From contig MCFH01000086.1 of the NCBI GenBank assembly GCA_002104945.1, positions 62,001 to 126,000 on the forward strand: a DNA stretch of 64,000 nucleotides. Direction: 5' to 3'. Shown in pieces: positions 1 to 64,000 of this stretch (position 1 is its first letter; every line of letters begins with the position of its first letter). The DNA comes from Piromyces finnis finn. Taxonomy: Eukaryota > Fungi > Neocallimastigomycota. Below the pieces are notes generated by a model. That model saw only the letters and a program-made list of their open reading frames with translations. It was not told the origin of the DNA and searched no databases. The position numbers and the translations under genes are program-made.

Positions 1-190
1 ATGTATTATAATTTTAATTAAATTAATAATAAAGTTTAAAATATTTGATGCCGTTCAAAAAAAAAAAAACAAACAAAAAAAAAAAAAAAAAAAAAATTTT
101 AGTTTTATTATCTTTTATTAATTTTGATGATAAATAATGAATAAAAATTTAATTTTAAATATAGTAAATAGTAACAAAGTAAATTATTTT

Positions 191-231
<41 letters not shown>

Positions 232-405
232 TATATATATATATTATATACTATTATTTAATCATTTATTTATTAAGTAATTATATATATATACATATTT
301 TAAAAGCTTTTACGTAAATTTTTGAAATAATATATTAAAATCTTTACTAAACGTATATAATTTATAATAAATTTTTAAAGCTAAAAAAAAAAAAAATCTT
401 TTTGT

Positions 406-2976
406 TTATAATATCTTTTCACTACGTAAAAGATTAATATATTGATAAGCAGTATGTCTTGATGTAAAAATAAAATTATAATTTGCCCGTTCTTTTACTT
501 CTTTTATTTCTTTTCCTTCTTTGATATCTATGGTATTTATTTTATTAGTCTTTAAAGTTGGAACAAATGTTGAATTAATTGAAATATTATTGTTAGGTGA
601 TGTTAATTTAATAGACGATGCTGAATTTGCATAGGATGAAGTTATTGGTGATTGAATAAGACTGGATATTTGGGATGATGAAAGATGCTTATGAAATGGT
701 TCTTTCTTTTTAATTGTACTTAGTAATTCATTTTGTTTTGCTTTTGAAAAGACATTGGGTATTGATTTATTTGTAACAGCTAAAACATTTGAATTATTGA
801 GAATGACAGGTAAAGGATTTAAAGTTTTTGCTGTTGCTGAAAGAGTGCTAGCATTTAAGAGGTTTGTTTGGACAGTTGAATTAAATAAAAACTGGGTTGT
901 TGAAACATCAGTTGTTGGTGAGTTGGTATTTAATGAAGTAATATTATTTAAACCTTCTACATTAGGTTGCTGATTCATGTCATAGTTTGTGTGATCAGTG
1001 GCTTTAAAGGAATTAGCAGCAGCATTTAATGCTAAAGAATTTAGACCTGCCAATGCTGTTAATGTATTTTGGGGAACAAATGAAGCAACAGTAGGTATTC
1101 TTACAATAGGTGGTATTGTATTAGGGACAACAACAGTAGGTATAGGTGCTGTTACAGTTACAGTTGATTTTGATGTTGTATTTAGTGAGGTGGTCGTTGG
1201 CGTTGATATTTTTGCTGTTGCTGATGCAGTTGCTATTATATTAGAACTATCTAGTGAATTAGTATTGTGCGATGAAGGTGTGTTTGTTCCTGTTGCTAAA
1301 GATGATAATACAGAATTGTTTATATTTGATGATGACGCAGTTAAGGAAGTATAACTATTTGTTGAAGAAATCGGTGCATCCAATACCATACTTGATTCCG
1401 TAGTTGAAACGTATTTATTAGTCTCATTTATTATATCTGAAATAGTAGTACTTCCTAAACTTCCTGGTGTACCTATAGCTGAATTTTGATTAAGTGAGGT
1501 ATTTGAATTTATGGTAGAATTTAATACTTCATTTGAAGGTGAATTATTAGTATTATTTATTGAATCTGCTGGATTATCTATTTCTATTTTATCATTTGGT
1601 TTAATATCTTTATTTGCTGTATTTTTATCCTTTTGTTCTTTAGTTTGACTTAAGCCTACTATAGTGTAATCATAACCATTATCAGGACGTTTTAACTCTA
1701 ACTTATAATTTTTATATAATTCTTTTGGAATTAAATAATCAATAAATTCTATTAATAAATCTGATGACTTTGTAACTGATGTACTTTTAGTATGTTCAAC
1801 CTTTTTTTTTTTTTTTTAAAAAAAAAAACATTACAATTATTATATTATATTTAAAATAGTTATAAAAAAACAATTGATTTGAATATATATATATAGTTTT
1901 TTTTTTTTAAAAAAAAAGGGTGAATTAAGTTATTACTTATATTAAATTTTCTCATTTTATTTAATTATTATTAAAGTTATAAATAACTTACTTCTACTAC
2001 CAATCCTTTTGAATGTGAACCAACATTTAAATTTCCATAACGAACATTATAATCCCCTATTTCATAGTTGTATCCCTATTATATATATTAATAATAATTA
2101 ATAATAAAAAAAAGTATTAAAAATTTAGATAAATTTATTAATATCATTACTTTTAAAACTATTAAATTTTTATTTGATTAGTTCTAAAATTAATTTACTA
2201 ACATCAATTTTTGCAGTTTGACGAATTGTCCATATATTTTTTATTTTTGTAACAAGCTCAATTAATGCATTATCAGTTTCCATTACAATTTTTTCGTCTA
2301 TAATTGTATAAACGTGACTAGGCTTTGAAGAAAAAGATAATAAATACATTGATTCTCCTCTTCCTGAATTCTTAATTAATTCCAATGGAATTCTTGGAAA
2401 TGTTACTGATTTATATAACTTACATACAACATTCCATGGATCTAATTTTTTACCACCAAATAGATTTTTTATTCTTCTTTCCATAGTAGACATAATATTA
2501 CTTACTATTGAAGGTTCTTTAATATAAAATATACTATTTATATTGTTTAATTATATTTTTATTTAATAAAAAGAAATATAATTTATAATTTTGATTTATA
2601 TAATTACAATAATTTGAAATTTATTAATGTTAATATTATTGTTTTTTTTGTTTTTTTTATTTTTTTTTTTTTTTTTAGTTAATAATAATGTTAGTAATTT
2701 AATATTTAAAGATAATCGTGTTTTATTTTTGTTTTTTTAATTTATGAATAACAATTTATTTTTACATTATAAGAAACATCAAATATATTGAAAAGTATTG
2801 ATATAGATATGTTGAAAAATTGAAAAATTCATTATTGATTGTTTTATTGGAAGTTATTAATTATAATTTTGAATATATAAAATTAGTAATTAAATATTTT
2901 ACAATAATGATAAAGATTAGTAATTCATTAAAGTATAAATATGGAATATAAGGATACAATACCATGTAACACCCAT
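406..2976 (-). CDS. MED20: Mediator subunit Med20 (Srb2), 4 exons (2976-2963, 2533-2203, 2075-1992, 1800-406), ~607 aa with a long S/T/N-rich insertion
   Basis: Spliced translation starts MGVTC (human MED20 starts MGVTCV). It continues GYNYEIGDYNVRYGNLNVGSHSKGLVVEVEH...LLIEFI (cf. human GTRYQYCDFLVKVG...RGISVEVEY...LLLEFL) and ends HTAYQYINLL (cf. yeast Srb2 DLAYQYVRAL). All introns are GT-AG and in phase. Confidence 0.85.
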
Positions 2977-3729
2977 TATGTTTTATTTAATCTTATTTTT
3001 AATAGATATTTTAATTTAATTTAAATTATTTATTATTTATTTATTAAAATGAGATAACCATTTACTTCATAGTAATTAAAACTATATATTTAGTTTTATA
3101 TTATTAATATAATGTGTTTTTATCATAAAATGAATTTAATATTAATATCTTTTTATAAAAAAAAAAAAAAAAAAAAACTTTTTATAAAAAATTTTTATAT
3201 ATTTTAAGTATATTTTAATTTAAATATTTATATTATAATTATAATATTATAATATATTTTTCTTTTCTTTTTTTTAATAAAAATTTATAAAAAATAAAAC
3301 TTTGCTTTATATTTATTTTAAAGTCTAAATATTTTATTAATATTTTAAATTATATATATATATTTACATAAATTCTATTAACTTTATTATGTAGAATAAT
3401 ATTAAAAAAAATAAGTTTTAAAAATTATATCGAAAGACTTTTTTTAAAAAGTATTTTTATTAAAAAATTTCCAATATTTATTGAAGATAAAATAATAACA
3501 GTTAATTTTATAATTTGTGATATAAGTAAATTTTTAAATAATCTTATATTGTTTCATATTTATTTTATAAAAAGTACTTTTTAATATTTTCAATATAAAG
3601 ATTTTGAAGCATTGTAATATTTTCATTTGCAAAAATTACATACATATATAGTACTTTTTATTTTATTTATTTTTTTTTTAAAAAAAAAATTGAGCAAGTT
3701 TTGATTTTAATATAAAACAAGTTTTTTTT

Positions 3730-6700
3730 TATGGACCTTTTAAAATCAAGTATATTATAATATAAATGTAATATTGTCGATTATAAAATGAAATTAATTT
3801 TTATATATAAAAATAAATAATTTAATTTATTATCAGTATTAAAGAATGATACAGAAACATTCAAAAAATTAGTTGTAGAAAATCCAGATGATATAAATTT
3901 TATAACTCCAGAAGAAGGTAGAAGTCTTCTTCATTTTGCTGCTTCAATTGGAAATATTGAATGCATGAAAATTCTTGTTCTACAAGTAATTGTTAAATAT
4001 AATTTATCTATAAAAGATAATTTTAGTAAATATATAAAGTATATCAATTCTTCACTAATTTGCTTAGTATATAATTAAAAATTTTTTTTGGAATATATAA
4101 TTATTTTTTGTATAATGAAAATAAAATAATAAAGAATAATATAAAGATAAACATACTGGATCCCGATGGAAATACTCCATTACATATGGCATGTGGATGC
4201 TCTGAATATCGTGCTGTAGAATTATTATTGAATGCAGATGCTAATCCTTTTATAAGGAATTATTCCGGATATAGACCAATTGATTATTCTAAAACACAAG
4301 AAATAACCAATTTATTAATTGGTAAAAATGTCAATACATAATTTTTTTTTATAGTATATTTAATAATAGAAATTTTTAATTTGATATTCATTAATTTTTA
4401 CAGAGAAAATGAAATTAAGAGCAATTCAACAACAAGGAAATGTTAGTATATATATGATATATAAGTGCTATCTCAATTTCAAAAAGGGTTAAAAAATATA
4501 AATGAATATATATAATATTAAATATTAAAATTATAGAAATCATATGCGGACATTTATAACGAACTTCCAGATAATGTTCAATTTTTAAAATATTATATTA
4601 TGGATCTTATTTTGATGAATGAAACATTCCAAGAAAGATGCAAAGTATATTTTATATTTATATATGTAGAAAAAGGAATTCGAATAAAATATTAATTTAT
4701 GTGGAATTATTATTTGTTTATTATATATTCCTTATTTTTTTTATATAGGAATCAATATATCAACTTATTGAAGAAAAACAAATTGCTCTCCATAAAAACA
4801 ACTTATTAGAAGTAATTTAAACATTATATAACATAACATATTAATATTTATTAATTATTATTAATAACTAATATCTATTTTTTTAATAATTAGAGTGCAG
4901 CTGGTATAAATGATAAAGCAGGTGGTGAAAGCTTTTTAGATCAAATCCAGTATTTACAAGATGAAAACGAGCAAGCCGTAGCAACAATTTCATATTTAAA
5001 AGTAATTCATTTACTAATATAATTATTAAAAAATATAAACAATCATCATCATTATAATAATGTGGAAAATAGTAAATCTTCATTTTACATAATTTAATAT
5101 TCAAAATATAATTCTATATATTATAAAGATGAGAATTCAAGTGTTAGAATCAACAGCTATTCAACAAGAAGAGTATTCAAGAAAGAATTTAGCTAACCTT
5201 ACAAAACAACATACAGAGCAACTTCAAGTAATTTTAAAAAGAAATGAAGAAACAGAAAAAGCATTTTTAGTATGTAAATCGATCATTTATATATGATAGG
5301 ATAATAGGATAATAGGATATTAAAATTTTAATATCATTTTAATTGCAATAATTAATAAATAAAATTTATAAATATATAGGCGTATCAAAAATCACATTCA
5401 GATGAATTGGCAGAACTGAATCGTTTGCGTTCTGAAGTAGTAACTCTAAAATCAAAAAATAAATTTAGTGATGAATCATCCGAAGAAGAGGTATTAATTT
5501 ACTATTTGGTCATTTAAAATATATGTATATTCATAAAATATATAATAATGTTAAAATAATTTATTATTTGTATGCGTTATAAGCAACTTCAAAATACTAT
5601 TGAGGATCTACAGAAGCGATTAACAGAAATCTCTGCAGAAAAATTGGCGTTGGAAGAAAGAGTTAAGGTAAATAAATGAATATATATTATTAGATAAATA
5701 AAGAGATTCAAGCTGTAAAATCGTATTTATAAAAATGTAAACAAAATAAAATAAAACAGTTAGCTGAAAAACTTAAGTCCATGGCGGAAGATGAAAATGA
5801 GCAATTAAGAGAAGATATTCAAAAAATACAAAGTTCAATGAAAACTGAGGTAATAAATTATATTTATTTATCATTTATTTAAATACTATTTATATTAAAT
5901 ATACTTTATGAAATATATATAATAACAGATGATAAATAAAATAAGTAGTGAAAGGGCAGCAAAAGATGAACAGGATGAAGATAGTGGTACTGTAATTTTT
6001 GTTCAGGATGAAAGTGGTAATAAACAAATTAAAGCTGCCACACCAAAGAAATTAGTAGAACGTTTAACAGATTACTCATCTTATGGTATTTAATATTTTA
6101 CAATAATAAATTATATATTTCTAAGTTGTTTTTTAATTATTGTTATAATTATTTATTAAAAATTAATATTTTTATCAATAGATAATCAATTCTTGCAAGC
6201 ATTCATGCTTACTTTCCGTTGTTTTATGACGACTAATGAGCTATTAGAATTAATAACAAATCAGTACATTAAAAAGGTTAAAGAAGTAAATAATAATAAT
6301 CAAAGTCCATTATATTTTAGGTAAGATAATATAATTCTTTATTTTTTTTCGATATTTTTTTTTAAAAAATTATGAATATCAAAATTATAAAATAAGCAAT
6401 AAATTTACTAATTAAAATATATATAGAATTGTAAATACAATGAAATTTTGGATTGATAATTATTGGGATGATTTTGAAAATTCGAATGAATTATATGATG
6501 AATTAGTTTCATTTATTGAAAATTTTGATGATGTTTCAAAAGTTACATTGAAAGCAATTATTAAAAGAAAAGTATAAAAATAATTAATCAAAATAAATTT
6601 TATATATTTATATATATATTTTAATAATAATAAATGATGATTATTTATTAACAAAATTCATATAATGGTATAATTTCATATTTTTATTTTCAAAAAGCAT

Positions 6701-8108
6701 ATTATTGAAAAGGTTATGCCTCCAGAAGGCTTAAATATTAATACTAACATCAAACAAATTGTAAAAGTAAATCCTCCAAAGATTATATTACCAAAAGATA
6801 TACCTAATAAAAAGACAGCAGAATTAAAAACATCTTCAACTACATCAGCAGGTTCTGTTGGAACAAATGATGGTAAGATTAACTCAGGTTCTAGCTCTGG
6901 TAAAGAAACTAACACAACATTTTATAATTATACTGATGAAGAACTTTCTAATGAGCCAAATACATCAGCATCTACTAATTCTACTAATACTAGCCAAAGT
7001 GCATGTACTCCTAGTGGAATATTGAAAACTGGTGATACAAGCAAAACTAATTATAGAGTTGATCCAACTCCATGGAGAGATACTGGACCTGAAGATTTAC
7101 AGCATAATATTGATAATGATAATGACAATAATACTAATGACAATAATAATAGCAACAACAACAACAATAATAATGTACCAAATATAACACAACCTATTGT
7201 TAGTCATTTAAGCTTACTCGATTTTGATCCCGTTGAAATAGCTAATCAATTAACATATATTGAGTTCGATTTATTTAAAGTTATTAAAGTAAGATAACAC
7301 AACACTATTATATAGTAGGTACATTCTAAATGTAGGCATCTAATTTATATTAAAATTTTTAATTAATAAATAAAAATAATAGAAAGAGGAATTTTTAGAT
7401 TTGGCATGGATGAAAGACAATAAAGAAGAATTGGCCCCAAATCTCTGTAAGATAGCGAAATGGTCAAATCATGTAAGTTAAAAAATAATTTACTTTTTTA
7501 ATCTATAATATTAAATTTTATATTTTAAATATATATATAATAAAAGGTTGTTCATTGGCTTGTATCTGAAATTGTTTTGCAAGAGAATTTAAAATTAAGA
7601 GTTTCAGTTTTAGAAAGAATATTATTATTTACTCAGGTTTATATAATAATTTTGTTATTAATTCACATAATAATAATATTAGTAAAAAAAAAAACATGTA
7701 ATAAATTTTTTATTTTATTATTTATTTATTTTTTGTTTTCATAAATACAGAGTTTATTAAATCTAAATAATTTTAATGGTGTAAAAGAAGTATCTGCAGC
7801 ACTTCAATCTTCTTCAATTTATCGTTTGAAGAAAACAAAAAAGGCAAGTTAAATGCAATTTGAATACTGTTGTTTTTAATTTAAATAAATACAAAATATA
7901 AATTTTTATATTTATTATAAAAATTATTTCAATATGATAATATAGGCCATGGCTAGCAAATTTTTAAAGCTCTATGATAGTATATTAAAGTTAGTAAGTA
8001 ATGAATTAAACTTTAAAAATCTACGTACAAAAATTCATTCAGCAGATCCTCCATTAATTCCATTCCCAGGAATTTATCAAAGTGATTTGGTACGATATTA
8101 TTAAAATG

Positions 8109-8140
<32 letters not shown>

Positions 8141-8388
8141 TTATTTAAATTTATTAATACTTATTAATTAAAAAAAAAAAAAAAAACATTTCTCATTAAT
8201 ATATTAGGTTTTTTTAGATTCATGGGGAAAAAATATTATTGATGGGGGTTTAATTAATTTTATTAAATATCAAAAAATGGCCAGTTATATTCTTGAGTTT
8301 AATGTATTTTCATTTTTCATTTTTCATTTTTATTAATTATTTATTAATGATACTAACTCAACTATAAATATAAATATATATAATATTT

Positions 8389-8425
<37 letters not shown>

Positions 8426-8555
8426 GACTTATCAAAGGAAATCCTACAATATAAAACCATTACCCGAAATTCAAAATTATATAAAAAGGTATGAGCCACT
8501 ATCGGATGATGAAGCTTATAAATATTCTCAAAAATGTGAAGTTAAAAAAATATAA
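3730..8555 (+). CDS. Multi-exon Ras guanine nucleotide exchange factor: N-terminal ankyrin repeats, coiled coil, REM domain, CDC25 domain
   Basis: Ankyrin motifs GRSLLHFAASIGNIECMKILV and DGNTPLHMACGCSEYRAVELLLNADA. REM motifs IKAATPKKLVERLT, FLQAFMLTFRCF and FWIDNYWDDF. CDC25 motifs LLDFDPVEIANQLTYIEFDLF, LNNFNGVKEVSAALQSSSIYRLKKT and PPLIPFPGIYQSDLVFLD. About 20 exons; some internal exon boundaries and the start are approximate. Confidence 0.88.
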
Positions 8556-9269
8556 TCATATATATAACTATGAAAATGAATTATCATTTAATCATACAAA
8601 TACATACAATTCATGAATAATTTTTCATTTTTAGAATACATAAATAAATAGTTATTATTTATGTAATATTATTTTTCTAACAAAAGAATATATTAATAAA
8701 TAACTTAAAAGCTTAAAAAAATATTAGAAAAGATTTTTTTTCTTTTCATGATATATTATAAATGTCTCATTAAAGATAATAAATTTAGGTGAAGAATAAA
8801 TAATTTTTAATTTATTTTATCCTATTAATAATTATTGTTTATTTATATTTGAAAATATGAAAACGATTTTAACTGATATTATTAAAAGAAATATTTGAAA
8901 TAACTACTTTTATAAATGCTATTTCATTTAAATAAAAGTAAAAATAAAAAAAAAAAAAAAAAAAAAAAATAGGTAATGATTTTACTTTATGTAATTATAA
9001 TTAAAATAATATACTAAGTTATATTAAATTTAAAAAAAGAGGAAAGATAATAATAAAATGAAATTAACAATATTTAAATTTTGAAATTATTATTGTTGTT
9101 GTTTTCTATTTTTTTATGCTTTTTTTTTTTTTTTGTTTGTTTGCTTATTTGCTTGTTTTATTTTATTATTTATTTTTTCAAAAGGTATTATTAATTATTG
9201 AGTTTTGGATTGTTAAAGTAATGATAATCATATTAGGTTTTATAGTTTACTTTTGAATGGTCCATATAT

Positions 9270-12200
9270 TTAATTTGTATTTAAGTTATTTAATAAATTT
9301 TTAACATTATAATACTTTTGGTACTCTTCAATAGTATTTTCGAGAACGTCCTTTGAGAATAAAAGACAAGATTCAGTATTAAATAATTGCGATTTTATCT
9401 CAGAATGATCAGTTTCTAATAAATACTGTTTAATTTCATCATTATAACGTTGATAGTATGATTCATTATCTACAGATTCAACTATATTAGAAATGGATGG
9501 TGTACTAACAGATATTGAATCATCTGTATCTTCATCATCTTCAAAATGGAACATATTTTGTTTTGGATTTGTTTTTTCACGCATTTCTTTCCAGATAATA
9601 AATGAATTTGTTATACCATTACCAATACTACCATCATGACTAACCTTTTTATTATAATTTTGAATAAGCATAAGATCACGTCCTAAGCGACCAAGATCAT
9701 GATCTTTAGCTAATTCCCATTCTAAGTAACTACCTAATGTTAATAAGAATTTAATTCTACGAGAGTTAATAAGAGTAGGATCAAAGGATATAGCATTACA
9801 AAGTAATATCATTGTAACCTGGAATCTTTTTGAATATATTGGAACGAAACGGTTAAAAGAATTAAGATATGGTTGTTCTTGAACTTTAGAATTGCCATTA
9901 ATTATAATTGGTGGGCGAACTTCGCTTGGTTTATATGGTGGAATTGGTGAAGATACAATTGAACTAATAACTTTTCTTTGTTCTTCAAGAAGTGATGAAG
10001 AAAGAGATGAATGACCAACCCATTGAACTACTCGTAATTCAAAAACTTGCCATAAAGCTAATAATAATGGAAAACCAACTTGGATTAAAGTTGGATCACT
10101 TAAATTTTTAACATCATCAGCAATATCTAATATATTCTTTCGGAAAATTCCAGTATCTGGGACAGACCAAGATAGACCACTACTGCTTGGAACAGAATGA
10201 GCAGAAATTGGACCTGGCAAATGAATATTTTGATTTTGAAGATGTTGATTTGCAAAAATTTGAATACTTAAAAGATATTTTTCAATTGATGGTGGTTGTT
10301 GATTTTTGGTTTTTACAGATGATGTAGAAGTTGACTTTGGTCTTTTTGAGTGTCTAAATATTCTTTCAATGAAACGAACAGTTTGTTTTGGATAATATGT
10401 CATTAATCTAGTAGTAATTATATTAATAAGCATAGATAATAATTTTAATTTTTTAGCTAAAACAAGATTAGCACGACCTTGAGAAGCTGTATTAAACTGA
10501 AATTTATCTAAAACATTAAGCATTGATGTTATCCAAGTATAATCCTTATTGCCAAATAAAAGTTGGGAAACTGGATCATCATTTGATCCAGTTGGATATT
10601 CAATATTTGTTGGCTGGTCAGTTAAGGTTTGGAAAGCAATATTTAAGGTGATACGATTATTTTTATCTTCACCTTCTGGAATGTATTCTTCGAAATAAAA
10701 CATACTTGGTGGTTTTGATGATTGTGGATCAGTACCATCTAAATGTTTTCTTAAGGTACTATGTAATTCATGTGCTAACAAATATTCTTTAGCTGCATTT
10801 AAGTTAATTCTATTACAAGCAACCATATAATCAGTTACTTCAGCAATTGCATGTGATGGAGCACCAGCTGCAATTGCAATATTTCGAGCATGAAGAGACA
10901 TATGACCTCTTTGAATACCTTCTGTTGTTAAAGCTCTTACTGCGGCAAAATTTTGAGCAAGACCAACACAAGCGAAAATCTTTAATAATATTATTAAATT
11001 AGTTAATATTTAAACTTTTTTTAGTTTAATTAAAAAAAAGAATAAACTTACAGCTGATAAAGCTTTAGAATCTGGATTACCCATAAGACCTAAAGTATAG
11101 TGATAAACAGGGTTGGTTTTTAATACACCACCCTTTGTACCAACAGCAATTGGCATTTTAATTTCACCACAGAAGTAACGTTGTTTAACCTTTTCATTAT
11201 TGATTTCTTCTTCAATTTCCTCTATCCAATAACTAGTTAATGATTTATAATGACCCTTTACTGGTTCATTAACAGTCTCACTTGAACCAGAAGCAGCGTA
11301 TGCATGTGCAGCAGCTTCTATAGCTCTCCAATCTTGACCAGTTGCTAAAGCAACGGCATCAATACCATTTAAGATACCTTTATTATGAGTAGTTGCTCTA
11401 TAAACATCATCTTCAGCAAATTCATAAGCCTCAATAATACCTCTTGATACTTGTTCACCTGTAAATTTCTTATATTTCATTTTTTCAACTGGAATCTTAA
11501 ATGAAGCCTAAAATTATTAACATTTTATTAAAATAAAAGATAAAAATTTATTTATTTATTCCTTTACAAATACAAACATTATGTAGCATATAAACTTACA
11601 GTTACAATTCTTTCTGTACATAAATTAGAAACAATTCTTAATCCAATACGACCATTTGTTAAATCTGCAAGGAATGGTGCAACACCTTCTGCAACTGTAC
11701 TAGCGCAATTAGCACCTTTAACAATATAGATTATATTATATTAAAATTTTTAGACTTTTTTTTAAAATAATATTAATAGTAGTAATACTAATGCTTACCC
11801 ATTGCATCGCAAACATCAATATGAAAATGACAAACTAACCATTCACTTGATTGAGAATCAAAAACTACTTGATTTGGTCTTACTTTTCTTTCATTCTTTT
11901 TAATTCTACGAACTACCATATTTACAACACCACCACCTCTAGAGTACATATTTTGACAATATTGATTGGCAAATATGATAATTTCATTTTTCATATCATT
12001 TAACTAGTGATTCAATTATTATTTTAAAAAAAAATAATATATACTATAATTATTAATAACTCATATTTTCATATTGATAAATACTTCTTTTCTATTTTTA
12101 ATAATAATAATATTATTATTATTACCTTCTTTTCATTTTCATCCAATTTATCATCTGGAATATCTAAGATTACTACTTGTGCAAAAGTAATATTTCTTTC

Positions 12201-12993
12201 GGAGGTTTTGGTAAAAAAGGTTTTTCCTTTACCAAATTGAGAAACAGTTTTTGCTGCACCAGAAACTGCAGCTACTACCGATGGTTCTTCGATTGCCATT
12301 GGAACTATTATTGATTTGTTATCAATATTAAAATTTAATGCTACACCAACAGGTAATCCAAGTGTACTAAAATATTCATATATATTAATAATTTAAATAG
12401 AGTATTATTTGATAAATAAAGTTGTAATTAATAATATTTTAAAATAATTAGTACTTAATATTAAATTTTATTCTCAAAAATAATTATACTTTAACATTTT
12501 AAATTAGCAATGAAATATTATTGTATTTAAAAAAAGTATTTTACTTAATTATAGGAAATTTACTAATATTTTAGTAAATTTCCTATAATTACATAAAAAT
12601 GTCTTCAAATATTTAAATTAAATAAAATAAAATATTTAATAACAATAATTACCCTACACAATTTTCAATCATATTATCAGCAATATGTTCATCTAATGAT
12701 GTAATTGGAAATTTTTCTTCATGTACACCCAAACTACTTAAATCTGAAGTTGATTCATTACGATTAATTGAAACATCTGAAGCAGATTCAGTTAAATTAG
12801 ATAATGAACCTAATGAAGGCGAATTAAGGAATGAAGTTTTAGATATAAGTGGTGAAATTGGTGGAAAGAGATTTGGAAATGCTAATTTCAATTGATTTTG
12901 TCTTTCCTTTAATGCTTTTTTGTAAAAACCAGACCAAATGTTTACTTTTTGTTCTGTTTGAGACTTAACTTCTATTGGTACTGTCGTCATCAT
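9270..12993 (-). CDS. mvaA: Class II (bacterial MvaA-type) HMG-CoA reductase, 6 exons, no membrane/sterol-sensing domain, ~500 aa C-terminal extension of unknown function
   Basis: Motifs [57 protein letters not shown] and [30 protein letters not shown] are diagnostic of class II HMGR. The reading frame stays open ~500 codons past the end of the core. Confidence 0.92.
12546..12591. repeat. Perfect 21-bp inverted repeat (hairpin, 4-nt loop) inside intron 1 of the HMGR gene
   Basis: taattataggaaatttactaa-tatt-ttagtaaatttcctataatta. The arms are exact reverse complements. The intron spans 12652-12367 on the minus strand. Confidence 0.95.
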
Positions 12994-15900
12994 TACTTTA
13001 ATATATTAATATACTTTAATTATTATTTACTTAAAAAAAAAAACACCAGAAATATTTACTTTTATTTTTTTTTTCTTAAAAATTTTAAAATTATCAATAT
13101 TATTATACTATTCAAAAATAAATAAGATAATTAGTATTATCATTAATATTAAAATATTAAAATTATATAAATTAATATTTACAAATATTTTCCAATTTTT
13201 TTTATTAAAAAATATAAAAAAGGAAAAAGGTTTATATTATATATTATTAAATAGAAACAATATATATAAAGTTAGTATATTTATTGCGAGTTAAGTTATA
13301 AAATCTTTCTTTTTATTTTTAAATAGAAATATTAATTAAATCAATATTTATATATTTTTGTTTATTATTATAATAGCAAGAATATTTGTAATAAATAATG
13401 TAACTTATTTTTTCTAGAATTGTAATCATAAAAAAAAGATATTTCTAATTTAAATATTAATTTCTGTAATTAATAATTACTTTAAAAATTATGATATTAT
13501 GTTTATATCTATATCACTTATATACTTTTATGTTTATAAATGAATTATTTTAATTTTAAAGATAACTTTTTTCTATGTTTATATTATTATAATAAATATT
13601 TTTCATTTTTATTATTTACTTATTATCAATTCAAGATTTTAAGATTTTTACTCTTTTCTTCCTTACTATCTTTTTTTTTTTTTTTTTTTAATTTGTTCTT
13701 CTATTAAACTTTTTAAAAAAAATAGTTATGAAAAAAAAAAATAAAGTTATGAAAAAAAAAAAAGGCATATAATATTTTAAATGATAATATGATTAATTAA
13801 AATTAATTATATTTCCAATATATTATATTATAATAATATGTATATATATTATGAGATTTAACAATATATTTGAAATAAAATAAACATCAAACATCAAAAA
13901 TAATATATTATATATATTTTGATTTAATTTATATATACATAGAATTTATTATATAATATATTTAGCCATACTTTAGTTTTTAATCAAATATAAAACTAAA
14001 ATAAATATAAAAATTTCAAATAAATTAATATCAATATTAAACACAAATTATTTATTCCAAACTTCAATTTATAACTTCGTATATAATGATATATTAATAT
14101 TAATTATTTAATACAGTTTTATTATAATATTTATTATTAAAAAATTTTTTAGTATAAATTTTATTAAATGAAAAAATTAATTATTTCATAGTAAAAATAT
14201 TATTCCTTAGAATGTTGATATAATTTCCAATATTTATAATATTTATGGTAAGACTAAAACAGTCATAAAAATACAATCTAATTATTAAAGGAAAATCAAT
14301 AAGTATAATACCATTTCTTCTATATTGCCATTATCCAAATCATTATTCAAGGGTATTAAGAATGTCGACACCAACAAAAGAATATCAAAGGTTTATTCTG
14401 TGAAAAAAGAGAAAATAAAAGATGCTTAATTTCAACTCTATCATTGTAAATTTAATTTATTTAATAACGAGTATCGGTTAATAAAGTATGTTTATTATTA
14501 TTATTATTATTAAATGTTAAAATAAAATAGTACTGTTAAATTAATTTTTTTGTTTTGTTTGATTAATCATTTTACATTACATTAAAAGATAGAATATTAA
14601 ATTTCATATAATTTTTTGTGGTATTAACCCTATTCTCTCTCACAAAAAAAAAAAAAAAAAAAAAAATCTTTATAAATAAAATCATAAAATTGTCTTTAAT
14701 TCTATTTTTTTTTTTTTTTTCAAAAATAAAAAAAATATTAATTTGTCTATTTTTCCACTTAATAAAAGATTAATATTTATTAAATAATATAATCTTAAAT
14801 ATATTAATTATATATAATTATATATTGGTTATAAATGTAAAGTTAAATACTTAATCTTTTAATTTAAACTTTGTGAAATATAATATATAACATTAAAATG
14901 TTATTGTCATATTATAATTTAATTTAAATAAAATTTTATTTATTTATACAGAAACTTAATAAAAATTATTTTAGTTAGTATAATAAAATGAAAAATATTC
15001 CATTATTGATATTTAATATTAATTATAACAATAATATTCTAATTAATAGAAGGCAATATAAAGAAATAAAACATTCTTATTTTTTGAAAGAATATTAATT
15101 TATTTATATTTAATCTTTAAAACTAATGATTTAATTTGTATATAAAAAAAAGATTAAGTTTTATTAAAGTTTTTAAACTTTAATTATATCTTATTTCATA
15201 ATATATTATCTGTACTACATAAATAAATAAATAAGATAATAATTAATGATAATAATCGTTTGGTATTACTATTTATTATTATTAATAGTGATTATTAACG
15301 AAGGGTAAAGAGAAAAGATTTTTTATTTATAGCAGTAATATATATTAGAGAAAGAATAATATACTTTTCATTATACATCATGAATAAAAAAAATTATTCT
15401 GTTTAATTCAAAATAATTAATACTAATTATTTGTTTGTTATATATTTATTAATTTATTAAAAAATCTATTTTAATTGAATTATATTATTATATTTATAAA
15501 AATACAGTTATTAATAATATAACCAGTATAACCCAAATTATAATAAATTTAAGTAATATTTAGTTATAGTAATTATTAAAAGAAAAAAAAGATAAATATT
15601 AAATTTTGTATATAATGATCCAAAATATATTATAAGAAAGAAAAAAATTCTTACTGAAAACATTAAAATGTAATGGTAACAATACGTCAATATAATATAT
15701 GCACAAATTTATATTAGAATTTGATATCATTTATTTATTGCTGTTTATATACTTTATTAATGAAAAATACCATATTATTCATATAAAATTTAATTTTATA
15801 AAATTTAAATTTCATTTATATTTCAATAATCTATTACTGCAACAACTATCATTATTATCATTTTTATTTAATTTATTTTTTTAAATAATAATAAGCATGC

Positions 15901-17513
15901 AATTAATTTTGTAAAATTTAAAAATAATAGTTTTAATATTTATTTTTTTAGCAATTTTTATTAGAACGATTGTTATTTTCGATATATTCTGTTAATGTTT
16001 ATTTTTAATTACATAGTATATAAAATAACATCTTTTTTTATTAAAAAAAATTATCAGATTCGCCTTTTAGTCAACATAATTGTTATGTTTTTTTTTCTTA
16101 ATAAAATGTTAAAAAAAGAAAAGAGTCAATTATTAATCTAAAATTGTAAATTTTAGCGCTAAATCATTTTGATATAGCTAAAAAAGAGAAATAATCATCA
16201 ATATCTTTTTTTTTATCACCAAATGAATAAAAAGGTGATAATTAAAGAAAAAATATATAATTATCTCAATCTTTTTTATTTTAGCTAAAATATTTTAAAT
16301 TATATAATTTCTCATTTTCAATCTTTTTTTTATTAGAAAAAAAAACCTGTTTACCAAAGATATCATCATGTTTCTCCAATGTTATAAATATACTACTATT
16401 GTTATATACATTCTAAAATCTAAAATTATTTTAAATTTTTTTGTATATAAAATCTTCTAAATATTTTTTGTAATATAAAAATAAAAATTTTTAAACAGTT
16501 TCAATTATTTATAAATTATGCATATAATTATTTATTATAATTGATTGGGTTTATATTAATATATTTATAAAAAAGATTTTGACTATTAGAAAAAAATTAA
16601 TAAATGTATAATTCATTTTCTTTTACTTAATATAAATTAATGTTAATTAATATAATTAAACAATTAATTAATATTTAGCAATTTACATTAAATTTATTAC
16701 TTTGCAAAAATATTATTATTAATATAATAATTGTATTTTATTTTTTTAACAATCAAGTATAGTATAATTTAAAAAAAAAAATATTGATAAATAAAATATT
16801 TTTTTTCTAACTATTATTTATTAAAGATATCATAATTTAAGAAATATATTAGTATATTTTAAAATAATATTAATAAATATTTTTTTCAAACATTTTATTG
16901 AATTATGTAAAATTATAAAAAGGTATAAAATTGATTATTCTTATATTGGTAAAAAATATAATAAAAGAATCTAATATATATATATAAATCATTAATATTA
17001 TATTTCGAAAGATATATATATATAAATAATTGAAAGAAATTATTGCATTAATTTTTAATTACTTACTAATTATTTTCATTCATTTTTATTAACCTATATT
17101 TATATATAAAGAATTTTTTAACAAATATGTTTTAAAAGCATGTATATAACTTTTATAAAATTTTCATTATTATAAAACAATAAAATAAAAACATAAAAGC
17201 TCATTATATTATGATATAGCAACAAAAACAATTCATAATGAAAGAAAAAATATTTAAGAAAAAATATATATATATGAACATTAAAAGTATTATAATACAA
17301 AATATAACAACCAATAATCTTTTATACTCTAAATTATTGTATAATAAATAACAATAATTAAAAACAAAAACGAAATAAAATAAAACAAACAAAGAAAAAA
17401 ATAATAATAATTTATTTATATATATTTCACAATCTTTAAGTGATTTTAATAAATAAATAAATACTTTTAAATTCTACCTTAATTATCATTATTTCATGAT
17501 AATTAAATAAGAA

Positions 17514-21696
<4,183 letters not shown>

Positions 21697-22766
21697 AATA
21701 ACGATTAAGCTTTCACCCTTTTATTTGTATAATTTTATAATTACTACTATTTATTAATTTAATAAATATTTAATTAAATTTATTTAAAATTAAATTCTTT
21801 TTTTTTTTTTTCAATAATATTATATACCAATAATATTTTAAAATATTTTAAAATATTATTATTACTATGAAAAAATAAAGTAAGAATTTTATAACTATTT
21901 TATTTATATATTCTTATTCTATTTATTAAAAAAGATTATCATCAATAGTAATAAAAAAAGATAGTACTTTTTTTCTATATATAATTTACTTTTATAACAG
22001 TTAATTTTTTTAAAAAAATTTTATTATTTATTAAGATTTATTAAAAATTTAATTTTATCTGGTAAAATAATTATTGTTAAGCCGTTTTTTTATTTATTTT
22101 TTTCTATTATATAATTAAACATATTAAATAATACATTTTTAATTAGTATTAATATATTATTAATATTAAAATTTTGATTAAATTCAATATATTCATTATT
22201 ATATAAATTTTTAAAATGTATATTTTTTTTTTAGTAATAAAAATTTTTAATTTAGTATACATTTAAAAGTGCCGTTTTTTTTATTTATATTTATATATAT
22301 TTTTATTATTGTTTAATTTTTATTAAAAATATATTAGTTATTTTGTTTCCTTATTTTTTTAAAATATATAAATATGATTATTTCCCATTACAATTTAATC
22401 TTCATTTAATATTTAAATCAGATAAATATAATAATTGTTTTAGTAATTGAAGGTCATATAAATCTAATTATAACATAGTAATTAATTTAAAAATATTAAA
22501 AGTATTTATTAATAAAAGTATTTTCCTTTATAAATATATAAAGAAAAAGCAATTTAATAAATATTTTAAAATATTACTGTAAAATTTTAATAAATTTAAT
22601 TGTATAATAGTTTTTAGTTTTTATTATAATAAATATTAACAATAATTAATAAAAATTAATTGATATCATAATAACAATAGTAGTATTAATAGAAATATAA
22701 AAAAGTAATTCAAATAATTTATTATTGTAATATATATACATACATATATTTTATAAAATAATAAAA

Positions 22767-24383
22767 ATGAAATCATTAAATAATTTAATTATAAGTCTTG
22801 TTTTATTAACAACTGCTCAATGTGGTTTAATTAAAAGAAATACTGGGTCAATTAATGATTTTTCAAGATATTCAGGTTTAACAGAATTAATTAATGCCAA
22901 TAAAGCTAATTTCCAAAATATTTTCAAAGATGGACCAATTTACTCAGGTGAAGGTACTGCATATGGTGCAGCTACAAATGGAGGAAATTGTTTATTCCCA
23001 AAAGATGAATATTATAAAGATATGATGTATGCTGCATTAAATAGAGATCAATATTTAAATGATTTGGGTAAGTATATATATGATAAATAGTTTGTTAACA
23101 TTAATGAATAATAATTTATATTAAATATATATTTATTTCAATGCCACTTCATAAAAGGATGTGGGGCATGTGCTTTAGTAGTTTCAACTAGTAACCCATA
23201 TAAACCAATTCGAATTCGTGTCATTGATCAATGTCCAGAATGTAAACACGGAGATCTTGATTTTAGTGATAAAGCTTATAAAGCTTTAACTAATCAATCT
23301 CCTGGAAGAATAAAGATTACATGGGCACTCATTCCATGCGATATTCCAGTTGAAGAATATCCAGCATTAGTTCCTAAAGGATCAGACATTAAATTCCAAT
23401 TTAAAACTGGTAGTTCAGCTACTTGGACTGAAATCCAAGTTTTTAATACAAGATACCCAGTTGCTAAATTCGAAGCAAAAGTAAATGGTAATTATGAACA
23501 ATTGAAACGTCGTGATTATAATTATTGGGGAAAAGAAGGTGGAGCCGGTCTAGGAAATGGCCCATTTGAATTTAGAGTAACTTTAGCCGATGGTTCTGTT
23601 ATTACAGCAACAAATGTTGAATTTGCTATTCAAGGAAATGATGAAGATGCTACTTTCTCTTCTGGAAAGCAAACCGTTACTGGTGGAACAAGTAGCTCAG
23701 GTGGGAGTTTTCAAGAAAATTCTCCAAATCCTCAAAACAATAATAATAATAACAATAATCTTGGCAATATTGGTGGTAATAATATGCCATCAGTTCCGAA
23801 ACAAGTTACATCTTCAAATTCAACTACAAAGACTGTTACATTAGGTAATACAAAAACTATTCCTCCAAATTTAGGTAACAATAATACAATTTCTGTAAAA
23901 ACAGTTCCCTCTGTTTCTCCTACTACTCAAAATAATAATCCAAAAACCAATTCAGTAATAACTTCAAAAACAATACCAAACATTGGAAGTATTCCAACAC
24001 AAGTTATTCCAAGCATTAATTCAAAGAATATCCCAACTAATTCCCAAACAAATAATAATAGTAATTCAAACACTAAATCTGTACCAGAAACTAGCATTAA
24101 TTCGTCACCAAATTCCAACAGCAATAAAGATAATTCATGGGGCAATTGGTGGGGAAACAATGACTGGTTTAAAGGATGGGATAAATGGGGAAAAAACAAT
24201 AATTCTAACCCATGGGGATGGGGAAATATGTGGGGATGGAATAATAAGAATAATGCTGACTCTAGTCCATGGGGATGGGGAAATTGGATGAAAGGATGGA
24301 AAAATAGTGATTTTGTTTCCTATAAACCAAGTAACAATAGCACATCAGCCTCCGATAAATGGTGGATCAAGAACCAATGGTAA
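22767..24383 (+). CDS. Secreted bacterial-type expansin (EXLX1/YoaJ-like, DPBB + CBM63), S/T/N/P linker, Trp-rich C-terminal tail; one intron (23068-23157)
   Basis: Signal peptide, then GEGTAYG..GGNC, YAALN, GCGAC, IDQCPEC..GDLDFS, GRIKITW, IQVFNTRYPVAKFE, RRDYNYW and GPFEFRVT. Confidence 0.9.
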
Positions 24384-24816
24384 AAAATAAAAAAATAAAA
24401 AAAAAAAAAAAAATAATAATAAGTAAAAATGTAATATCTTGTTATATTATTTTCTATTTCTTTAATATCTCAATTTATATTTATTTAATAATTTTTATTA
24501 TACTTTGTATGTATATTTTTTTTTTTTTTTTTTTTTTTTTGACTTATTTATTAAAATTAATTAAAAAGTTAATTTGTTCATTAATAAAAAGTATTTTATT
24601 TCAAATATTACAAAATTATTTATATAAAATTATTTATATTATTTTATTTTTGAAAAACAAATATCTTTATTCGTGTTTTTAATTTATATTAATAAAAAAG
24701 ATAAAAAAGAATAAAAAAAAAAAAAGGAGTTAAATAATATTATTATAATAATTATGAATAATAGATTAGAAAATAAAATATATATTTGTATTGTTTTAAT
24801 CAATCTAAAAAAAAAA

Positions 24817-27800
24817 TTAATTTAAATTTGTTTTCATTAATTCTCTAAACTTAAATATATATGAAAGTTTTTGTTTTACATCTTTAGGTATAGGTTGGTC
24901 TAAATAGTAACTATAATATAAAAAATATATAGAATTATAAGAATATTATTTTATATTTATTAGTTGAAGAAAATATTGTATTTTAAATTAATACTTACAT
25001 TATATGTTTTTTATAATTAATATCTTGATAATTAAGATATTGTAATTGGTTTGGTTTTCTTGACTCTAAAATAATATTTGTGCCATCAATAAAAAAAATT
25101 GAAAATTTTCCATAAGTTTTAATACACCAACCAACTTTTGGTATAAATGTAGTCATGGAATTAGAAGATATGCTAGATAGGGAAGAAGATGTTGATAGAG
25201 ACTCATTTGGTTGACTTTTATTTGCATTAGTAACTGTTGCTGATGAAGTGGCATTAGAAGAAATAGTAATTGGTGATGAATTTCTCTTTAATTGAGAAAA
25301 ATCATGTATAGAATTCTCATTAGTTTTTGATATATCTAAATTAAATAATAAATATAAATTAATTAAAAGCTGATTTGAATTTAAATTAATATTTTTAATT
25401 ACTATCATTGATTTACCATCATAATTTTCTTTATTACTAGTTTCACTTATTGATGCTAATATTTCTGAATTGGAATAAATATTTGAGGAACATAAATTCT
25501 TTTTCGAATTTAGATTCATTTCTGAATGAGCCTTACGTAACAAACCCTCTGAGACTATGAAAATAATATTAAATTTATTAATTAATTATTATTAAAGAAT
25601 TTTATAATTTTACTAATATTAGTTTGTGACAAAAATAAAAATTTACTTACATTTATTATGCTTATTATTTTTGGATTGTAAATAAGACGTTGAATAAATG
25701 TTATTATTATTTTTATTAAATGTCGTCTGATTTATTGACATTGAACTCGAATTAAATAAAGTTGTTGATTGAATACTGTTTGCAGTATTATCGGTCGTAT
25801 AATTGTCTATTTTTTTTATAGCGCTATTTGAAATATTTTGCTCTATTTGTTTGAAATAAAAAAAATTATATATTTAATATAAATAAATATTATATATAAT
25901 TATTTTAATAATAGCTATTACCTTGAGATGTTTGATTTATTTTATTTGTGATTGATGATGAAATAATTCCTTCTGTATCATCATTAATAATATGAGAAGA
26001 AGAATTCTTTTCATTTAATAATAGATTTGAATTTGTGCTAGGAGGAATGTGATTGATAGAATATACATTATTAATAGATGCATTTTCTTCCTCTAATTTT
26101 TTATCTTCCATTACTTTACATTTAACAATTAAAGGGTATTTTGATATGTTTTTATTACTCTGGAAAGAAAGACATTGCTTAAAACATACTTGAAAATGAT
26201 TTATTATTGGATAAACAATAGATGGATCATGTTCATTTATATGCTCAATTAATTTTGTTGATAACAAATATGATGAATCAAAATTTGAAATCGGTATCTT
26301 TACTGAAAAAAAATTATTTTTTATTGCTTTTACATTTACATTATTCATAATGTTTTGTTCTTCTAAATATTTAGTTGGAAAACTAATTTCGATAGCTTGA
26401 TGTGATATACGAAGACTCAATTTTACATCATTATAAAACCTCATCTCAAAATCAGGATATGGTTGATTTTCCATTAGAAGACATTGTGCTTGAGAAGAAT
26501 AAAATATTATCTTCGGGGTTTTGGAACGAATATACTGAATAATTTTCGATATTGCAGAATATATTGAATACAATGATGAAGGAAGATTTCTAAAAATATA
26601 TACCGTTTTAGGTGCATTTGATTTTAGGATATTTTCTCCTGATTCAGTTTCGGAAAATGAATCTTTATTATAAACAGAAATCTAATTATGTTTTTAATAA
26701 TAAAAATAATATATATATATATATGTGTGTGTGTGTATGTATTTATATATTTATAATTTATTATTTTTTAATCAATAAATTAATTAATTAATTAATTAAT
26801 ATATTTTTAAACTATTATAATCATTATTATTTTTTACATTACCTTCTCACCCTTTCCATTAATTATTAATATATAATTGTCTTTGGTAAATCTAACAAAA
26901 ACATGACCACTTTTTAAAATTTCTAATTTTCCAGCTTTAAAAGAAACCTTACATGGTTTTAACCTTTCTGTTGATATAATAATATTTTCATCTTCATGTT
27001 TTAAATTAACCGGTGATAATGATAAAGATGTATGTGGTTGTTTAATTGATGATAAAGAATGCTGTTTTCTGATTCCATGATTAAATTTAATGTTTTCTGA
27101 AACTGAAAATTTACTATCAAAATTGTCAGATGATTTTTTTGATTTCGGTATATTTTGAAAATCATTTAACACCATGTTTGAATAATTGTTATTTAATTCA
27201 TTTATATCATAATCTAATAATACATTATTATTTGATAATATTTTTGAGTCTCTATAATATATATTGGAATCTTTAATATTATCAATGTTGTTATTTGATG
27301 TTTTAATATTTTCTATTGATGGATTCGTAGATGATATTGATGATGTATATGGTTGAGAATTATATTTATCATTCAAATTTAAACTACTTGATTTTGATAA
27401 TGGATAACTTTTATATTTTTTATTATAATTTTCATATATATTAGAAGGATTTCTTATATCATTTATTTGATTATTAATATTATTAACATTTGTGCTGGTA
27501 TCATTATTTATATTAATATTATCAGTGTTGCTACTATTATGTTGTATTCGGTCTAATATATTAGATTTATTTTCATTTTTATCATTTTCTTTTGTTAATG
27601 AATTATTATATAAAAAATTATAATTTAAAATCTTTTCTTTTTTAATAGCTGAGGAAGTTATATTTGAGGTATCATGATTATAATAAATATTTTTATTAAA
27701 ATCATTATTAGGATTTTGATCAACTTTTTTTCTATTTAACTTATTTTGATTCTCTTTATTTGGTATATCATATAACTCTGAAGGTTTATTTTTATTATCA

Positions 27801-29726
27801 TTCTCTTTTTCATTTATATTTATATTTATATTATTGTTATCAAAATTTTGATTACTTAAATGATGATAGTTGAAAATATTATTTTGCTTTGTGCTTTCAG
27901 GTTTCCCATTAATATATTTATTATATTTATTTTTATTTTCTAAAGTTAGTATAATTTTTTCATCTTGCTTAACATTTACTTCATGGTTTTTAACACTTTT
28001 TGTAAATTCTTCATATTTATTTTCTTTATTTTCATTATCATGTTCTTTATTATACATATCAATCAGCATTTTATTATGCAATTTCATGGAAAGATCTGCC
28101 AATATCTTACTACTTTCGTTGATACTATTGATGATCGGAGTTAATAATTTTGATGGTCTTCCTGTCTTAAAAAACAAATGGTCTAATATTTTATCTAATG
28201 AAATTCGTTTTACTGGATCCTTAATTTTAAAATTAATTTCATTTATTAATTAAATTATAATTTAAATTATCAATTTAATAAATAATTCATATATATTAAA
28301 TAATAATTATATAATATAAAATAGTAATCTCTTTAAAAATCTAGTTTAAGTATATTTTGTCTCGCTTACCTTTTGTAATAGTTTATCTATTAAATCTGCT
28401 GCGGTTACTGATATATAGCTCGGTATTTCATATGAAACATTAATAACTTTTTCTAAGGTTTTTGGGATTTCTTTACACTTTATTGTTTTTAATAATATAT
28501 TAATATTGTTTTTAATATTATTTAAACTTATAATAAATAAATAATTTAACTATTAAATACTTCAAAAGGTGGTTTTCCAGTTAATAAAGTTACAAAAAGG
28601 CAACCTATTGACCATATGTCTGTTGGTAAGCTATATGGTTGACGTTGTATAATTTCACTTTATATATTATATATAAATATACAATTAATAAACGTTTATT
28701 TTATAATAAGAAAATTTCTTTATATTTCAATTAAAAAAGTAATTGATATTTACGGTGCTATATAATTTGGTGTACCACATAATGTATATTGTTCACTATT
28801 TGATTCATTTAATTGTGTTGCTAATCCAAAATCACCAATTTTCTTTCAAGTTTATTAATTTTTATTTATAATAAAGATTTATATATTAATGTTTATATTA
28901 TTAATAATTAATAATTAAATAAAATAATTTTATAATTAAATATATATTATCTAGAAAATTATATACCAATTTATAATTAGAAGTTAAAAATAAATTTGCT
29001 AATTTTAAATCCCTATGTAAAATTCCACGATGATGTAAATATTTAACACCTTCTACTAATTGTTCCATAACGCTTTTTACTTCCTCTTCAGGCAATTTTT
29101 TGCGTTTTTGTAAATATTTATACAATTCACCATTCTCACAATATTCCATTATTAAATATACATATTCTTCCGTTTCTGAAAAATTATATAATCGAAGTAT
29201 TGAAGGATGATTTAAATGATATTGAATTTCAATTTCATTTCTAATTCTTTTAATCATTTTTATAGCACTTATTTTCTTAATATTAATCTAAAATAAATTT
29301 ATTAAATAGTAATTAATTACAAAAAAAAAATAATAAATAAAATGAAATTTACAATTTTTCACTTACTCTTTTAATTGCAACTACTTCACCAAAAGATTTT
29401 TCATTTAAACTGACTGCTTTAAATACTTCACCAAAAGCACCTTTTCCTAACAAAGGGCCAAATTGATAATCCTTATTTTTTTTTAATTAATAAATCAATT
29501 TTTTTTATTTAAATTTATATTTTTAATCAAATTAAAATGAAAGAATATTATATATTATAAAATAGTTAAATTTCTAAAAATTTATATATACCTTTATATC
29601 CTTTGAAAAGTGATGTGCATTTTTTTCTCTAGCATTTGCTGATGAATTTGAATATTGATTATTCAATTTATTAATTATATTATTCTTCTGGATATATTCA
29701 TTTTGGTTGTATAAATTATATTGCAT
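24817..29726 (-). CDS. PLK4: Polo-like kinase 4 (SAK), centriole duplication kinase, multi-exon
   Basis: Kinase motifs [21 protein letters not shown] and [12 protein letters not shown]. Cryptic polo boxes [16 protein letters not shown] and [34 protein letters not shown] (human [34 protein letters not shown]). PB3 FIPKVGW...IFFIDGT, and a last exon [12 protein letters not shown]. Confidence 0.9.
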
Positions 29727-31479
29727 TTTTTTTTTTTTTTTTTTATTTTGCTTTTTTTTTTTTTTCTTTTTTTTTTAGTTTTAGTTTTTGTTTTTCTTTG
29801 TTTCTTTCTTTCTTTTATAGTTGTATATATCAATTGATTTATCTCTTTATTAATATTCCTTCTTAATTATTATTTTGAATTTTATTAGAATATAATGAAA
29901 GATTTTCATGTTAAATAACTTCAGTATAACATTATACGTTTTTTAGGAATTATATTATTAAATCTTTTTGAAATTCAGATTTTGAATATAATTAATAATT
30001 TTTGCTAGAAATTTGAATTTTAAATAAAAAAAAATAAAAATAAAAAATAATTAATATTTTTTGATATAATTACCAATTATTAATTTTATTTATTTTATTT
30101 ATTTATTATATCTCTATTAATATCTTTTCTTTAACTACCATATTTACATTTAAAAATTATACTATTACTATTAAATAATAATATAAATTTGATAATTAAA
30201 ATACTTCAAAATTATAATTTTTAAATCTCAAATAATTGTAAATTTTTTTTGTAAATTTTTTTTGAAAACTTTTTTTTATTATTTAAAAAAAATATGAAGA
30301 AACAATAAGTTACACAAATTATTTATTTCAATTTACAAAAAAATAAATTTGAAATTTTAAAAAATATAATATTAAAACATTAATATAACTTTATATAAAA
30401 GAAAAATAAAATTTTTGTCTTTTATCTTTTTTTTAAGGATTAATTACAATATTTTTTTTTTCAATTTTTACCATTCATATACTACCATGTATTTTATCTT
30501 TTTTTTTAACTTTAAAATTTTGTACATTTCTTTTTAGAATTTTATTATTTAAGCTATATGATTTTTATATTTAGTTTTAAATCTTCGAATTTGTAACAAT
30601 CCTATAGTTAATTAAAATTTAATTTAATGTATATATTAAATGAATTAAATAATGAAAATTCTATAATATTTAAAAAAACTTTAACACAAATGAATAAAAA
30701 ACAAAGTATAATATATAATATACCCTAATAATTTTAATTGAAGTAAAAAGATCACTATTATACTAAAGAATAATATTATAATTTAACTTCAATAGGATTC
30801 GGCGCGTTTAAACTGTACTGGTTTCTTAATATTTCTTCAGTATTAATGTGGTTGTCGTGTCACTATATTTTTGAGTATCATTACTGTTGGCCAATAGCAT
30901 TAAGCATGGTTTTGGTTAGAAATTCCGCAAGCAACTATTAAAAATGAAAAAAATTTTCATTTAAGTGCATGAGCTTTAAAAGTTTCCTTGAATTATTATT
31001 GTTAAAACCTCATTCATCATGAAAGAGTTTAGATTTTTTGTAAATACTAGAATAATTATTATTTATATTAATATTCACTGATTATTATAAGTATCATTAA
31101 CTATTTAAAATAATTTAAAACTATTATTATTATTATTATTAGCATTTATGCTTAATTTCAAAATTTTAAATTAAAATACAATTTATAAAATAAATTAAAA
31201 AATAAAAAAAAAATGGATATAATAATAATAGAATAATTTACAACTTTAAAATTGCAATGTGAATTTATTGTTCTATATAAAATTTGTACTTTTTAAGTTG
31301 AATTTTATTATTGTTTCAATATTAGTTTTTTTTTTAAAGTTTAATTTCTTTTTTATTTTTTTTTACATATTTTGTTTTATTTTTATTTAAATTATATAAA
31401 TTTACTATATATTTGCTTCATAATAATGTTTTCTTAATTATTTTTATACAATATTTTTATGATGCTTTATTATATTTAG

Positions 31480-33043
31480 TTAGTAGAGACCACACCAGTT
31501 ACCATCTTCAACACCCCATTTACCGTCATTATCGGTATAATAAATTTCATTAGTGTATTGACAACATGGGTAGCCAAGTTTTTGAGACCAGCATTCATTA
31601 TATTTACATGTATATTTAATACCACACCATTCATTATTTTCAACACCCCATTTTCCATCATTGTCAGTATATACAACTTCACAACCATTACAACATTTGT
31701 AACCAAGATTGATACTAAAACAACTATTATTAGATGTTTGACTTGAGTTTGTAGTAGTGGTAGTTTTAACAGTTGTAGTAGTCTTAATAGTTGTTTTTGT
31801 TACTGGTTTTTCATTTTTACAATGACTGTAATCAACAACACAAGATTGTTCATTTTCCCAACCCCAAAGAGAACCATCACCACCTGTAGCGCCAATTTCA
31901 CAATATTCACAGTAAGGGAAACCGTTTGGTGCCATATCATCAAAATTAAATGTTGGAACATTCGTTAATGATGATGGGCCGTTAAGATGTGGCTTTAACC
32001 AGGTCATTTGCATTGGGAACTTATCTCCTTTTGGTTCAAGTGAATACATATAAGATCCCCACCATGGACCAGCAGCCCACCATGCCCATCCAACAACATT
32101 TTCAGAATTTTGTTCTAAATAGGTAATAGCTTCTTCAACACAAGCCTTACATTCATTATTAATAGCAGCTCCTAACTCACCAATGAAGCCTTTTAAATTA
32201 TTGGCTTTTAACCATTCAACAAAGTCAACAAAAAGTTTGTTACAAGGTCTTTGTACACATTGTTCATGAGTACCTGAATAATCAGAATCGAAATATTGAT
32301 GAACTTCAAAAATAATATTTTTATCTTTAGAACTGAAATATCTAAGGGCAACTGCAGAATTAGCTTCCCCATAGAATGTTTGTTTCCAATTCCAAGCACC
32401 AGTATAGGCATTTCCCGGAACAAGAACATTGTTGTTAGCACCAGTAGCACGGATAGCGTCAACAGCATCACGAGCGGCCGCAAACCATTGGGCTGTTGGC
32501 ATATCATGTGGTTCATTAACTAAACCAAACCAAACTTTTTCATTACTTTTGTATTTTTGAGCTAATCTTTTCCATAAATCTGAAAAAGCTGAGTTAGGAA
32601 CCTGACTAGTACCAATAACTGCATTTTTGTATCTTGCAAAATTATGAGGATTAAGAATTGCAACAGCTCCTGCTTTAGTAATGTAAGTAATAACTTCATC
32701 TAAACGTCCTAATTCTGTAGCATCAAAATCAGCATTTAAACTTCTTTGTAAACGCTCCCATGCAAAACCTACACGAAAGACATTCATACCTTGATCAATT
32801 GTAGTTTGGATTGCTTTAATGTCAGGATAAATATAGTGCTTATTGTAAGTACCTGGATATTCTCCTTGACCAAATTCAGCACCAGATTCATTAACACCAG
32901 TCTATCATTATGATTAAAATATATTAAAATTATATTATTTTATTTATTTATTTATCATATTATTTTTAAACTTACAAATTGGTTTTTAGAAAATACTAAT
33001 CCAATAATGGATAAAAAAATTGTAAAAATATTGTAGAATTTCA

Positions 33044-33044
<1 letters not shown>
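31480..33044 (-). CDS. Cellulosomal GH5 endoglucanase (probably subfamily GH5_5): signal peptide, catalytic domain, CBM10-like module, Thr-rich linker, two fungal dockerins; one intron (32975-32902)
   Basis: Motifs [35 protein letters not shown] (acid/base), [12 protein letters not shown] (nucleophile) and WAAGPWW. C-terminal CFS.LGY.CC..C...YTD.DG.WGVE...WCG twice. Confidence 0.95.
31483..31722 (-). other. Tandem pair of fungal (non-catalytic) dockerin domains
   Basis: [35 protein letters not shown] and [36 protein letters not shown], the hallmark of Neocallimastigomycota cellulosome enzymes. Confidence 0.95.
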
Positions 33045-33074
<30 letters not shown>

Positions 33075-34572
33075 ATTTTTTATATTATTATGTACCAGAC
33101 AATTTTTTAGTGAATTAAAAAATCAATTTCTAATTCTTTTTTTTTTATTATTAAATATAAAAAAATAAAATTATAATAATAAAGAAAAAAATTGTTTCTT
33201 TATATGCTTTTTAATTAGTATATTCTGAATATCAGAATATCAATATTAATTAAAATTATTCACACCACATGATTATAATAACAATATAACAATATATAAC
33301 CTTAACAATAAAACAATAACAATATAATTTCTTATTATATTATCTTAACGGAATTTTTTTTAGATTTTTAATATTATAAATATCCAATTGTCTCATGGAA
33401 AAAATGAAAAATTACAATGTCTAATTATTTTTTCTCCTAAAAAGTATATAATAAAGTTTTTTTATTAAACCTAAAATATTATATATTATTAATTTTAATT
33501 AATTTGTCATCATTTAAATGGAATATTATTTTCCATATTTTTTATATATTTAACTTTATAAAATTAAACTCAAATTATTATAATTTATACTCTTATTAAG
33601 TATTTAACAAAATCTTTATTATTTTAACTAGAATTTTAAATAATTATTATACTTTGAAACATATGGAAAAAAACATACATTTAATTTTTTAATTAAGATA
33701 TATGAATACGTAATTTTCCTATTTTCCATTAGTATAATATATAAATAATTATTTTTAAAACTAAAATATTTACTATTTTATAAAAACTATATTAAAACTT
33801 TATCTATAATTCAATTATATTTTTAATATATAAATTGGCATAATTAAGAATAATTTTTTAATTTTTAAATATGAACATATATTTATTTTAATTGTTAACT
33901 TTTTAAGTTTACAAATATTGAATATTATTTATAAAATAAAATATAATAATTTAACTAAATGTATAAAACTTATTAATATAAATATATCTATACATAATAA
34001 TACATAATAATATATGAAGTATCAAATTATATTTTTAAATTGTATATATTATAATTAAGAAACAAATATATTTATTCAATAATTATATAAACTTTGATAT
34101 AGCAAGTTCAATTATCTGACTATTATTTATATTATATGTTTTCTTTTCTTTTTTTTTTTTAAGTATATAAAAATAAAGTTAATTAAATTAGTAGATTGTA
34201 TCCTGATGGGAAATAAATTTATAAAAGTAATAATTTAAAAATGTATTTAATTATGATAATAATTATTATATAATAAAAAATTAAGATGAATATAAATTAA
34301 TAAAAATTATGAAATTATTTGATAATAACATTAATAAATGCAAAGAGGGAAAAAAAATTGATTAAACTATGGATTACTTAATTATTATATATACTTATTA
34401 TAAATTTATAGTATATATTTCTCATAATTTTTATATATTGTTTTTTATATTAGAAAAGTTGATTTTTATTTTTTAAATTACAATAAATAAATTATTAATT
34501 ATAAAGGATTATTTTCGATATAATAAAACAGAAATTTTTTTATATAGAAAAATAATATTTTTTTTTTCAAAA

Positions 34573-36276
34573 ATGTTACATTATAAAAATAATTATCAAA
34601 TAAATTTATTTAGGATTCTATTCCTTATTTTAATATATAATGAATATCTTATAAACGGTTTACAAAATAATGAAAGTGATATTGAAGAAGATATTAGTGA
34701 TTTACAAAGTAATAACGAAAGTACAATAATTAATAATAATAATATTAACAGTAGTACTTTCCACAATGATGAAAAGGAAGAAATTAAAAATATAATTATA
34801 GAAGGTAGTGATGATGAACTTCCAATTAGCAATACATTAATAGAAAATAGTGATGATGAACTTCCAATTAGCAATACATTAATAGAAAATAGTGATGATG
34901 AACTTCCAATTAGCAATACATTAATAGAAAATAGTGATGCTGATTCAGTAGATGTTAATATGGCACCAATGGAAAGTGATTATATCGAAGATGAGAAGAA
35001 TAGTCCAAATTCAATATTATATATTACACCACCAAATGATATTGAAAATCAAGGAGATAATTATTTTGATAATTCCAATAAGAATACCATTAATGATGAG
35101 TATGGTAATAATAAAATTGATGAACAACAAGATAATAAAGAAGATAATGAAATCGGAAGTAAACTTAACTCTACTAATCACAATGGATATAATATTATTG
35201 AAGAAAATGAAAATTCTTATAATGTTGACGATAAAAAAATAGAAGATGATAATACTGATAATAAAAGTATTGATGGTGATGAAAATCCATTTAATTATAT
35301 TGGTAATAATAATACTGATGATGACAATGTAAATTATTACGATGCTGACGCTAATAAAAAGAATAATAATTATAATCAACAGCAAAGCGATGATGAAGAT
35401 GAATTAAATAATAATTATATTGAGAATGATGACAATGATGGTAATAGCAACATAATTGATGAAAATGATAGTAATAAAAACGATAATGATAAAGGAAATA
35501 ATAATAATTATAACAATAATAATGAATATTATAAGCATTCCAATGAAAGTAGTGATGAGGACAATAATGAAAATTCGAATGAAAGTAGTGATGAGGACAA
35601 TAATGAAAATTCGAATGAAAGTAGTGATGAGGACAATGATGAAAATTCGAATGAAAGTAGTGATGAAGACAATGATGAAAATTCGAATGAAAGTAGTGAT
35701 GAGGACAATATTGAAAAATCAAATAAAGAAAATAATGATATTAACAAAAATGATAAAAATAAAAATGATAAAAATAAAAATGATAAAAATAAAAATGATA
35801 AAAATAAAAATGACGATAATAAAAATACTGATAATGATGAAAGTCAAGATGAAAATAGTAATAATAGTGGAGATGATGGTGATGATGAAAGTCAAGATGA
35901 AAATAGTAATGATAGTGGAGATGATGGTGATGATGAAAGTCAAGATGGAAGTATTAATGATGATGAAAATCAAAACAATAATAAAACCTTAAATACCAAT
36001 AATGATAGTGATCATAATAATGATAATGATAATAATAATAGCAATGGAAATGAATATAGTATTTCTAGAAACAATAAAGAAGGTAATAATACTAATGTTG
36101 GTTTTAACAGTGAAGATGAATTAGATGATTCTAACGTTACTGAATCTAATAATAATGCATCAGATGAAGAAGTTTCAGAATCTGAGATGGAAATTAAAAA
36201 AGAAACAAATAAAAGTGATAAAATAAATGAAATAAGAAAAAGATATAAAAATGAGAAAATTAAAAATGATTATTAA
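34573..36276 (+). CDS. Intronless, probably secreted, very acidic D/E/N/S-rich low-complexity repeat protein (567 aa)
   Basis: Long ORF with a hydrophobic N-terminus (LFRILFLILIYNEYLING) and four in-frame tandem repeat blocks. No recognisable domain. Confidence 0.7.
   Translation: MLHYKNNYQINLFRILFLILIYNEYLINGLQNNESDIEEDISDLQSNNESTIINNNNINSSTFHNDEKEEIKNIIIEGSDDELPISNTLIENSDDELPISNTLIENSDDELPISNTLIENSDADSVDVNMAPMESDYIEDEKNSPNSILYITPPNDIENQGDNYFDNSNKNTINDEYGNNKIDEQQDNKEDNEIGSKLNSTNHNGYNIIEENENSYNVDDKKIEDDNTDNKSIDGDENPFNYIGNNNTDDDNVNYYDADANKKNNNYNQQQSDDEDELNNNYIENDDNDGNSNIIDENDSNKNDNDKGNNNNYNNNNEYYKHSNESSDEDNNENSNESSDEDNNENSNESSDEDNDENSNESSDEDNDENSNESSDEDNIEKSNKENNDINKNDKNKNDKNKNDKNKNDKNKNDDNKNTDNDESQDENSNNSGDDGDDESQDENSNDSGDDGDDESQDGSINDDENQNNNKTLNTNNDSDHNNDNDNNNSNGNEYSISRNNKEGNNTNVGFNSEDELDDSNVTESNNNASDEEVSESEMEIKKETNKSDKINEIRKRYKNEKIKNDY
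34807..34939 (+). repeat. 42-bp coding tandem repeat x3 (SDDELPISNTLIEN)
   Basis: agtgatgatgaacttccaattagcaatacattaatagaaaat repeated three times exactly. Confidence 0.95.
35542..35946 (+). repeat. Coding tandem repeats: 36-bp x~4.7 (NESSDEDNNENS), 15-bp x4 (NDKNK), 48-bp x~2.4 (DDESQDENSNNSGDDG)
   Basis: Visible directly at 35542-35710, 35749-35808 and 35833-35946. Confidence 0.9.
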
Positions 36277-38905
36277 ATATAACGAATATTAGATATTAGA
36301 TATTTTAAAATAAATTGTATAATATGTAAAATCATAAAAATAATATTGTAAAAGTTTTTTTTTTTATTTTTTTTTTTCAATATCTAATTTCCATAATATA
36401 ATAATATAATATAAGATAACTTGATTTTATAATTGGTAAATAAAATTAACAATTATATAAAAAAAATTATTTCAAATTCATAGCGTGCTTTAATATTATT
36501 ATAATTTATATTACAGATAGAATAACATTAATATTCAAATATAAAAGGTAAGATTTTTTAATATTTAATAAAAGATTTATATAAATTGATGGCCTCTTTA
36601 TTGAAGTGTTAAAATGCAAAATTAAAATTTTAATAACCAAATATTTATAACCAAACTCTAACTTTTAATACAAAGAATATTTTTACATGTTATACAAATT
36701 AATATATTATTTGTTCACTAAAATTTATATATAAATTATAAATTATATTTAAATAAATAATTTATATATTGATTTAAAATGTAATAATATAATAAGATAA
36801 TTAATTATAGAAGATATAATAATTAATATATTCAATGAAATAAAATAAAAGAAAATCCTTCGTTTTCTTATTTTCTTTCCATATATATATATATATATAT
36901 ATTTTAAAATAGAACTTAAATTCAAAAAAATAAATAAATAAAATTTTAAAAAGAAAGGATTACAATCTTCTTAAATAAATGTATTTTCAATTTTAAGAGT
37001 TACATTTAAATTAAAAAAAAAAAAAAAAAAAACACTTTTTATATTATTATGATATTTTTAGACCGCCACATTTTTATTAGTAGTAAAACAATAAAGTTTT
37101 AAAAAAAAAATCATATGCTAAATATTTTTAAATAAAACGAAAAAAACTAATAATAAATTTATTCATTTATATTCACTTATATTTGAATATATCTATGTTA
37201 AATTATTTACTATATATTTAATCTAATATAACACAAAATAATATATTATGAATTACAAAAAAAAAAAAAAATACTCCTTTTTTTTAAAAAAAAAAAAAAA
37301 GGCTATTTAATGATTACTTCATATAATTATAATACTTAAAATAATAATAATTTGAATAATTTATAGTATCGATCAATTATAAATATTAATATATATTATA
37401 TATTAATTATTTTATCTTTATTTTGTCGGCTTTTTCAATATAAAAAAACTTGTTTTATTAAAAAAATAGAAAAGTATTAATTTTATTTTAAAGAAAAAAT
37501 GAATAAGTATTTTTATAATATATTTCTCTTATAAAATAACAAATATTATTAAAATATACTTTTTTAATATTCTGATATTAATTATAAAAAAAAAAAAAGA
37601 AATTGTATTACTATTTTTAGGAATTGTAATTTATTTATCAATAAAATAAAAAAAAAAATTTTTTCAATATTATTCGAATATTAATAAATTTTAAAAATCA
37701 TATGAAAATATATAAAATAATTATTCTTTTTGAATAATATATTATAATATATTTAATAATATGTATAGAATAAAGTCTTCAATGATTTAAAGTATTTGGA
37801 TAAAAAAAAATATTATATTAAAATCTAATAGAATTTCCATTATTATTACTCTAAAAATAATTACACAATAGTAAACATATAATACTTTATATTACACTAG
37901 ATATTAAAAATTTTCAATTACATTAATGTAATAGTATTCAGAATATTTTTTATTATATGTCACCATTTCAACCTTAAAATAAATATAATTAAAATTACAA
38001 TACATATATTAATATAATATAAATAATCAAAAAATATGTTTTTAGGTAAATATAATTTTTATGGGATAAAACAATATATAAACTTTCAATAATATAAATG
38101 TATTTTAATGTATTATATTAAAAAATATATATATATTAATCCCCTTATTAAAAATATTATAATAGCCCTTTAAATTTTATAAAACCTCTTGATTATTAGA
38201 CTATAAAGTATTTTCTTAAGTTTTGTTAGATCTGGAGTTTAATATAATTATATAGTTGTTTATTTATTTACTTAACTTATCTCTACTATCCTTTTTTAAT
38301 ATAAATTAAATATATATTATATATTTAATTTTATTCATAAATGAATGTATCAAGTATTTATATCTATTATATTAGGATTTATAAAGTTAATATATTTTAA
38401 TTGAGTGATATTGTAATAAGAAGTATATATTAGTTTATAAGTATAATATATTGTTATATATTGTTTAAAGTAAAGTAATAAAAAATTAATAAACATTCTA
38501 AAAAAATAAATAAACTTTATAATATATACTTTCATAAATCTTATAAATATAAAATAAATGTTTCTTTCCTTACGTCTTTTTACATTTATAATATAAAAAA
38601 AACTAAGTTGGAATTAGAAGAGGAAATAATTAAAATAATAATTGAAAAAATAATTTATTGAAAATAAACCCAAAAACTACTTGTAAGTTGAAATATAAAA
38701 TTGAAATAATAAAATCAATAAATATATATGGATAAAAAATTTAAATTCATTTTGATATAATTAAATTTATAAAAAAATAAAGCATTTAAAAACAAATATT
38801 AATAAATTATATAATATAATAAATGTATTATGTATAGATAATTTAAATAAATAAATTTAATAATTACTAAAAAAAAATAATAAAATAAAATAAAACCAAA
38901 TAAAC

Positions 38906-39760
38906 ATGGGATTATTAACACCAATTTTCAATAACATCTTCATTAAATTAACCGGTCAAGACCCACATGATTTTCGCTTTAAGCAAGGAAATGTACCATT
39001 ATCACAACTCCATGAAGTTGTGTTTGGTTTTGCTTTATATCTTACTGTCGTTTTTTCAATTCAACATATTATGAAAAAGCATAATCCAATTAGATTGAAA
39101 TGGATGAATTTCTTACATAATTGTATTCTTTGTGTTGGCTCAGCAATTCTTGTAACATTATTCATGGAAATTATAATTCCAATGATTTACAATCATGGTT
39201 TCTATTACTCAATTTGCAATCCAGCTTCTCGTGACCCAGCTTCTGGTATTGAAATACTTTATTATCTTAATTATTTATTCAAATGGTATGAATTCATGGA
39301 TACTGTATACCTTGCTTTAAAGAAAAAGAAGTTACAATTCTTACATGTTTATCACCATGCTTTCACCATGATCCTTTGTTATGTTGAATTAGATGGTGGA
39401 GCTGCTTCTTCATGGTTTGTTATTTGTCTTAATATCTTCATTCACGTCATTATGTACTATTATTATGCTCGTACTAGTATTATTAAGAAGCCAGTATGGT
39501 GGAAAAAACATTTAACTACTTTCCAAATTACACAATTTGTACTTGATTTAATAGTAATTAACTTTGCTTCTTACAACTATTTTGTTAACAAATACAATGT
39601 TAACTTACCAGTTTATGGTCAATGTTATTCAAAGAACGATAGAACTGCACTTGTTTCATGGTTCCTTATTTCTTCATATCTTGTTCTTTTTGTTGACTTT
39701 TTCATTAAAACTTACAAGGTTAAGAGTAAAAAACAAGTTTCTGCCAAAAAGTCCAACTGA
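38906..39760 (+). CDS. ELO: Fatty acid elongase (ELO/GNS1/SUR4 family), intronless
   Basis: Motifs YLNYLFKWYEFMDTVYLAL, FLHVYHH, NIFIHVIMYYYY, WKKHLTTFQITQF and YLVLFVDFFIKTY; Lys-rich C-terminus. Confidence 0.95.
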   Translation: MGLLTPIFNNIFIKLTGQDPHDFRFKQGNVPLSQLHEVVFGFALYLTVVFSIQHIMKKHNPIRLKWMNFLHNCILCVGSAILVTLFMEIIIPMIYNHGFYYSICNPASRDPASGIEILYYLNYLFKWYEFMDTVYLALKKKKLQFLHVYHHAFTMILCYVELDGGAASSWFVICLNIFIHVIMYYYYARTSIIKKPVWWKKHLTTFQITQFVLDLIVINFASYNYFVNKYNVNLPVYGQCYSKNDRTALVSWFLISSYLVLFVDFFIKTYKVKSKKQVSAKKSN

Positions 39761-40846
39761 AGCAAAAAGCAAAAGCAAAAAAAAAAAAAAATAAGTAATA
39801 GAAATGAATAATCGCAAATAATTACATTTATTAATAAATAAACTATTTAAATTTTAATTATTATTTAAAAAATCACCATAATAACATTAAATAAAAATTA
39901 GGAAAATATAATATCGTATTATAGAAAAATAAAAAAAGTATTTAAAAAAAAAATAGATAATCATAAAATTAATATAGTTTTTCTCTAAAAAATAAAAAAA
40001 AATTAATATAGAAAAAACATAAAAAATAATATTAACAAAAAAAAAAAAAAAAGATAAATTATATTAAAATTAAGAGAATATTTAATTTACATTTTGCCTT
40101 ACTACATAGTTTTATTAAATATTTGTGTTTATTTAAATAATAAAATAAAAATAAAAATATAAAAATATAAATAAAAGTTTACATATAAAGAGTAGATTTA
40201 TTGAAATATATATTGCTTTAAAAAAAAAAAGAAAGAAAGAAAATATTAACATAATGAATGTGAATACAATAAAGGCTTGCTAATGTATATAGGAAGGAAA
40301 AGTGAACTTAATATATCACAATAAATATTACTTCTTAATAAAAAAAAATACTATGTATTTTTATTTTTATAGTGTTTTATTATTTTATAAATTTTATATA
40401 TCGTTAATATTAATGTATTTATCATTATATTTCTTTGTATTATATGAAGGAAAAAAAAAAAAAAAGAAGGAAAATATGAATAAAATCATTGCATTAGTAA
40501 TATTAGTTTTTAAATTATTTGGCTATAGTTTATTAATGACTTTTAATTAATCTTTAAAATTATATTTGAAATTTTATTAAATTATATAGATTTTTTTTTT
40601 AAATATATACATTTTTTTAATAAGAAATAATATTTAATAGAAATTTAAATATTTATAATTGACCATTAAAACTAGAGACGTATTACAGTTATTAATAGGG
40701 TATATAATAATATTTTGAATAATAGATTTTTTCATAATAAATTATAATGTAATATGATTATTTATGTGGTTTGATATTATTAAAAATTATATTGATATAA
40801 AATTAATGAAAAATAAACTCTTTCTATAGTATAAATTATCAAAAAA

Positions 40847-42454
40847 TTATTTGTTAATGTAACCAAAGTTTTCTAAGTCTTTTGTTATAATATTTAATTT
40901 AACTTTAACAGTTCCTTGACTTTTTACCCTAGTTACTTTTGACAATAATCATAATTATTAAAGAAAAATATATTAAAATCTAGAAAAAAAGTTTTTTTTT
41001 TTACTATTTAAGTATATTTTATTTAATAAAATTAAAATATTTTAATATATAAGTTCATATACCTTCTCTTCCTTCATTTTTAACAACAAAACGAGAATCC
41101 AAAAATTCTGGCAATTTACCAGCCAATACAGCAATAAAACCATTTAATGGTACAGAGGCAACTGGAATAAATGTTGGTACAAATTTTTCATATCTATATA
41201 TCATTAAATAATAATTTAATGATTAGAATCATATTTTAAATATATATAGAAAAAAAAAACATTCATTTTTAATATAAAAACCAAAATAAATTAATATTTA
41301 TTTTATTTTTAAAAAATTCTATTTTTAAAAAATAATACATAATATCAAAATGTATTAATATTAATATTTTAATATCTTACTGTCCACTACTAAGAGGTAG
41401 TCTTAAAGATCCATAACCTCTAATAACATCACGACCAAAACTGTCTAAACCATAGACATTAAATACAATTTGTGGCCAACCTTAATATATATATTGATAA
41501 TAATATATTTTATAAGTATTCAAAGTAAATTATTATAGTTAATTTTAATTATCATTTCATTAAATGAAAATTGAAAAGTAAAATAAATATATTATATATT
41601 AATAAAAAATTAATTCATATATAAATAATAGATATTTTATAATAATACCATAAGCATTTGTTGATTTAAAAGCAATTTCTAATGGGAAATTCCAAACACA
41701 TACACGACCTGGAGGAATATCTTTAGTTGAAGAAGTTGAAGCTGAAAATGTTATACTAGTAGATGCCTTTCCAAGCTGAGTAATACCTTCTTCTACTCCC
41801 TTATGATTAAATAATACATTAACATTTTATATTAAAATAAAAAAAAGAGACATAGTACATAAAATATCAAAATAATACTTATTAATACATTAAATTATCT
41901 AAAAATATATATTTTATATATATAGCATAATTTTTGACACTTACAGAGATGACAGTCCAGTCAGATCCATAAACTACTGAATATTTGCAATATAGATTAT
42001 CATATTCAGGAAACTTTTTTTGAAAAATAAAAAACATAAAAAATAATAAAATATATATGATTTTTAATAATATTTTAATTTTTATAGTCAGATTAATAAT
42101 GCTAGAAAATAAAATATCTTTCGTAATATTTTATTATTATTAAAAAAGAAAGTGATGTTTTAAAATTGTATTAATATAATTTTATTATATCTCAATTTTT
42201 TATTCAAATAATGATGTAATAAGAGTTTTATAAACTTAATTTTCATATATCCAATCCTAATATTTTCATTTTTATAATTATTTAATAACTGTTTCTTGCA
42301 TGTTTTTTTGTTTTATTTTTGTTCTTATTTATAATACACTTTTCCTTTATTTCTTTATTTTAAATTTAATATATAATATATATAATAAAAAAAAGTATCA
42401 TACATAAGCAGATTCAATTTGAGCTAAACAAGCTAATGAAAAATAAGAAGACAT
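40847..42454 (-). CDS. B9D1: B9 domain protein 1 (ciliary transition zone, MKS module), multi-exon; missed by the ORF track
   Basis: Spliced: [17 protein letters not shown]|[96 protein letters not shown]. This aligns nearly end to end with human B9D1 as I recall it. Confidence 0.92.
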
Positions 42455-43706
42455 ACTGATATAATAATAAATTATATTTAGAAAACAAGTCTGACTTCCA
42501 ATAACTTCCTTTTATTTTTATTAAATATTTTCTATATTTTTCTATAATATTTTCCTTTTTTTTCTGTATTCCAATTATGTTTTCTTTTTTTTAATATAAT
42601 CCTTATTGATTTTAATTTTTTGCTTTGTTTTTTATTGAGACTTTAATCAATTATCTAAATTTGTAAAACCAATATAGAAATATAATAAGGTGGTAATTTA
42701 TATTAAAATGAGTAATACAAAATAAATATTTTGCGTTTAATTATCCTGTTAATAATACTTCTTTAATTTCTCAATATGTTAAATAAAGTTGTATAAGTTA
42801 CTTTTTTTCTAAAATTGTTTATATATGGAATTGAACACTATATATATTTATTCAAATATTATATTGAAAATAAATTTCTTCAAAATGGTATATATTTCTA
42901 TATTATTAATTGTCTATAATTTTAATTGTGTTATAATTTATAAAGATTTTTCAATTATATTATTTATTTAAAATATAAATTACTTTTTTATTACAAAAAT
43001 TATTTTTATATTCAAATTATATTGAATATCATTGGTTAAAATAAAATTGAAATTTAAAGTTTTTAAAGTTTAATTAATTTTATTTCCTAATATGTCGATT
43101 ATGTCTAATTAAACATATATTGTTTCATCTTTGGTATTATTTCATAACCTTATAACCTTGAATAGTAATGCTTCCTTTTTTAAATACTGAGTTTTCATAA
43201 CATTTTCGAAATAAAAAATGTTCTTATAATATGTTTTATTTCACTATTTTTATTTTTTCAATCTAAATATTTAATTTTATTTTTTATGTAAAAAAAAAAT
43301 TAAAAATGTTGATATCATATGATGATATGTTACACAAATAGTTATTTATGATATTTTTACATATAAAAATACAAATTTCATAATACTTATTTAATGTATT
43401 AATTATTAATCGGAGTTGTAATTAATTACATATATTATATAGATTATATCCTTAATATTTATTAGATTAAGAATAGAATGTATTAAAAAGCCTCTGTCTT
43501 AATATTTTTTATTTAATATAAATTAAACTTTTCAAGGAAATAAAAATAAAATAAAAAATAAAAAAAAAAATAATGAAAAAAAAACCTATATTTCATTTCT
43601 TGTTAATTATAATATTAAAAACTAAAAATTTTATACAAACATAAATTATTTTTCGCAACATCTATTAACACAGGAAATAAAACAGAAAAACCAAACGTAA
43701 TACAAA

Positions 43707-44789
43707 ATGGATATTTATAATAAAAAAAAATATATTGGTAAATTAAAAAAAGTAAAGATATATGAACCTCCAGAACCAATAGAACGTCGTGAACATGGAA
43801 TGGATGATGTTCAAGTCAATGGTACTTTACTATGTGAAGAAAAGCAAAGAAAATTAATGAATAATATGGTATACATTAAAATTGAAAATAATATATTTTA
43901 ATAAATATATATATGGTTTTAAAGAGTATTCTATTTCATTTATAGAATGTATAATTCCCTGTATATATATTTTATTATATATTCATATTTACATATTTTT
44001 CTTTCTTTATAATGCATGGATAGAATAATATAAGAATATCAAATGAAAAATATTTAAGAGAACATCCAGAAATTAATGATATCATAGGCTACTGTAAGAA
44101 TTAATTATATATAATTAATTTACTATATTCACTAAAAATAATACTATTAATGTAGACAGTAAACCTATCATCTAATATTCCATTTAAATTTTTAATTATA
44201 ATTAAAACTTGGAATTATAACTTAAAATTGTTAAAATTGGAAAACTTCATTTCTTTATTTTATATATTAAATAATAATAATAATAATAACAATAATAAAT
44301 GCTATTCTATTCAATTATTTATATATAAAACTCGAAATCCTTCATAATCACAACTACTCTTATTTTTCCAACTTAAATGAAAACGAAGTTATTTCGAACG
44401 TACTAAAAAATAAGCCGAAGGATATAGATGAATATGCCTCTGGTATATTAATAATATATCTATTTTTTTTTTTGTTTTTGAATAATATAATTCTAACGAA
44501 TTAATTATATCATTTATTATTGTTTTATATATATATATTTTTTATTATATAATTTATTTATCCATATGGATTCTTTCACATATATTTATAATACATAAAC
44601 CCATAATTATTATTTTTTTTAAAAAAAAAATACAAAATGAAAATATTCAAATTCAAATTAAATTTTTCTTACTTTAAATGGTTACAATATTATTAAATTG
44701 TAGAATTACTATCAAGTGATACTTTACAAAATGATGTTGCTAAATATAAAGAAGAATATTTAGAAATTAAAGAATTAAATAAAAAATAA
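43707..44789 (+). CDS. RIIAD1: RIIa (dimerization/docking) domain protein, RIIAD1-like, 4 exons
   Basis: Spliced: ..EEKQRKLMNNM|NNIRISNEKYLREHPEINDIIGY|FISNVLKNKPKDIDEYAS|ELLSS.. versus human RIIAD1 KIQTRIANEKYLRTHKEVEWLISGFFREIFLKRPDNILEFAADYFTD. Confidence 0.72.
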
Positions 44790-44950
44790 ATATAACAAAT
44801 GTATATTAATTAATGCCAATTTTTTTTTTTTACTTTTTTTCTTATGTATTATTATTACATGCCTTCTATTAAATGAAAAAAAAAATAAAAAAAACTATCA
44901 AATTCTAAATCTTCACTATATTCCATTTAATTCATGTTTTTCATCATTAA

Positions 44951-45153
44951 TATTAGTATTAGTATTAGTATTAGTATTAGTATTAGTATTAGTATTAGTA
45001 TTAGTATTAGTATTAGTATTAGTATTAGTATTAGTATTAGTATTAGTATTAGTATTAGTATTAGTATTAGTATTAGTATTAGTATTAGTATTAGTATTAG
45101 TATTAGTATTAGTATTAGTATTAGTATTAGTATTAGTATTAGTATTAGTATTA
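44951..45153. repeat. (TATTAG)n hexanucleotide microsatellite, ~34 perfect copies
   Basis: Uninterrupted tattag array, seen directly. Confidence 0.97.
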
Positions 45154-46203
45154 TTATGTATTATGTGAAATTATGTGTTACTTTATTATGATGTATTATT
45201 TTAAATCAAATAATTTTAAATTAAAATTATATATATTAATTATATATGAAAAAAGGGGGAAAAAAAGTTAAAAAAAAACAGAAAAATGCAAATAAAAGTA
45301 TATACAAAATCTTGATAAATTATCTTAATGCTCTATTTTACTTCTTTACTAATAATAACAATGATAACAGTTTTAATATTTATTATAGTATTTGAGTTAA
45401 AAGTAGAATTTATATGACGAATTATTAATATTTAACAACAAAACATTAATAAGTAATTTTGTATTATATTGTAAATAAATTTTCATTATTAATTGGTTAT
45501 TAAATGTCACTACATTTATTTTGTATCTTTAATAACCAAGAAAAAAAAAAATTGAAATCAATGAATTTGATTGTTAGATTACAATAATAAAATATATTGT
45601 ATTTGAATAATGTAAAATTAAAATTATTTTTAATGTTCATTCATATTGTTGTCATATTTAAAAACTTGCTTTCTTTGATAAATATTTATTTTTATTTTAT
45701 TGTAATAATAAATTTTATAACATACATTTTATTATAGTAACATTTAATTAACCTCACATTAATTAATTGCTACATTTTAGGGTATATGAAAATAAATAAT
45801 AAATATTTTAATATAATATTAAACTATTACAACTACTTTGCTTATTTGTTTATCTATAAAAATAAAACTATAAAAAGAGAATAAAAATAAAATTATAATA
45901 TTAAAATATTGGTATAAATCAAAATATTAATATAAAAGGTAGAAATAAATTTGTTTTGTTTGACGAGATAATTGGTATTAAAGTAATGTTTCAATATTAT
46001 GAAGAAATATTAAATCATTAACCCTTATAATTGAAAAAAGAAAATAAAAAGTAAAAATTATAAATTAAAAAAATAGTATTATAATAATTATTAAATGAAT
46101 AATATATTCATTTAATTTTTCATTTTTTGTCTTTCTTAAAATCTAATATTAAACATTTTTATATTAACCAAAATTTACTAATTTCAAATTATACTTTACT
46201 TTT

Positions 46204-48024
46204 TTATACGATAAGATCTTCAGCCTTATCAATATTTCTTTTTAACCACTGACGTGCAAATAAACTAACTTTTCCAAATTTAGGAAGAGCATATTTATCT
46301 AACACACTTCTATTCCATTTTTTTGGAGGAGAAGCAAGTGACTGTATCAATAAACTAACGCATTCTTTTAATTCATCTTCATGATAACCAGAGTAGTGTC
46401 TTAAATTTGGTGTCTAAATATTAAATTAAATAAAATTTAATAAATTTAATTTAAAAAAGAAATTGTGCCTATACTAATAATTACCCATTCCTGTCTATCT
46501 AGCATTATTCTTGACAAATACATAGAAGCAGCAGTAATTTTTGATGGCAAATAATTTAAGAATTTATTATTTAATAAAGATAACTCCATAAAAAATTTAG
46601 ATAAAGTTCTTCCAAACATTTCATAATCATCTGCTTTAGATATTCTACGCAAAAAATTTAAAGGACTTGGATAATTAAGATCAAATTCCAATTCTCTCAA
46701 GATACAACGTTCTACTATAAATACTTCTTCAGGGGTATTACAATTATTTGCAGCTTTAAGAACTTGTTCAACAGAAGGAACAATAATTTCTTCATATTTA
46801 GCAGCAATAAATAATGCAGCAATACCTACTAATGGAAGATGAGCACTTGGAACAAGACGAACAGATAAAAATCTATCAACAATATTTATAGTAAGATAGA
46901 GTGTTTCTAAACAAAATTTAAAAGCATAATGAAGTTGAATAATCCAATCAACTAAAGATGTTCTCATCTTCCATGAAAGTTCTTTATTTATATTTTCTAT
47001 ATAATCAGGATCTGGCTTAGTAGTTAACTAAAAAAAACATAATAAAATTTATTAATACTATGAAATATAATTATTGTATAAACATAAATTAATTTTAAAA
47101 CAAAAAATACTAACTTCTTTTTCTCTTAAATAGACAAAAATATCATTAACATATTCAGAAACCATTATTGGATCAAATTCATCTTCGGCATCTAAATCAT
47201 CCCAATCTTCTTTTGCTTTTTCTGGATATTCTTCTTCAACTTCATTATTATTACTATCAGCTTCTTCTCTTGCTTTAGCTTTCTCAATTTCTTCTTCAAA
47301 AATTGACTTTCTTCTTTCTATGGTTTCATTTTCTTCCTTTATTTCGGTTTCCTTATTTTCATTTTCAAGTTTTTTATTTTCGTCCTCTTTATTTTTAGAT
47401 GACTTACTTTCAGGTGCTTCTTGACTTGATTTAATAGTGGTTTTATCAATACTACTAGTGATTTCAGCTAAGCTATCCTCATTGGTATCGTTATTAACGG
47501 CTTTTTCAGATGTAACCTTGGATAAAGATAAATTATCTTTGTTGTTGTTATCATTATTTTTTTCAATTTTAATATTTTTCATGATTACATTATCATTTGA
47601 ATTTTCAACATCATATTTATTGCCACTTAATCTTATTCTTTTTGCACGTGGTAACTGTTTTTGCTCTTGATGCTTTAATACTTGTTTTAAATTAGCACGT
47701 CCTTGGCATATATTCTAATAAAATAATAATTATTATTAATATCAATATAAAAATTTACAATTACTATTCTTTTAAATAGCATTATATCATACTTGATTTG
47801 AGGTTACATCGGTTAAAACACCTCTGTTTCTTTTTCTTGAAACTTCTTTTCCTTGATTAAATTTTCCTTCCAAAACATTCTTTTTAATGTTCTCGTTGGT
47901 AATCTGTTGTAAAGCCTATTAATAATTATAAATAGTAAATTATAAAATAATAAGAATTATTTTTCTCATTAATACTTTAATAAATTTACTTTATTTTTTA
48001 TTCTTTTTTTACATTTAAATCCAT
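46204..48024 (-). CDS. B-type (mitotic) cyclin, multi-exon
   Basis: Destruction box RGVLTDVTSN, then DLDAEDEFDPIMVSEYVNDIFVYL. Cyclin box MRTSLVDWIIQLH..ETLYLTINIVDRFLS..LVGIAALFIAAKYEE; also LNYPSPLNFLRRISKADDY. Confidence 0.93.
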
Positions 48025-50178
48025 GATGAATAATTAAGAAATTTAAATTGTATTATAATGTGTTTAAAAGCAGTTTTAATTATCTAGAAAATTTTGTTTT
48101 ATTACTAACAACAAAAATATCTTAAAATTATTTCACTATATTTTTTAAATAGTTTTAATAAAATATATATATAAATAAATAATATAAATAATAAAATAAT
48201 ATAGAAAGTATTTTTCTTTTACAATAAAGCAAAAATATATTAATATAAAATTTTAATTTTTTTTTAAAAAATAAAAAATAAATTTTTTAAATTAATAATA
48301 AAGAATTCAAGCTCAATTAGTTTTTATAGTAATACATTAAAGTATTGATATTAGTTTTTCTTAATCTATTTTTATAAAATATTGAAATACTTCGATATTA
48401 ATATAAATAGTCTATATTAATTAATTAATTAATCTATTAAGTGTTACTATTACTCGAATTATCAATTTTATTTAAAATAATATTACGTTTTGAAAATTGT
48501 TTTATTATTATTATCGATTTATTTCATTACGCTTAAAAATTTTAACAAATTTCTATTTTGAATTATACAATCTTTATATTATTCAAAATTATAGCAATTT
48601 AAAATGATTTAAATATAATTTATTGGAAAATTATAATTTTTTAATAGTAAAAAAAAGAAAAATTATATTATATATAATTATGTAGTTTTTGTAACAAAAA
48701 TAAATAAAGTTATTATATTTTTAAATTTATTTTTAAAAATTTGATCAACCCTTTTTGTATATTCAATATTTTATATTATATATTTAGAAAATAGTCATTG
48801 TATTACTCAATTACTACTAATTAGCATGAAATTATTCTTTTGTATGTGCAAAAAAAAAAAAAAAAGTTTAGAAATATATATAAACATTTATATGTTGATA
48901 GTAATATATTAAAATAAATAAATTGCTCATTTATTAATTTTATTTTATAAATCAAATTAATATATAGAGAAAATAAATTAAAAAAATATCTACAAATAAT
49001 ATTAGAGATAATATTTATATTGAATTTTTTGAACTATACATAAAGAAATAAAAATATAAAAATGTTTTTCAATAATAAGAAACTTAAAAATTATATTTTA
49101 TTATATTATTACTATTACTAATATGTTATATATATAACATATAAAAATATTTTACTCTATAAAAAAATAATAAACTATTTAGTTCTTACCTTTTGTTTTA
49201 TTTTAATATATTATCTTTTTTTTAATTTCTTTAAAATGTAATAATGTATTTCAATATTCTATTCCTTATATAAATAATAAACTATTGCAAACTTTATTAA
49301 AAAACAATTTGTTGAATCATTTTATTTCATCACTTCATTCATCACTAAAATTTAATATATATTTATTCTCAACCAATATTTGAATAATAAATATATACAA
49401 TATAAAAATAGTTTACTTGTTCATATATTCATATTTATTTTTGAATATATATATTACAGTATAGAAATTAAATATTAAGTTTGATTTTATTTACTATATA
49501 TAAACTTTAAATATTATTTATTTTAAAAAAAAAAAAAAAAAGAATTGGCCCTTAAAATCCAAAATTGTGAATAATACATTAAGTATGAAATAAAATATTA
49601 AGGATCGTACATTTTTGTAATGTAAGAGAAGACAACAAAATTTTTAAAAAAAAAAAAATCAAAAAAATTTTAATATAACTTAATATATTATAATATTATG
49701 CCTAATCTTTACTAAAAAAGAATAGTACAAAAAAAAAGGGAAAACAAAAATTATTAATGCAAAAATTATTAATACAAAAATATTTAATTATTATAATAAA
49801 AGCAACTAGAATCATAATATTTAATGTTATAATTACTATGATAACTTAATTAAAAAAATATACATTAATTATTAAAACATTAATAAATAATTGTATAATA
49901 ATACTTTATTTATCTAGGACATGGTCATTTCACATGATCTAAACAAAAACAATTGATTCAATTTATGATTTGCATTATTAATATTAAATCAATTTTTATA
50001 ATATATTATGTGATATTACATAAGTATTTATATTAAAATTTCTAACATTATTTATCCACAAATAAAATTATTCATTTATATATTTTGATTTTTTAATATG
50101 ATATTAATAAGTTTCATTTTAAAGATAAGTTGACTTATATAGCTTAATCATTTTATACCTATAATAAAAACATATATT

Positions 50179-51231
50179 CATGTATTAAATGTGTCTTAAA
50201 TGTAATGTCTATAGCTATTTTTTATTTATTTTATTTTATTTTTATAGTCACTTGATCTGATATATGATATAGGTTATTTTTATGTAGAAAGAATTTAACT
50301 TTAGATAAATATATAATTTCATTTATAACTTTATTAATTACGTTTCAATATTTCTATCTGTCTAAATACTAAAAAGTTATCCTGTCAGTTTTAACTATTA
50401 AAATTTAACTTAAACAAGAAGCCCTCTTTAATAATATTTATTCACTAGTTTATTTTTAATGAGGCTTACTTAATAATTAGTTGTCCAATTATAAGGCTGG
50501 AACTATATGGATTATACATATATATTATTCTTCTATATTACATGTTCTTACATTTGTCATGAATTTTCATTTTATTCTTTTAAATTGTAGAAATAATTAA
50601 TATTATAATAAAAACTATATGAATTTAATATTAACTAATAAAATTGTTCAAGTCACATATTATTTTTATGTCATATATCATTATATAACTGTAGTATTTA
50701 CAATGTAACTCCTCTTTGCTAACCTTATTAATAAAATCATTTATTAATTAAATTTATTTCAATGAAAAATCTTATAATTTACTTTTTTTAAAGTATATAT
50801 TTCTTAATTTTTATATTGAAAATATTATATATAAATTTTTAATGAATTTACATAAATAATTAATCCAATAATTTGTAAATAAAAATTTCATAATTAAATT
50901 TTATTTTTTAAAAATCATTTTCTTTACTAATCTTGTTAGTTAATCTTAAAATATCCATTATTATTGTGAACATTTATGGACACATAATTTTATTTATCTA
51001 TATTATATATTTATTACACACGTGACTATTTTATAAAAACATAAACATGTATTAAAAGTGTTGTAAACGTAATGTCTACGTGTTGTAGAGAAAGTTATTT
51101 TTTATTTATTTTATTTTATTTTTATGGTCACATGACCTTACATCTCATTATATAACTGTAATATTTACAATGTAACTTTTTCTCTTTGTTAACCTTATTA
51201 ATAAAATTATTTATTAATTAAATTTATTTCA
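50179..51231. repeat. Degenerate direct repeat: segments A (50179-50257) and B (50678-50761) recur as A' (51046-51137) and B' (51145-51231) with the intervening ~420 bp missing
   Basis: B and B' share tcattatataactgta.tatttacaatgtaact..ctctttg.taaccttattaataaaat.atttattaattaaatttatttca. A and A' share catgtattaaa.gtg...taaa.gtaatgtcta and ttttttatttattttattttatttttat.gtcac.tga.ct. Confidence 0.75.
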
Positions 51232-52076
51232 CAATTATATTATTTTGATTAGTTTATATTTATTGTAAGAATAATTAATTTATTTTATATTTTATATTAT
51301 GAAATTAGAAAATACTACAATATTAATTTACATTATTACTTATATAAAAAAAGATAATGTAAAAAAAAAATTGATTTGATTAACTTTTAAGGAACAAAGT
51401 ACATAAGAATTAAAATGTTTTTTTTTATACAATTCATATATATATATATATATATATTTTTAAAAAAAAAATATATGATGATGATATATACTTTATTTAA
51501 CTTTTTTTTGTTATAAAAACTTTAATACATACCATTTTAAATTTTATCAAGGTTGGTTTTTATTACTTATATATGTATATACTTTCAAAATAGAATAAAA
51601 ATGAATGTTTTATATATACATATTATTTTAAAATAAAATAAAAATGAATGTTTTATTTTTTAATGAATTTTATCATTGTATTAAATTTTATTGTTATTAT
51701 CATTCTTATTTCTGATAGATTGTTTGTTTGTTTGTTTTATATTATTTTTAAGAATACAGAAACATTATAAAAAATACTTTCAAAAAAAATTATAAGGAAT
51801 TTTTGGAAAAAATATGAAGATTATATAATGTAATTTTGACATTTTTTTTTCTTCCTTATAAATTTATGAATTATTTTATTTATTAATCCATATATATATT
51901 TTGTATTATTGTTTATTTGTTTGATGTTTGATAAGTTAAATACATATATATAATAATTATTTTTAATTTTCATATTTTTCTTGAGTTTAAATAAACTATT
52001 AAGAATTTTTATTTATAGTATGAGTTTTTTAATATTTTTTATTGGAAAGTATTTCTTGTTCACTAATTAAATACTA

Positions 52077-53033
52077 TTATCTGAAAAACGGCCACTTGAA
52101 ATATGACTTTCATAATCTGTTTCAGCCCAGTAATTTTGTCTTAAATGATCCATAAAATCTTTAAAACCTCCAATAAATCTATATTCATCTCTAGTACAAC
52201 CTTTATATATAAATGGTGAATTTGTATGAAGTTCTTTAGCATCGGGAACAAGCTTTTTTTGTAAGGAATATTAAGATTATTATTAATCAAATATATATAA
52301 TAATAAAAATAATATAAAATTTAAAATATTAATTATTAAAATATAAATATAATAAATAAAAATATAATAATAATTAATTAATAGCAATAAAAATAACAAT
52401 ACTTTTGTTTTTAATTTTTGTATATATACATATTATAATTAAATTTTATAAGATAAATATTAAATAATTAACATTTTATTAAAATTACTTTTTGTAATTG
52501 TTTAACACGAGCATCCCAATCAGCTTCTGACACTGTAGATATACGAAATTGAATATTATTTTTAGACTCAGTAACAATACCTTTTGATTTAACTTGATCT
52601 AATTCTAATTGAAGATCGTTCTTCTTTTTTTCAATTTCTTCTTCAGTAAGTTTCTTTTTCCCATATTTTTTTGAATTCAATTCTTTAATTTGATTTTGAA
52701 GAGTTTCTATTTTTTTATAATATTCTTTTTCAACACTTTTATTTATATTATCAGTATAAGTTAAAAGATCTTTGGAAGCATCAACTGAAGCTCGATAAAA
52801 GGCGCATTTTAAAAAACCTTCCTATTTAGCACAAATTTAATTTATTTATAATATAATAAATTTGTTAATTAAAAATAAATTTATATATATATGTATCAAT
52901 TTCTGTTGAAGAAAAAAAAAGGATATATAAATAATACTATATTATAACAAGTTCTTGGTCTTTCTCCATATTCTATGTTTTCAGAAATATATGTTGAATA
53001 TGAATCTGGTGGTCTCGATAAGCTTGCTCCCAT
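52077..53033 (-). CDS. ~200 aa glutaredoxin-fold protein resembling the N-terminal domain of MDH1B/PPIL6, N-myristoylation-type start, 3 exons
   Basis: Spliced: MGASLSRP..CYNI|EGFLKCAFYRAS..FRISTVSEADWDARVKQLQK|LVPDAKELHTNSPFIYKG..FIGGFKDFMDHLRQNY. Compare MDH1B KFVIAGRADCPYYAK..FRIHKITQRPEVWEDWLK..HKNSPIIW..LLGGYNEFLEHAQLYY. Confidence 0.65.
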
Positions 53034-54447
53034 TTATGATAACTCTAACCACAATTAATTTGGAAATAATAAATATTATATTGTAAATTATGGATTTTTA
53101 ATTACTTCAAAATAATCATATAACATGGTTAAATAAATTATTATAGTTAATCATTAATTACAATATTTATAAAATTATTTCGAAAAATTATATATGTTCT
53201 ATATCTTATAACAAAAATACAATGGTTCTATAAACATTCCCTTATTTTATCGTAAAAAAATATATAATAAATTACATTTGTTTCAGTTAATTTCTAAATA
53301 GCTTTAATTTTTTTATTTAAAAAAAAAAATTATTTTATTAATGGATTAACTATAAAATATTTATTAAAATACTATTACAATATTGGTTATTTTCTAACCC
53401 TCTAATGATAATTTTTATATATTTTGGTATAATAATTGATATTTTATTAAAATATTTTAAAAAAATTATAATAAAATATTTTAATTATTTATAATGTGTA
53501 TATAAAAGATAAAAAAATTATTATAATAGTTTATAAAAAAAATTTATATTTATTATTCATTTGTTTCGAATTTATCATAATCGTTAATTATCATTTATGT
53601 ATTTAGTTATAAGTTTGTTTATTATTAAATATTTAATAATTATTATATAACTAGATACTATTTTTCTTTGTTTCTTTTTTTCAATAAATAAGGAAAGCCT
53701 TTTTTTAATTCTATAAATCTAACCTTATTATATAGATATAATTTTTAAAAAAAAAATGGTATATTCTATTTATTAAAATATTCTGTAAAAATATAACTAC
53801 ATTAATAAGATTTTAATATTATTATAATATTAATTATTATATAAAAATTATTATACCATATTTATCATATGTTTTAATTATTATTGGTTAATATTAAATA
53901 TACTTTAAGCTTCCAAGTAATATTAGTATTAATATTCAAAATTTAGTTCCAAAAATTTATAAATTTCTTTGTAACAATTATTTAAAAGTAATATATCTTT
54001 AAAATAAAAAAAATATGTTTTTTTAATGTTCTAAAAAAAAGCATTACTTATTTTTGAAATACAAATATTAAACATATTCAATAAATATAAAACAATTATA
54101 TTAAATAATTGATATATAATATTTAGAAAAATAAATTACTGAATATTTAATTTTTTCACAAAATATTAATTCAATTAGTAAAATACTTTTTCTCTTTAAA
54201 TTATAAAAGAAAAATTTTAATATTTTTTGATACAAAACAATTTCTATTATACAACAAACATTAATATAATAAATAAAACTTTTAATATTAGGTTTTATAA
54301 TACTTTTTTTTTTTATTTATATTTATTCTTTCATATTGCATTTAAAATTTTTTTATTTTAAATAAAATAATATATTAATATACCAAGAAATAATCATATA
54401 TACATTACGACATTCATATATAACATTTTTTAATTTAAAATATCAAT

Positions 54448-56358
54448 ATGGACCAAGATAGTATATTATTAAATTCAACTGAACTAATTGAGACTTCAAT
54501 GCCATTATCATTTGGGAAAATAGTCTTATATGGCGTAGAGATAGTGCTTATTATTCAGTTATTAATGGTAATTTTAAATTATTCAAGGGATTGGAAGAAT
54601 ATAAGTTCAAGCAGTATGAATTCAGAAATATCCACAATAAGTAATAACAATTATGATTCTGTGGAATTAAAAGATTCAGATAGTTCAAATAATTTCAACA
54701 ATGAAAATGAAATCATAGAAATTTCAACTTTTTCTTTAAAAAAAATAATATCATTTATTTCTGTATTACCGTTATCTTCGTTTTACTTAATACTAAAGCT
54801 TAGTTATAATGTAATTAAATTTATTGTTTATACTATTTTTGATTTTGTAATTGATTTTGTTAATTATTGGATAATAAATTTCCCAGAACGTTTTGAAGAA
54901 TATATAATTAATTTCTTTAATAATTATATATTCCATAGTATTTCATATATGTCAGAAATGTATGTAATACCTGCGATTTCATACTCATTTAATAAATTTA
55001 AAATATTATTAAATGAAATATTTTCAGAAGAAAATTACGATAGACTTGTATTTTATATTGAAAGATCCGCAGAGGTTATATATGACAAAGCTATTATACC
55101 ATGTTTTGAAAAAACGAGAGATAACCTAATTAAAATTTTTAATGGTTTATGGAATTTCGCGAAGATTTATTCAATAAAACTTTACGCTATTTGTAAGCTT
55201 TTATTGAATACAATAACTATATTTACTTTGGACTTTTTTGAAGATGTTCAAGTTGCATGGTCTGGTATTCAGTGGTTTGGTATTAATATTGCTCAACCTG
55301 CGGCTTCATTTTTAGAAGATGTATTATTAACTTTAACAATACGTCCATTAGCATATTCTTTAGCTTTTTTTAAAGTATTTATTGAAAAAACTATAAAACT
55401 TACATACAAGCTCATTATTAGTATGCTATTATTAATACCAACATTGTTTAGCATACTTGCTATTTTCATCTACAAAACATTCGATGTAGATGCTATAAAA
55501 CATAGAATTCATGTATGGATGTGTCGTTGGGTTTATCTTCCTTTATGGTATGTTGTTTATTTTATAGTTAACTATGGAGAAAAGCTTGTTGTTGAATATA
55601 TTCCAAGGGTATATCATACTTTTATTAGGTTGGGAAAAAATATTTTTTTCAATATAATTAATTTATATAGTATTGCAATGAAATATTTAAAATTAGTAAT
55701 TTATTACACCTATCAATTTTTGGAAAAGGCATTTAAACTAATTGTAGAATATATTCCATATGTTCATAAGAAGTCAATGAACCTTTCAAAAAATGTATAT
55801 AATTGGATGAAAATTAATATTTTTCCATGGTTTAATACCATTCATTGTATATTTTATGTTACACCATTAAATATTAGTAGGAATATTTTTGCTCTTGTTA
55901 TAGATCATGTCTTTTCAGAAAATAGTTATATTGGTAAAAACTCAAGAATTTTAATGAGACTAATAAGGCAATTCGGTGAAATAACATTTTCACATATGAT
56001 TCAAGTTGGTAAATTTATTAAGACCTTTTTGATTAATGTGCTAAATATTGTTACACCACAAACTATTAACATTTCTAAAAAAATTATATCCTTACTACAA
56101 AAATTTTCTTTGAAAATATATATTGCTGTTAAGCCAATATTTCTCAAGGAATTAGATATTATGGCTAAATGGACTGAAAAGGAGGTTAACCAAATTAATA
56201 TAGCCATAAAGAATTTTTTAAAGGACTTAAAATTAAAAATTAATGAGTATACAACTTTAATTTATCAATCAATTGTTAGTGAGAATAAAAAATTACATCA
56301 ATCTTATAAAAATAAAAAAGAATTCAATAAAGAATTTATTCATAATAAAAATAAATAA
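54448..56358 (+). CDS. Intronless 636 aa hypothetical protein, N-terminal hydrophobic segment and long amphipathic/hydrophobic helical region
   Basis: 1.9 kb ORF in very AT-rich DNA, unlikely by chance. No recognisable family motif. Confidence 0.7.
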   Translation: MDQDSILLNSTELIETSMPLSFGKIVLYGVEIVLIIQLLMVILNYSRDWKNISSSSMNSEISTISNNNYDSVELKDSDSSNNFNNENEIIEISTFSLKKIISFISVLPLSSFYLILKLSYNVIKFIVYTIFDFVIDFVNYWIINFPERFEEYIINFFNNYIFHSISYMSEMYVIPAISYSFNKFKILLNEIFSEENYDRLVFYIERSAEVIYDKAIIPCFEKTRDNLIKIFNGLWNFAKIYSIKLYAICKLLLNTITIFTLDFFEDVQVAWSGIQWFGINIAQPAASFLEDVLLTLTIRPLAYSLAFFKVFIEKTIKLTYKLIISMLLLIPTLFSILAIFIYKTFDVDAIKHRIHVWMCRWVYLPLWYVVYFIVNYGEKLVVEYIPRVYHTFIRLGKNIFFNIINLYSIAMKYLKLVIYYTYQFLEKAFKLIVEYIPYVHKKSMNLSKNVYNWMKINIFPWFNTIHCIFYVTPLNISRNIFALVIDHVFSENSYIGKNSRILMRLIRQFGEITFSHMIQVGKFIKTFLINVLNIVTPQTINISKKIISLLQKFSLKIYIAVKPIFLKELDIMAKWTEKEVNQINIAIKNFLKDLKLKINEYTTLIYQSIVSENKKLHQSYKNKKEFNKEFIHNKNK

Positions 56359-57296
56359 ATTATAGATTGAATGTAAATACTAGTACAAAATACATCAAAA
56401 ATATTATCTTGAAGATAAATATATCAACAATAAATTACAAAAATAAAATAAAAATAAAATAAAAATAAAATAAAACAAAAAAATAAAACAAAAAAAAATA
56501 ATAAAATTAAAAAAATAAAAAATAAAAATAAGTAATGTAAGTAAATAAAAAAAAAATAAAATAATAATGTATAGATTCATTAAAAATTTATGAATATCAT
56601 TATGTGAAAAGAATAATTATACCATAAATAAAAAATTGAAATCACTTATTACAATTATGCTTTATAATAAAAAATATACATAACATTAAACATATATTAT
56701 AAATAATTTAATATAATAATTGCTATTATATTAGTATTAACATTTGACAAACGCATGCTACAAAACAATGGAGTAAATTTTATTATAATTATATCACATT
56801 TTTCTTGGTTTATTTTATTATTTTTTGTTATAATTTATTTGAACCATGTGAATTAAAATTACCATAATTTTATATAAAAATATATATATAATTTTATATA
56901 CTATTAATATGCTATTGAATAAATTAAATTTTAATTTTTGAAAAATAAATTTTAATTTATTTTTATTAATTTATTATATCATTTATTTTATGTGACTTAA
57001 TATTTAAGATGAAATAGAAATTGAATTGGTTCAATAAACTTTTATAAAATATATAAATTTTAAAAAAATTACTTTTTATTAATGAAAGTTTTATAATCAT
57101 CATTTAAATAAAAATCAATATATTTTGTAATAAATTTAAATATAGCTTAATTTACTGATTTAGGATTCAGTTTTGTTATTAAAAAATACCTAAAAGATTT
57201 TTCTTTTTTCTTTTCTTTTTTCTTTTTTCTTTTTTTTTTTTTTTAAAAAAAAAAAGAATAATAAATCAAATAATAATTATAAATACATAGCAAAAA

Positions 57297-57904
57297 ATGA
57301 AGGTTTCATACTTACCTGTAAGTAATACAGATAAACCGCTATTATATTCAAAAAATGATTTGTTAAAGGTACTACATGAAAATAATTTTGTATGTGCTGT
57401 AGCATTTTCATCCTGATATTTCTAATTTTTTATTTTATATTTATCATATTGTTAATTTCTCAATTTAATATGTAGAAAAACATTATCAAAAACAAAATTA
57501 TTAATTATGTATTTTCAATTTGCTTAATTATATTCGGTGGACTTTTTATATGTAAATATAATAATATATTATATAAATTCATATATAGTATGAAAATGCA
57601 TTAATTTAATTTGCAATAAAGTATTTAAAAATGACATAAACGAAAAAAATGATAAAAATGAACCTGTAAATATTATATTTATGATATCTGATGGTAAAGC
57701 TTTTTTTATTTTTCTTTTAAATAATATATCTTATTATTCCTATAATATTAAATGACTTATTTTTATTATAAATGTAATATTACAAAGGTTTTGGCCCAAC
57801 TTCAGAAACTTTTGGTAGAACATATTATCAAGTAAAACTTTCATTTTTGAATTATATTTATTAATTATTGATAATCAAATTGAATAATATTCTTTCCTTC
57901 TTCT

Positions 57905-57944
<40 letters not shown>

Positions 57945-60045
57945 AAAAAGCATTCAATATCATATTATACAGTTTTATTTTTATTAATATTTTTTTTTTA
58001 TAAATATAAATATAAACAACAATTAGTATATCAATAATTACTCATACGATACTTTAACACCCTTGGATGAAATTCTAGTTGGACAATCTAGAACTCGTTC
58101 ATATAGTTCACTAATAACTGACAGTGCTGCAGGTGGTACAGCATATTCATGTGGTCGAAAAACCTATAATTATGGTGTTGCCGTTGATCCAAGTGGTCAT
58201 CCATGTGCAACTCTTTTAGAAGGTGCTCATGATAAAGGAATGCTAACAGGAATTGTTGTTACGTCAAGAGTTACACATGGTAATATTAATATATATATAT
58301 ATATTATTTTTTCTTTATTTTTAATTTTTATTTGAATAAAATTATTATTATTATTATTATTATTGTTATATAGCTACACCTGCGTCATTTTTGGGACATG
58401 CACGTAATAGACATGAAGAAGACTTTATTGCAACCTGGTTAGCTCCAAATATTACTAACTCAAATTATGATAGGTAAATTTACACCTATTTATATATAAT
58501 ATACATAAATATTGCATATTTACGGATTTTGTATTATATTATTATTATAAATAATAGACAAGTAGATTTATTATTTGGAGGTGGATTATGCCATTTTATT
58601 CCATCATACGAACACAATAGTTGTCGTAATGATGAAAAAAATCTTCTTGAAGATACTGAATTTTTATTTATTAATGATAGAGAAAAATTTGATAATTTAA
58701 ACGACACAAATGTTTTACCAGTTATGGGTTTATTTACTCCAGATGTAAGATTTTAATATACATTTAATAATAAATAAATAAATAAAAAACTGAATGAGTT
58801 ATTTAATTTATTTAATCTATTTAAATATAGCATATGTCATTTGAAATTGATCGAGATCCAAAAAAAGAACCAGCTCTCTGGGAAATGACGGATAAAGCTT
58901 TAAGAATTTTATCTAAAGCTGGAAATAATAAAAAAGGATTTTTTTTATTAATTGGTAAATAAATTCTAAAAACATTTTAGCATATATTTATTTAATAATA
59001 TAGTGTTGAAATATATAGTTTTATTTTTATTAACTTATATTCTTTTATTAAAGAGGGTTCAAGAATCGATATGGCTGCTCATGGTAATGATCCGGCTGCT
59101 CATGCTAATGATATTCTTGCTTACTATAAAACTGTTGATGTAGTTAAAAAGTTTGTTGATAAAAACCCAAATACTTTAGTTATTTCGGTATGTTTTGAAA
59201 ATAACATTATTTTAACCATCAAAATAAAAAAGTTATTAAACAACAACAACAACAACAATAATAATAATAATAAATTATTTATAATATAATAGGTATCTGA
59301 TCATGAAACAGGAGGTCTTGCTCTTGGTTATCAACCAACTAAAGTGTACCCAAAATATATTTGGTATAAAAAAAATTATATATTAATTCTATAAATATAT
59401 ATATTGATGATAAATAATAATAATAATTTTTTTTTTATAAAATTAAAGGCATCCTGAAGTAATTACCAAAGTTAAAAAATCTACTAATAAAATAGCCTTA
59501 CAAATTGAAGCACTATTAAAGTCAGCTGATAATATTGATAATGATGAAGATGATAATAGTGATACTTTATATGATCAAATTTCAGATATTATTTTTGAAA
59601 CAATGGGCATTGATGATACAACTGAGAATGAATTAAAATTTATCATAGAATCAAGAATTGGAAGAACACCTATCGAATTAGCAAATTATTTAGCAAAAAT
59701 GATTAGCCATCGTTCCAAAATAGCATGGACTACTCATGGTCATAGTGGTGCTGATGTAAATTTATATGCATATGGTAAACATTCTAAACTTTTCCAAGGT
59801 AGTAAAGAAAATATTGAAGTTGGACGTCTTGTTGAAAGAATTATGAATATTAATTTAGATGAATTAACAAAACGTTTATTGTATGTATATATATAATTAT
59901 AATAATAGTAAATTTATAAAATAAGTAATTTTAATTTTAATTCTTGATAAAATTTAATAGCTCTAATTATGAACTTCCAAAAACTAATGCAGCTCCTAAT
60001 ACTATGTCCAGATCCAATTTTGATGAAATACATTATCACCATTAA
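57297..60045 (+). CDS. PHO8: Alkaline phosphatase (Pho8-like, N-terminal TM anchor), multi-exon
   Basis: Motifs NIIFMISDGFGP, ITDSAAGGTA (catalytic Ser), TSRVTHATPASF, LFGGG, EGSRIDMAAHGND, SDHETGG and WTTHGHSGADV. The start codon is inferred. Confidence 0.93.
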
Positions 60046-61550
60046 TAATTGTAAATAATAATATATATAATCTATATATTAATAAATTAAGTATTTAATA
60101 TTTATGTAACTAAAAAAATAATAATGTAAATAAATATAATAAAATTTATAATAAAATATAAAATTGTCCAATTTTTTTCTTTTATATTTAATAAAGTAAC
60201 AATAAAAAAATAAAAGAAATAAAAATTATAGTTATATTGTAAAAATATGAGATGAATTACATTTTTATTTTATATTAAAGAAACAAATAGATTAATTTTA
60301 AATGAAGGAATAAAAAAAAAAAACAGAAAAATAATATATTAGACTAATATTATTAATATAATATTAATATATTGTACTACCAATATTAATAGCTTTCCTT
60401 TATAGACATATTAGTATTTTTAAAATACTACATGGCTTTGTCTGAAAAATTATATAATTTAATACATAATTTAATAGAAATTACTAAAAAAAAAATTGAA
60501 TTGTGGCATTATATTAAAAAATTTAAATTGTCTAGTATCTTATTAAAATTTCAATTTAATATGATTGAATCAAAAAATTTTGTATCATAAAAAATGTAAT
60601 GTAATTTAAAAAAAAGCTACAAATTAACAATATTAACTATTTTTAGTTAAATAATCATATTATTATATAATATTTTTATAAATATTAATGTATTGAATAA
60701 TGAATAAATAATATATTTTTATTTAAACTAATAATAATAAAAAAAAAATTAATTATAATAAATTAAAAATATTTAATAAACTTTTTATTCAATTAATTTA
60801 TAATATCTGAATGATATAAATTTCTTTTTATTATTTCTTTTTAAAATTTTTATTATTCATTTTTTTGATTATTTATGAAAATGCTTAAATTTTATTTTAT
60901 TTGAATGAATTAACAATTAAAGAGAAATAAAATAAAATTAAAGAAATATTCAACTAATTAATCAAAATTAAATAGCACAAAGCAACTCGTAAAATTTATG
61001 ATCAAATACTTACTAATCTAATAATTAAAAGAGTAAAAATATTTTTTTAATGTTTATTATTTTAATTAAAAAAGATTTATTCTTCATCAGGAATAAAAAT
61101 GCTTTCAAAAAATATATATATATTTAAAAAATAAAGTTAGCAAAAGAATAAAGTAAAAATAACAGAAAATAAATAAATAAAAAAGAGAGAGAAATAAAAT
61201 ACAAACAATAAAGTAGATGAGAGAATAAATAGGATAGAATTTAATAAATAAAAAAACAACAACAACAACAAAAAAAAAAAATTAAGCAGATTAAATACAT
61301 TATTTTTTTTCTTTCGTTTTTTTTTTTTTTTTTTTTTTTTTGATAAAAAAATTATCAGTTATTTATCATCTTAAATAGTTGCTATATTATAATGATATTT
61401 CAATATTATTCTGATGAAAAATAACAATTAAAATTAAAAGAAAAAAGAAGATTTACTAATTATTATTTATATTCCATTTTATTACTTTATTGAATAATAG
61501 ATTTTTGATATTTTGTATAATAATTTTAATAATAATATAATATATATAAA

Positions 61551-64000
61551 ATGGGATCAAGATATAATAGCAATTCACATAATGAAGATTATTTAAAAAA
61601 TTTAAGAGATCAATATATAAGTCAACTTAATCAATTAAAGTCAATCTTTCAAGACTGGCAAGATCAAGATTTATTAATGACTCTTGAAGATGTTGGTGGA
61701 GATCTTGAATTAGCAATCATTAGAATTACAGAAGGTTTTTTTTTAAATATATATATTTTCATTGAATAAATATTTAAAAAAAGAATTATCAAATATATTT
61801 TATATAATTTTAATAATAATAGTCATAATAATGCAAATATAAATTAAAAATAAAACTGTTGATTAATATATGATAAAAATGAAATAGTTTTTCCTATTTA
61901 ATATAAAAACATACATTGAAGATCAATATTTTAATTTAAATTTAAACATAATTCAAAATTGAACAATAGGTATTGCACCACAATGGGGCGAGGTAAAAAG
62001 AAAGCATAATAAACCAAAATCCGCTCAATCTAAAGATAATGAAAACGATCGTTCACAACGTAATTCATCACGAGGTAGTAGAGGAGTTCGTGGTGGTAAG
62101 TATTTTTTATTTTATTATTTATTTATTAAATTACAATTTTTTTTTAGATATTTAATAATGTTAAATTATATTAAAGGTGGTGTTGCAGGCCGTGGGGGAT
62201 ATAATAATCGTGGTAGTAGAGGTCGCGGAAAAGGTATAGTATAAAAATATAAAAAAAGTTGTAAAAATATATAAAGTAAAAATATAATAATATTTTTTTT
62301 ATATTTAATTAGGTTCAATGGGAAGAAACCAAAGTAATCAAGGTCAAGGTTTAAATAATAAAACTTCAAATGGTTCAATACAAAGTAAGAAAAACCATGA
62401 AAAGAATGCTAATATTGATAATCCTATAGTAGAAGAAAAAACAAATGAAATTCAAAAATCAGAAAATAAAGAAAATAAAAATGATAAACAAAATACCTGG
62501 AAAGCAAAGGGAGCTTGGAGCAAAGGTGCCCCAGGTTCTCACCATGAAAATAAAAATAATAATAATACACCAACTGCTGCTGTTACAAATATACCAGTTA
62601 CCGAAAGTACAAATAAACCAACCAAAACAAATACAGATTCAGAAACTGAAGTTAAAAAGACTATCCCACAAATGCCAAAGATAACATATGCTCAAATATT
62701 AAAGTAGATATTGATATTTCTAAAATAATAATAATATAGTTCATATAAATGTTATTTAATAAATATTAAATTGTGACTAATAATTATTTTATATAATATA
62801 AGACCTACACCAAAACCATCTTCTCCAAAGAAAGCTAATCCAAAACCAAAATCTTCTGAATCAAAGAAGGAAGAAGAAAAGAAAGAAACAAAGGCTGAAA
62901 CTAAACCAGTTGAAGAAGAAAAAAAGAAAGAAGCGGTAGTTGAAAAATCAGAAGAAACCATAATAAATGAAGTTCCAGCTGAAGCTCCAAAATCTCCAAT
63001 AAAGGAAACTCCAAAATCCCCAGTTAAAGAAGCTCCAAAGTCTCCAGTTAAAACCGAAGCTAAGAGTCCAACTAAGGCTCCAGCTACCCCAAAATTAGAA
63101 GATACTTCTAACGCAATTTCCACTCCAAAAAGTAAGCAATCCAGTAATCAAAACTCTATCCCACCAGGTTTTAAGCAATCTAGACCAATAATTTCTAGAA
63201 AACTTAAGCAAGAAGTTGCTGTTGTTATGCCAATGAATAATACTAGACCATCACATGGTGTTCAATTTGGATCTTTAAAATCAAGCAGCATTGAAATTGA
63301 AGAAGAAAAGCAAGAATTAGCTAAAAAAGATAGTACTCCAGAAGTTGCCGCTCCAGTAACCACTAATACTGCTACAGTAGCTACTGAAGTTAAGACTGAA
63401 CAAGAACCAGTACAAGAACAGCCAGCTAAAGCTAATAAAAATACTCATACAAATCACCAACAAAATGCTAATGTTCGTCACAACAAGAATACTAATAATA
63501 CTGTTTCAACTGCAAACACTACTGCAACAAATGCTACTGCTAATATAAACATTAATGCCAATATTACCTCTACTACTTCCACTACTACAGCTACTACAGC
63601 AGCCACTTCTACAACAGCTACTACTACTGCAACTACCATTCAATCTAATATTATGGCATCTTCTTCTACTCCAGCCCATAATATGCAAAAAACTGAACAA
63701 CCACAAACTCAACAACAAGCTTATTATAATAATGCTATAAATAATGGTGCTCATAATACAAATAATATTTTAAACCGTTATGGTTATTCACAAAACCAAC
63801 AAATTCCAGGCATTCAATTCAATGCTACCCATATAAGTGGTGTCCCAGATTACTCTAATATTTATAATGATCCACAACTTCGTGGCTATATGGTAAATAA
63901 TATTATTATATATATAAAAGTGAAATTAATAATAAACTATGAAAGTTGTTATTAAACTAATTTTTAATTGTATCTTATACTTACTTAAAAATACAGGGTT
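61551..64000 (+). CDS. DEF1: CUE-domain / RGG low-complexity protein of the Def1 / UBAP2L (Lingerer) type; 3' end beyond the window
   Basis: LKSIFQDWQDQDLLMTLEDVGGDLELAIIRITEGIAPQWGEVKRK, RGG-rich segment, AVVMP..GVQFGSL motif, Q/N/T-rich tail. Confidence 0.72.

Follow-up and report, generated by a model that had tools for sequence, protein, structure and literature searches.

A class II HMG-CoA reductase joined to a C-terminal domain of predicted terpene-synthase fold in the anaerobic gut fungus Piromyces finnis

In textbooks and recent reviews HMG-CoA reductases (HMGRs) are divided into class I enzymes, which are eukaryotic or archaeal, and class II enzymes, which are prokaryotic. A gene of the anaerobic gut fungus Piromyces finnis, located in the 64,000 nucleotides of contig MCFH01000086.1 analyzed here (the window), was proposed in an earlier note on this DNA to encode a class II enzyme. 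This raises the questions how a fungus came to possess such a reductase, whether it is the only one of the organism, and what the complete protein may do.

The gene lies on the minus strand between 12993 and 9270, with the ATG at 12993-12991 and the stop codon at 9272-9270, which equals the span given in the earlier note. It comprises six exons and five introns and encodes a soluble protein of 1,022 residues. The features are as follows.

12994..13074, minus strand: 5' UTR, at least 50-81 nt; contigs reach 13043 (three runs) or 13074 (one run)
12653..12993, minus strand: exon 1, start codon, conserved WSGFYKK..ERQ.QL helix region, Ser-rich low-complexity insert and ..ADNMIENCV(G), ending in phase 2; covered by contig piece 12653-13043/74 with 0 mismatches
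12367..12652, minus strand: intron 1, 286 nt, GTAATT..TTTTAG, 11% GC; joint 12366/12653 in 4 runs
12126..12366, minus strand: exon 2, HMG-CoA-binding part with EEPSVVAA; PF00368 E 1.9e-16; TIGR00532 profile positions 73-124
12004..12125, minus strand: intron 2, 122 nt, GTAATA..CACTAG, phase 0
11799..12003, minus strand: exon 3, cofactor helix at about 11929-11958, then ..HIDVCDAM(G)
11716..11798, minus strand: intron 3, 83 nt, GTAAGC..TTAAAG, phase 1, splitting the DAMG/AN motif
11600..11715, minus strand: exon 4, small-domain segment beginning with the split (G); PF00368 E 3.1e-4; TIGR00532 profile positions 202-236
11508..11599, minus strand: intron 4, 92 nt, GTAAGT..TTTTAG
11052..11507, minus strand: exon 5, catalytic core with THNKG (Lys), NGID (Asn) and GQDWR (Asp); PF00368 E 1.9e-26; TIGR00532 E 1.6e-24
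10980..11051, minus strand: intron 5, 72 nt, GTAAGT..TTAAAG
10773..10979, minus strand: exon 6, first about 69 codons, reductase C-terminal flap with GIQRGHM (catalytic His) and SLHARNIA; PF00368 profile positions 338-368, TIGR00532 365-395, reductase end from the alignment to 6DIO and 5WPJ
9273..10772, minus strand: exon 6, remainder, 500-codon C-terminal extension in the same open frame without a stop and in the same transcript
9270..9272, minus strand: stop codon TAA
9200..9269, minus strand: 3' UTR, at least 70 nt; contigs extend further

The gene is real and expressed with this six-exon structure. In each of 4 runs from 3 studies one transcript-like contig of 3.2-3.3 kb spans 9200 to 13043/13074 with 0 mismatches and with the introns spliced out. 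The five introns described earlier were thus confirmed; all of them run from GT to AG, and their GC content is 10-14% versus 29-35% for the exons. Four of the exon joints are listed directly in the contigs, while the fifth, at intron 2, falls inside a skipped simple repeat, where the record coordinates agree with the model: the contig pieces stop at 12005 and restart at 12134, and the 6 unplaced letters in the skipped AAT repeat fit a joint 12003/12126. Two trivial explanations were rejected. An erroneous fusion of two gene models is ruled out by the single open frame, the single transcript and the conservation of the fusion across kingdoms, and contamination with bacterial DNA by the spliceosomal introns, the GC content of 13-30% throughout the window and a neighboring gene for a GH5 cellulase with fungal dockerins.

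The class II reductase part extends over about residues 85-522 of the 1,022. Searches were run with each exon separately, with the database orthologue P0003 standing in for the full-length protein. Against the class II model TIGR00532 the exon pieces give matches in the correct order (profile positions 73-124, 149-196, 202-236, 249-355 and 365-395), and their scores total about 214 bits, the exons being scored singly and the cut-off of 259.95 applying to whole proteins. The full-length orthologues from Neocallimastix, which are 86-90% identical, reach 288 and 290 bits on this model, but only 38 bits on the class I model TIGR00533, for which the cut-off is 441.8. On the exons of the window TIGR00533 gives E 0.043 at best and in one piece only, so that the protein does not belong to class I as defined by TIGR00533 or TIGR00920. 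The catalytic residues Glu83, Lys267, Asn271, Asp283 and His381 (P. mevalonii numbering, alignment to 1QAX) are all present in exons 2, 5 and 6 of the window, and the corresponding columns are invariant across 17 aligned sequences. EEPS is located in exon 2, DAMG/AN across intron 3, HNKG, NGID and GQDWR in exon 5, and RGHM and HARN in exon 6. The assignment to class II is therefore borne out by the ordered profile matches and the complete set of catalytic motifs.

The absence of an N-terminal membrane or sterol-sensing domain, also proposed before, is confirmed by the low hydropathy and the lack of any Pfam membrane domain. None of the 19-residue Kyte-Doolittle windows reaches 1.6; the maximum, 1.53, belongs to a buried helix of the C-terminal domain, and the highest value within the N-terminal 113 residues is 0.72. 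Like the class II archetype from Pseudomonas mevalonii (1QAX), which the Neocallimastix proxy matches with E 3e-82 over residues 44-412, the protein carries the catalytic Glu, Lys, Asp and His motifs, is soluble and lacks a membrane domain. Unlike that enzyme, which has about 428 aa, is NADH-specific (DQLLNSL) and catabolic, the Piromyces protein reads CQNMYSR in the cofactor helix, bears an N-terminal insert of low complexity and continues into a C-terminal domain of about 470 aa, and its gene contains five introns.

These approximately 470 C-terminal residues had been overlooked in the earlier note; exon 6 continues for about 500 codons beyond the reductase. Besides a short linker, the tail contains a three-strand beta cap (PSMFYFE.., ..LNIAF) that precedes a helical bundle; two disordered inserts lie at residues 141-213 and 411-425 of the C-terminal piece. 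Structures were predicted independently for the tail from the window (first model, pLDDT 76.7, pTM 0.80) and for its Phytophthora orthologue (second model, 87.0 and 0.89). The best 50 VIA-align matches are all terpene or prenyl synthases, with Z from 15.4 to 11.8 for the first and from 17.8 to 14.0 for the second model, where helical bundles may reach Z about 13-14 from their arrangement alone. In Foldseek every one of the best 50 matches listed for the second model is a terpene synthase, an N-prenyltransferase or a prenyl-diphosphate synthase (probability 1.00, E 1.7e-3, the E-values staying just above 1e-3), and all but two of those listed for the first model are enzymes of the same kinds. 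Drimenol synthase (7CJY), a pimarane-type synthase (7E4O) and a polyprenyl synthetase (3NF2) align with the predicted models over 258-280 residues at Z 15.4-17.8 and an rmsd of 3.7-3.9. As far as predicted models can tell, the tail shares its alpha-helical fold with class I terpene synthases and prenyl-diphosphate synthases.

At the sequence level the tail is unlike these enzymes: the identity is 6-14%, and a three-strand cap precedes the bundle. No family match was obtained with Pfam and NCBIfam. The Pfam terpene and prenyl synthase models (PF03936, PF19086, PF00348, PF00494) matched none of the 34 aligned members at E<=10, and neither did a profile of the tail match any PDB sequence at E<=10. 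Comparison by hhalign with a bacterial squalene-synthase/polyprenyl-synthase fusion gave a probability of 0.1. In the ESM Atlas the search by features returned at best 0.85, to unrelated helical-repeat families only, and the search by shape a TM of at most 0.28. The motifs DDxxD and NSE/DTE and a second Asp-rich motif are absent from the invariant and near-invariant columns of alignments with 28 and 34 sequences, and the single widespread acidic residue, located in the 'LLCDA' helix, is Asn in the Piromyces gene and in Neocallimastix. Since DDxxD and NSE/DTE are missing, the tail is probably no terpene synthase of the conventional kind.

Conservation of the tail extends from fungi to oomycetes and ciliates, and the tail was found only in fusion with HMGR. 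Every match longer than 300 aa also contains HMGR or its last helices; hits of that length which start inside the domain, at first sight candidates for a stand-alone tail, begin with the last reductase helices and were rejected as cut gene models. Since Mortierellomycota, Glomeromycota and Fonticula have lost the tail but retain the reductase, the tail must be dispensable for catalysis; its presence changes state at least 5 times on the tree.

We estimate a probability of roughly 0.8 that the protein is a vertically inherited class II HMGR, the sole HMGR of this genome, joined to a tail of terpene-synthase fold. From the models and the missing motifs we infer that the tail would be an isoprenoid-binding regulatory or pseudo-enzyme domain, binding an isoprenoid-type ligand and regulating or scaffolding the reductase to which it is fused. 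In this way it may take over the part in regulation that falls to the sterol-sensing membrane domain in class I enzymes. Yeast Hmg1/2 and human HMGCR catalyze the same reaction at the same position of the pathway and likewise combine a core with a large extra domain, which in class I is regulatory; their extra domain is an N-terminal sterol-sensing membrane domain, whereas that of Piromyces is C-terminal and soluble, with a predicted terpene-synthase fold and no transmembrane segment. More specifically, the tail could tentatively be regarded as a ligand sensor for a downstream isoprenoid (FPP, GGPP or a related diphosphate), feeding back on the soluble reductase.

A tail that lacks a ligand and acts purely as a structural module, for oligomerization, for stability or for docking to pathway enzymes or a membrane surface, is a possibility to be taken seriously, if not the one we would choose. 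The lack of catalytic motifs and the repeated loss of the domain without loss of the reductase are consistent with it, and an added assembly domain is plausible as class II reductases act as dimers or hexamers. However, the set of invariant or near-invariant polar residues (Arg, Asn, Glu, Gln, His, Asp) retained from fungi to oomycetes suits a binding site better, and the fold binds isoprenoids wherever it has been characterized. 

It is rather unlikely that the tail is an active, non-canonical terpene synthase or prenyltransferase, which would make the protein a bifunctional enzyme for mevalonate formation and conversion of a downstream prenyl diphosphate. The predicted models do show the class I terpenoid synthase fold over about 260-290 residues, and the conserved R100, N102, S113, N117, E264, Q265, R316, H358 and D359 (tail numbering) could line a diphosphate site. 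Fusions of pathway enzymes are also known in the family, namely an HMGS-HMGR-tail protein (P0325) and bacterial HMGR-mevalonate kinases. Against this stand the missing Asp-rich and NSE/DTE motifs, the Asn in the 'LLCDA' helix and the failure of all 34 members to match terpene or prenyl synthase models, and a domain of this kind would have to act on a compound five or more steps beyond mevalonate. Enterococcus faecalis MvaE (thiolase-HMGR, 7M1Z) and the bacterial HMGR-mevalonate kinases (P0170, P0200) resemble the Piromyces protein in that a class II reductase is fused to a pathway protein, but their partners are recognizable enzymes of adjacent steps, whereas the Piromyces partner is unclassified and lacks catalytic motifs.

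A PF00368 search of the 56-Mb genome revealed this locus as the only HMGR, and a search with TIGR00533 for a class I enzyme in the genome gave nothing at E<=1, which answers for this genome the earlier question of a co-existing class I copy. Genes for HMG-CoA synthase, diphosphomevalonate decarboxylase, squalene synthase and one squalene cyclase are present; squalene epoxidase was sought in the genome and not found. As the only HMGR, the class II enzyme must provide the mevalonate from which every isoprenoid of the cell is made, and would thereby supply prenyl groups, dolichol and the squalene for tetrahymanol.

The cofactor helix in exon 3 was located by aligning the Neocallimastix orthologue to 1QAX and 5WPJ and reads C-Q-N-M-Y-S-R. 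Among 40 sampled members of the clade Met4 and Arg7 occur in all and Asp1 in none, with the consensus (C/V)x(N/S)MxxR. The Arg before GGG, which the earlier note had taken as a sign of an NADPH enzyme, is therefore real, but the published NADPH-type motif of class II enzymes, (H/Y)xSxxxR (Miller and Kung 2018, quoted in PMC13370337), agrees at only one of its three positions, namely Arg7. The NADH-type residues Asp1, Val/Leu3 and Leu7 are all absent. The helix thus matches neither published motif fully and is nearest to the bacterial 'HPNMVAR' type; bacterial class II enzymes with undefined cofactor helices can be promiscuous (PMC13370337). The NADPH-preferring, biosynthetic class II enzymes of Gram-positive cocci (Streptococcus pneumoniae, 5WPJ) share Arg7 and the absence of Asp1, but differ in having His/Tyr instead of Cys at position 1 and Ser instead of Asn at position 3, and in lacking a C-terminal domain. 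With CxNMxxR, no Asp1 and an invariant Arg7, NADPH is a plausible preferred cofactor.

The best NCBIfam model bears the name 'degradative', and among solved structures that of the P. mevalonii enzyme is closest in sequence. It is nevertheless very improbable that the Piromyces enzyme works in the degradative direction, from mevalonate to HMG-CoA with NAD+, as in that bacterium: the sole HMGR of a eukaryote with the pathway genes named above is required for the biosynthetic step, Asp1 and Leu7 of the NADH type are replaced by Cys and Arg, and lovastatin impairs growth and sporulation of Phytophthora sojae, from a genus with orthologues, which fits a biosynthetic role (PMC9635365). For no member of the eukaryotic class II clade could an enzyme assay be found in the literature.

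Orthologues of the gene form a clade that includes Neocallimastigomycota, Chytridiomycota, Monoblepharidomycota, Blastocladiomycota, Mortierellomycota, Glomeromycota, Endogonales, Fonticula, oomycetes and ciliates, among the latter Stentor. In the IQ-TREE analysis (70 rows, 405 columns; unrooted, without class I outgroup) this clade splits from the 25 sampled prokaryotes at 100/100. The fungi group together at 96/98 and the Neocallimastigomycota at 100/100, with exon 5 of the window within the latter. Identity is 53-63% to other fungi, the nearest relatives, versus 38-46% to the best of the sampled free-living prokaryotes; the best prokaryotes of the genome collection reach 38-45%. Introns 1, 2, 4 and 5 recur at identical position and phase in Batrachochytrium and Funneliformis; introns 1 and 2 are shared with Allomyces as well and intron 5 with Rhizoclosmatium, and among the taxa sampled only intron 3 is confined to Neocallimastigomycota. 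A small bacterial group (P0137, P0138, P0140, P0143) stands beside or inside the eukaryote clade, and one of the contigs is clearly bacterial. A constraint of all eukaryote rows to one clade was not rejected (p-AU 0.53), and a scan of 301 Myxococcota genomes for a match to this group gave at most 54% identity.

On the evidence of the tree and the shared introns, the gene is a member of an old eukaryotic class II clade that was inherited vertically through the fungi, and it was not gained by the lineage of the anaerobic fungi. The earlier reading as an old, intronized acquisition for sterol-independent life was right about the age and the introns, but not about an acquisition tied to sterol-free anaerobic life; an early-fungal class II clade of broad distribution and vertical descent, which the earlier note itself had named as speaking against its idea, is what was found. 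Hardly any weight can be given to the idea that the ancestor of the anaerobic fungi exchanged its class I enzyme for the class II HMGR of a gut bacterium with the switch to sterol-free life, for although anaerobic fungi hold many genes of bacterial origin, the squalene cyclase looks bacterial and is intronless (one 743-aa open frame) and a class I copy was not found, the nearest relatives are other fungi and not the sampled free-living prokaryotes, the anaerobic fungi are nested within one fungal group, four introns are shared with Chytridiomycota, Blastocladiomycota and Glomeromycota, and oomycetes and a ciliate possess this C-terminal domain in fusion as well.

Class II HMGR genes were reported from demosponges, Capsaspora and 'some fungi', and an ancient transfer into the opisthokont ancestor was proposed (Conaco et al. 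2016, PMC4784904). The available portions of that paper make no mention of the C-terminal domain, of intron sharing, of oomycetes and ciliates or of class II as the only reductase. Reviews and preprints from 2026 still describe class II as prokaryotic only (PMC13370337, PMC13412983).

Tolerance to statins would be a reasonable extrapolation from the bacterial class II enzymes, and the indirect evidence is mixed. An extract rich in lovastatin lowered the anaerobic fungi of the rumen in one study (PMC3581142), and 80 ug/ml lovastatin reduced mycelial growth of Phytophthora sojae by only 31.9% (PMC9635365); Phytophthora carries orthologues of the Piromyces gene. The effect that statins and other HMGR inhibitors have on yeast or humans should not be assumed for eukaryotes with class II enzymes.

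Judged from their sequences, the eukaryotes using class II would comprise anaerobic gut fungi, chytrids (apparently including the amphibian pathogen Batrachochytrium), arbuscular mycorrhizal fungi, oomycete plant pathogens and ciliates. That class II is the only reductase in Piromyces, and that the fungal gene is old enough for introns to be shared across phyla, bears on reconstructions of how the mevalonate pathway evolved in eukaryotes. The fused terpene-synthase-like domain, which has not been described previously, is a candidate for a new mode of regulation at the rate-limiting step of this pathway. If the tail does sense a downstream isoprenoid, zoosporic fungi, oomycetes and ciliates would possess a sterol-independent counterpart of class I sterol sensing, built from a disarmed enzyme fold.

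The region 9270-12993 of the window contains a single minus-strand gene of six exons, which encodes an HMG-CoA reductase (HMGR). Its five introns are all of the GT..AG type and measure 286, 122, 83, 92 and 72 nt in order.

Features of the HMGR gene (window coordinates, from the reverse-strand reading)
12993-12653, minus strand, exon 1
12366-12126, minus strand, exon 2
12003-11799, minus strand, exon 3
11715-11600, minus strand, exon 4
11507-11052, minus strand, exon 5
10979-9273, minus strand, exon 6
9272-9270, minus strand, stop codon

Together the exons comprise 3,066 nt (1,022 codons), with a GC content of 29-35% in comparison to 10-14% for the introns. One spliced contig of 3.2-3.3 kb was found in each of four public runs from three studies, for which the RNA label is a guess only. 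These contigs cover 9200-13043 or 9200-13074 without a mismatch, and exactly the five modelled introns are absent from them. Four of the five exon joints are listed outright, and the fifth lies inside a skipped AAT repeat where the record coordinates agree with the model. As contigs that lack all five introns and have short untranslated ends are transcript-like, the gene is expressed. Each contig spans the reductase as well as a long C-terminal part, which places both on one mRNA.

The exons were searched individually, and P0003, the orthologue from Neocallimastix lanati (87% identical over exon 6), served as full-length proxy. The Pfam HMGR family PF00368 matches exons 2 to 6, which also line up consecutively on the class II model TIGR00532 (profile positions 73-124, 149-196, 202-236, 249-355 and 365-395). 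The class I model gave a best E value of 0.043, on a single exon piece. The Neocallimastix orthologues reach 288 and 290 bits on the class II model (cut-off 259.95) and 38 bits on the class I model (cut-off 441.8), and the solved structures matched are class II enzymes only, with P. mevalonii 1QAX at the top (E 3e-82). The motifs EEPS, HNKG, NGID, GQDWR and RGHM, which carry the catalytic Glu, Lys, Asn, Asp and His, are all found in the window, and their columns are invariant in an alignment of 17 sequences. No transmembrane segment was detected at the usual hydropathy threshold over 19 residues. The enzyme is a class II HMGR. The description in the earlier note, a class II enzyme with five introns and without a membrane domain, therefore holds in all points by models, motifs, transcript contigs and hydropathy; overlooked was the C-terminal extension of about 500 codons in exon 6.

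Orthologues were searched with exon 6 and the reductase domain of the proxy as queries. They were identified in Neocallimastix, in many Chytridiomycota including Batrachochytrium, Rhizoclosmatium and Spizellomyces, in Monoblepharidomycota (Gonapodya, Hyaloraphidium), Blastocladiomycota (Allomyces, Catenaria, Blastocladiella), Mortierellomycota, Glomeromycota (Funneliformis, Gigaspora, Paraglomus) and Endogonales. Outside the fungi they occur in Fonticula alba, in oomycetes (Phytophthora, Saprolegnia, Aphanomyces and others) and in the ciliate Stentor. Identity to the proxy is 46-63% within the fungi and 38-45% at best among about 600 candidate loci from prokaryotes in a species-level genome collection.

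In the IQ-TREE phylogeny (70 rows, 405 columns, LG+C20+F+G4, calculated without a class I outgroup) all 25 sampled bacteria and archaea split from the eukaryote side at 100/100. The fungi form one group at 96/98, within which fungal orders and phyla are recovered, and cluster with Fonticula at 99/92; exon 5 of the window gene falls within the Neocallimastigomycota at 100/100. The eukaryote side also takes up four short sequences, one of them bacterial (P0140), and when the eukaryotes are constrained to one clade that excludes this four-sequence group, the tree fits as well as the unconstrained one (p-AU 0.53). Among class II HMGRs, P0140 comes closest to the eukaryote clade, with about 50% identity to the fungal proxy. 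Its gene row on a bacterial metagenome contig (L084:4886-10702) looks like a bacterial sterol-type operon and comprises a squalene-synthase/polyprenyl-synthase fusion, a squalene epoxidase and a gene of the FMN-dependent dehydrogenase family that may encode a type-2 IPP isomerase. The eukaryote clade may either predate the opisthokont-SAR split or have spread between eukaryotes.

The exons of seven orthologues were mapped on their genomic loci in order to compare introns. Batrachochytrium and Funneliformis have introns at the same alignment column and in the same phase as introns 1, 2, 4 and 5 of Piromyces and Neocallimastix; Allomyces shares introns 1 and 2, and Rhizoclosmatium intron 5. Among the seven, only the anaerobic fungi contain intron 3, within DAMG|AN. 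Phytophthora has two introns at other positions and Stentor none. The shared introns indicate that an already interrupted gene existed before these fungal phyla split. It has descended vertically within the fungi, and as it also occurs in aerobic lineages, nothing about it is specific to anaerobiosis or tetrahymanol. The suggestion of an old, intronised gene is thus borne out, but not that of an acquisition linked to sterol-free life, since tree and introns reveal a broad, vertically inherited early-fungal class II clade.

In the P. finnis genome (56.46 Mb, 232 contigs) the window locus is the sole match of a six-frame search with PF00368, and the class I HMGR sought at the suggestion of the earlier note gave no match to TIGR00533 even at E<=1. 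HMG-CoA synthase (ordinary pathway copy at C200:400764-401379), diphosphomevalonate decarboxylase, squalene synthase and one squalene cyclase in an uninterrupted frame of 743 aa were found; the genome search revealed no squalene epoxidase. As the only HMGR beside an otherwise present pathway, the enzyme must work in the biosynthetic direction, and it feeds, as had been proposed, a pathway ending in squalene cyclisation without oxygen. A second HMG-CoA-synthase-like domain lies within a 3,471-aa open frame at C112:715055-715561 (plus strand).

Another frame of the window (31480-32787, minus strand) encodes a GH5 cellulase with three CBM10 fungal dockerin repeats behind it (E 2e-50 and 7e-38), an arrangement typical of the anaerobic-fungal cellulosome, which agrees with the assignment of the host. 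Further frames contain an ELO/GNS1-SUR4 fatty-acid elongase (38906-39760, plus strand; E 5e-62) and, as part of a fragment, a Plk4 polo-box 2 domain (25905-26573, minus strand; E 3e-18). Six other open frames of at least 200 aa have no Pfam match.

In the cofactor helix, DQLLNSL of P. mevalonii aligns to CQNMYSR in the window enzyme. Published motifs are Dx(V/L)xxxL for NADH and (H/Y)xSxxxR for NADPH (PMC13370337). The Arg of the NADPH type, already pointed out in the earlier note, is present and none of the NADH residues is, but the His/Tyr and the Ser are missing. The pattern of the clade is (C/V)x(N/S)MxxR, with Arg and Met invariant in 40 members. Judged from these residues NADPH is the likely cofactor, while a dual NADH/NADPH specificity is conceivable. 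The low statin affinity of bacterial class II enzymes is established. For the eukaryotic clade the evidence is indirect: lovastatin at 80 ug/ml reduced growth of Phytophthora sojae by just 31.9% (PMC9635365). Rumen anaerobic fungi were fewer with a lovastatin-rich Aspergillus terreus extract, which as a crude extract proves little either way (PMC3581142).

Exon 6 runs about 500 codons past the reductase (10772-9273). This tail can be aligned across fungi, oomycetes, ciliates and unnamed eukaryotic metagenome sequences, with the recurring blocks PSMFYFE, (V/I)[46 protein letters not shown]...AHD and R..RD. It has no matches in Pfam, PDB sequences or Atlas, and its profile finds only 221 sequences at E<=0.001 among 1.84 billion representative proteins. 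All matches longer than 300 aa include the reductase or at least its last helices, so that the domain is found only fused to class II HMGR. Mortierello- and Glomeromycota and Fonticula are among the lineages that have lost it; the tree shows at least five changes of state, and this repeated loss indicates that it is dispensable for catalysis. The model of P0003 removes an extra 54 nt of this domain as a sixth intron (L087:3726-3779), the Piromyces equivalent of which is kept in all transcript contigs; the discrepancy lies in a disordered loop and reflects either divergence between the lineages or an artefact of annotation.

P0325 (1,255 aa), whose cluster has 58 members from ENA and Logan assemblies, is probably from a eukaryotic host and joins three parts, HMG-CoA synthase, class II HMGR and the tail. 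Bacterial fusions of HMGR and mevalonate kinase (P0170 and P0200, 744-758 aa) were also seen. The annotation of P0154 from Bremia lactucae describes a fusion of phosphopantetheinyl transferase and HMGR. Since the ACPS-family gene of Phytophthora infestans stands on its own beside the HMGR gene, in convergent orientation (L089:3682-3991), two genes have probably been merged in the Bremia model.

Two independent AlphaFold models of the tail agree on a three-strand cap followed by a helical bundle.

Structure searches with the tail models (VIA-align Z for ranks 1 to 50)
Window tail: pLDDT 76.7, pTM 0.80; VIA-align Z 15.4 to 11.8; Foldseek E 0.05-0.4
Phytophthora infestans tail, 28% identical: pLDDT 87.0, pTM 0.89; VIA-align Z 17.8 to 14.0; Foldseek probability 1.00, E 1.7e-3

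VIA-align was run without Foldseek against 48,161 PDB representatives. For both models the best 50 matches are all class I terpene synthases, N-prenyltransferases or trans-prenyl-diphosphate synthases (alignments of 240-293 residues, rmsd 3.3-5.2), and Foldseek returned the same families, except for two weak, low-probability rows with the window model. Z values of 13-14 can be attained by unrelated helical bundles. A fold of the class I terpene synthase/prenyl-diphosphate synthase type is the best reading of the models, since the matches come from one uniform family, the better model scores higher and the assignment fits the biology. The Asp-rich metal-binding motifs, the catalytic hallmark of that superfamily, are absent from the tail, and the one widely conserved acidic residue of the LLCDA helix is Asn in Piromyces. 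We conclude that the tail is probably a disarmed or re-purposed isoprenoid-synthase fold. Its most likely role, at a rough probability of 0.3-0.4, may be to bind a pathway lipid and to regulate or organise the reductase. A purely structural role is only slightly less probable, and a non-canonical enzyme is improbable as those metal-binding motifs are missing.

The fusion of a putative terpene-synthase-fold domain to HMGR appears to be new, without a match in the literature and databases searched. Demosponges, Capsaspora and "some fungi" were already reported to have class II genes in a 2016 paper, which proposes an ancient class II transfer into the opisthokont ancestor (PMC4784904), and class II is still called prokaryotic in a preprint and a review of 2026 (PMC13370337, PMC13412983). 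The window gene belongs to a little-recognised eukaryotic clade of class II HMGRs.
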